A stretch of DNA of 54,533 nucleotides, counting the filler, from Sphacelaria rigidula (Eukaryota), in NCBI GenBank assembly GCA_964200075.2. It is 4 parts of 4 records of this genome, joined end to end, with 100 filler letters (N's around TTAATTAATTAA, not from the genome) between each part and the next. Parts side by side here need not be neighbours in the genome. Positions count along the whole stretch, not along the records: positions 13,662 to 27,220 come from CAXNAA020002801.1; 3 more parts are not named here. The stretch is one strand, 5' to 3'. Numbering within the stretch: position 1 is the stretch's first letter; the number at the start of each line of letters is the position of its first letter. This document shows, in pieces, positions 1-54,533 of the stretch. The notes below the pieces were generated by a model that saw nothing but the letters and a program-made list of their open reading frames with translations, had not been told where the DNA came from and made no database searches. Position numbers and translations under genes: made by a program.

Positions 1-91
1 CCCCCCCCCCTCCGGCCCCGTCTCGAAAGGGATGCGCGGCCAACGGTCAAACGACTAAGGCAAGCAACAAATGAGTACGCCCCCCCCCCCC
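1..91 (+). mobile_element. Extreme 3' end of a non-LTR retrotransposon (LINE), flanked by C-runs
   Basis: Positions 19-91 are the near-exact reverse complement of ~52044-52116, which ends a LINE-like C-terminal ORF. This copy reads PSRKGCAANGQTTKASNK* and is followed by poly(C). Confidence 0.65.
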
Positions 92-345
92 AGTTCGTCT
101 CCACCTGCCGATACGCCCACTTCAAAGCATCCATGACTGTACATGGCGTTTTCTATGTCGAAAGGCGAGTCTCGGTTTCTGCTTGGTAAAGTCGTTTTGC
201 AGGGATATGCTATGTTGTATAGTGGCGGGGTATCGAGGAGAAGTGATGATTTCGAGGAGTGGGTAGCTGATACCGGTGCTTCCCACCACACTACAGGGAG
301 TGTGGATGACATATTTGATGCGTGAGTTCCCCCTCGTGGTAACGA

Positions 346-943
346 CACAGGTGGACACTTTGCTACACCTTGTGGACACCTTGCGAAAGTCAGCCTCATG
401 TATACGTTGCGGCGAGAGCAAAGTATCCAACACGTGAGTGTTGTGGGGTTCGCATGGTTCGATCTGTGCACGGCGGGTCATATATATCTTGGGTGATGGT
501 CTAACCTATAATATACTAGATTGCTGGGATGCCAATAGTCAAACTCTGGAGGTAAATTCACACCCTGGAGAGTGTTTCCCCCACAAATTCACCCAGAGGC
601 ACCCTCAGTGAGATATGTGCTCAAGGGAATATTGTTTCTACCTGTTTAACCGTGTATGCAGCCATTGTTTGATATCAATTAAAAGCACATAAGGACATTC
701 CAGGACAGCTACGAATCAGGGGTGGATCGATGGTCAGTGCGTCATCCTCTCGATCACAAAAGCACAAGATCATTACCCACCTCTGATATACTTTAAACCG
801 TTCTTTTTTCGCCAGCACCGCACAGGTGGACACTTTGCTACACCTTGTGAACACCTTGCGAAGGTTTAACACCTTCAACAATGTGCACGATTGCGAAGGT
901 CGGCCTCATGTACCTTGCGGCGAGAGCAAAGTGTCCACCTGTG
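346..943. mobile_element. Non-autonomous DNA transposon with 19-bp TIRs (CACAGGTGGACACTTTGCT) and 2-bp GA target duplication, inserted in the Copia protease
   Basis: 346-364 is the perfect reverse complement of 925-943. GA sits at 344-345 and 944-945. Removing the element plus one GA restores the frame GGT AAC GAG AAT ATG ATC CTG GGA GAT GGT. Confidence 0.85.
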
Positions 944-1287
944 GAGAATATGATCCTGGGAGATGGTACTATACTCCCAGTAAAAGCGGTCGGTAGCCTC
1001 AACCTAAGATTTAACATGGGACTGACTGACGGGGCTGAACCCACCAGCTTTTGAGTCCATCTCACGAACGTGTATGTGCTTGCTGGTATTAAAGTCAACG
1101 TGTTTTTCTTTACATCAGACACGAAAATAAACGAAAACTGCTTTGACTAAAGCAGGTGTATCGTTGTTTCAAGGGAAACTACGGTTCGACCGTAATTCGC
1201 GTTCATCATCTCAATTCGCGAAATGTTTGCCGCCCACATCTCGTCATGCTCCGATTGCCGTCCCTGCCATGGGAGAAGATGCGCTGC

Positions 1288-2062
1288 ATGCCTTTACTGA
1301 GACTGTGCCTTCGCGTGCTATTGTCGGCGCACCCCCTGGCAATGTAGATTCGCCGCATGCCCCTACTGAGACTGTGTCTTCGCGTGATACTGTCGGCGCA
1401 CCCCCGGGCAACGTAGATTTGTGTGCCCCTACTGAGACTGTGTCTTGGCATCCTTCTGTCGGCGCAACCCCGACTAGTGAAGCTCCGCTGCGTGCTATTG
1501 TCTTCGTGTGCTTCTGTCGGCGCACCCCCGACTAGTGCAGCTCCTCCGCGTGCCCCTACTGAGACTGTGTCTTCGCGTTCTACTGCGCAACCCCGACTAG
1601 GGCAGTTCCACCGCGTGCCCCTACTGAGGCTGTGTCTTCGCGTGCCACTATCGGCGCACCCGCGGGCAATGTAGATTCGCCGCACGCCCCTACTGAGACT
1701 GTGTCTTCGCGTGCTACTGTCGGCGCACCCCCGGGCAATGTAGATTCGTGTGCCCCAACTAAGACTGTGTCTTGGCATTCTTCTGTCGGCGCAACCACGA
1801 CTAGTGAAGCTTCGCCGCGTGCTCCTACTGAGACTCTGTCTTCGTGTGCTTCCGTCGGCGCACCCCCGACTAGTGTAGCTCCTCCGCGTGCCCCTACTGA
1901 GACTGTGTCTTCGCGTTCTATTGCCGGCGCAACCCCGACTAGGGCAGTTCCGCCGTGTGCCCCTACTGAGACTGTCTTCGCGTGCTTCTGTAGGCGCACC
2001 ACCTACTAAGGTGGCTTCGCCGCGTGCAACTATCGAAACTGTGTCTTCGCGTTCTACTGTCG
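1288..2062 (+). repeat. Tandem array of about 12 units of 60-69 bp inside Copia pol, with a 327-bp higher-order repeat
   Basis: Recurrent ACTGAGACTGTGTCTTCGCGTG...GTCGGCGCACCCC. Units at 1296/1365/1431 recur at 1623/1692/1758. Translates to (xAPTETVSSRxxVGAPP...)n. Confidence 0.95.
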
Positions 2063-2289
2063 ACGCATCCAGTAGGTTTCCCGCAGGATTGATTGCAGTT
2101 CCAGGTTTGGACTTACCTTACCTAAACCTTTTTTCACATTCATCGTCCAAGGAGCATAATATTGCTAAAGGTAGTCCCCTGGCGTTCTTCCCTCGAGTTC
2201 TACACACTCAGGAGTTAAGGGAGGAGGAGATTTTGGATTCGGCGCTTGCCGTTTTAGATCCCGGTCGTCGACCATCAACTGTCGGTAAA

Positions 2290-2811
2290 CCCCAACAAAC
2301 TGAGGACATTAATCACTTCCACCTTTCCTCCTCCCATGCTCATGAGACCATTTGTCGAGAAAACGCTGCCCAACAGGGCATAAATCTCACAGGACAGTTG
2401 GCGCCCTGCGCAGGATGCATGGAGGCTAAAGGGCGACGCGCAGCGATCCCACTTTCAAGTACTCGGTCGACTACGGTCCTCGGCATCGTACACCTGAACC
2501 TCACGGGACCGCATGTGCGGACACTGGGCGATTCACTATACATGCCCACTTGTGTGAATAGTGAGTCACGTTTCATCATGCCTTACGGTCTGGCGCGCAA
2601 GGCACAAGACTTGGCGAAGGTCAAGGGGTACATGGCCGCCGTCAATCAAATCGGCACTCCTCGGCGTTCCCGCGTCGATAACGGCGGTGAATTTTGTTCG
2701 CAGGATTTCATCGATTTCCGCGACGATGTACGAATTCGCCGCGAGTACACAGCGCCCGATATGCCGAAGCAGAATGCTGTAGCCGAGAGCGCAATCTGGC
2801 GCGTGATGTAG
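2290..2811 (+). pseudogene. Copia integrase core remnant
   Basis: ORF 1888..2811 contains the Zn-binding HH-CC motif and rve-like motifs. The first catalytic Asp appears as Asn (HLNLTGP), and there is a premature stop after SAIWRVM. Confidence 0.85.
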
Positions 2812-3269
2812 GCTGGTCACGCTGCGCGCTGTGAAGCTTTGCGTCTCTTCCCCGCTGAAGCCTACTCTGCCATGCCCGCACTAGGTGGCACCTTTGATCG
2901 GCTCTGGTTGCAGTCTAGGCCGCCAATGGTTTCAGCGGCTCCGCGACGATGAGCAACCCTAGGAAGGTCCCGGCGTACCAGGTTTTCACCAACCTTGCCC
3001 CTCCTCTCCAATTAGTTCCCTTCCCTCAACCTAAGATGATGAGGGACAAACGCCGCTCGAAGGTGGCCCCGCAAGCTGTCACGTGCTACTACCGCAACAA
3101 CGGCTGTAACCATTCATCGTCAACCGTGGAGGTCATCAAAGCCGGAAACGGATCCGTTTGTCACACCAACAACGTGGTCTGGATAGTGCCTCGTCTACCA
3201 CTCCGACCACCAGCGCCGCTCGACGGAAGGGTAAGGTAAAACGCTACCGGTAACACCGACGCTTCCGCA

Positions 3270-3910
3270 GCCGCCGCCGCCGCCGCCGACAACCCGACGC
3301 CACTGCAACACCACGCCGTTCCACAACCTCGATCACATGCCGCCGCCGTCACACCACATTGCCCCACAACCACGATTACATGCCGCCGCCGCCGCCACCT
3401 CGCCGCCGCCGCCACACCACACTGTACCACAACCGCGACCACATTCCGCCGCCGCCGCCACCTCGCCGCCGCCGTCACACCACACTGTTCCACAACCGCG
3501 ACCACATTCCGCCGCCGCCATCAACTCGCCGCCGCCGTCTCACCATACCCTTCCACCATCGCGATCACAACATTTCATGCAACCGCGACCACATCATCCC
3601 GCCTCCGGCGCCGCCGCCCAAAACTCGCCGTCGCCGACACACCCGACTGTTCCACCGTCGCAACCTTATTATCTCGTCTCGCCGCAGCCATAACATACTG
3701 CTCCGCCGCGACAATATTATCAACCTTACTATCCTGTACCGCCGCAACCCTTTCATACCGTTCCGCGGCGACAAAATCATCGACCTTATTATCCCATCCG
3801 TCCGCAACCATATCATACCATTCCGCCGCGCCAACATCACACCGTGATACCACCGCAGCATCATGCTTTCCCACCGCTATCACACCGTACAACCGTGCCG
3901 CTGCCGCCAT
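3270..3910 (+). repeat. Degenerating ~60-bp Pro/His/Ala-rich tandem array in the Copia INT-RT linker
   Basis: Repeated CCGCCGCCGTCACACCACACTGTTCCACAACCGCGACCACATTCCGCCGCC, translating PPPSHHTVPQPRPHSAAAATS. Confidence 0.9.
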
Positions 3911-4589
3911 TTCCGTTCACCGCTGCGGCACGTTATCCACCTCTACCTTCACCGTCGGCACAGCCATCAACAGTCGCCACGTAACACAAGCAAGATCAGC
4001 GCGACACAATACCGATTTAACCACCCACTCCCACAACCGCATTCGCCGCCTCGCCAACCGACTTCATCCCCGATTTTCAACGCTTCTTCCGCACCACCAT
4101 CCATTTCAGAGCCTTCATCATCAGAAACTCACAATTTACAGAACCGTTCTCTATCACCGTTACCCGACAAGGTTGTGAAAGAACTGGACCTGAGTAGTGA
4201 CCCTCGGCAACCGTGGAGGACACTATCGGAGACGACCCAACATACAGCCCAGAAGGAGGGGGGGTACAACATCGCGTTCATTCATCACGAGAGGGGTCTT
4301 TTTACGTAGCTCGACAAACCATGCACCAATCCGCCCACCTCATGCAGTCTGCAATAGACGCTGGGAGGAAGCGGCAGCGTGACGGGACAGGGGGGCGCAC
4401 GGGTTTGCAATATCGGACTGCAACAATGTTGGCGACACGGGAGGACATCAACATAGCTATGAACGAGGAGCGTCCCCGGCATGAACAACCTAAACTTCCT
4501 CATCGCTCAGTGAAGGAGTTGAAACCCCCAAGGACATATGCTGAAGTAACACTTCCGGAACAGGGAGTAGTATGGGTGGACTCTATGAC

Positions 4590-5180
4590 GCGAGAGTTTC
4601 AAGGCCTGAGGGAAGCGGGAACCTGGATGCGGTACTATAGCAATCAGATGAGAAAAGTTATTCCTGCGAAGTGGGTTTTCAACTGAAAGGGTGATGAGTT
4701 TGGGTGGCCAATGAAAGCAAAATCAAGGCTGGTCGCAAGGGGGGACCGACAACGGGCAGGAATTGATTTTGATTAATCATGTGCACCTACAGTAGCGGTT
4801 TCGAGTGTACGGTTGCTGACAGCTCTTGCTCGTGAGCAAGACCTTTCATTGCACTATTTTGATGTCGAGCAAGCTTTTGTGCAGTGCGTACTGGACGAAG
4901 ATGTTCATGTGTCATTGCCTCGTGGGTGTGGTAATTTACCTCGTAAGATAGTGAGACTTAACAAATCTCTTGGCGGACTCCGTCAGGCTTCGAGACAACA
5001 GTATCTTCATTGAGCAGGATTCCTGAAGAATCCAGGTTTTGATCAGTGTTTGGCAGATTCATGTGTGTTCTGACTGATGGAGAACAATCAGGTAGTGATC
5101 ACATTGGTGGTACATGTAGACGATATTTTTGCTGTAGGAGGGATGAGGAAAGGTGTGATGGATTTGGTATTCAGGTGAAC
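4590..5180 (+). pseudogene. Copia reverse transcriptase (RVT_2-type) remnant, truncated shortly after the catalytic DD
   Basis: KVIPAKWVFN*KGDEFGWPMKAKSRLVARG...LHYFDVEQAFVQ...RLNKSLGGLRQASR...LVVHVDDIFAVG, with in-frame stops. Confidence 0.9.
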
Positions 5181-5929
5181 ACAACGGTTCCAATCAAGAA
5201 TCTACAGTAGTTAGCTTCTGCAGTATCCATTTTGTTATTTTCTTGGGCTCTAATCGTTTATCACCGCTTCTCACATTGTGGATCTGAAGATATTCATATC
5301 CGCTCCACATTCCAAGGAAAAACAATCATCACTACTCAACATTGAGTGACTTACGGGCTGGCCGGTCTTCGGGGGTCCTGCCATTTTTGAGTCCGGATTT
5401 TGATTCTTTGGTATTTACGATCGATTGAGCCTATTCCGATCGTACTTGTGAAGAAGCTGAAATGATTTTTTCTAAGTTCTACCTACTCATTGCACTAGAG
5501 CCGAAAACCTGTGTTTCACTGTCAATAACACCCTCCTGATAAACGGGGTAGCTACTCGTATCGACTGATGACACCAAGTACCATACACAATTTTGGGAGC
5601 AAAAAACGTCCTTTTTTCACCCCAAAATCGGGGCATAAGAGTGCTGTCGCACATACCCTTCGGGGGAATGAAAGGCTATAAATCCCCCGGAATAGTTCTA
5701 GGGAGGTCGGGAGGGGTGAGGTGGTCCATATGAAAGTCATATGTCGTGAATTTAGGTCAGGGAAAGCACGGCTTGAGTTGAGCCTCCTTATTTTCTTCAA
5801 CCCCATTTTCGAGAATCCGCTGTTACTCCCGGGTCAACAGAACTCTCTTTCGGAACGTTTTTTTTTGTTCCGCCGCGCTGGCGCGCAGCGCGCAGAGCCG
5901 TTGTCTTTTTCAAGGGTTAGGGGGAAAGT

Positions 5930-6487
5930 GGGTTCCACCGCAGCAGACTGCGCCCGCTTTCACGACCCCAACTTTGAAGCCCCGGTCAAACGCCTGCCCA
6001 TCTGATGGTGGGACACGTCCGCCGCTGGGAGTGCCTCTCAGGGGCAGAAACGCAAGAATTTCAACGTTTCGGAGAGAGAACAGCTGATTCGCCATCGTAT
6101 CGCCGGCAGCGAGGACGGGGTTCTGCGGCACGGTGCGTTTCAGCAAGCCGCGGTTGAGTACGGGTGCCACTGGGAGACGATTAAGAGAGTGTGAGCGAAG
6201 CACCAGAAGCGGGAGGAAGAGGGGGACTCCAGTGCGTACGTAGGCAACAACCGCAAGGGCAGCAGCGGCAGAAAAGGCATCGATATTGAGACACTACGTG
6301 CCCGTCTCCGTGACACTCTGCTGAACAAGCGCACCACACAGCGCCGCTTAGGAGTAGAATGGGGTGGTTGTGTACGGAGTAGAACCGGGTGCGTGCGGCG
6401 TAGAGGAACTGACCGAAGAGGAACAGGGAGCGGTGGCGGAAGGGCAAGTGACGGCTATTGCGCAGAAGTTGTTAACTACTGTGTAGA
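5930..6487 (+). mobile_element. Internally deleted plant/oomycete-type mariner-like transposase remnant (N-terminal HTH region only)
   Basis: Frame from 6045 reads KRKNFNVSEREQLIRHRIAGSEDGVLRHGAFQQAAVEYGCHWETIKRV*...NNRKGSSGRKGIDIETLRARLRDTLLNKRTTQRRL, resembling the N-terminus of plant-type mariner transposases. The catalytic domain is absent. Confidence 0.65.
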
Positions 6488-7269
6488 AGGGGCGGCTGTC
6501 ATGTAGAGTTGTTTGCCTGAGGCGTAGAGGGCCAGCTACTGCGTTGAAGGGCGTGCGCAGTACAGGCAGTTGGTGCGGGGCGGGGATGCAGCTGGTTTTC
6601 TATGATGACGCCAACCCGGGGATGAAAATAAGCTTTCCCCTCCCTTTTTGAGAGGGCACTTGTTTTTTTTCCCATCAAATGTGATGTCCAATTCCAGCTC
6701 TTCGGAGTACTCCGGGTTTGTCCCGTCGCTGGGTACAAACACGTCAAATTTTCCGCATTACCCCGATCAGGGGATAGTAACGCACCATCCCCCCCCCCAT
6801 CGACAGGATTTTTTTCTCTCTCTCCAACGTGATATCTGATCGTATGCCAAAGTTGTCCGACGTCCACCGTGCCCAATTGGCACGTTTCTGTCAACACCAT
6901 ACAAACCTTGCACTTATTAACGGAAATTCAAACCTTTCTTGTTTACGGGTCACAGGTAGTATAGAACATATACATTATAGCAAAATTAGTGCAGACACTC
7001 TTTTTTCGGGGGGGGGGTTGCTTAATATAAACAAAAAACGCCTTGCTTATTTATCGACAGAACATATTTGAATGTATAGTTTGGATTGTATCGTAGTAGT
7101 GGTATTTACGAATAGAGTAAGTCGTACCCCTGAAGCTACCCCGAAATACTTCTTGCAACTCTGAAGTGTGCCGTCGTCATAAAAAAGTTACACCCAAGTA
7201 AGCTCAAGTCTCCCAAAAAAATACGCCTGTAAGAATATTTTGTAAACATATACCAGGGTACAAATACAG

Positions 7270-7800
7270 TCGATTCTATCTGCGTACACGCAAAACGACC
7301 CATGACACCCCTACGAAATTCCAATCGCCCCGCATTGTCCCCCCCCAAAACCGCAAGAAACGGCCGCACTTCACCACAAAATATATATTCGATTCTGTAA
7401 GCGTACGCACGAAACGAACTACAACACTTACGATCAATTACAAACGCCTCACTCAGCCCCCCCCAGCCAACCGCAATAACGACCACTCGAAGCCACACTC
7501 AAGACACTTTCTTCCACTCCCCCCCCCAAAAAAACAGCCCAAAAGTGTCCCGAAACAAATGGGCATTCAGCGCCTGATGTTCGGGTTCAGGCTGCACGAA
7601 GCGCCTGACATGGGCGACAACGGCGAGAACGAACCCAAGCGTGGGAATTCCCAGCTGCTCGTTGTGCTCGGCTTTTTCCACTTCGATTTACGTACAGATT
7701 GACACTTTTTTTTTTCGGGGGGGGAGACTATCGTAGAAATTGTCTCAATATAATCGATTCTGTAAGCGTACACACAAAACAACCCGCGATACCCTAACGT
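7270..7800 (+). repeat. Dispersed short direct repeats (TCGATTCTGTAAGCGTACACACAAAAC-like), probably transposon subterminal motifs
   Basis: Copies near 7270, 7389, 7683 (partial) and 7754. A similar motif occurs inverted near 11855-11878. Confidence 0.55.
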
Positions 7801-7849
7801 ATTATTGTCCAGGCAGGGGTCATTGATGACGAGAGTCTGCTGCTCATCG

Positions 7850-10800
7850 GAGGACAGAAGCAGACTCCTCGTGCTCAAGAATCCACAGTTTCCTCCGAAT
7901 CGTACATCCCTTCATGATCACGATCAACGTTCGAAGTACGACATGGACTACCCCCTCCCCCGGGCTTGTACTCCGCCGCGGGAGCTCCTGCATTCGATGC
8001 CCTTCCTTCATTTGCCCCGTCTCCCGGGCCTTCAGCACCTGCGTTGTCAAACAAAACCGCGGCATTATAGTTTTTGCATGAAACTCATCTCCAACACGTT
8101 GCGGTTTGACTGTGTAGTTCTCTACCTGGACTAGTGTAACCACATCCCAACATTATTCCCAACTATGCTGGATTACCATTTCCACGGTATCACTATCGGT
8201 GAGTGCTAGCACCCTTGCCTACCGATTCGCCGTCGTGTCCGCCCCCAGATGGAGTATTCCTCATCGGACCAAATCGCTAGACGCAGAGATGAAAATCATT
8301 TTACCTTTTTCGATATTGTCATCGTCATAGATGTACCGCTGCACGGTTCGTTGCACTAAGTCCGCCGTAACGTGGTCCGGGGCAGCACGGGCGAGCTCCT
8401 TGAAAGGGGCTCCCTCGTCCTGACAAAAGACCAAGTCCCATGCATCCCACAAACTGTTGTCGGGCCACAGAGAGCACAAGGCGGCCGGACGGACGATAAA
8501 GGAGGAAGGCAGTGGCAAGGGTTGATGGAAACATCTGACATCTGTGAAAGGGGCGTTAATAAAGCGAACCGCAAAAAACAAAATAGCCTATCGTGATCAG
8601 TTGGCGTCAATGTAGTCTACCGGAAAACAACAATCGAAACAATATACGCGCACCCTAGCCTCAAATAGTACGCTACATGATATCAACATGCAGCGGTGTC
8701 GTGGGCGTACATAAAGGAGATAAAAAGAAACCTACACGTCTGGCTGACCTCTTGTCCCACTCCTTCTTCTTCTTCTTCACTTCGGCTCGGGAGAGGGGAA
8801 ACTTCCACTCTTCATCGGTTGTCTTTTTTGTGCTAACTTTGCTGGACTCGTGCCAGTCGGCAAAGCATCTCTCCAGCAACGTACACGGAGCGTCGTTAGT
8901 CCCCGGCCTGTTGAACAGTCGGGCTTGCTCCAAGCAAACGATCGCCATGGGGCGTGTCACCTTTTACATTTTGATAGGCACCAGCGTTACGTCAAGGGGG
9001 CTTTTGGACTGGTAGGCAAAGACGGTTACGAAGTGATTCAGCCGTCGTTACCACGTCTTGCTTTTCGATCGACCAGTGGTTCTTGCAATCGACACATGCA
9101 TTCACTTTGCTCAGGCAAACCGTTGTCAACAGAAAGTAGAGTTGACGCGCCCTAACTCACGACTGCTTCAGACTGTGAAGCAGTCGTGCTGAGTGATTCA
9201 CCTTCTCCGCGAATTTACTCGCGAATCCTTGCCCTGCGATCTGGTTGAGGCCCGCCTTGGAGTACGCGCCTGAAGACCAGGCTCGATGTCCCAAAACCCA
9301 CGTCGACAGGATTTCCTCCGAGGCGGCGACCAGTACCTTACATGAATAAGAGTTGAGCATCTGCAGATGTTTCATTCATGTATGACGTGGTGTGATGTGT
9401 GCACAGGCCATTTTCATAGCGGAACTCCCCAGTGGACTGCTCAACGAATGTTTTTTATACCCTATCCGCAACCACTGGGCCACTCTATACAGGAATTAAT
9501 AGCAGCCAGGCGACAATTTGGCCGGTTACGTGTACATACAGCGTATACCGATACACGCACCTCCAGTATGTTCGCGGTCGTATCCGCATCGCTTTTGAAT
9601 TCCAGCATGCAAAGGATGTCATCATAGAAGTTTGCGAACGTGTCGTCTGGCTGCTGCTCGACCGCACATACGACGCGCAGGACGGCAGTCGTAATGCAGC
9701 TTCGGACCCTCCCAAGAAGGGTCGACTTTACACTACTCATGCCGTGTACGATTTGTCCTGGAGTGACGAAAAGAAGGGTGCAAATGGAGTTGAAGGAGGC
9801 GGAAGACACGCCCGGTGTTAGCGAGGTTCGGTTCTGCTCAGGTGTTCTACATATTTTGAACCACGCCGGCGAGGGACGATTTCATGACGACTTCCTTCAA
9901 AACAAGCAAATCATATCGTAATTATCTTGTTGTGATGTCTGACGACTTCCTTCGAAATGAAAAAATCACATCCTATCTTCAACAAGCAAACAAAAAAATG
10001 AAGACTCACTGTCCTCTTCCCTCGGATCGCACAGGTTCCCGTAAAAAATGTAGTGAGACGCCGCATAGACGAACACGTTGTTACCCCGTGTCGACGGTGG
10101 CTTCCCGACGCCCATATTGTACACGTTCTGCGCGTGATCCCCCGTGATCGCGTACGCCAAGACACAGAGCATTTTCTGAGCCGCTCCTATTTCGTATTTT
10201 TGCATTGGTCGCGTAGGACCTCCACCTTCTGTGACATCGATCGTCACTGGGAACTTAGAGTTCGATACCTTATTGCAGACGCGCAACACACGTTTGCCGG
10301 GGTGGAGGCTCAGAGTTGGTTAAAAATATCGAGCAACGGTGTCCGGACGCGTACTTCAAGTAATACATTGGGAAAAAATGGTGGATCACTTACCACGATA
10401 AAACGCACGCTCACGCGTGTACAATATGGGGTGGTAACATCGCGCACAGCGGTGAGCTCACAACAAAGACGTAGCGATACTGCCACGAGTTTCCTAACTT
10501 CTTTGCATACAATCGATGAATCTCATACGTTTGCACATACTTGAAGGCCACTTGCCCCTTCTGCCCCTTCTGCTGATCTCCTCAGGAGTCTTGCGCTCAG
10601 TGTCGAAACCATCTCCAGCACCTCCCTGTCTGACAGGTTGTACTTTTGGACTAGCTTGTCGCAAAGGTCAGGAATGCGCGATTGTCCCCCTTTGGATAGA
10701 ACAGACTGGTCGTGAGAACCCCTCATCTTCTTCGGCGCAGGCCTACGGAGCCGCTTGCACTGGGGTAGCGCACCGGTGTCAGGCTTTGCGCTGGATGTGC

Positions 10801-11030
10801 TTCGTGGCGTCTTGAAGTCGGCGCATGACAGATCTGCAGGAACACCTGACGCCTTTGAAGCAGGCTCCGACGAAGAAGCCCCGCGTAAAGAAGCGGCGTC
10901 ATCACCTACCGAAGTGTCGCTTGAATGACGACGTTGGCTTCTGGAGGGGGATCTCTCGAACGAAGCACGCGGCGCACGTCTCTCGAGGCTCGTGCCGCGG
11001 ACAAGGCTCTGCGTCATGACACACATACGG
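7850..11030 (-). mobile_element. Highly degenerate Mutator-like (MULE) transposase remnant
   Basis: Fragments across frames fall in MULE order. IVAWLL..VVADRV*KTF..GLCTHH (~9400-9520) is like ISDRxKGL/CxxH. FCQDEGAPFKELARAA (~8390-8430) is SWIM-like. EGHRMQELP (~7980-8010) is like a zinc knuckle. Ends are not resolved. Confidence 0.5.
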
Positions 11031-12267
11031 ATAGATTGAAGCGGAATCGACTTTGAACATATTTGCGTTCTTCAAGCACTGAGATGGAAGTTGTTTTTTC
11101 TTAGAGTTCCGTTGTTTTTGTCGACGTAATCTTGTGGCATTATCTCGTGCGATCTATTCGTTCGTGAGCATCTTCAAGTAACCTTTTTTTTATATTGTCA
11201 GCGCCCAACCAGAAAGGTGTAGGGCTCAGTAGTTACACGTTTCGGGGGACTCATCGCTGGTTCGAATCACCAAACCAACGATTCTTCCGGTCTTCTCATG
11301 TTTTCGATCGAAACTGATTTTTTTTGGCTCATATACTTTTTCGCGCGCCACTAATTATAGTTTTGAGTTGAAGCCTTCTAGGAACCGATATGCGGTGGAC
11401 CTATCAGATAGATTAACAAAAAAAGCGATCGCACTTGTTTGATCGAAAAAACAGTTGCAAAAACACGCCATGTTTGCTCGAAAAGAAAAGAAAAATTTGA
11501 CCGTTCGTCGAAAACGGCGCCACGCTATTTGTGCGCCATTCCACGTGCCTGGGCTGGGCGTACCTGGCTTGCAACGCCGAAAACAAAGCTTGAGGATTGA
11601 TTCATGCGGCACGAGTCAGGTACACTACAGTCAAGTCATTTCCAGACAAATGCTCAATTCCTGCGACCACACTAAAAAGGTTGCCTTCTCGAACCAAAAG
11701 TGCGGTGTTATCATACTCGTTTAAATCAGTCAGAACCCGTGCACACACCCTGACCACCTGTTGCTGTCAAGCAGCGGTGGAAAAGGGAGTGAACAACGTT
11801 GCTGCCTGATATTGGCTGGTAAGACCCGTTAAAATCAACAATGTTTTTCAGATATCGTTTTGTTGTGCGTAAATCGTTTCTTGCTACGAGTGCAGAGCAC
11901 AGTAGTCAGCACGATCAGTGCAGCGGTAGTCAGTACAGACGCAATAGTAGTCAGAACGCGCTGTACAACACTCGGTCAAGACAGCACGGAGGCATCAGGT
12001 TTTTGAATTTCGGAATTGAAAAAAGCACGTCGGGTGAGACGCGCGTTGCAGCTCTTAGATCCTGGTATCGTATACTTTTTTCGAAATAATATAGAGTACC
12101 AATATACATACCCCTCCAGAAAAAGGTGATATGTCATAAAAGTTGACATATTCGTAGTCCAGTTCATGTAGCCCACATTTTTCCAGATATCGCTATATTA
12201 TGAATGTGATATACTCGGAGTGTATTATATACAACGGTATATATGTAGTGTATTTGCATTATATATA

Positions 12268-12810
12268 CTTCCCCTCTGTCCCATAAGTAACGGTACCTGA
12301 ATTTGTACGGGCCCTTAACGATGTCCGATCGTTTGTTTTTCTTTATAAACTCTACGGTGTTTTTATGGGTTAAGAAAATGTGTTTAAAATTTGCAGCTCG
12401 TGCTTGAACCATGCCGTCGGACGGCTGCAAAAAAAGTAGTCGGCCCAAAAAATGGCCGTTTTTTTGCTCCTTTCCGAGGGGAAAAAAATGTGTCGATCAA
12501 ATATATATATATATATATCATAATCGCCCCGCCTTCACTGGGGCTTGCTGCCAGGAAGTCCCACGCGATTTAAAAAAAAAAACCCGACTCTTTTTCCCCC
12601 CACGGAAAGGGGCAAAAAACGGCCATTTTTGGGCCGACTACTTTTTTTGCAGACATTCGGCGGCATGGTTCAAGCTAGATAGAGCTTCAAATTTTAAACA
12701 CCTTTTCCTAACCCAAAAAACACCGTAGAGTTCATAACATTAAAAAAGCGATCGGACATCGTTAAGGGCCCGTACAAATTTAGGTAACTTCACGTATGGG
12801 ACAGAGGAAA
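12268..12810. mobile_element. Stowaway-like MITE with ~215-bp imperfect terminal inverted repeats, TA-flanked
   Basis: Left TA|CTTCCCCTCTGTCCCATAAGTAA... and right ...TATGGGACAGAGGAAA|TA. The arms 12268-12485 and 12592-12810 are inverted copies. Confidence 0.88.
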
Positions 12811-12869
12811 TATATCACTATATATCACTTGATTTCTGGCCTATATGACGTGTATCACCTGGTGGTACC

Positions 12870-12915
12870 TGTGACGGTTTAAGAGACAACCAACTAGACT
12901 AGTTGGTTATCTCTT
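12870..12915. repeat. Hairpin element copy, cut by a 10-N gap
   Basis: TGTGACGGTTTAAGAGACAACCAACTAG-A-CTAGTTGGTTATCTCTT; same family as 13355-13444. Confidence 0.75.
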
Positions 12916-12925
12916 NNNNNNNNNN

Positions 12926-13354
12926 AGGAGGGCGACGCCCCTTGCCAGCGCTCTATCGACTGCCATCAGGACCTCTAGTGTTGTCGCTTTCACCGTAGCG
13001 TAAAGTTACTCGTCTCCCCCACTCATTCCAAGAGTGTGTGCACTGGGTACCCTAGCGGTCAACTCCAAACACAGCCACCAGGCTATCTACCATCAGGACG
13101 TCTAGTGTTGTCGCTTTCACCGTAGCCTAGAGTTACTCATCTCCCCTACTCATTCCAAGAATGTGTGCACTGCGTTCCCTAGCGGGCGACTCCAAACATA
13201 GCCACCAGGCTATACCCCACCCTTTTCCTTTTTTTGGGCCGATTTTTTACTGAGGTTTTCTCTCCTTTGGGCCAATTTTTTACCAGAGGTTTTCTCTCCT
13301 CTTTTTTCTTCGCAGAAAGTGCGTCCGACGGGAATCGAACCAGCGACTAACTTT
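12926..13354 (-). mobile_element. tRNA-derived SINE-like fragment with an internal ~127-bp tandem duplication
   Basis: The minus strand has B-box-like GGTTCGATTCCC at 13330-13341. 12964-13085 is duplicated at 13090-13212. Confidence 0.55.
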
Positions 13355-13444
13355 TGTGACGGTTTAAGAAACCAACTAGACTACTGACCAGTCAGAGCTG
13401 ACTGGTCAGTAGTCTTCTAGTTGGTTGTCTCTTAAACCGTCACA
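13355..13444. repeat. ~90-bp near-perfect palindrome (foldback mini-element)
   Basis: TGTGACGGTTTAAGA..CTACTGACCAGTCAG-AG-CTGACTGGTCAGTAG..TCTTAAACCGTCACA. Confidence 0.9.
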
Positions 13445-13494
13445 TATCTGACCTATATGATGATGAAATCACCTGATATTTAACCTATTTACCA

Positions 13495-13561
13495 ACAAAT
13501 TGTGCGAATTGAGGTTTAACTTCGAGATGAGGCTCAAGTCTAAAACAGTGCTTTCCCCACA
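13495..13561 (+). repeat. Dispersed repeat at contig end; inverted copy at 27331-27400
   Basis: AATTGTGCGAATTGAGGTTTA...CAGTGCTTTCCCCACA matches the reverse complement of the start of contig 3. Confidence 0.85.
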
Positions 13562-13661
13562 NNNNNNNNNNNNNNNNNNNNNNNNNNNNNNNNNNNNNNN
13601 NNNNNTTAATTAATTAANNNNNNNNNNNNNNNNNNNNNNNNNNNNNNNNNNNNNNNNNNNN
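13562..13661. other. Artificial contig-joining spacer
   Basis: 44 N + TTAATTAATTAA (stops in all six frames) + 44 N. Confidence 0.98.
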
Positions 13662-13856
13662 GCCCGCTGACAGCTTACCTCAACCCTATTCTCAATCGTA
13701 TCGAAGATTCTCAATCTCACGAAAACATTGTTATGAGACGAACGCGGGCGGGTAGTCAAATCGCAGCTGGCGGTGGACATAACTATTTCCAAGTCACGAC
13801 TTGGAAATAGCATTGCCCTATTCTATACTGTGCAAAACAAATCCACCTAACGGTCC

Positions 13857-14060
13857 ACGAGGGAAAGAGACTTGTGAACCCCTCTCGCGATAATAAAGAA
13901 AGACAAGCACCGCAGAAGGAAGGTGGAGAGCTCAACCAAACAAAGAAAAAGGCTCCTGTGTTGACCTTCCTCCTGTGTAACCCCGGCTGGTGCGCCCACA
14001 TACACCGAAAGGTGGAGACCGGCGTCCAGAATAGGGGACGGCAACACACACAACACACTG
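13857..14060 (+). mobile_element. 5'-truncated copy of the tRNA-derived SINE family
   Basis: Shares CTCTCGCGATAA..GACAAGCACCGC..GTCCAGAATA..CAACACACACAAC with 51346-51668 and 47476-47835. Confidence 0.85.
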
Positions 14061-14323
14061 AGGAGCAATGCTACGGTAGGGGTCCACGTTTGTCGCGAAG
14101 TTTTGTCTGGTTCAGGGGTTCCTAACGAGTCTAGAAGTACAAGAATATGGGTCAGGGCATCCCCGTTTGCAGATGAATTTGGGATATTCCCAGCACATTG
14201 GAATAGTAATTCTGGCGTACTCTCGCATATTTTCGTAAGTTGTGTTTCGGATGAGATAAAGGGCTCCTAACAATTAAAACCTCAGAAAATATTCATGTAC
14301 CCCTACTGTAGCATCACTCTGTG

Positions 14324-14995
14324 CGTCCAAAATAGATGGGACGACAACACACACAACCCGCTGTGCGCAGTACACCTTCCACATCGTGTTCATACTGACT
14401 GTAGTAATCTTTGTCCACGGTCCGGTACATTTGCACGTATAGTGCAGGGTCTGGTACATTTTCGCATGTATGTATGTAATTTTAGTCTGAGATCGTGGGG
14501 AAATCCGCAACATCTGGGCGAACTGCAGGTGGGGCAATCGCCAAAATATTGACCTGCAAACTCTGCTCCAGTAAACTGTAAGTTGATATCGCCAGGCGGA
14601 CACTACCGTAACCACCTTGCCGGCTGCCAGACTGTCAGGATGTGGTATCCGCTAGCATTACTGCTGTCTGTACCGGGGTGTTGCCCCCTTGTGTACGTGG
14701 GGAAGGGCCCGTGGTAGAACGCAGTGCTCGCGCCAACCAGCTGCACACTGAGCGTCCTCACTCCAGATTTCGATTTGGAGCATGATACTACGCAGGCAAC
14801 AGCAACTGCTGTGTTCAGGTGCTCCTTTGAGCAAGATGCGTTTGGTTTCTGTTTGACGAAGTTTCCCTGAAAGACCGAAATGAATAGGGGTTTTAGATAG
14901 GGAAAACTGTTACAAAAATCGGGTCACAAAACAACGGCTCGTCGATTTTTTTACTCGGAGCAGAAAATAACTTCACTGAGTAAAATTGGAATGAT
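14324..14995 (+). repeat. Copy A of an old ~0.7-kb direct duplication
   Basis: Colinear with 21582-22330, e.g. CAACATCTGGGCGAACTGCAGG, CCTGCAAACTCTGCTCCAGT, TAACCACCTTGCCGGCTGCCAGACTGTCA. Confidence 0.9.
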
Positions 14996-15652
14996 GGATG
15001 CTATTGATGTTCTCTACACTTTGTGCGAGCGGCCTCGCTCAGGTATTGGTATTCCGTGTTTTACCGAGACAAATTTGTGCTTGAACAAATCTGAGGATTT
15101 CAGCACAAATGACACATCCCCGCCGCGCAGTCATGCAATCTCGAATTGACCGTGGGTGATAGTGGGCGATCGAGGTTGGGGTCGCGGTCGAAGGAATCCG
15201 GACAGAAACCAGGCCCTCGACTGAAAAAAAAACACTACTCTTCGCTATGTCGGGATTCGAAATTATGACGAACACGGGTGGTGACGTCCGCCCACTCCGG
15301 CAATTCGTCGGTTCGCCAGCATGACCACCCGGGCGCAGGTTGCCACCATGCTGCGTTAACTTCTACGATCGTGCATGAATTTCGATTTCACCTTCAATAA
15401 TCGGAAATATTTGATATTTTTGTCTACTGCACCTTCAATAACTACGCCCAGAAAACAAATACGGTGGATCTCGAGCATGGGGCAAAAGGATGACTTCACA
15501 GGCTGACAGAATTTCCACATAGAAAAAACGAAAAAACTCGTTGTAAACTAAGGTTTTTTCACGAGCATTTATTCTGCACGCCAGCAGACTGCCAGAACAA
15601 TCGGAGCAACAAAGTTGGTCGACGTAGCGGCATCTTTCGTCACCACTGACAT

Positions 15653-18040
15653 CTACAGCGGGGGGCTAGACGATCCCAACTCCAACTTCACATTTGCGCA
15701 TTCCGTTGCCTCCTCGGACTCCACATCATCACACACAACAAGCTGGCCGGATAACACCGCTAGAGAACCACGAGGTCGCCGCATACTCTCATCATCACTG
15801 CTATGGCTTGCTTTATTACTGCCACTGGCAACTCCCCGATCACTCGAAAGGGCAACCCTCGTACTACGCTGTTTCATCCCCTCGCGAGTGCCGGCATGAG
15901 GAAGGACTGCCAGCTCCACCTTCATTCCTGCCCCTGCCGTCGCCTTCAACGACACGTTGTTATGCCCCAAGGATGGGTGTCCTGAGACCAGCGGCGGCAC
16001 TGTATCACCCTGCCCGGGCGGGAGGTCTACACAACGACGAGCACCAACACTGTGGCTTGCACCAGAACCCAAGTATGTTACGCGGATGCGTTTGGTTCCC
16101 CGTGCATCAGCATCGCAACCACCGTCACCCTCCGTCGAGCTGTGGCTAGAGGTGCCCGCACCCGTGGTGAGCCCTGCTGAGACGGTTACTCTGACCGAGT
16201 GGTGTCCAGCAGCATGCCGTCGACAAACGCTTGCCATACCGACGCCGTGCTTCGTGCAGACACCCCATTCGGAACAGCCCTCATGCGCGCACTTGGTATC
16301 CCCCAAATTCACCGTTTTCACCATTCCCTCTGTGGCATGTTGAGGCAAGACCTGCATCTTCTTGCTTCCGGCTGCACCATACGACGGACACTCAGGGGAG
16401 TCCGCGCGGCCGCATGTCTTTCGCACAACGCTCGTCATTCCGGCCGTGGCATGGTGGGAGCAGAATTGTGCATTCGCGCTTCCTGCCACACCCAAAGGAC
16501 GCTTTCGGCAGTGCTTATGGGCGCATCGCCTGTCCTTCACATTCACCATTCCCGGCCGCGCATGCTTGGGGCAGAAATCTCCCTTCTTGCTTCCGGCTAT
16601 ACCATACGACGCGCGCTTGGAGCAGCTCTCGTGGCCGCACTTCTTGGTTTTTACATTCACCATTCCCGGCGGCGCATGCTGGGAGCAGAACTCCATTTTC
16701 GTAGTCCCGGCTACACCATATAACGGATGGTGAAGGCAGCCCTCGTGGCCACACCTCCTATCCACCACATTTATCATTTCCGCCGTGGCATGCTGGGCGC
16801 AGAACTCCGCGTTGTTGCTCCGGGGTACACCGTACGACGGGCGCTTGGAGCAGCTCTCGTGGCCGCAGGTTTTGTGCTGCACATTCACCATTCCCGGCCA
16901 CGCATGCCCAGAGCAGAACCCTGCTTTCGTGCTTCCGGGTACACCGTACGACGGATTCTTGGAGCAGCCCTCGTGGCCGCACCTGTTGCCCTGTACACGC
17001 ACCATTCCCGGCAACGCATGCTGGAAGCAGAACCCCGCCTTCTCGCTTCCTGCTGAACCAAAACACCGACGCTTGAAGCAACCCTCGTGGCCACATCTCT
17101 TGTCCTTCACGTACACCATTTCCGGGGGAGCATGCTGGGAGCAGAACTCCCCCTTCCTGCTTCCAGCTGCACCATAGAACGGAAGCTTGAAGCAGGACTC
17201 ATGGCGGCACCTGGCGTCCCTCACAGGCACCATACCAGGAGGAGCATGTTCGGAACAGAATTCCGGCTTCTTGCTTACAGCTACGCCATACGACGGATGC
17301 TTGGAGCAGCCCTCGCGGCTGCACTTCCTCTTAATCACGCTCACCATACCAGGAAGAGCATGCTTAACACAGAATTCCGGCTTCTTGCTTCCAACTACGC
17401 CGTACGACGAATGCTTGGAGCAGCCCTCGTGGCCGCACCTCCTGCTCACCACGTTGACCATACCAGGAGGAGCATGCTGGATGCAGAACTCCGACTTCTT
17501 GCTTCCGGCCGCACCGTAACACGGACGCTTGCAGCAGCCCTCGTAACCGCACGTGTTGCTCACTACGTTGACCATTCCTGGAGGAGCATGCAGAGAGCAG
17601 AACTCCGCCTTCTTGCTTCCCGCTGCACCATACGACGGCCACTTGGAGCAGCTCTCATGGCCGCACCTTTTGCTCACTACGTTGACCATTCCCGGAGGAG
17701 CATGCAGAGAGCAGAACTCCGCCTTCTTGCTTCCCGCTGCACCATACGACGGGTACTTGGAGCAGCGCTCATGGCCGCACCTTTTTCTCGCTACGTTTAC
17801 CATTCCCGTGGAAGCATGCCGCGAGCAGAACTCCGCCTTCTTGCTTCCCGCTGCACCATACGACGGGTACTTGGAGCAGCCCTCATGGCCGCACCTTTTG
17901 CGCGCCACGTTTACCATTCCCGTGGAAGCATGCCGCGAGCAGAACTCCGCCTTCTTGCTTCCCGCTGCACCGTACGACGGGTATTCGGAGGACTGCTTTG
18001 TCGACAGCAGACTGCTCAGGGTAGCACGATTGTTAAACAC
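15653..18040 (-). CDS. EsV-1-7 cysteine-rich repeat protein (tandem 38-aa C-x4-C-x16-C-x2-H motifs) with a low-complexity C-terminal tail
   Basis: 795-codon uninterrupted frame with 13 complete, 1 partial and 2 degenerate repeats of consensus CGHEGCSKxPSYGxAGSKKAEFCSxHAPPGMVNVxxKR. The first ATG is at 17917; the true 5' end may be an upstream exon. Confidence 0.9.
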   Translation of the reverse strand: MFNNRATLSSLLSTKQSSEYPSYGAAGSKKAEFCSRHASTGMVNVARKRCGHEGCSKYPSYGAAGSKKAEFCSRHASTGMVNVARKRCGHERCSKYPSYGAAGSKKAEFCSLHAPPGMVNVVSKRCGHESCSKWPSYGAAGSKKAEFCSLHAPPGMVNVVSNTCGYEGCCKRPCYGAAGSKKSEFCIQHAPPGMVNVVSRRCGHEGCSKHSSYGVVGSKKPEFCVKHALPGMVSVIKRKCSREGCSKHPSYGVAVSKKPEFCSEHAPPGMVPVRDARCRHESCFKLPFYGAAGSRKGEFCSQHAPPEMVYVKDKRCGHEGCFKRRCFGSAGSEKAGFCFQHALPGMVRVQGNRCGHEGCSKNPSYGVPGSTKAGFCSGHAWPGMVNVQHKTCGHESCSKRPSYGVPRSNNAEFCAQHATAEMINVVDRRCGHEGCLHHPLYGVAGTTKMEFCSQHAPPGMVNVKTKKCGHESCSKRASYGIAGSKKGDFCPKHARPGMVNVKDRRCAHKHCRKRPLGVAGSANAQFCSHHATAGMTSVVRKTCGRADSPECPSYGAAGSKKMQVLPQHATEGMVKTVNLGDTKCAHEGCSEWGVCTKHGVGMASVCRRHAAGHHSVRVTVSAGLTTGAGTSSHSSTEGDGGCDADARGTKRIRVTYLGSGASHSVGARRCVDLPPGQGDTVPPLVSGHPSLGHNNVSLKATAGAGMKVELAVLPHAGTREGMKQRSTRVALSSDRGVASGSNKASHSSDDESMRRPRGSLAVLSGQLVVCDDVESEEATECANVKLELGSSSPPL

Positions 18041-21000
18041 GTGGGAGCGGGATTTTAAGCTGAAGGTGAAACCCCGTAGAGATAGTTGGCGAACGAATAG
18101 GACTTTTTGTTAGGCTGGGCCTTTTCGGCACCACGAAGACTACACTTCAACGTCACATTCGCTTGTGATTGGTCGCGGCGATACTATCCCGTGAAAGAGA
18201 GTTCATGCCCGAACGTGATTCGTGGCCACGGGAACGCGATTTATGGAAAATCTTCGGCAACTCCCTTGCAATTCTATGGGCTGCGAGAAGAGCATGTCTG
18301 ATACGGGAACATGAGAGTGCGGCACACGCACTGCACGGTGATCCTGACCCCTTCAACACACGCATCGCATCCCACTACTCGCGAAGTATATATGTATGTA
18401 GTCTTTCTATTTTATTGATCGGATTCTAAACGACCCCGCGGGTGTGGCAGCTCGAAACTGAGCGAAGCATTGGCGGAAACGGAAAAGGAGTTGTCCCAAA
18501 AGCGAGATGTGGAGAACATGAACTGCTACCGACGGAATATTTCCGCCGGCGGGGACTGCTGCGTCAACCGTACTAAAATCTACCGTTCAGTCGAACGCCT
18601 GGTGGCAGGGTTACGAGGCAGGACAAACGTTTATCTTCTACAGTTGTTCAAACGTTGCGAGGGTCGGACAAATGATTACTCTTCTGAAAACTACTTGCTC
18701 TCAGAGTCATTTATTCATAGCTTACCAATCTATCCTTGGGCTTTGTTTTCGGCGTTACACCTCAGGTACGCGCACCCCAGGCTCCTGGACAACGCAAACA
18801 AAAATGCGTGATACGTGCTTGACCTGCGATCAACCTTTTCTTTCGATCATCCAGGCCGCGGAAAACGTAGATTTGGTGATTCGAATCAGCGACGATTTGT
18901 CCGACCCTTGAAGAGTTATCAATAGTTTGGCCGGGTCCCGTCCCGGTGCATGACTCGTCGCTTTACATGATGTTTCGGCAGTTTTTGCGATGTGGGGTTG
19001 AGATCGAGACTCAAAACTAGTCGTTCTGGGCCTGAGTGACATTTGCGAATGAGACGTGCCGTCGCGACTAGAAACGCCCATATCACACAAGAAAAGGGGA
19101 ATGACAGGAGCAACCTGCATTTAAATAAATCGACGCCGCATGCAACTTCATCCCGACTAGCAGGAACCTAGTGCCCAGAATATCTTTAGTAAGCAGGACG
19201 TTCTCGACGGCGCTACCAAGTGGAAAGAAGTGAAACATGGCCGTAGCAAAAGGCATAATGTACGTGCTGCAGAAAGCAATGCGCATCATAGCGATACCCA
19301 CGCAAACCCAGCCGTGAAGGGAAATGGACATGTCCATCAATGTGCAAATCGCCCGAGGCTAGAACAGAACGGGCTGACTTGGCAACGACTTTACAACATG
19401 ATAGGCCCAGGTCCTATATTCAAAGTAGGTGAACATTTGACACAATGGCATGAACTTTTACTCGAAAAACGCACATGCACGGGCACGCTGGGGCATACGA
19501 TCGTTGTCGACGCTCAAAGAAGCCATCGAAGAAATACTGTTTGTATCATGACTTGGGGGAAATGTTGCGGCGACGTCATATCTAGCCAGGCTTGGGAACA
19601 GCACGGGAACGAACGCGACCCTCATGTACTGCCGGTGTTCCTGCGCTGGATCCGGTAGTCATCTATATGGCACTCAAGGATACAGTCAACGAAATTCCCT
19701 ACAGCCAGCGTATTGAGTGAGATCTTCAGAACCTTTATTTTTAGGGAGGAAAGTTGTTGCGCATGTTTGTGGAGGATCACATGGTACCCATTCATACGTA
19801 CACCTGACTAAGATGGGACCATTCGCAGAGAAGCACGCTGGTGTGTTTTCGCGTTTGCCGCTGTGTGTATTCTATGCTACGGGACCGTAAAAAACAATTG
19901 CCCGTTTTCCGTCTCGAAACGTTCGCCGATCTAGCTTTTGCTGAGCAAATCCTTGACAACTACTGCATCCACAATCACCGACGGCGAGACGACACTAAGA
20001 GTACAGCAATACACAGTGCTACATTTCCTAGGGACAACCACCACTTCTTCTGGCAGTACTCGAAGATTCACATCCTACCCCTACAGCTACGGCACAAACC
20101 TATCCCCGCCACTTCGTGTAGCCGCTACCACCAATAACGAGAGGTCATGGCGGAAGTGTCAGACTGGGGACGACGCCGATGATTGGAGAGAATGAGCGTC
20201 GTTCACACGTGTTACACACCCCGTGAGTGATGACAGTATACACAGCTATCGAAGACGGAACCCACAATGTAATCACAAACGCACGCTATCTTTCATTGGG
20301 GATTTGTTTCATGGCGAACTTCGTTGAGTTTTTGATATGGTTCTGTTGTGGTGGCTACATACAGACGGTATCTCATATTTTTATGGTTGAATATAGGACA
20401 CTCTATAAAGATAAATTGCCGCGTGTCCAGAGCGTTTCCAATTTCAATTTATTTCGATGTTTGTGACGTTGCTGTCTCGGATTTCAGCGGTGAAACCGGA
20501 GCGGTATCGGCTGGGTCCTTCAACTCTAAAATGAAGGTCTGCCTGTAACTCATCTTGTATTTACACGTAGTATCTATTCCCTTACGGTAGGTAGTGGAGG
20601 GACTAGTGGACTCGTTTCAGTACCAAAACGCCCGGGAATCATCATGTAAATGCTCTGTCTTGTGTCTCGATCGACTCACGTGTTTCATGCTAATAATAAA
20701 AACTGCCTGTACTGCAGTATAGTTGCGTCCTTGCATTCCTCGACATAAACTACGCTTCCCGCGCCTCGCACGGTGTGCAATCCACAGTTTATGATAGCCA
20801 GAGCATGTCGGTGGCGTTTGTATCATGCATATTCGTTTTTGAACTGGTACGGTATGCTATTTGGTACAGCAGGCCGCATCGGCAGTACTAGATCGGAAAA
20901 AAACTGGTTCACCACACCTCCAAGTGAAACAACGATGGACTCGCTGGCATCCCTCCTGCGTGTTTTCGAAAAATTCGTGATGAAACGTGAGGAACAATCC

Positions 21001-21540
21001 CGTGACGGGCTGCCACAGGGAAGTACAATGCTGTGGTTCACAAGCGCGCTGGCACGATGTCGAAAACATGGAAAATCGCGCACGCGCCACGAGTAGCGCG
21101 CGTGCTGCTCAAAAAAGAACTCTCCGCGCGTGTAATTTAATACGATGCGTTTTAATCAGTTCAATGCAGAGGTAATTACCTTCGGGGTGTGAAGCCAACA
21201 CTGCAAATCAACCGCAGCGTGACGCCTTCGACGGTACCACCTGCTCACTGCACAGCGGCAGGGTTCAGTGTGACAAAGCACACCGCAGGAGGTGACATCC
21301 TTAGTCTATCCCTGTCTTGCATTGATGTTGCGTTGTCCTATTCAGTTCGCCACATCATGAATGCAGCCGCTTGTATCGCGGCCAACGTCTACGCGGGATA
21401 TCACGCCTTGCTACGCGCTATATTGCCACGTCACATTTTGTAAAGCTGTCCGTGTTGCAGCTACAGCGTGCGTTTGCCCCAGGTGGCGCACGCAGGAGTG
21501 AAAGGTCGCCTCCGCCGCTGTAATGGCTGATACAACACAG

Positions 21541-21610
21541 CCGCGGCTGGTGCGCCCACATATATCGAAAGGTGGAGACCGGCGTCCAGAATAGATGGGA
21601 CGACAAGACA
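21541..21610 (+). mobile_element. 3' tail fragment of the tRNA-derived SINE
   Basis: GGCTGGTGCGCCCACATA..GAAAGGTGGAGACCGGCGTCCAGAATAG matches 13985-14033. Confidence 0.8.
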
Positions 21611-22330
21611 CTGACTTCGCGCAGTACACTTTGAACAACGTGTTCGTACTGACTGTAGAAATGTTTTATCCACGGTTGGGTACATTTCCATAAGTAATGC
21701 AGTGTTGGGTACATCTCGACTTAAAATGTAACGGAGAGTCTGGTACGTTTTCAAGTGTACATGTATGTAATGTTACTCGGTGATATCGAGAAAACATTCG
21801 CAACATCTGGGCGAACTGCAGGCGAGGCAATCGCCGAAAAATTCACCTGCAAACTCTGCTCCAGTGCACCGTACGTTGATATCGCTAGAAGGACACTACC
21901 ATAACCACCTTGCCGGCTGCCAGACTGTCACAGACTCAGGACGTGGGATCCGCTAGCATTGCTGCTGTCTGTACGGGGGGGTTGCCTCCTTGTCAGGTAC
22001 GTTTTGGAGCATGATACTAAAGGAAGATTATCCTTTCTTGTACATGGGCACCAAACGCGGGGGGTCCTCACTCAAGATTTCGATTTGGAGGATGATACAA
22101 GGTAGGCAGCGGCAACTGCTGTGTGTCCAGGTGCCCGTTGCAGCAGGATGCTTTTGGTGACTGTGTGACGAAGTTATCCCCCAAAAAACGAAATCAATAG
22201 GGGTTTTAGAGTGGAAACATCTAGCAACGAATATATCGCAAGAATCGGGTCGCAAAAACGGAGTCGCAAAAAACGGTGAGTCGAATTTTTACCCGGCGCA
22301 GAAACCAAGTTCACGTAGTGAAATTGGAAA
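21582..22330 (+). repeat. Copy B of the ~0.7-kb direct duplication
   Basis: Colinear with 14324-14995, with indels. Confidence 0.9.
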
Positions 22331-22926
22331 AGGAACACGTTATTTTCATGTGTTCCTATTTATGGATAGAACATTGGCATTTTTTTATGTCACGTGCAGC
22401 GACGCCGACTCAAGTGATCACCTACCCTAGCTGTCAACGCGTTAGTTCGAACGACGTTGCGAAGCACGTGCACATTAAGAATCGTTTGCGATACGAGTAA
22501 CAGGAAAGGCCCCGTTTGGTTTAGCAAACAATGAAGCAACGGGAATGAGGGTATATTCATGGAAACATTTCTCTCGTGAATGCACCACTGTGCACTGAGC
22601 AGCTAATGATTACACATCGCACATAAAGCCATGCATTCCAAATATATGATTTCGATCATTGCGCTGAATAAAAGTGAACGGTACTGACCGGCCGCCATTT
22701 TCAAAATCGCACATCGATATTTGTATGCTTTCGGAAAATATGCTCATCGATTAATTCTTGGCAAAATTGACCATTTGACCGCCAGCGTTGAAAATCAGGG
22801 CAACGCGGTAACATCTCAAGTAAAATTGATGCCGATTCAACAAACGGCAAAAAAACAACTCTCAATCGAAAACTGCGCTCGCAATCTGGCGAAATGTTGT
22901 CAAAACTACTCTCTGAGAAAAAAAGT

Positions 22927-22939
22927 GAGAGACAGAGAC

Positions 22940-22976
<37 letters not shown>

Positions 22977-23000
22977 GAGAGAGAGAGTGAGAGCGAGAGA
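22927..23000. repeat. Compound microsatellite (GAGACA)n(GACA)n(GA)n
   Basis: Directly visible; lies just beyond the 3' end of the RTE element. Confidence 0.95.
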
Positions 23001-23009
23001 GGATATATA

Positions 23010-24910
23010 GGAAAAAACTATCAAGGCTATAAAACCCGACGAAGCAGTTGATCGTGTACAAAAGCTCAAGTTCTCGTACCCATCCCTGGTCGGGTACGAA
23101 GCGGGACATTCTCTCTATCATTATCATCCCAGATTTCTCGGGAGCTCTTCCTGTTGTGTCAGCGGTGGCGGCTCTCCGATTGGCATCTTGGATGCAGCAC
23201 CCTATCGTTTGTGGCAAAGGGTCGATTGGCGTGCGTCTTGGCGTTGCCACGTCTCCTTTAATCCTCCCGTCCTTTGTTTGGCTCCAAATTATTTATTGTC
23301 CATGTTCGTCGTTGAGGCCCAATTGAGTGCATCGTTGCCCACCAAATCATATACGAACCATTCCCGTCGTGCTCCTCTGCCTGGAAGAGCCCGTAGTGCA
23401 CGTCAGATCTTTTGGGGGCGGTTGACCACTCTGGGTCCTTGTGCGACCAACCCTTGGAAAATGATGTGCTCCGGTAGACGTGTTTCGTCCTGCCGGACAA
23501 AGGCTTCCGAGAACCAGAGTTGACGCTAGCGGATGGTCGTCTCGTAACAGTCGCAGTTGATAATCTTGAGCACATATTTGTACGTAAGAGTTTTGTAACC
23601 AGTTCACTCCTTTCTGCAGAATATGACCACTCGCAACAAAAGCTGATGGTGTGCAGCGCGTTGATCTTCACTTCGTGAGGATGTAGCATGTATCACATCC
23701 GTACAGCATAGAATCCACCACCTCCACTTCATGTAGCCGTATGTTTAGACTGGGCGTTCATAGAGTTTGAGACTATACTTTGGAAGGCGCGCCCACAGCG
23801 CGCTTATGCACCGGCTGGGTTGCATTAAGATCTTCACATCTGCGCTAATGGCACCACCAAGGTAGATGGATTCGGCCGTGTGATTGTACCGTTGCCCTGC
23901 AGCTTTCACGTGTGGTACAACCTCTGCGGAGCTGGGTACTGGCGCATGGGCTCTGTCTTACTCTCCGATACCGCGAGTTGGAACTCCTGGCAGCTCACCA
24001 TTACCATGATCGTGATTCATCTAGGCCGTCTGTGGATCTCGAGATTATGCCGGCGTCATCTGCATGTAGAATTCCCCACATCGCGCGCCGAACCTTCTCC
24101 AGCGTCGCCTCTTCCAGATCTTTGCCATCGTCACCATCTTGGAGCATCTAGATATACCAAGTCTGAGACGATTGCTGGATCTACGGCAAAATGCTGTAAA
24201 ATCACGTCCACAAAGGATGCGCCGAAAATGTTGAAGAATAGCGATGACGAAACGCAACCTTGCCCGAGTCCCTGAAAGACGTGGAACCACGCTGGTAGTT
24301 TGCTGTCATCTAGCTGTACCCGAGCTTGCATGCCATCGTAAAACATATGGATGACCTTGATTATCCACGGCGAGACTCCGAAACAGGCAAGCACTTCCCA
24401 CAGGAGCGTGCGATCCACCGAGTCTTGAGCCTTCTTCACGTCGATGAAGAACATATTCAGTGAAACATTGCTCGCCCGTCCCAACTCCTGTAGGGGGCAT
24501 GCCACGACCATCGTGTCGGTGGTCGATCGTTGGCGCCGAAATCCGCACTGTTCTCCTGCGAAGATTCCTCCCTTATCGCAAAACACTACGGAGACTGCTA
24601 GCTACGATTTAGAGGAGAACTCTAACAGCATGTGTCACGAGGGAGATGCCTCCGTAGTTACCACCCTCGGTCCCATCCCTCTTGTGTAGCATTTTGATGG
24701 TGTCTTGCCACTCCTGCGGCACCTGCCCAGATGTCCAAACTGCAGCAATGGTGCTATGGGAGTGGAGCGAAATTTCCAGAGGCTCCCCAACCAACTCAAA
24801 CTTGAGGAATGCAGCAGGTATCTCATCCGGGCCCGTCGCTCTGCCGTTAGCCATAGCTCTCAGGGCCTCTTCAGTTTCACTTGGGTTTTGCGGTTCTCCA
24901 CCTGTCGGGT
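23010..24910 (-). mobile_element. 5'-truncated, degenerate RTE-clade LINE (RT domain)
   Basis: GRATGPDEIP, VPQEWQD, GNYGGISL, EQCGFRRQRSTTD, FIDVKKAQDSVDR, GLGQGCVSSSLFFNIF and LHADD (YADD box, ~24052-24070), with frameshifts. Confidence 0.92.
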
Positions 24911-26559
24911 TTGCTCAGTTCACCCCGTCCGTTTTTTTTTCTTCGTTTATATTCTTTACTCCTCTTGAGTTGCCTCTCAAGATTAATTCCGCTTTGGTTT
25001 CCGTGGACGTCTATCGGGTGACCACTACTGTATCCTTCAGGAACCAGTTTATGTGCGACAATCAGTCACTCTGGCACAGGGTATCCGGAAGACATCGGGG
25101 AAAAATACATGGCAGTGCCCCAATATCATTCACAAGCGTATCTCGGCCAACACAGAACCAAACGTCACGAAACCGAATTTCACTCGCACGACAATTACAT
25201 GCTGATCTAGGGCTGACAACCTGAGTCTATCAGGGCCCTTCCACGAGTGCAGCTAGCTTGCAACGAATATATATACCTGTAGACACCACTTTGTGCTTGT
25301 CACGCCGTATTTTTGCTCAGACGTCTTCGTCGAAACCTTGGAGCCAAGTGAACCGGGATGCGTGGAGGGATGCTACGATAGCGGGGAGGACATTTCTTCC
25401 GCGAAATTTGACCTAAAATTGCCGTTGAGAGCAGGAACGTTTGTTCGAAGGCACTTGTCACCAATAAGAGACAACCATTCGTACCGTTTGACACAGTTCT
25501 CACCCAAATACAAATACACCGCGGGCGGTTAGGTAGTCTGACCCACCTGTGAGCCCCTGTTTCTCGTGGAATCAAACATCCCTGTCGAAACATCGCTCTG
25601 AGCTAGACTCCTCGGTGGGGTGATATAAAATGTTCCGTGTGACGGCAATATTCCTTGTTTGAGGGCCAAAAGCCGTGTCTAGTGTTTTTAGCTCGGCCGC
25701 ATTCTTGTCTAGAAGCCATTCTCGAAACCTCGAAATCAAGCAAACCGGGATTGTGGGCTAGGCTACTCTCGATGGAGTAATGCAAAATCTTCAAGACATG
25801 TAATGGCGATATTCCCTGTTTGGGGGCCAAAAGCAGTTTGAAGTTACCCAGAAGTAGGGATACGATATGCTAACCGCAATAAACGGTCCAAAACGTGCCA
25901 CCCATGTTTGTGCACAACGTCGGGACGTTTGTGTTCACGACGTCAAGAATCTCTTGGTACACTAAGCTCCATACCAACTGCGGATGTGACCGAACCGACT
26001 GTTGTTTTGGACTCTCTGGCTATTGCTAGCCCGGTGCTCGTCTTTCATCACAGGCAGGTGTAACTCTCGTGCTTTATCCGACTCTACTCCTTCCCCGCTC
26101 CTGGTGTGAGACTGTACTTTGTTACGTCACTAAATACGAACCACTTGTGCATATACAGTAATGGCTATAGGAATGAGCTCGGTCCGTTGGCCTCTTTTAT
26201 CAGGGTTTTGTATAACTAGAAATAAATTATACAACTAGAAATAAATTATACAATACATATCGTCGAGCGCAGCGAGTATTCGAGCGAAGCCGTGCGAGGT
26301 CGCTGTGCGAGCACCAACCGCCCCCCCGGCTCGCGGGGTGGGGGGTGGGGAGCCCTGGGTCACGTATTCCAGTCTATTTCCGTATTTTTTATGCATTTCT
26401 AGTCCCTACAACACCCCCCCCAAAAGAATATACACATATATATATATATATATATCGTCACAAGATCGATCTGATATTTCGATGTTCGATAAAATTTATA
26501 TCGACCGATAGTATCAGGTGTATCTGCCTCCATACACAAGCCTCTTACTCATGCGTGCG

Positions 26560-26860
26560 CGCGTGTCATGTTGTATGTGGGTGAAAATACAACAAGCTCA
26601 GTGGGTGGAATATTATGGCATGATGACAACATTGGTCCTACAACTGTACCAGATTTCCCCCATGACAAACTTCTTCTGTTGCGTTATTTCCGATGGCTTG
26701 CTGCCTGTTTGTGTGCCCTGCCATCTTGTCTAAATCAAGATCCAGGGAATACTGCACCCCCTTGGATCTGGTCCTGCGAAACCCCGGCGCGCTCCATCAT
26801 GGCTTCGCAGGGATGCGAGGTCAATGGTCGTATGACTACAGCATGCGAGAACCCGGCGTG
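26560..26860 (+). mobile_element. Possible 3' remnant of a LINE related to the C-tailed family
   Basis: GGGATGCGAGGTCAATGGTC (QGCEVNGRMTTA) resembles GGGATGCGTGGTCAATGGTC of the 52044-52478 element. Confidence 0.4.
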
Positions 26861-27220
26861 CTCCGTGCCGGCTTTGTAGGGGCGGACCCCCGGTGGGGTT
26901 GGCGTCGGTTGGCGATGACGCTATGAAACACGCCACTCACCGCGTAAGCTAGGCAATCAGGTTACCGATTTTGTTTTGCGCGCTTGCGTCTTTTTGCGGT
27001 AACCGTGATGGGAGTCGAGCTGGATCATGCTGTGCGGCGTGGGAGAACCTCAACTCCGCACATTGGGGATGGTCGTACTGCGTAGTGTTCAAATGGTGAT
27101 ACATCCGTAAGGCAGTGTATAAGCCGTGTCTGTCTCTGGAAGTGGCGATACCAGAAAATAAAGCAACTTATTGTAGGGTGTTATCCAAATGCAAGATAAT
27201 AAGTAGGCTTCGGGCCGAAC

Positions 27221-27320
27221 NNNNNNNNNNNNNNNNNNNNNNNNNNNNNNNNNNNNNNNNNNNNTTAATTAATTAANNNNNNNNNNNNNNNNNNNNNNNN
27301 NNNNNNNNNNNNNNNNNNNN
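27221..27320. other. Artificial contig-joining spacer
   Basis: 44 N + TTAATTAATTAA + 44 N. Confidence 0.98.
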
Positions 27321-28374
27321 ATCGCTGAAAGTGTGGGGAAAGCACTGTCTTAGGCTTGAACCTCATTTCGGAGCTAAACCTCAATTCGCACAATTTATTG
27401 TAATTCATGTAACGGCAGGATAGATGAAGACCGAAAGTTTCATTCAATCTATTTTTAGATGCAGGTACAAACTGTTTGTACTAAAATTCTTGTGTTGTGC
27501 GCATCACGTCATGTGCACATGTATCAAGCAGTATGAGTCGCGGTGAAGAGCTTCCGACAGGATGTGGCAACCGCCGCCCGCCGCTTGTAGCCTTGGACTT
27601 TGTGCCCATCACCTTGCCACACAGCCTTTTGTGGTCGGGGTGGGCCGCGATTCCCCTCTTCGTTGCACGCGACAAATTATCTTCGAACGGCATGGGTGTT
27701 GCGCCGCAGATACAGTACAGTGCAGCACGCCTTTCAGAATGCAGCAGCAGCTGCCGCTGCATACCCCTCACATGTCCTGGGCAATCCTCCGCGACGGACA
27801 TCAGTCGCCTGTGCACAGCAAGTTCGTTACCGCCGATTGTATGCCACCTCACCGCCGCTTGTACCGCTTCGACAAGAGGAATACGCAGACCTCATGCATT
27901 TAGCTCCGTCTCGTCCCACAGCGTTGCTAGATTCAGTCGCCTTGTGAACATGACCACGTACATACTAGGGTACGTACTTTCCCGAACTTCCCCCGAGCAC
28001 TGTGTTAGTGTTATCAACTAGGGTTTACTATAGGATGGTGACCCAAAACAATCGGGGGATGCGAGGTCGGGCCTACATAAAATGCAAGTAAGTGATGAAA
28101 AGTTCGGGAATCCGAGCCCGGACAACTTGGGATTTTTCTTGCTTCGAAGGATTCTTTGCGGGCCAGGGACAGGGTACATCACTTTTGCAGTGACATCACT
28201 CCCGGCGACAGCCCCCCCCCACTGGTCGTTCTGATGTGGTCGAGAAATTTCGCCTCGCCCTGATTGGACAGGTCGCTTTCAGACATGTTTATTATTATTA
28301 TACTAACACATGGTGAACCCCTGGTTAGTGAGCTTCAGTCCCAAAAGGGTCAAGACGTAATAGGCGATAATACC

Positions 28375-31300
28375 TCATTCGGCTCCACGCTCATCGAAGG
28401 AGTGAAAGTTTCCCCTCACTGGTGACCGTTTCTGGATGCCTTGATAGACCCGCTTTGAGCAACTACATTCGGGTATACTGTACAGCTTCGATCTTCCATG
28501 TGTCTCGCAAGTGACAGCGTCTAATAGTTGTGCATCGAATGTGTTTATGACCAAGTTGTAGGTGATGACATCGGGCATGATACCCTCGGCCTTCATCTCC
28601 TCCAACAACGACAAAGCTTGCGCCAGCTGCCCACCGTCATCCCCGCATGCCGCGATGGTCGCCGTGTAGATTTTGACATCAGGGTTGATATCTTCCCTTG
28701 GCATTTCCCTCGATAGAGATAAAGCGTGCTCTAGCCGTCCTCCGAGGGCGCATGATCTGATGGCAGAATTATATGCTATGACATTGGGCACGATACCATC
28801 GGCCTTCATCTCTCCCAACAGTGACACAGCCTGCTGCCACTGACCACCGCATGCCGTGATGACCGAGCTGTACATTATGACATCTGGAACGATACCCTCG
28901 ATCTTCGCCTCCCTCTGCAGCGATAGAGACTTTTCAAGTTGTCCACTGTCCCCGCATACCTTGATCGCCGTGGTGTACGTCGTGACATCAGGTACTATAC
29001 CCTCCGTCTTCATCTCTCTCAACAGCGACAACGCCTGCTCCCGCTCTCCACCGCATGCGTTGATAGCTGTATTATACGTCATGACTCCAGGGATAACACC
29101 CTCGTTCCTCATCTCCCTCAACAGTGACAAAGCTTTCGCGGATTGCCCACTGTTCCTGCATACCTTAAATAGCGGAATTGTAAATTGCGATATCCGGGGC
29201 CAAACCCTCGCTTTTGACCTCCTCCAATAGCGCCAGAGCCTGCTCCCACTGCTTACCGTATGCGTTGATAGCTGTATTATACGTTATGATATCAGGGATA
29301 ACACCCTCGTTCCTCATCTCCCTCAATAGTGACAAAGCTTTCGCGGATTGCCCACTGTTCCCGCATACCTTAATAGCGGAATTGTAAGTTGCGAAATCCG
29401 GGGCCAAACCCTCGCTTTTGACCTCCTCCAATAGCGCCAGAGCCTGCTCCCACTGCTTACCGCATGCGTTGATAGCTGTATTATACGTTATGATATCAGG
29501 GATAACACCCTCGACCCTCATCTCCCTCAACAGCGACAAAGCCTGCGCCAGCTGTTCACCGTCATCCCCGCACGCCGCAATGGCCGAGTTGTAGGTCCTG
29601 ACGTCGGGATTGATACCTACCCTTGGCATCTCCCTCAAAAGCGACAAAGCCTGCTCCAGCTGTCCACCGTCACCGCATGCCGTGATGGCAGAGTTGTACG
29701 TTATTACATCAGGCGCGATACCCTCTGTTGTCATCCCCCTCAGCAGCGACAAAGCTTGCTCGAGCTGCCCACCACTCCCGCATACTCTGATGGCCGAGTT
29801 TAATGTTATGACATTAGGCATGATACCGTCGGCCTTCATCTCTCCCAACAGCGACAAGGCTTGCTTCCACTGATTACCGCATGCATTGATCGCTGAGCTG
29901 TACGTTTGGACGTTAGGTGCGACACCCTCAGCTTTCATCTCCCTCAACAGTGACATAGCATGCGCCAGCTGTCCACCGTCATCCCCGCATGCTGAAATAA
30001 CTCCTGTGTAGGTTATGGCATCAGGACTGATACCCTCCCTTCGCATCTGCCTCAACAGCAAAATAGCCTGCTCGAGCTGTCCACCTTCACCGCATACCTT
30101 GATGGCCGAGCTATAGGTGATTATACCAGGCACGATACCATCGGTTTTCATCTCCCTCACGAGTGACAAGGCATGTTTCCACTGACCACCGCACGCCATG
30201 ATGGCCGAGCTGTAGGTAATGGCATTGGGAGCAATACCTTTGGCCTTCATCTCCCTCAACAGCGACAAAGCCTGGGCCAGCTGTCCACCATCGCCCCCGC
30301 ATGCCTTGATGGCCGAGCTGTAGGTGATGACATTGGGGGCAATACCTTCGGCCTCTGCCTCTCTCAAGAGCGACAGAGCCGGCTTCCATTGCTTACCGCA
30401 CGCCATGATGGCTGAGTTGTAAGACACGACATCAGGCATGATACCCCTCGTCTTCATTTCCCTCAACAGCGACAGCGCTTGCGCCAGCTGTCTACCGTCA
30501 TCTCCGCACGCCGCGATGGCCGAGTTGTAGGTAATGGCATCGGGGGCAATACCTTTGGCCTTCATCTCCCTCAACAGCGACAAAGCATGGGCCAGCTGTC
30601 CCCCGTTACCGCATGCCTTGATGGCCGAGTTGTAGGTGATGACATCGGGGGCAATACCTTCGGCCTCTGCCTCTCTCAAGAGCGACAGAGCCGGCTTCCA
30701 TTGCTTACCGCACGCCATGATGGCTGAGGTGTAAGACACGACATTAGGCATGATACCCCTCGTCTTCATTTCCCTCAACAGCGACAAAGCCTGCTCCCAC
30801 CGATGACCGCATGCCTTGATGGCCGAGCTGTAGGTTACGACGTCAGGTACGAGCCCCTCGGTTTCCATCTCCCTCAGGAGCGACAACGCCTTGTTTGAGC
30901 GCCCAGCCTTGCCGCAAGCCATAATAGCCTGGAGGTAGCACATATTATCAGGGCGCACACCACCCACCTCCCGCATAAACGCTAACAGTTTGACGGCTTC
31001 CTCCCAGTGACCGCCTTTCACAGTCGTTTTCAAAGCGGTATAATATATATGTACAGTCACGACCAAGCGTGAGTCATCGCGAGCCAAAGCTTCCGCCAAG
31101 ACTCCCCTTACCCTACCCCATTCTCGCCGGTCCCCCGCTTGCTTGATACGATCCAAGTACAGTTTTTGTATAGCTTGGATACCGGCAGGTGGCCGTTGCC
31201 TATTTCCCCACCCGCCGGCTTGCCGTCCGCCTCGTCCAACACCTCTGTGACCCCGACCGCCTGCACGACCATCGCCAAATGGCCGCTGTCCATTTCCCCT

Positions 31301-31594
31301 TCCGCGACCTCGCGGCCCTCCTTTGTCACAACCACCTCGATAACGACCGCCATCATGGCCTCTCATCATGCGTGTGCGGGATAACGTGTCGCTGACAGAT
31401 GGTCCATCTGTCGGGCTAGCGGTGGAGAATAATTGTGCACACGGCAGCCGGACGCCAACAGCACCATTCGCTGCACGCGTGGAGGGCGCCATCATTATCC
31501 AGGGGTTGGCGGTGACCACAACACCTCCAAGAACCATGACATTTGGCATGTACCTTTCATCCAGGCAGCATGGGGAAGCGGGCGAGGACAACAT
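28375..31594 (-). CDS. Pentatricopeptide repeat (PPR) protein, about 24 repeats, probably organelle (mitochondrion) targeted; 1-bp frameshift at ~29168
   Basis: ORFs 29165..31615 and 28375..29130 carry contiguous VITYNSAIxACG..ALSLLREMKxxGIxPD repeats. The N-terminus has a presequence-like segment (..QLFSTAS..) and an RGG-rich stretch. An extra A at 29167-29169, relative to the paralogous repeat at 29372-29373, breaks the frame. Confidence 0.93.
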
Positions 31595-31629
31595 ACCACG
31601 ATTAGGACAGATCAAGATTTATACGAGTC

Positions 31630-33340
31630 GACTCACCATGACGCGCAAGCAGTCATGCTGTATTAACCGTAGGTCCCACTGAGTCGAGGGTGGATAACAC
31701 ATATGCACCGTAGTCATCTTGCGCGCATTAGAGGTGTGAAAAATTTACGCGTGGTTCAGGGCTCATCGGAAGTGAAGAGTCAACCTGTACACAACTTGTC
31801 AGTCCCGCATCGGTCCGGAGGTGGGAAAAATGTGCGGGCGCTCATCCCCAATAAGTTGGCCAAGCAAGTTGTACATGACGTTCCCGACTCATGATAATAA
31901 GAAACGCGTGACATATACAATATATGCATCCAAATGTTCAGCGCAGAGTTGACTCATGTGCCCATTATTCACCCCGGAAGTCATGGAAGGCATGAAGCGA
32001 GAACCTTCGGGTTATACTGAGCCACGCACAAGCTAAGAAGCTGTATGAATTATAAATGATGTACGACTAGTATGATCTATTCATTGAAATGATGGCTCTG
32101 AGTGGACTAAAAGTCAACATGTCACATCGCTAAGAATTTTGAAACCATCGTGTGCGCAGTCGGTACCGTTCACGGTACGGTAGGATATCACAGTAATGTT
32201 TTGTGTTATACTGCGCAGCTCTGCGTTGAACCCGTTCTGCTGTGGTAAGTGAAGTGAGCCCGTGAGTGTAGTATAGTCAGAGTACAGCGTTGAATTGTGG
32301 GAGCACACAGTACGCTGCCGTGCTGGTTTGTGCGGAGCAGTGCCGGGATGTGCTGTAATGTGTATTGTAGTTTAGTCTAGTGTAGCGTAGCCTAGCATAG
32401 CCTAGCCCAGCGTAGTATATCCGGGTTGCTGTGCTATGCTTTGTTGGGCCCGGACAAGGAAACCCCGCGTGGGTTCCGTCGAGGTCTGTTTTCACACAGC
32501 AATTGCCAACTGCGGTGAACCATCGTACACCACTGCGCAACTTTGTTCACGATGTGCAATCTACAATATCCTCGATGTTTTTTCCCCGTACTATGGTACC
32601 GGCCACATCCCCTTCCCTGTCGGTTAATCTGAAGCACAGAAAAGTGGATAGTGCTTCGTGTTCCGGCACGGCGGGGCATTTCGTACAGGTGCTTTCAGTA
32701 CAATATTGCGTGTTTCTTTCCTGTGAGGTCCCTACACAACAGCATACGACCACGCCGTCGATGGTTCTTGATTGGAAGAACGCATATTTCCACCATTACG
32801 CAGAGGTACCGCTCGTGCACGGTAATAAACAATCGCGGCGAACTGCCGCGCCTCTTTGTACCTGCCGGGTGTAGTGTTATGTTGACTCGCCATGATACGC
32901 AAGCAGTCATGCTGTATAAACTATCGGTCCGCTGAGTCGAGGGTGGATAACACATATGCAGCGCATTACCCATGGGAAAACAGTACGCGTGATACAGGCC
33001 CCATGAACATGAAATAGCAGAATTCAACTCATTGCCGAGTGTTGGTCCCACACTCACTCGAGGGTGGATAACATATAACATATTGTGCAGTGCAGGCGTC
33101 TTGCGCGCATTACAGGTTTGAGAAAAGTGTGTGTGGTTCGGGCCCCATGACTGCAGATTAATTAACCTTGTTGACTCAAGTAGGTCCCAGATTCATCCAA
33201 AGGTGGGAAACATATACCGGTGCATGTACAAGCTTCGAGTCATGAAGAAGGGTTGACTGCGTTGATTACAAATGATGAGCGAACCGCATGATTTATTCAT
33301 TGAGATGATGACTTTGAGTTGACTCGCAAGTTGACTTGTC
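31630..33340 (+). repeat. Diverged direct duplication of the PPR upstream region (31630-32125 vs 32884-33340)
   Basis: Shared CGCAAGCAGTCATGCTGTAT, CTGAGTCGAGGGTGGATAACACATATGCA, TCTTGCGCGCATTA and TATTCATTGA blocks in the same order. Confidence 0.8.
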
Positions 33341-35859
33341 CTAACCGTGCAACATACGGAGCGAAGTTGTGAGGTAGGGGGAACGCCATGAGTTAACGAT
33401 ACAACGCCTGCAGTGCATGAAAAAAGCTAAGATATGGAACGTAAAACACACTGCTTCCATCTATTCGACAAATACAAGCTACTCAAGGACACAGTTGCCA
33501 ATTTCGATCTTCGCCAGAACGCTTTCGTTATCCTCTCATACCAGAACCCGATCTAGTTCGTGCTTTGCGATCACATCATAACTTTTTCTTGGTACCCTAA
33601 GATTGAACCGTTATGCCATTTTTGGGGTGAAGCCTTGGCCATATCGCGCCTGCCTTCATTCCGCTTTTCTTCGGAGGCATCGCCAGTCACTTTTCGCGAC
33701 CATGTATGGATCTCCGTCTACGCTGCCTTGTTTCGTTTGACTCGCCCTATGCAACGCCGTACTTGTATTGTTGTAAACGCGTCGATGGTGCGAATAGAAC
33801 GCATAAAAATGCTGCAGTTATGTTATCGTATGAATAATTCTTGCAAGCTCTAACCCAGCCTTAAAAACCTGAAATTTCCGTGTCGCTTCCCACACTTCAT
33901 TGTCATCGGTCATCCCGAGGTCTCTGTTGGACATTTGAGTATGCTATATGATATTTGTAGATGGTTCATGTTGCGGCTCGTGCTGCGCTTATCTGCAGCT
34001 ATGCCATGTACTCTACTAGGCTGGTAAGGGATGTCAAAGATGTCATCTCCCTGATTGAAAGCTTGTAGTCCCTGTAATAGGTTGGAGGTAGTTCAACGTG
34101 ATCTTGGTTAGGTGAGGATACGTGCATCTATTCACGCGCGGCACAGTCAGACCAAGCACAAGTCGAAACAAACACCAAGGTAGTGTGCATCTCGCAAGAT
34201 TAGTTGGCCGTGAGAAGTGTCTTGAACTGTTAATAAACGGTACTTTTGTGTCCTAAATGTGTCATGTGTGTTATGAAGTATATCTCTTGCCAGTAGTGCC
34301 AATCACCAAAGCTAACTTGCGATATTCGAATAAAATTTCCGTCTCTCACCTCGTGTCAATAACGCTTCCTCCCCATGCTATGCTTCTCTCACCTGTGGAT
34401 GTCTAACCCTTGAAAAGATGATGAGCAAGATGCGCGGATAACGATCCGATTTGTCTGCGTCGATGAGAAATGGCTGTGACAGTTTGAACTCATTATCCGG
34501 CTATCGTAGCCCAGCTCGTACGGTACAACGAATCTGTCGTTGATCGATAACGCACCATGCTATGTGCTCGCGCGAAAATGATGATTCCTCCCCATGCTAT
34601 GAGATCAAATCATGAGCAATGGACTAGAAAAGGTATACATTTTCGTTTTTTGCCCAAGAAAGGTACGAAAAATGGCTAGAAACGCGAAAACAGCCAAACA
34701 CGCCATTTTGACCGTTTTCGCTACGAAATTTCAACGCACATCATTCGGGGGGGGGCATTGGCACCCCGCCTCGAAAACAAACGGGAAAAAAACATGTTAC
34801 TCGAGAGATATGGCCCCGCGAAAAGGACGTCTCGCCTTCAGAAGCCGCTTACCTTTTGTAGGCCAAATTTCGCCTAGGTATACCTGATGTATGATTTTTT
34901 TTCAATCTGACCTCATCTGGGCCACCGATCGGCCGAGAACGTACCTGTGCTAGGCCATCGCTCTCTAAGCTGTACCTGATGCGGCGCATCGCGCGGAAGG
35001 GAGTCTACGCGCCAACTCCAACCATGGCGCCCACGCCTTCGGCTCTTTTCCCGCTCACGGACGGCACAACGACCGTGCCCCCTTCTTCCCGGAAATGATT
35101 CTCAAGTCTCTCCGCTATTACTGTTCTGTCTCTAGCTCTCTTTGCGTGAAGACCAGTACTGCATCCGTTGCTTGAACCAACCATCGATGATGCGAAAATC
35201 GCCCGTTGGTGGCGGAAGAGCCTGGCTTGACCCTGACACCAGCCCCGAGATCGTAAAAGTACAACAGTGTTCCCCAACCCACTGGATCACAAGAGACCGA
35301 CGTGCTGTAAGTTGTGATTCCACATATTGTGTCGATAGACGTGATGGGTGTGCTGACCCTTTGACCGCGAGGGTAGTTCATCTGGACCATGCATACTTTT
35401 ATTAAGTGAAGTCGATGCCGATTCAACAGATGACCCTTTCTCGCCATCTAGAGGTTAACCGTTGGGCTACAAATGTTCATGGTTGATATTCCTTGATATG
35501 AGTGTGAACACCGAGAATCGGATCTTCAGGAGGGCTGACAGTCCCGTGTGCTCCTCGCATGCGCAAAACGCATCTTCGTTGAAACCGACGCCATAGGCGC
35601 CGATTTGGGGTCTATCAAGGCCGCATTTTGCCAAGAGAGAGCTATGTACCGCCCTTACCCGAGGATTCTCGGTATGCTTGGGGTTGGGGTAAAAAAATGA
35701 CAAAAACAGCCGTTTTTACACATGGAAAATCCCAAGAGACAGTGCTCCAAGGTCCACACACGTTACATTTTTCCCGTCCGAAAATTCAAACCATACGTAG
35801 CGTTATATAACCCAAAGGTACGTTTTTCCCGTTGTTTCTCAAATGTGTCCCGTCTATAT

Positions 35860-35987
35860 ATCCCTGCAAATTTCAAACACATTTCTTTAACCCGAAAAAC
35901 ACCGTAGAGTTCAATAAAAAAAAAATGATCGGACATCGTCAAGGGCCTGTACGAATTTAGATACCTTTACTTATGGGACAGAGGAAG
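35860..35987. mobile_element. Single (right) arm of the Stowaway-like MITE family
   Basis: AAACACCGTAGAGTTCA..GATCGGACATCGT..TACCTTTACTTATGGGACAGAGGAAG|TA matches 12690-12810. Confidence 0.85.
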
Positions 35988-38900
35988 TATGGATTCAGCA
36001 CCTTAGGGTCGAGAGTCGTGCTGAGACATATTGGTGTTGAGAACCGCAAGGGCGTAACGAACCACGTTAGACCCACGACATCGAAATATTTTGTTTTCAA
36101 TGAGTCAAGGGCGGTTTCACTACGTTTGCGTGAAACCTGGATCTACTCTTTTTCCGACACATGGACACACACACACACACTCTCTTTATCTCACTCTCTC
36201 GACCAAGCTCCTCTCATCATGCCGTTGCAACCCTCTGTACCAGATCCAAAGCACAAATCTCGAAACTAAGACCGTTTCTCGCACCCCCCCCCCCCACACA
36301 CACACAAAAACCTTGATGAAAGAATCCAAGTCGAGGAACAATTTTCAACATGGGCGCTGCCGGCTGGTATTTTTGAATGAAATGCGAGCCGAGCGACTTT
36401 TTCAAGGTGTACTTCCCGATCGAAACATGGTGAGATTAAAAACGCCCACCGGCACACAGAAGGGGAGAGACGCACAGAATATATTCGTGCCTTCCTTTCT
36501 TCCTCATTTGGGGGGGGCTCCTGGAAGCTATTTCGATCATGGTCGGCACCACACACGCACTAGAACCGACGACGTTTGATCTAGGCGCACGCAGGATGGC
36601 GACGGAGGTTGATCATCTGTCAGAACCAACCGCGCTTCTGAGAACATTCTGCACTGAATGTACTACAGCATACAGTCAGCGTATGTTTAGGGTGTAGATG
36701 TCAGTTTGCATGCAGTAGTACGGCGGCTGCACTTGAAAAACCAAACGTGGACAGCGTGTAACACGGACACTACAAGACAGCACTGCACTCTCTGTACTGC
36801 CCCATACAAGAGAGTGTGAATGCCAGTTTGCACGCGGTAGTACAGCAGCTGTACGAAAAGAGATGTGGACAGCTTACAATACGGACGGCACCATACACAG
36901 CAGGTCTGGACACAGCAGTTTTGTCTGTCCTGTGCAGATTAGGATGCAGATGTCAGTTTGCTGTCATTACGAGCTGGGACAGCAGCCATCGGGGGACGTG
37001 AGGAATGCTCTATATTACTCGACGAGCTTTGTATCAGATATTTTTTTCGTATTTTAATACGGGTGGAAAATACCAACCGAAATACATGGTCTGAGCCGCT
37101 AACTCGCCTACAACGCATAGCTCCGTTTTCAGGCTAGCCCAACCTGCATTCTTGTCTGGGGTACCGCAGCGTTCCCCGGATAACGTCTGTCCACGACTGC
37201 TGTAGACAGCGACATCAGGGGGGTCGTCAGAGGGTGGGTGTACAAATTAGTGCACCTATTGTTAGCATTCCGGCATGTCTTTCGCTTGCTGCGTGGGACG
37301 TGAAACAGAGGTTTTCATGTGCACAAAAGGTTCCTTTTGAATTGGGTGTGTAGTCACTGCTCGTTAGAAACACCACATCGTTGCAGTTCGTACACATCCT
37401 GTTGGCATCCATATCTAGCTGTTGTCGTGATATGCACTAGACGTCTTGAAACCACGCCTGTTGTACCGTATGACAGGAGTGGAGACAGACATCATCAGCT
37501 GACTAATACCGAGATAGCCCCCCCACGAAAAGTGCACCGGAGACAGTCCGACAAACCGGCTGCGATCTCACTATTGGGCTCGTTTGCAGATATTCCATCC
37601 ACATGAGAGGCGTGTAGCGGTCCAAAATAAGCTATAACGCCCAAATAAGTCGCGTCGTGCGGCACAATACCAACTCTGACGACAGTTACGCTCATCGCGT
37701 TCGTGCACTTTTTTGGCCGGTTCGGGGAGGGGGGGGGGGCTATCTAGGCAGCAATCAGCTGCTTGATCACCATTAGACATGCCAATCGGGGCAAAAAAAG
37801 TGAATGAGCTGCTCGAGGAAATCACAACGACCACAGACGAAAGTTCCCCTTTTCCTTTTCTGTCCTGGGATGCTCCGCCCAAATACGTTTTTTACAGTCT
37901 CATCTCTTGACGGAGTGATCGCGCGCGCAGGCAACACCCTCCCTCTTCATACCCTACCTCCTGTTGCTGACCACCCACACGCACCACATAGCCGCGGCCT
38001 AATCCTCTCGCTTTCAGGGCGTACACTCTAAACCTGAATAAATAAATAAAATCCGGCTTACTGATCTGACCACGGGACGTGCTACGAAGTGAGCGCTGCT
38101 GTGTGATGCATTGGGGTTGTGAGCACCCAACGCGACCATCGGCGCTCGAATCGCGCATGAAACCGTGGGGGACCGCCCGGAGAAAACCTACCCCTCGATG
38201 GAGGATGTCCTGAGCAACGCACCGTCCTCGATAAATATGAGTGAAAAATAATGACAGCCAGAAGGGGCTAGGGGGGAAACGTCGAGGGGCAGGTCTGACT
38301 CGGTCGCGAAGTAGCTTTAGTTCGGTGCGTGCGCATGTGCAAATAACGTACACCCATTACACTTTCTGTTGAGGAAAGCGTCGCCGCTTGTGTACACAGC
38401 CACATAACGAACCCGCGGTAAAGAACATGGGGTGTACTGGACCAGACAACACCATTGTGACCGAATTATGGTCTCCTACTCGTCTGTGGTGCTGATTGTA
38501 TTGGTACCGTCATGTTCGCCATACCGCTTCTTCAGCCTCCGTCCGCTGCGATTCGAGCTCATATTTTACCTCGAGAATACACGGACAAATATCACCCTTC
38601 ACTAACCCCAGGGTCGGTCATACGTTGTATTGGCATACTCTTCACTTGAACAATGAATGCAAAACTAACATGATCCCATCGGAGTTCGGGGAGTGCAACC
38701 TTAGAGCCGGTTAGTGTAGAAAGAGGCGATCGTCTACGGGGATTTTGACTTCAAAAATGAACACAAGACGCCGCCCTGGCGATCAAGCGTCACTGTTACA
38801 GCGGGCGGGAAGAGGTGACGCTCTCCAAAGGAGTAATCCGATACTCGACGATACCCACAGAAGAAAGGAGGAATACGGCGGAGGACATTGAGAAGAAAAC

Positions 38901-40877
38901 ATTGTACTGTGCTACACTGTACTGTTCTGATTGTACTGTGCACTTCCGCTTCATTTAGTAACACAGACGGCAGCCACCTCATGATGGGTCAGTTGTGTCT
39001 GTATGTGCCTACTATTTACTTCAAAAATGAACGCCCACCGCAGCCCAAGGACTCTTTTTTTGCAACTGGAGGCAGGAAGGGATGGCGGTGTCGAAGTGTT
39101 TTGTGTAATCTGATCCTCGGTGATACCCATAGACAAACGGAACGAACGCAGCGGGTGGGAGAGCGAAGACAATACCGTACTGTAATATAAAGCATTGTAC
39201 TGCTGTACTGCACTGTGCGTTTTCGATCGGCTTTGTCTCGACCTATACAGACGGGCACCCCCAGCGTCGGGCATCTGTGTTGCATTGTCACAGTTTTGAC
39301 GTGAAAATGAATGATGAACAGACTTCACGACCGATACAACGCAGCAGGGAGGTGCACGTGTCATGGGTGCAGATGGCCTTCTGCGAATCTTTCCCCAACG
39401 GACCGGGCGGCCCATTCGCTTCTTTGCCGATCGACTGGGCGGATCATTCCACGGTTAGGACGAATCATCACGGGTTCGAATCACCACATCGACGATTTCT
39501 TCGGCCTAATTGCCCAAAAGGGAGAAAAAAGCTGACCGCTGGTCCAAGGGGTATCCACGCAAATTTTGCACCATTCCACGTGTCCGGGCTGCGTGTACAT
39601 GGGTTGCAACGCTGAAAACAAAGCCAAGGGATTGATTCGTACGATTCGAATCAATGACACTGAAACCGAGTAATTTCCAGACGAATCACTGATTTGTCCA
39701 ACCCTTCGATCATTCCCACCTTATTGGCTTGTTAGATATACCAACAGGAAGATTCTATACACTTTATTGAAAATAAAGCCTCCATGTTTTGGCCTCGATT
39801 AGCATGCTTGACCGGGTTGGGATTCGGTGGTGTTATCGCTCTAGAAGCTGATGGTAAGAGCTGATGTTTCAAATCACGGTGATTTTCTTTGTACAGGCTG
39901 GTTCACGCGTATCACCCAAAAAACACTCATCGGCAAAACCTAACGCCGTTTCAAGGAGTTGGACACCTGAAATTTTGCACGAATGTTCGATAGGTGATGA
40001 CGCAACCTTCGGAGGAACGTTTTTCTCCACTTCTTCACCATTTTCGGGGGTTCCAGGTTTTTGGGGGAAACCTCGATCCAATCGGACCCCCGTAAAACGG
40101 CAACAAATAAAATTGAACAAAAAACGTGCCTCCAAAGTTGCGTTATGTGCCAAAGCACAGATGTGCAAAGTTTCAGGGTCTAAATCGTAAGACGGCGTGA
40201 GATGTTCGGCCTTCGTGCGATGAAGTTTGCCGTACCGCGGTAAAACCGCAAACTACTTGATGCTAGTACCAAAACGGCGTTCTCGGGCCTTCTTCGACAT
40301 GAACATGGAGAGTCAAGCACCAAGTGATCGTGTTTTGCGACGAATATTTATGGAGCCCATCCTTGGGTTATGCGGCGACAGATCCTCTAAGAAAAAATAA
40401 AAAATAAAGTATTGTAGTGCCGTTTCTTTGGGGTCTCAGAATGGAGACTACTTCGAAAAACGACATGAATCCCGTCGGACCCCCCAAAAAAGGTAAAACG
40501 CAAGTGCAATAAACATCGTCCGTTAAAAATTGCGTCATGACACATGGCATATCTATGCAAAGTTTTGGGGTCTAACTTCTCATAACGGCGCGAAGGTTTG
40601 CGCGTCAGTGGAGAACGATGGCTTGAAACGCGCAACTCCTAACTACTTGGTTTTGGTGTGGAGACGTCTTTTGGGGTGAATTTCACGTCAAGGCAAGAAA
40701 ACCGTATGAGGTTTTCGAGTTTCTCCCCCAAACTTTGTACATGTGTTCCTTGGACTCTCCCGGGATGCATCATTTTAATATTATTCTCTGAGGGCATTCT
40801 GCACCGCCTTCCGGGGGTCTCCATGCCGGGACCCCCGGATGCCGATAGAGAACAGAGTAACCATGAAAAATCGTCAA

Positions 40878-40977
40878 NNNNNNNNNNNNNNNNNNNNNNN
40901 NNNNNNNNNNNNNNNNNNNNNTTAATTAATTAANNNNNNNNNNNNNNNNNNNNNNNNNNNNNNNNNNNNNNNNNNNN
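40878..40977. other. Artificial contig-joining spacer
   Basis: 44 N + TTAATTAATTAA + 44 N. Confidence 0.98.
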
Positions 40978-41049
40978 CGATAAAAAAAAAACTGGAGAAA
41001 CTCGGGGGGGGGAGGGTGAATTCCGCTTTCCGCAAAAACTGGGGGTTAC

Positions 41050-41470
41050 CTGAATATGCCGCTGGGGGCTTTGTCTGTCCACCGCTTCGAAGAAAGCGTC
41101 CATGTTGACAAGCCCCACATATGCAACTGCCTGCCATGACGAGCACTTGCTACAGGGGCATCAGCTGTTCGAATGGTGTTTCTCCAGCGGAACGCGACAA
41201 GGTATACAAGGCTCCAATCATACTGCGGTAAAGCATCAGCCAGTCCGACTACCGCGTGCCATCCGCCTCGATGTAAGTCGCCGCTATACATTCCCGAACC
41301 GAAACGCCGCTGTCGCGTGCTTACATAACGGTACTCAATTTCGATATACGGCATGAGAATGGCGTTATCTCGAAAGCTTCATGGGTTGGTTTCGTCGCCT
41401 CCCCGACTCATTTTTATGATGGGCCTTTCATTCGAAAACATTACCCGCATATTTTCAAAATCCATCACTG
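41050..41470 (-). pseudogene. Possible Y-family DNA polymerase (Pol kappa/DinB-like) N-terminal remnant
   Basis: LVNMDAFFEAVD resembles motif I (VDMDAFFAAVE) and ends at a CAG|GTAACC donor. It is preceded out of frame by ADAPVASARHGRQL and upstream VMFSNE..IIKMSRG. Confidence 0.4.
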
Positions 41471-42776
41471 CATGCATAGCACGATCAATGTTGTGGAACA
41501 ACGACACGACCAACACGCAGCAGGCACCCACACCCTCGGATCCAGCACATGCGCAGCAGCATCGATGCTATGCTACGAGTTCCGTACAGAGGCGCGAGTC
41601 AGAATCAATATCAAACTACCGCACTGTAGTGCACAAAGCCACACACGTGGCAGCATGCGTGTCCGGTGCAGGACCGACGAATGGCTCCGCGACATACAGA
41701 CTCATCGAGTTTCTTCGCTGCACCCGTAACCTCCAACCCTCAGCGAGCTTCATGATAAGAACACGGTATGGTCGCTTCGCCGACAACTCTTGTGCTCGCA
41801 GCCGACTTGAGCTAAAACAGTTCGAGTCCTTGGACGGATCTCTCAGTGGGAGAATGTCCCTCAGTTCTGAGGCACACTTCGGTTTTTCTTCAGTGGGACC
41901 CTGCCTCTGGGGTCGAGAGTTTCACCGGGGCACTAGGGTATCGGGTGAAAGCCCTCGTCAAGAGCTTCCAGTCAAAGTTCTTTTCGCCAGCTACATATTC
42001 AAAATATTGTCACCAAAACACATAATTGCTCTCCTCCGAAATAAAATGACTTTTTCGTACTCATTTCGACACCAACATGAAAAGTATCAGGGACTACAAG
42101 AACCGGCTACAGCTTTCGATCAACGACGTGGCCCGCGCTTGGATCCTGGTCCCGCAGAACACCCGGCCCCAAAGTAATCGAAGGATGGTTTTGCTTGGTC
42201 GTTGTTCATTACCCTCCTTTACTTGCTGTACACGTCAATACACCACTAGTTGCTATACAAGGGTGATTTCTGCTGTACATCTCGTACAACGCATTCGAAA
42301 CACATGGCAGGCGGTTGGATGACCTCATATGTATACTAAATCACACCTGCCGTGAGGTCAGTAACCACATGAGAAATTCTACGCGGCACCAACATGCGAC
42401 ACAGGACATTGCCTGAAACGCCTCAGTGGAAACCCCTAAAGTCAAAGCAAGGTCAAAATTTGCACTGCGTAGTACGAAACTTGCAGCGATTTCAACTTCG
42501 GGACGTGGATCACCTTGCAAACGATAGAAATGATGGCGCTGTACATGTTTTCAGCCGATCAATGTGTCACGGGAATGGTACGGCCAAACCGCAAACACCC
42601 ATGCCCGACAACATTTCCTGCAGGAAAAACAAAACCCACCAGGTTTCAGTAACTAACCGCTGGCTATATAGCCCCGTAGCTACGGCTGCCTCCCAACCGC
42701 ACGCCCCTTTCCTCATCTTCTATCGACAAATCAAGGTAACTCTCATGACCCAGAAACACGCGAATGCCCGATCTTG

Positions 42777-45700
42777 CTATGCTAAGTCACCATCACCACT
42801 AGGCGGCGGAGCCAAAACTACCGTCACAATAACAGGCGAGCGTCTCAGCTTCATCTTTGTCGTCTTCAGCTGTTGTTTCTTCTCGGGTGCAACCGATGCT
42901 CCCCTCGTCTCCTCGTTCACTCTGTCTGCCTGGCCTGGCCATTCACTGTATCTATCACATCCACCATCACCGTGCCCGAGATCCGACTCCGACGCTTCGC
43001 CCGCTACGGCGCTGCCGCTGTCGTTCACCCCTCCATCTCTTCCCGCTGAAGACTGCTCCGCGTGCACCAAGTCCGCGATAGGCCCGGGAGACGACTCAGC
43101 AACACTATCGCTACGCCCCTGTTGCACTTCCGCCTCTTGTGCTCGCCTCCAAAACCACGGAAACCCAAAGGTCCAGGAACGTGTGCCCAGTGCAGCCGCT
43201 GCCGCAGTGTCCCCGTCTTTTCGGCGTCTCTTCAACTGCCTCGGATCGTCATTCTCGGAGGGGTTGTCGGTGTTGCGGTCGATCTCGCACTCGCGAGACT
43301 GGAGGGGGCTCTGTTGCCGTTGTTGTAGTCGCTCTTGTTGTTCTTGGTGCTGGTGGCGTTGCTGCTGCGGTCTCCTCCGGTATTGCTGTTCCTCTCTTTC
43401 TCGATTGTAAGCACCGTGGCCAGCGCCATAACCGTCGCTGTCCATTTCGTTCTGACTGGATACCCTAACGACATTGTCTCGCCGGCTACCGCCGCCACCG
43501 CTGCTGCCGTGCTCGAGCGGTTTCATGCACTCTCGTCGACGGTCTGACCGAAGATGATGATCATAACCATCATCACTCCTACCATCATCGTCGTCCATAT
43601 TGGGCCTACGCCGCTTTCTGGCGCTGCCCACGCCGGGACCCCCCACGGTGCCTGTAAACCGCCTTGTCGGTGTAGGGTTTGGCATCCTCGTCACAGCCGG
43701 CTCGGGAGTGGAAGTTGGTATTGATAGCATCGGGAGAACGGCTGAGGGGAGAAGGACGTTGAGACCTACGAAGTGGTCTACACCCACCTGTTCGGGACAT
43801 CGGAACCAGCGAGTGAGATACAAGGCAAAGTAAGTTCGTCGAAAGTCAGTGCATTGAGGGAACGGTCAGAGATATCCCTCGAGTCGAAAGCGAAGCGCAA
43901 ATTTCGCACATGGTGCAGAGCCTTCCTTTCCTTTCGTATTTGGCTCCACGCTTGTCTGTGTCTGTGTCCGTGTCTGTGTAGGTGTACGTCTCTCTGCCTC
44001 CCTTTCCTCTCCATCTCTTTCTCTCCCCGCAGGGATTTTGGGCCGGTGATTTGCGGGATGTTCGTCACTTGTCGCACATGTGTATCGGTCAAGAAGTAGC
44101 CGCGGGCACGTACGCCCGACTTAGGATTGCAGTTCCCAACGAAGCAGAAACCACCTATGCCTCTTTTACGTGGTGTCTTCGTTTTTTTACCCCCGAAGTG
44201 AAGGTACGCCCAAACATTGCCAGGCTAGACAATGAGGAAAATCAAAGCGCGTATACAATAAACACGATGCTCCACTATTGAGCTCGGGACGAAACAAATC
44301 GTTTTGATATATATCAACTTCAGCATTTAAACTGTGGGTCTCTCAATCGACTAAAAAAAAGGGGAAAATATCGATCACTTCAGCGGACCAATCGCTGATG
44401 CGATAAGAGACCCAAACGTAACGTTCCCCTCACATCTTGGGCATTCCCCGTGCGCCCGGTTGCCCCTGGAACCGCCGCTGGGGCTGCCGATAGTTCCTGA
44501 GGAATCTCCCCCCACTGCAGCGACATACCATCGCCGTCACCACCGACGACATCCCACCAGTCCTCGCCACCTTCCTCGTCCAATCCAGTACTATTGTCAG
44601 GATTACGGTTGGTGGGACCGGTCGTCATGTGACGATTCACTGCCACCGACACATAACGGTCCGAGTCACAACTATCCGATTGGCGGTTTCTTTGTGGGCC
44701 TCGTTTTGAAGAAGGAATCCATGGTTTTTCGAGGGCAAACCCGCCGCTGACACCACCGCCGCCGCCGTCGCCGGCTGCTGTATATCGTGCCTCGTGGCCT
44801 GCCGTCGGTTGCTGACGGTCGTTAAACGACGAATGATGAACGCCAGCGGCGGTAGCAGGGGCCGTGACTGGGTACCGCGGGTCAGGGGTAGAAGCGGACA
44901 TGGGCTGGCATTGTTGCGTGCGTCCCCCGTTCGACATGTCCACGAGGTTGCCCCCGCGGTATTCGAGCCGAGCCACTCTGACTGGTGTGTTGGTTCGGAG
45001 TTGAAATACAACCTGTGGGCGAGTAACGGGGGGCGGGGGGCGGGGCGATCGCGTGAGGGGGCGCTCGATACACCTCGAAGACTCAACGGCCCGGTATCAA
45101 AAAAAAATATTTTTTTTCATGCGAAGGCTGTAAGCGGTCTGCTGTTCAGGGATTTTACACTACATTCGGGGTTGCGAAGATGCGACAGGTGTACAAGGAC
45201 TGACAGAACTCGTGAGACCATGCATGCATTTTTATTGCAAGGTCGGGAAAGTTGCGCCTAGCGTGGAACTACTTTTTTCCCGATTACATTCATCGACAAT
45301 TGCCCGGAACATCCAGCTGGAATTTTTGCAAGCGCATCCAAACACAGAGCTTACTGAACAAAAGCATGGAAGGGAGAAGATGACACGTAACACTGAGGGG
45401 GGGGGGGTGACACGCAACATCCATTCAAATCTACACCGCGTTTATACTATTGGTGCTGCACACAAAATACGTCTTTTTCAATGTTCGTGACGGATATCGA
45501 ACGCTTGACTGTTGATCGTTGAACCTTTTCCATTCAACAACCAGTTGGTAATCTTCCAGGTCATTAATCCTTCGTTGACTCTTGAGTTGCCGGTGTTCAC
45601 TGCTCAAGCCAACCAATTATGGACCCGCCTGTAGCTGTTTCGCCGGCGAAGAAGAAAGTCTCGAAACACCACTATTCTCCGAACCAGATTCGTGTAAATC

Positions 45701-46663
45701 ATCGCCGTGCTTCGCGTCTCCCGTCGCTGTCGCAGTAGCCGTCGGAGCCACCACCTCAACCATCCTAACCTCAGACTTGACCAACTCCACGGCTGCGGCC
45801 GCCGACCCGACGCCGGCTTTACCGCCAGCCCCTGCTGCGGGTTCAAAAGTGGAAAACTTATCGTCGCCGGAGACGGTTGCGGGATAACGCGGGTCGACAG
45901 TCGATGAGTCACCGCCACCAGCGGGGCATGCAGTAGCACCAGCGTTCGTGACGAGAGCGGCAAGATCCGATGTACAACCCGAGCAAACAACACGCAGAAT
46001 TACCATCGGCGCTGGGGGGGCATCCTCGGCGGAACATGCAGCCGATCGCAACACGTCTTGAGCACTTGTTTCCGTTGCCGCCGTTGCCGTTGCGGCTGCC
46101 TGGCCATTGTTCGTCGTGTTGCTGCTGCTGCTGCTGCCCATCAGCCATGCAAGCGGACGGCGCCAGCGCCCCGCAAAACTCGATGCCGGCGCCGCCGCAC
46201 GTGGAATTTCTTCTTCATTCGCCGCAGGATCGTAACACGGCGCGGGAGGTGGAGTGACTGGCGGTGGAAGCAAGGCGCGTAGGGTCTGCACCACCACCAC
46301 AAGTGGACGAGGAGCGGCTAGCTCCTTGCCCTCCCCGGTTCGCTCGATCTCGCTCCGCTTTTTTGCTTGCCCTCTATTGTTATCGGTCCTCGTGCCCCTA
46401 TTCTCGCGGCCAGCGACGCTCGTCGATTCGTTGGCGCGGGCCCGGAAGATTCGCATGGCTCCCCGACCATCGTCGCAGGGTAGAAACCGAGCCGCCGTGT
46501 TCCCTACCGATCGTTCTTGTCTCTCGTGATTTTCCATGCCCACTTTTCGCGATATCCGCATCCCTGGTGATTCTCTTACTTCGATCCCTCCGTCGATATA
46601 ATGATTCGCAGCCGGTCTCGCCACCGTCGGTGTTGCGGGCATGGTCGGATCCGCGAATATCAT
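42777..46663 (-). CDS. Hypothetical low-complexity protein, 3 exons (46663-45629, 45012-44434, 43787-42777; ~874 aa)
   Basis: Three long same-strand ORFs join in phase 0 through CAG|GCGGGT..CCCACAG|GTT and GAT|GTGAGG..GAACAG|GTG. No domain recognised. Confidence 0.65.
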
Positions 46664-47475
46664 TGTCGACCGCGCGCATCGCCGACTCCACCTTGCGATC
46701 GTCCTTGTTTTGGTTTTCAAAGCAGAAGAACATGGAAGAACGGTGACGGCTGGTAATTTGACTCGAACGGTGAATTGTATTTGATGGCGATATTGTGCAT
46801 GTATCGCGAGCACATGCCACTGTGATTGTCACTGTACTGTAACGAGCAGGCGGAAGGTGGATTGAGTCACAACTGTGTTGTGGTCGGAAATCAACGAAAG
46901 CCCGAGTTTCGGGAAACCAGCAACAGCGAATCTACTTCAACTCAAAGGGGGGTGGTCAGGACGGTCCCCAACCTCTACAGCATCACACTACTTGAATGCC
47001 CACACCCTGAACAATATAGTATGTAATATTTATTTCCCGCCTAATATGTCGACGCGTCGTGTGTTTGACATATTTCGGCCAAGCAGTATGATGGCACGAG
47101 AGACAGGCGAGTGTATATTGTGTCATCAATATGTCAAGGCTCGTGACATGCAATATATATCGACCTACGGTAGCAATATATCACGACACGCACAACGTGA
47201 ACATTTATTGGCCGAGTAACATGTTGGTGCGGTAAGGCGCCAATATCTATCCGACGAGCAAAATATTGACTGTTGCATGACGTCGATATATATTGACAAT
47301 TCAATATCCTCGACACCCGAAGCGGCAACACATACTGCCGCCCCGACACGTGCTCCAATGCGTGCAACATCTATTGGGCGAACAATACACGAGGGAAATG
47401 TCCATCAAAGTAAATGTGGCAGAGCAATGTATATTACTGGCTCAATGTGTATGATGGGAAGTATTGGGAATCAGT

Positions 47476-47835
47476 ATGTGTGTTGTCATCCCATCTATTC
47501 TGGACGCCAGTCAACACCTTTCGGCATATATATGGGCGAATCAGTAGGAGTCACACAGGAGGAAGGCCAACACAGGTTGTCTTCTTTTCGATCTTGATCC
47601 AGTACCACCTTCCTTCTGCGGTGCTTGCCTTTATTTTTCATCGCGAGAGGGTTTAAGCTATACCTTTCCCTCGTCGACCATGAAGCCGAATCTTGTTCAC
47701 CCACGACATGCTTGCTCTCCACTGTTACGCATGGTTTGAGAAAAAAAATCCCAGATCGTGTGACTGCGCCGAGATTCGAACCCACGACCCGACCGTCAGA
47801 AGGTTTCGAGGTTACCAACTGAGCCCATGGCGGGC
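47476..47835 (-). mobile_element. Near full-length tRNA-derived SINE
   Basis: Minus-strand head GGCTCAGTTGGTAACCTCGAAACCTTCTGA..GTGGGTTCGAATCTCGG (A and B boxes); body and CA-rich tail as at 51346-51668. Confidence 0.9.
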
Positions 47836-48907
47836 ACTTTTGTGTTCGGGGGTGTCATTGAAAGATGATTACCAGATACCGAAAACGCCCAATATATCCC
47901 TTTGCGAATATATTTTGGCTGCACAATAGCTATACGATGAGCGTGCGCGATGTACATTGGACAAAGATATTTTTGCATGATTTGAGTTCAGCACATATTA
48001 TCGCAACAATATGTTATGCATCGCTTCGACTCAACATACATGTATTGGCATTTCAATACATACACGGCCAGCATGAACAACACATATTAGACATTTTGTT
48101 CCCGGAGCAAGGGCGGAGCAAGTGCATGCGCAATACATAGTGAGATGCATTACTTCACAATCACGGCACAAGGAATATATGTTGGTGCTTTAATATACCC
48201 TGGACAATATAATATGTTCCAACGTGATAACAATACTTAACAGTGGATTCTCGAAAATGGGGTTGAAAAACAAAATGAGGTTCAACTCAAAAGCCGTGCT
48301 ATTCCTGACCTAAATCATCTCCTCGAGATATTGAAGCAATCAATGTTACTTGTGAGGACAATGCTCGCGCTATTTCCAATATCAAGTATTGACATCGTTT
48401 TGGGACATATTGTATTGTCCAGGGTATAAGCAACACAGCACCGGTGACCGGAGGGGTACCGAAAAGCTCATATCGACCCGCGTATTTTGCCATTCTATAC
48501 TGCGAAACAATCTAGAAAAAGGGAAAAATTCGAAAGAACAACTCAACAACTCTCGCCTCTTTTTCTCTTTTTTCCTCGGAGATATTCATGATAATGCTCG
48601 TATAACATGGTATACGCCCAAAAAATATTTCCTTCTTGAGTTACATTGAATGAAATATTCATGGGACGGGATGACTTACACGGTATGCGGCAGAGTACAG
48701 CACTTGCATAATACAGTTCGATGAAACACATACTCGGCATCGATGCGCCCGCCAAATGTATACTGGGTGGGTGATGCATTTTCGCGGACACTACCCCGAC
48801 ATATATACCGACCAGGCAATAAGTTGTCACCCACACGGTCCTGGCCCCACATTGACCGGCAAATATGTCGTCACCTGTGCGACCCCAATATATATATTAT
48901 ATATACA

Positions 48908-49496
48908 GTTCCTCTGTCCCATAGTAAAGGTACCTAACGGCGATACATTGTCTAGGTATGCCAGTGGTGGCGATGATGTTGTGGTTGGGTTCGTTAGAAA
49001 GGTAAAGCGCAGAAGGAGCTGATGGAAAGGATTTTTTTTTTTTTTTCATCACTAAAACCATGTCGAGATATACCCCATTTTGACCCTTTTTGATCCATTT
49101 TCCCACCATCATAGACCGATTTCGGACGTTTTCACACCGAGCACTAGCAGTTACATACTAACAAGACGTTGGATGGGGCGTGCGTAGGTTGATATCACGG
49201 ACATGTCCAAAATCAATGGTGGTTTTGCGATTTTCACATTCTTTGGCCCATTTTCCGCGAATTTTCGTGTTCCTGGGTCTATCATGCTTTCCTGGGAAAA
49301 CGAGCGGAAAATTGCCGTTTTTCGACCGACATACTGTTTCTCGGCCGCGCGGCTGCATGGTTCGAGCACGAGCTGCAAATTTCAAACACATTTTCTTGAC
49401 CCAAAAAACACCGTAAAGTTGAAAAAAAAAAAAACGATCGGACATCGTTATGGGCCGGTACAAATTTAGGTACCTTTACTTATGGGACAGAGGAAG
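48908..49496. mobile_element. Stowaway-like MITE, second subfamily (short ~28-bp TIR match, one long family arm)
   Basis: Left TTCCTCTGTCCCATAGTAAAGGTACCTAA, right TTAGGTACCTTTACTTATGGGACAGAGGAAG|TA. Confidence 0.85.
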
Positions 49497-49499
49497 TAT

Positions 49500-49740
49500 A
49501 TATTCGTCGTGCAATATGTCGTGCGCCCACACGGCCCCAATATATATGGATGGGACAATATGTGTGCAATCCCGTGGTACCAATATATATACATATATAT
49601 ATTGGGCGGGCAATATGTTTGCAGTCCCACGACACCAATATAGATTGGGTGGGCAATATGTGTGCAGTCCCAGGGTACCAATACATATTACGCAGGCGAT
49701 AAATCGCCACACTCCAATATGATCGACTCATATATTGGGA
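49500..49740 (+). repeat. Degenerate ~50-60-bp tandem repeat (CAATATGTGTGCAGTCCC..ACCAATAT); related units at 48770-48900
   Basis: Visible recurrence at ~49512, 49556, 49612 and 49654. The array appears split by the MITE. Confidence 0.7.
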
Positions 49741-50362
49741 ACATCCTGTATTGTTGAGGGTGTGTAAATCTCCTACAAGCTGGATCCAGCCAACAAGATA
49801 ACCTCGGTATCACGGCAGTGCGGTTGGTGCACGGAATATCCTCACAGTGGGAATAGCAGACGAGGGCACTGCGGCAGCGACAAAGCGAATACTGGTACTA
49901 GGCATCGCGTTATCAAACTCACATCAACACATCCAAAGACACACGCGCGCGCGCGAATCAGACATGTTCCAACCTTGTTCTAAGATTACCGAGAGCCCGC
50001 CTGCTTCCACACGCCCCGAAAAACTATTATAGACTTCACAGACGGAACACGAAAGTACATGGGTAAAAAACAAGACGCAACAACACGTACGAAAAGTATG
50101 CAAAAGCCAACCAAAAACCAAACCAAACCCAACCAAACGAACATGCTAGCCGAACAACCCCCCGGCCGGAACGAAGGAACTAGTAGGCGAGAATAAAAAA
50201 GGGGCGCAGCAAAAACCAAATCTAAACTCAACACCAACCAGATTCCACAGCTGAAGCAACGCAACCTCAAACACTGTAACTCCCCCTCCTCCCGCAACAA
50301 AACACACGCGCGAACACATGTTCTTGACGAGTTTCCGTTCGTAACTGTTCCCGTCTACTCAC

Positions 50363-53300
50363 CTGTGGTATATCTATCTTGTGATAGGGGGACGGATTCG
50401 TTGACGATCAGACAACGCGAGACGAGCATAACTTCATCAATCAACACACACAAACGCAGAATTTCGACGGGGGGGGGTGCCGCTTCCACAGAGCGTACTC
50501 ACCGAAGTCGGCCTCCCTCATGCGTGAGCCACTCCGCCGCTTCCACATCTTGCTTCAAAGCCGACACGGCGTCTGCCAGGATTTCAACCGCAGTGGGCCT
50601 CCCACCATCGCCTCCGACGGCGCCGGCACTACTGGTGCTCCGCCGGGGGTGCGGCGATGCTACCGGCAAACTTTGTTTTGCAGCCAGGAGTGCTAGCGTT
50701 GGCCGGCCGAATACAGCCTGGCATTTTTGTAGCGTGTTGCACAACGTGCGTGACGTAAGCATGGGGCGAACTCGACGCCTCGACTGTGCAACTTTGGTTT
50801 GTTTTTTGGGGCAGGAGAGCTTGAAGATAGACACCACGTTACAAACATTTGTAGAAGCATATATGAACCCAAAATCAAATGGCTAGTTCTTCGCAGCCCA
50901 AGGGCGAAGAAGATTAGGCGTGAGTACTTGATAAATTCAGCATATTACGAGAGCACCAAGGTAGCGGGAGCGCTCGTCCAGGTGCGCAACAGCAGATTAT
51001 CAGGCTGGTACTGTGCCCACTGAGAGATTGGTCGGTTCCTTTAAAACCACGGACACGACCCAAGGCCGGGGAGGGGTGATGAGTATCACGAAAATCAAGA
51101 AGAGAAAGTGCAGAGACGTCGCCTGGATGCATCAAATGCCAGCGTTTAGCGTTGGCCGGTCGAATGCGATCTTGCGATCTTATGCGTGTTGGGATGGCAC
51201 TGGTACGTGGAGAGCGAAATAGGTATACATTCAGCACACGGTTCAGGGTGTGATGTCGGGGGGTATAATATTACTGTTCCGACAACGACCGTCGCCATCA
51301 CCTCACCTCGTTTAGCCAATGAGTCATAAAAAAAAACGTCTAGAACCGGTCGCCCTGGTGGCTCAGTCGGTAACCTCGAAAACTTCTGATGGTTGGGTCG
51401 TGGGTTCGGACCTCGGAGCAATCTGGGATTTTTCCTCACACAATGCCGATCAGTGGAGAGCGGCTATGTCGTGGGTATACAAAAACGACTTCGAAATCGA
51501 CGAGGGAAAGGGACTACTGAACTTCTCTCGCGATAAAAAAGACAAGCACCGCGGAAGGAAAGTGGAGAACTGAAAAAAAAAATCATGTGTTGGCCTTTCT
51601 CCTGCGTGACCGGAAGGTGTAGACCGACGTCCAGAATAAATGGAATGACAACACACACAACGCATACAATAACTCCTATAACAGTTTTCCAGCCCCAGCT
51701 TGTTGACCAAAATTGCTGTGAACACATATACTGCCGACAATTGTGCCGTTGAAACAATCTCGTGGAGAGCTTTCATCACCCGAGTCTCACGTGCCACCGG
51801 AGCGCAGTATTTTCCCTCGGTAAAATTGACTTTGAGCGGATCATCACACGGATATGTTGTGCTCCAACACCTCCGATTGTCAGGAAATCTTCGAAAATGT
51901 AAGGAATCATCGGCACGTATACAAGACAGCATATATCGTCCCAGGCCTCAAGTAACGAGGAGGGTCCTTGGCGGCATGAGTTTCAGGGTTCAACATGGAT
52001 GTCGTAATCCTCACTCCTTAGGAGATAGGAAGAGAGGAGCAGAGGGGGGGGGGGGCGTACTCATTCGTTGCTTGCCTTAGTCGTTTGACCATTGACCACG
52101 CATCCCTTTCGAGACGGAGCAGCCTTCCCACTTCTAATGGAACCACCTTCAACATTCCGGCGCTCATTACGTTTCTTCCATACTTTACACAAAATCTTTT
52201 CCATATCTTATCCCCGACCTGTTTCGCCGTCTCTGGCCACCAGCTATCTCCTAGTGTAGCCATCGTTCTCTCCCTACTGTCTAATGCATCGAGCGATTTC
52301 ATGCCACCTTCGTTCACGTCCCGCATTTCCCCTCCAACGCATCCCGTTTCTCCTTGTATAGTTCACATTCTACCACTATTTGACTTCTGCTTTATATTCC
52401 CTTGCAACAGAGGCAGATCTGCCCTTCTACTTCCTCCTCCTTTCGACTCTGGTACATCTCTTTCTTCTTTCTGGGGCGGGGGGGACGGTCGGAGGCAGAG
52501 GGACAGGACGGCAGAGAGGAGCAGATTCTCTCTTTTACTGCTTCTCACGCGACACAGTTGAGAGCCTTTGCTTTGGGAGAATTGACCAGCAACCAAGCAT
52601 GCACTCTGTGGATACCACACTCGATATGGCTGTCGCGCTGAACTGACCGAAGCTGTTTACAAGCTATATTCGCTCAGCGTCACTCATCCGTTTGGCCGTG
52701 AAGCAGTGTGTTTGAGCCCATGGATGTCAACGCGGCACTTTTGTGTATATCATTTGTATGCGCTTGCTCGTGCAGTAAAGATCCTGATTCTTGTCGCGAG
52801 CGAAGGTTTGAGATCGAGTAGTACTTATGTTGATAAATCTCGTGTTTTTTCAGCGAGGTCGGATTTTCTGCCCCCAATAAACAGGGGGTGCCACCTTATC
52901 ACCTTTTATTGAGACCCATCAAACCAACTGCGGGGTAAAAGGGTGGTGGGGACCAGCCGAGTGCGTATGAAATACTCGCTAAATAAATTCTTATCTGGGG
53001 TGATGTTATACTCAGCTATACCGTCTGCAGAAAGCTCTGGGGAATATTTCGGATCATACCTCTGACTTGCTGTGACCTTCAGAAATGATTCGAATATTCG
53101 GCAATCTATACATGGATACGGGTGTCGGACAGCCAAACCCACCATTCGACAAGGACAGAAAAGGAAGATTGCGCCTCGAGCTGTGCCAAACCAATCTGAT
53201 TTTCCGGCACCAAGCTGAAGCAGGGTAACGCCCTTCGGTTTCAAGCACCAAACGTCGTCATGTCGCGATCAACACCAATTGTCACAGTACGGAACGACGA

Positions 53301-54339
53301 CGTCAACTTGGGTTACGCTCTAGGCTATTCAAAAGAAGTGGTTCTGCATACCGAACAGCAGATTTTGGTTCTCAAACTTCAAGCGCGGACAACGCATATG
53401 GGGTGCCCATTTACACCCAATCGCCCCCAGCCCAACCCGTATCCGTTAAACGCAAGATGGACATCGTCAGACAGCAGGAATTCTCAGCTCTTCCAAGAGT
53501 TGCAGCCACACCTTCGTTAGAACCCCGGCCCACAGAGAAATAAAAGGCGGTGGACTCATGAGGAGTGAATTTTGTCCTGCTTATTATGTACCAATGTAGT
53601 CAAAAGGACATCGCAAAGCCGAAACTGGCGCCCTACACCCGACGTCTGGAAACCCTTCATATACGCTACTCGAGTCGCGCGGGTGCCCGATATATCCAAT
53701 CCTTGAGTGCGACTTTGCCACATCAGTTCTAGCACCAAATTTACAGATGTGCCCCGAGCTCTCGCGTGCACTCTTGTTCACCCAGCGATCCCTCCCTTCA
53801 CAGTCGCAAGGCATCAAGTTCATTGCGGTGACGTGAATGCCGCCCTTGTTCCCCATGGCACCGCGTGTCGACCTGAGCTCGTTTGGCCCTCAAGTGTCGA
53901 CATGTTTTTCTTGCCTCTTCTCTTCGTCAAACAAGCGGTTTCGAAGAAAAACAAATTCTAGGGTGTTTTTTCACCACGTGAACAACAAATCTTGGGACAG
54001 AGTAGGACTCGAGATCGGCAAGTATGCACAATAGGGCGCGCTCATCGGATGTACAACGGGTGATCCCACTCAACAACGCGAGCTACTGTTAGGCGAGCGG
54101 GGGCGGTGTGCTTGCACTGGGCTGGTGTCTTGAACCGGGTCTTATTGAGTTATAGACATTGGTATGATGGGGCTTCAGCTCTGGGGCAGGAACTTACTGT
54201 GCACTATGTGGGGCATGTGCCTCACATGGGCGTGGGCTGACTGTACCCGCACCTCTAGGTCTGCCTGGTTGCACCTAGCGATGCCCGCCTCCAACGCGGA
54301 AAGAAGAGGCCGAAATGCTTGCTCCAGTTCGGGGAAGCC
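50363..54339 (-). CDS. Internal exons of an incomplete multi-exon gene of unknown function (candidates 54339-54253, 52605-52549, 50717-50503, microexon 50373-50363)
   Basis: Each segment is bounded by YAG| and |GT signals with compatible phases: GFPELEQAFRPLLSALEAGIARCNQADLE / SACLVAGQFSQSKGSQLCR / AVFGRPTL..THEGGRLR. Confidence 0.45.
51346..51668 (+). mobile_element. Full-length tRNA-derived SINE
   Basis: A-box TGGCTCAGTCGG, B-box GGTTCGGACC, shared body and ACAACACACACAAC tail. Confidence 0.9.
52044..52478 (-). mobile_element. 5'-truncated LINE 3' fragment with a poly(C) tail
   Basis: Frameshifted C-terminal ORF with a degenerate Cys/His-type region (..ECELYKEK..MRDVNEGGMKSLDALDSRE..LGDSWWPE..). 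Its end is shared with positions 19-91, and it has C12 at the 3' end. Confidence 0.7.
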
Positions 54340-54533
54340 CTGATGTTGGCATGAAAACAAAAACAGAAACGATTTATCAGACGACGGCAACATGACGTGC
54401 AACCCACCGGAGCACCGCCTATATTCAAGTGTCGACACAATAAAGCTCGCCCCTGACAAAGTTTCAAGGGTCGGACAAACATTGATTCGTCTGGAAATTA
54501 CTTGGTTTTAGTATGATGAGTCGACTCGTGACG

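Follow-up and report, generated by a model that had tools for sequence, protein, structure and literature searches.

The window analysed here comprises 54,533 nucleotides of Sphacelaria rigidula, made up of four parts of the assembly GCA_964200075.2 joined end to end with filler. On its minus strand lies an array of EsV-1-7 repeats, the whole of which is contained in a single open reading frame, P0001 (795 codons plus stop; Table 1). The frame as called begins at a GTG codon (translation table 11), and the eukaryotic start must be located further in. P0001 appears to be a single-exon gene and, if this is so, the first in-frame ATG is likely to be the start codon, giving a product of 754 aa that begins with MVNVARKRC. 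A Rfam search of the whole window found no family. A genuine PPR gene is present elsewhere in the window and is unrelated to P0001.

Three small sequencing runs from two studies, possibly of RNA, gave contigs that span 15422 to approximately 17965, with uncovered flanks and without any joint across 15429-17609. Upstream of the ATG their depth was zero in the bin 18007-18173, and beyond 18282 the contigs of the same runs were faint (depth ≤3.2). This coverage is a weak hint of transcription and of the position of the 3' end, since all eight runs at the locus are of unrecorded or guessed kind and the RNA nature of the three small ones is itself a guess.

Table 1. Position of P0001 and of the elements recognised in and around it
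Feature	Position	Strand	Basis
P0001, EsV-1-7 family gene	15653..18040	(-)	ORF call and Pfam match
First in-frame ATG, residue 42	17915..17917	(-)	sequence
R0, truncated first unit (unit positions 9-38 only; ligands C1 and C6 missing)	17894..17983	(-)	repeat alignment
R1-R12, twelve intact 38-aa units, each C-x4-C-x16-C-x2-H-x12	16526..17893	(-)	repeat alignment
R13, 37 aa, one residue short near unit position 11, all four ligands present	16415..16525	(-)	repeat alignment
Two degenerate 38-aa units, aa 543-621	16178..16414	(-)	repeat alignment, 15 Pfam stretches
Non-repeat C-terminal tail, aa 622-795, net charge about -1	15656..16177	(-)	no detectable homologue
Possible 3' untranslated region	15422..15652	(-)	run contigs stop at 15422/15429, deep DNA run goes on

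Organisation and predicted fold of the repeat array

P0001 belongs to the EsV-1-7 family. An earlier note, made from the sequence alone, had proposed an EsV-1-7 array at this place, and the proposal was borne out by the match to Pfam PF19114 (EsV_1_7_cys), which extended over 15 stretches and scored 682.5 bits against a cut-off of 25 (E = 5.3e-211). The note was also correct in regarding the family as common to phaeoviruses and brown algae. At the DNA level Tandem Repeats Finder reported a period of 114 nt in 16538-17980 (12.7 copies, 78% matches, score 1193), and at the protein level the units are spaced by exactly 38 aa through 12 consecutive units. The ligand spacing C-x4-C-x16-C-x2-H is present in these 12 strict units, in one unit of 37 aa and in one distal unit. 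Towards the end of the array the repeats are decayed: the first unit of the degenerate pair has lost C23, and the second has kept C-x4-C...C-x2-H with an altered interior. R0 to R3 are recent copies with a DNA identity of 83-96%.

The array is highly basic. Between aa 42 and 620 (579 residues) there are 87 lysines and arginines versus 36 aspartates and glutamates, which amounts to a net charge of +51. No other Pfam domain and no nuclease or partner domain was found in P0001, nor was there a Pfam match to C2H2, TALE or PPR. The C-terminal part (aa 600-795), compared with 3239 candidate proteins of 437-1392 aa, had no match at E ≤0.001. The best relatives of the whole protein were EsV-1-7 proteins named from Sphacelaria rigidula, Ectocarpus, Pylaiella, Scytosiphon and Ascophyllum; an orthologue was not found among them, the best match showing 62% identity over 36% of the query. 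P0001 is an ordinary new member of a large and already known brown-algal family. The truncated first unit, the two decayed last units and the orphan tail would also fit a young, loosely constrained gene.

The fold of the module is confidently predicted. An AF2 model of R5-R8 had a mean pLDDT of 89.9 and showed short strands at unit positions 12-13, 22 and 32-33 in every unit, and the same strand pattern was seen in the model of P0026, a giant-virus relative in which an array precedes a nuclease-like domain. When the R5-R8 model was compared with the PDB by Foldseek, no row reached E ≤0.001 (best E 2.1), and none of the 48161 representative chains searched with VIA-align attained Z ≥2; since a model of four modules is ill suited as a query for a 38-aa domain, novelty of the fold does not follow from these results. 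With no solved analogue of the module, no known DNA-binding fold can be invoked for it.

Variability and selection within the repeat unit

The earlier note had described a scaffold that is fixed except for some hypervariable positions and had seen in it a candidate recognition code. Its residue lists were accurate. The residues at position 9, read across the units, are YYYWRHHLRNRHRR, letter for letter as given, and those at positions 35-36 (AR, AR, VS, VS, VS, IK, RD, KD, QG, QH, VD, KT, KD, VR) were reproduced exactly. C1, C6, G13, F22, C23, H26 and M31, which had been called almost invariant, are invariant in all 13-14 units. The lists were incomplete, however, because A27 and V34 are invariant too and positions 25 and 28 are equally variable. 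The entropy in the P0001 units was 2.30 bits at position 9, 2.35 at 35, 2.56 at 36, 2.55 at 25 and 2.27 at 28, and the variation was graded across positions and not limited to three sites. Family-wide, 16 of the 38 unit positions exceeded 3 bits, and the variability profile of P0001 followed that of the family (Spearman 0.67).

The three positions stand out when the units of one array are compared with each other. In 89 other arrays, a set that leaves out P0001, the within-array difference was 0.81 at position 9, 0.80 at 36 and 0.78 at 35, the next tier lying at 0.67-0.72. In 1000 bootstraps of these arrays the positions ranked among the top three in 100%, 100% and 98% of cases, respectively, and the same three led in 18 brown-alga arrays. 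The ratio of within-array to between-array diversity was 0.92, 0.93 and 0.90 at positions 9, 36 and 35 versus 0.71-0.76 at positions 2, 14, 15 and 28. Residues were shared between neighbouring repeats at positions 27, 13, 15, 28, 7 and 14; at 9, 11, 35 and 36 no such sharing was seen. Throughout the EsV-1-7 family repeat specificity is highest at positions 9, 35 and 36. The contrast with the remaining positions, on which the picture of a scaffold with a few hypervariable sites depends, is weak and graded.

Does this pattern amount to a code? Positions 9 and 35-36, and perhaps 11, 25 and 28 as well, might let each module recognise one base or a few, in the manner of C2H2, TALE or PPR arrays. 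The repeat specificity of the three positions, in the 89 arrays as well as in the brown-alga arrays, argues for such a reader, as does a diversity within arrays that nearly equals the diversity between them. On the other hand the contrast between positions is graded and not bimodal, and no covariation was detected among positions 9, 35 and 36, either within a unit or to the next one (z ≤2.8; MI with APC, 695 neighbouring-unit pairs).

The evidence from selection, obtained from dN/dS among the units of P0001 itself and between pairs of giant-virus orthologues, points in two directions. Among the 14 units the median dN/dS was 0.35, with 2 of 90 pairs above 1, and tree counts gave an overall ratio of 0.56. 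Nine of the 38 codon positions (1, 6, 13, 22, 23, 26, 27, 31 and 34) showed no non-synonymous change at all, and at five of these synonymous changes did occur. Purifying selection acts on the scaffold. The variable positions changed at about 1.2-1.7 times the synonymous rate. For positions 9, 35 and 36 together we counted 33 non-synonymous changes where the synonymous rate would have given 21.9, a ratio of 1.51 with a nominal P of 0.016 that ignores the uncertainty of dS and parsimony undercounting and rests on one array of 14 units. Between giant-virus orthologues (11 pairs), in contrast, the ratios at positions 9, 35 and 36 were 0.76, 0.53 and 0.35, and no position reached 1. The evidence for diversifying selection on the variable positions, for which the earlier note had suggested looking, is borderline within the P0001 array, and the viral orthologues gave none. 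Residues that determine specificity would be expected to change rapidly once a unit has been duplicated and to be retained afterwards. Against this it must be said that the two results belong to different lineages, a brown alga and giant viruses, and that in the viral orthologues the rate of change of a position simply follows its variability (Spearman 0.88), an outcome that relaxed constraint would produce by itself. Taking all this together, we consider a code of this kind in P0001 rather unlikely.

Nuclease fusions in giant viruses

Among 121 proteins examined (120 homologues and P0001), 64 possess a nuclease-like domain C-terminal to the array, with the invariant motif RPD..E.DE.QH..R..R.NPD. 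The motif is absent from P0001 and was found in none of the 21 homologues named from brown algae, so the evidence from fusions comes from distant, mostly viral relatives. The combination of array and nuclease occurs in at least 575 giant-virus stretches, being encoded by 575 of the 600 stretches in giant-virus contigs that matched the pattern; these matches were obtained by an alignment-based scan, a scan with P0026 alone having yielded no relative. Two giant-virus records contained one and two array-nuclease genes, which does not match the multicopy picture of some selfish nucleases.

In ten fusion proteins that were scanned, the array matched PF19114 at E values of 1e-85 to 1e-127, and the C-terminal domain had no Pfam match; PHROGs and NCBIfam gave no match to this domain either. 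A fusion-protein profile compared with PDB sequences returned one chance-level row (E 0.83), which lay in the repeat part. The best match of the structural model of the domain was the catalytic domain of the homing endonuclease I-Bth0305I (Z 8.5, rmsd 3.1, 95 of 97 residues), it matched Vsr with Z 7.1, and nearly all of the 50 matches listed were proteins of the restriction-endonuclease fold, though one by one these matches are modest (no Foldseek row with E ≤0.001, one VIA row with Z ≥8). The model suggests a putative nuclease of the Vsr/EDxHD-like PD-(D/E)xK fold.

Close relatives of the same nuclease domain bear another tandem Cys/His repeat, of 19 aa, in place of the EsV-1-7 array. One and the same nuclease domain is thus combined with different types of array, which speaks for arrays as programmable readers. 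BFVD matches include giant-virus proteins named C2H2-type. A loose count of an 'EsV-like motif' in the N-termini of nuclease relatives (75 of 119) was rejected because the 19-aa repeat matches it by chance. An EsV-1-7 domain at the N-terminus of a Tc1/mariner transposase is reported in PMC12477816.

Function of the array and comparison with known systems

EsV-1-7 proteins represent one of the largest gene-family expansions of the brown algae and include the developmental regulator IMM; in the portion of the brown-algal literature available to us the domain is still termed a possible zinc finger of unknown function. On balance, P0001 is a host (brown-algal) family member whose highly basic array probably binds nucleic acid as a non-catalytic regulator. 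Nucleic-acid binding, which the earlier note had also put forward, is indirectly supported because the array is basic and because related arrays are fused to nucleases and, in one case, to a transposase; the recognition code attached to it in that note gained no support from the search for covariation, and the results lend none to the action against viruses or transposons that the note had thought possible. P0001 has no nuclease or partner domain of its own, which counts against a nucleic-acid reading of this particular protein.

A different role for the same modules would be that of a zinc-stabilised scaffold for contacts with proteins or other partners that are not nucleic acids, similar to LIM, B-box or RING-type domains, with the variable residues exposed and either tuning the choice of partner or idle. 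Small Cys/His modules often mediate protein contacts, and no solved DNA-binding fold matches the module. Furthermore, none of the Ectocarpus members carries another Pfam domain according to 10.64898/2026.04.27.720984, so that the host proteins give no direct clue. A net charge of +51 over 579 residues would, however, be unusual for a pure protein adaptor, and the repeated location of arrays in front of a nuclease, and of one domain in front of a transposase, is the place of DNA-targeting domains. We regard such a scaffold as improbable, somewhat more so than a base-reading code. The chance is slight that the array is a young, lineage-restricted expansion with little or no specific function, its hypervariable positions being the least constrained ones drifting after recent duplications: the truncated first unit without an ATG before it, the decayed terminal units and orphan tail, the want of an orthologue, the recent copies R0-R3, a variability that tracks the family profile and per-site rates near the synonymous rate at variable positions all fit this view, but the frame of 795 codons remains open, the scaffold is under purifying selection and, more weakly, the contigs of the three small runs cover exactly the gene.

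The product of P0001 is a chain of about 13 compact modules of 38 aa followed by an orphan tail without a catalytic domain. Each module is built on the four putative metal ligands C1, C6, C23 and H26 and a few packing residues, P10, Y12, G13, G16, F22, A27, G30, M31, V32 and V34; with their invariant ligands and confident model, the modules would bind zinc. The basic array would bind nucleic acid, most likely DNA, as proposed for IMM. The conserved basic positions 8, 18, 19, 37 and 38 may hold the backbone, and positions 9, 35 and 36, followed by 11, 25 and 28, may make up the surface by which one module differs from the next.

Two results make the question of function accessible to experiment, namely the recurrence of the same three repeat-specific positions throughout the family and the presence of arrays N-terminal to a nuclease domain in hundreds of giant-virus contigs. 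Since these positions are repeat-specific family-wide and the array is joined to a DNA-cutting domain in giant viruses, DNA recognition becomes a testable idea: the viral fusions offer cleavage as a read-out for the binding site of an array, and an exchange of residues would naturally begin with positions 9, 35 and 36. A wider conjecture, speculative and in our estimation doubtful, is that EsV-1-7 arrays form an unrecognised class of modular DNA-recognition domains. In giant viruses the arrays would direct a Vsr/EDxHD-like nuclease to its target, a task for which one or more other types of tandem zinc module could take their place, and the fusion proteins would be zinc-module nucleases of natural origin. 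Brown algae would have retained only the targeting arrays and multiplied them, for use as sequence-specific regulators of the IMM kind, and positions 9, 35 and 36 (with 11 and 25) would set the preference of each module. If a code exists, it would provide a new protein scaffold for DNA targeting and would explain the co-option of a virus-derived domain for development. If none exists, P0001 is one more member of a known family.

With that family, PF19114 in brown algae, P0001 shares the tandem C-x4-C-x16-C-x2-H-x12 unit and the absence of any other Pfam domain. The preprint 10.1101/2024.02.19.579948 reports its expansion in brown algae, with 2018 proteins in 31 genomes, and describes IMMEDIATE UPRIGHT (IMM) of Ectocarpus as having five repeats and a unique N-terminal domain, whereas in P0001 some 13 intact units are followed by an orphan tail at the C-terminus. 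The founding array of the family is the EsV-1-7 protein of Ectocarpus siliculosus virus 1 (UniProt Q8QNQ2, as named in BFVD), which differs from P0001 in being viral and 378 aa long; its predicted structure was aligned with the array of P0026, not with that of P0001, over 233 columns (rmsd 2.3, 40% identity). The array-nuclease proteins of giant viruses, represented by P0026 and by BFVD rows named 'Endonuclease' from Faunusvirus, cedratvirus and Pithovirus-like MAGs, have arrays homologous to that of P0001, with positions 9 and 36 again ranking high in repeat specificity, but differ by the C-terminal domain of putative PD-(D/E)xK fold that P0001 and the 21 brown-alga homologues lack.

I-Bth0305I, the prototype of the EDxHD homing endonucleases, and Vsr of E. 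coli are the best structural matches to the C-terminal domain of these relatives only, not to P0001, and the likeness is structural, with no sequence match to any solved chain. According to PMC3239194, I-Bth0305I has its DNA-binding modules at the N-terminus and a Vsr-like nuclease at the C-terminus. This is the same layout as in the viral fusions, but the DNA-binding part of I-Bth0305I consists of NUMOD/helix-turn-helix elements instead of zinc modules. P0001 is not a member of the C2H2, TALE or PPR arrays, from which it is set apart by its ligand spacing, the missing Pfam match and a fold without a solved analogue. It may nevertheless work like them, its units being of constant length and arranged in tandem, with a scaffold that is conserved and some positions that change between modules.

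The EsV-1-7 gene and its surroundings

The repeat region at 16190-17990 is free of N and is enclosed by a minus-strand open frame of 795 codons (15653-18040). Tandem Repeats Finder reported a period of 114 nt (12.7 copies, 78% matches, score 1193), and a Pfam scan placed the product in PF19114, EsV_1_7_cys (682.5 bits against a cut-off of 25, E 5.3e-211, 15 stretches), and in no other family. No further EsV-1-7 units were found elsewhere when all frames of the window were scanned. The first in-frame ATG corresponds to residue 42 (17915-17917), and none lies upstream of the truncated first unit in this frame. The closest relatives are EsV-1-7 proteins named from Sphacelaria rigidula (at best 62% identical, across 36% of the query) and from other brown algae, and none of them is near-identical.

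Features of the window, with units of the EsV-1-7 array given by residue of the 795-codon frame
Feature	Position	Strand	Remarks
Integrase core (rve) frame	1888-2811	plus	28.6 bits, cut-off 32.6, E 1.8e-6, sub-threshold
First EsV-1-7 unit	aa 20-49	minus	without its first eight positions
Twelve units	aa 50-505	minus	exact 38-aa register
Thirteenth unit	aa 506-542	minus	one-residue deletion
Two degenerate units	aa 543-621	minus	
C-terminal tail	after degenerate units	minus	174 aa
Pentatricopeptide-repeat (PPR) frame	29165-31615	minus	PPR_2 E 2e-139, 14 stretches
PPR frame	28375-29130	minus	PPR_2 E 3e-40, adjoins preceding PPR frame

Contigs from three small runs of two studies span 15422/15429 to about 17965, one of them being continuous across 15429-17609. 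In the same runs depth was zero at 15001-15334 and 18007-18173, where a deep DNA run has full coverage. If the small runs are RNA, which is a guess, the gene would consist of one exon and end near 15422 on its 3' side. Contigs of some runs showed single-letter differences at 17277, 17504 and 16410. By our own codon reading, A>C at 17277 would turn V16 of unit R6 into G, the consensus residue of the family, and the difference at 17504 is a third-position change; 16410 falls in the first degenerate unit.

The PPR genes and the integrase fragment mark the window as brown-algal nuclear DNA. The two PPR frames are probably parts of one gene, interrupted by an intron or by a change of frame, and the rve frame suggests a decayed retroelement. 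Paired runs of 44 N with 12 bases between them occur at 13562-13661, 27221-27320 and 40878-40977, with a further run at 12916-12925. Successive pairs lie about 13.66 kb apart, a regularity which suggests masking or scaffolding and not a biological feature.

Repeat-specific positions and selection

The residues listed in the earlier note for position 9 and positions 35-36 of the 38-aa unit were reproduced exactly on recomputation, and the residues it gave as constant (C1, C6, G13, F22, C23, H26 and M31) are unchanging in all 13-14 units. A27 and V34, which it had missed, are likewise invariant. Its division into a fixed scaffold and hypervariable positions holds only in part: variation at 9, 35 and 36 is real, but it is graded, and positions 25 and 28 are equally variable (2.56 bits at 36, 2.55 at 25, 2.35 at 35, 2.30 at 9, 2.27 at 28), with 18, 20, 24, 7 and 37 close behind.

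A family-level profile, drawn from the 633 strict units of 120 homologues, had more than 3 bits at 16 of the 38 positions, and 9, 35 and 36 were inconspicuous at that level. Within-array differences were taken from 89 arrays (560 units), the window protein being left out. The chance that two units of one array differ was highest at positions 9 (0.81), 36 (0.80) and 35 (0.78), no other position exceeding 0.72; the three fell among the top three in 100% (9), 100% (36) and 98% (35) of 1000 bootstraps over arrays. The ratio of within- to between-array diversity was 0.90-0.93 at these positions and 0.71-0.76 at 2, 14, 15 and 28, which are variable yet common to the units of one protein. In a mutual-information scan of neighbouring units the strongest couplings joined the identical position in adjacent units (27, 13, 15, 28, 7, 14 and others), and 9, 11, 35 and 36 were not among them. 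The bootstraps, the diversity ratios and the scan thus identify 9, 35 and 36, by a moderate margin, as the repeat-specific positions of the family. Brown-alga-named proteins (18 arrays) gave 35, 36 and 9 as the top three, and two sets of nuclease-fused arrays were led by 11, 9 and 36, followed by 35 or 25. What the earlier note had seen at these positions is confirmed, and it is a property of the whole EsV-1-7 family, extending to the 89 other arrays, rather than a peculiarity of the window array.

Pairwise dN/dS among the 14 window units had a median of 0.35 and exceeded 1 in 2 of 90 pairs. On a neighbour-joining tree 72.2 synonymous and 146.8 non-synonymous changes were counted, an overall ratio of 0.56, and nine unit positions had no non-synonymous change, five of them with synonymous changes. 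This ratio and these nine positions show the scaffold to be under purifying selection. Relative to the pooled synonymous rate, position 36 of the window array changed at 1.71, 35 at 1.67, 28 at 1.39 and 9 at 1.17. Positions 9, 35 and 36 together had 33 non-synonymous changes against 21.9 expected, a nominal Poisson P of 0.016 which comes from one array and ignores dS error and parsimony undercounting. We read these positions in the window array as neutral to weakly diversifying.

Orthologues were compared on giant-virus contigs, where the gene was obtained at 75 of 80 loci; 11 pairs with 73-96% identity, every locus being used once, contributed 64 alignable units out of 72. Pooled pN/pS was 0.31, and no unit position reached 1 in these pairs (0.76 at 9, 0.72 at 11, 0.65 at 25, 0.53 at 36, 0.35 at 35). 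The rates follow within-array diversity (Spearman 0.88). Faster change among paralogous units than between orthologues would be expected of specificity residues; each result, however, was obtained in a different lineage, and most of the contrast is accounted for by relaxed constraint.

An AlphaFold2 model of units R5-R8 (alignment of 129 rows, mean pLDDT 89.9, pTM 0.54) has short strands at 12-13, 22 and 32-33 in every unit and no helix longer than three residues. Foldseek and VIA-align found no solved structure matching it. Since four units together make a weak query for a domain of 38 aa, this does not prove novelty. Along the unit, variable positions (7, 9, 11) alternate with conserved ones (K at 8, P at 10, Y/F at 12). 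From this alternation we infer that the variable side chains would share one side of an extended segment.

A nuclease-fold domain in relatives

Among 121 proteins examined, the window protein and 120 homologues, 64 have a conserved domain after the array; the window protein and all 21 brown-alga-named homologues lack it. In an alignment of 63 of the 64 the invariant residues are, by the numbering of homologue P0026, P322, D323, E336, D338, E339, H342, R353, R370, N372, P373 and D374. In giant-virus genes (loci L001-L080; relatives such as P0022, P0026 and P0035) an N-terminal EsV-1-7 array is joined to this C-terminal domain, which has a Vsr/EDxHD-like nuclease fold and the invariant motif RPD..E.DE.QH..R..R.NPD. 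The domain went unrecognised by Pfam, PHROGs and NCBIfam and by a profile search against PDB sequences.

In the AlphaFold2 model of P0026 (pLDDT 90.3) the domain core is helix-strand-strand-strand-helix-strand. No Foldseek row reached E <=0.001; restriction-endonuclease-fold proteins made up the entire top 20 and most of the rows listed, among them R2 endonuclease, McrC, Hjc, the Cas4 family and cap-snatching endonucleases. The best VIA match was the catalytic domain of the homing endonuclease I-Bth0305I (Z 8.5, rmsd 3.1, 95/97 residues); Vsr scored Z 7.1, and 60 of 1000 chains reached Z >=5. Matching predicted viral structures included giant-virus proteins named Endonuclease, one DUF559 domain-containing and several C2H2-type domain-containing proteins, and EsV-1-7 of Ectocarpus virus 1 (233 columns, rmsd 2.3).

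A pattern scan of IMG/VR returned at least 600 stretches, 575 of those listed encoding relatives and many sitting in contigs labelled giant-virus MAGs. With the nuclease domain alone as query, 1094 relatives were found at E <=0.001. In the closest (50-55% identity) another tandem Cys/His repeat of about 19 aa replaces the EsV-1-7 array. This repeat is CEHGKRKSxCKxCGGSxI-like, in 8 to about 20 copies (P0122, P0129, P0130, P0159, P0191, P0207, P0220), and had no Pfam match save, in a single protein, one to DUF7895 below threshold. In the nuclease-fused homologue P0081 the array is preceded, on its N-terminal side, by a Helicase-associated (HA, PF03457) domain. A brown-alga mariner transposase is described as having an EsV-1-7 domain at its N-terminus (PMC12477816). 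No description of the fusion of EsV-1-7 repeat and nuclease was found in the searchable literature.

Function and comparison with known families

Tandem zinc-module arrays, those of EsV-1-7 included, thus stand repeatedly where the targeting domain sits in enzymes that cut or move DNA. These fusions with nuclease or transposase and the net charge of the array (+51) point, indirectly, to DNA binding as its most likely activity. The earlier note had proposed a programmable nucleic-acid binder, an interpretation which these results support in part. Nucleic-acid binding is on balance the best-supported reading of the array; a true modular recognition code is a minority possibility and rather improbable, an idea which is now directly testable.

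Every testable feature places the window gene in the EsV-1-7 family, of which it is a new and ordinary member. Three sources already describe this family as a large one that forms tandem clusters and has expanded in brown algae, and its repeat as a possible new zinc finger of unassigned function (10.1101/2024.02.19.579948; 10.64898/2026.04.27.720984; PMC7457493). The layout of the array-nuclease relatives is shared by I-Bth0305I, described as the prototype of the EDxHD family, with DNA-binding modules N-terminal and a Vsr-like nuclease C-terminal (PMC3239194); the window protein, in contrast, carries no nuclease. It belongs to none of the C2H2, TALE or PPR proteins, and by analogy may work like these readers.
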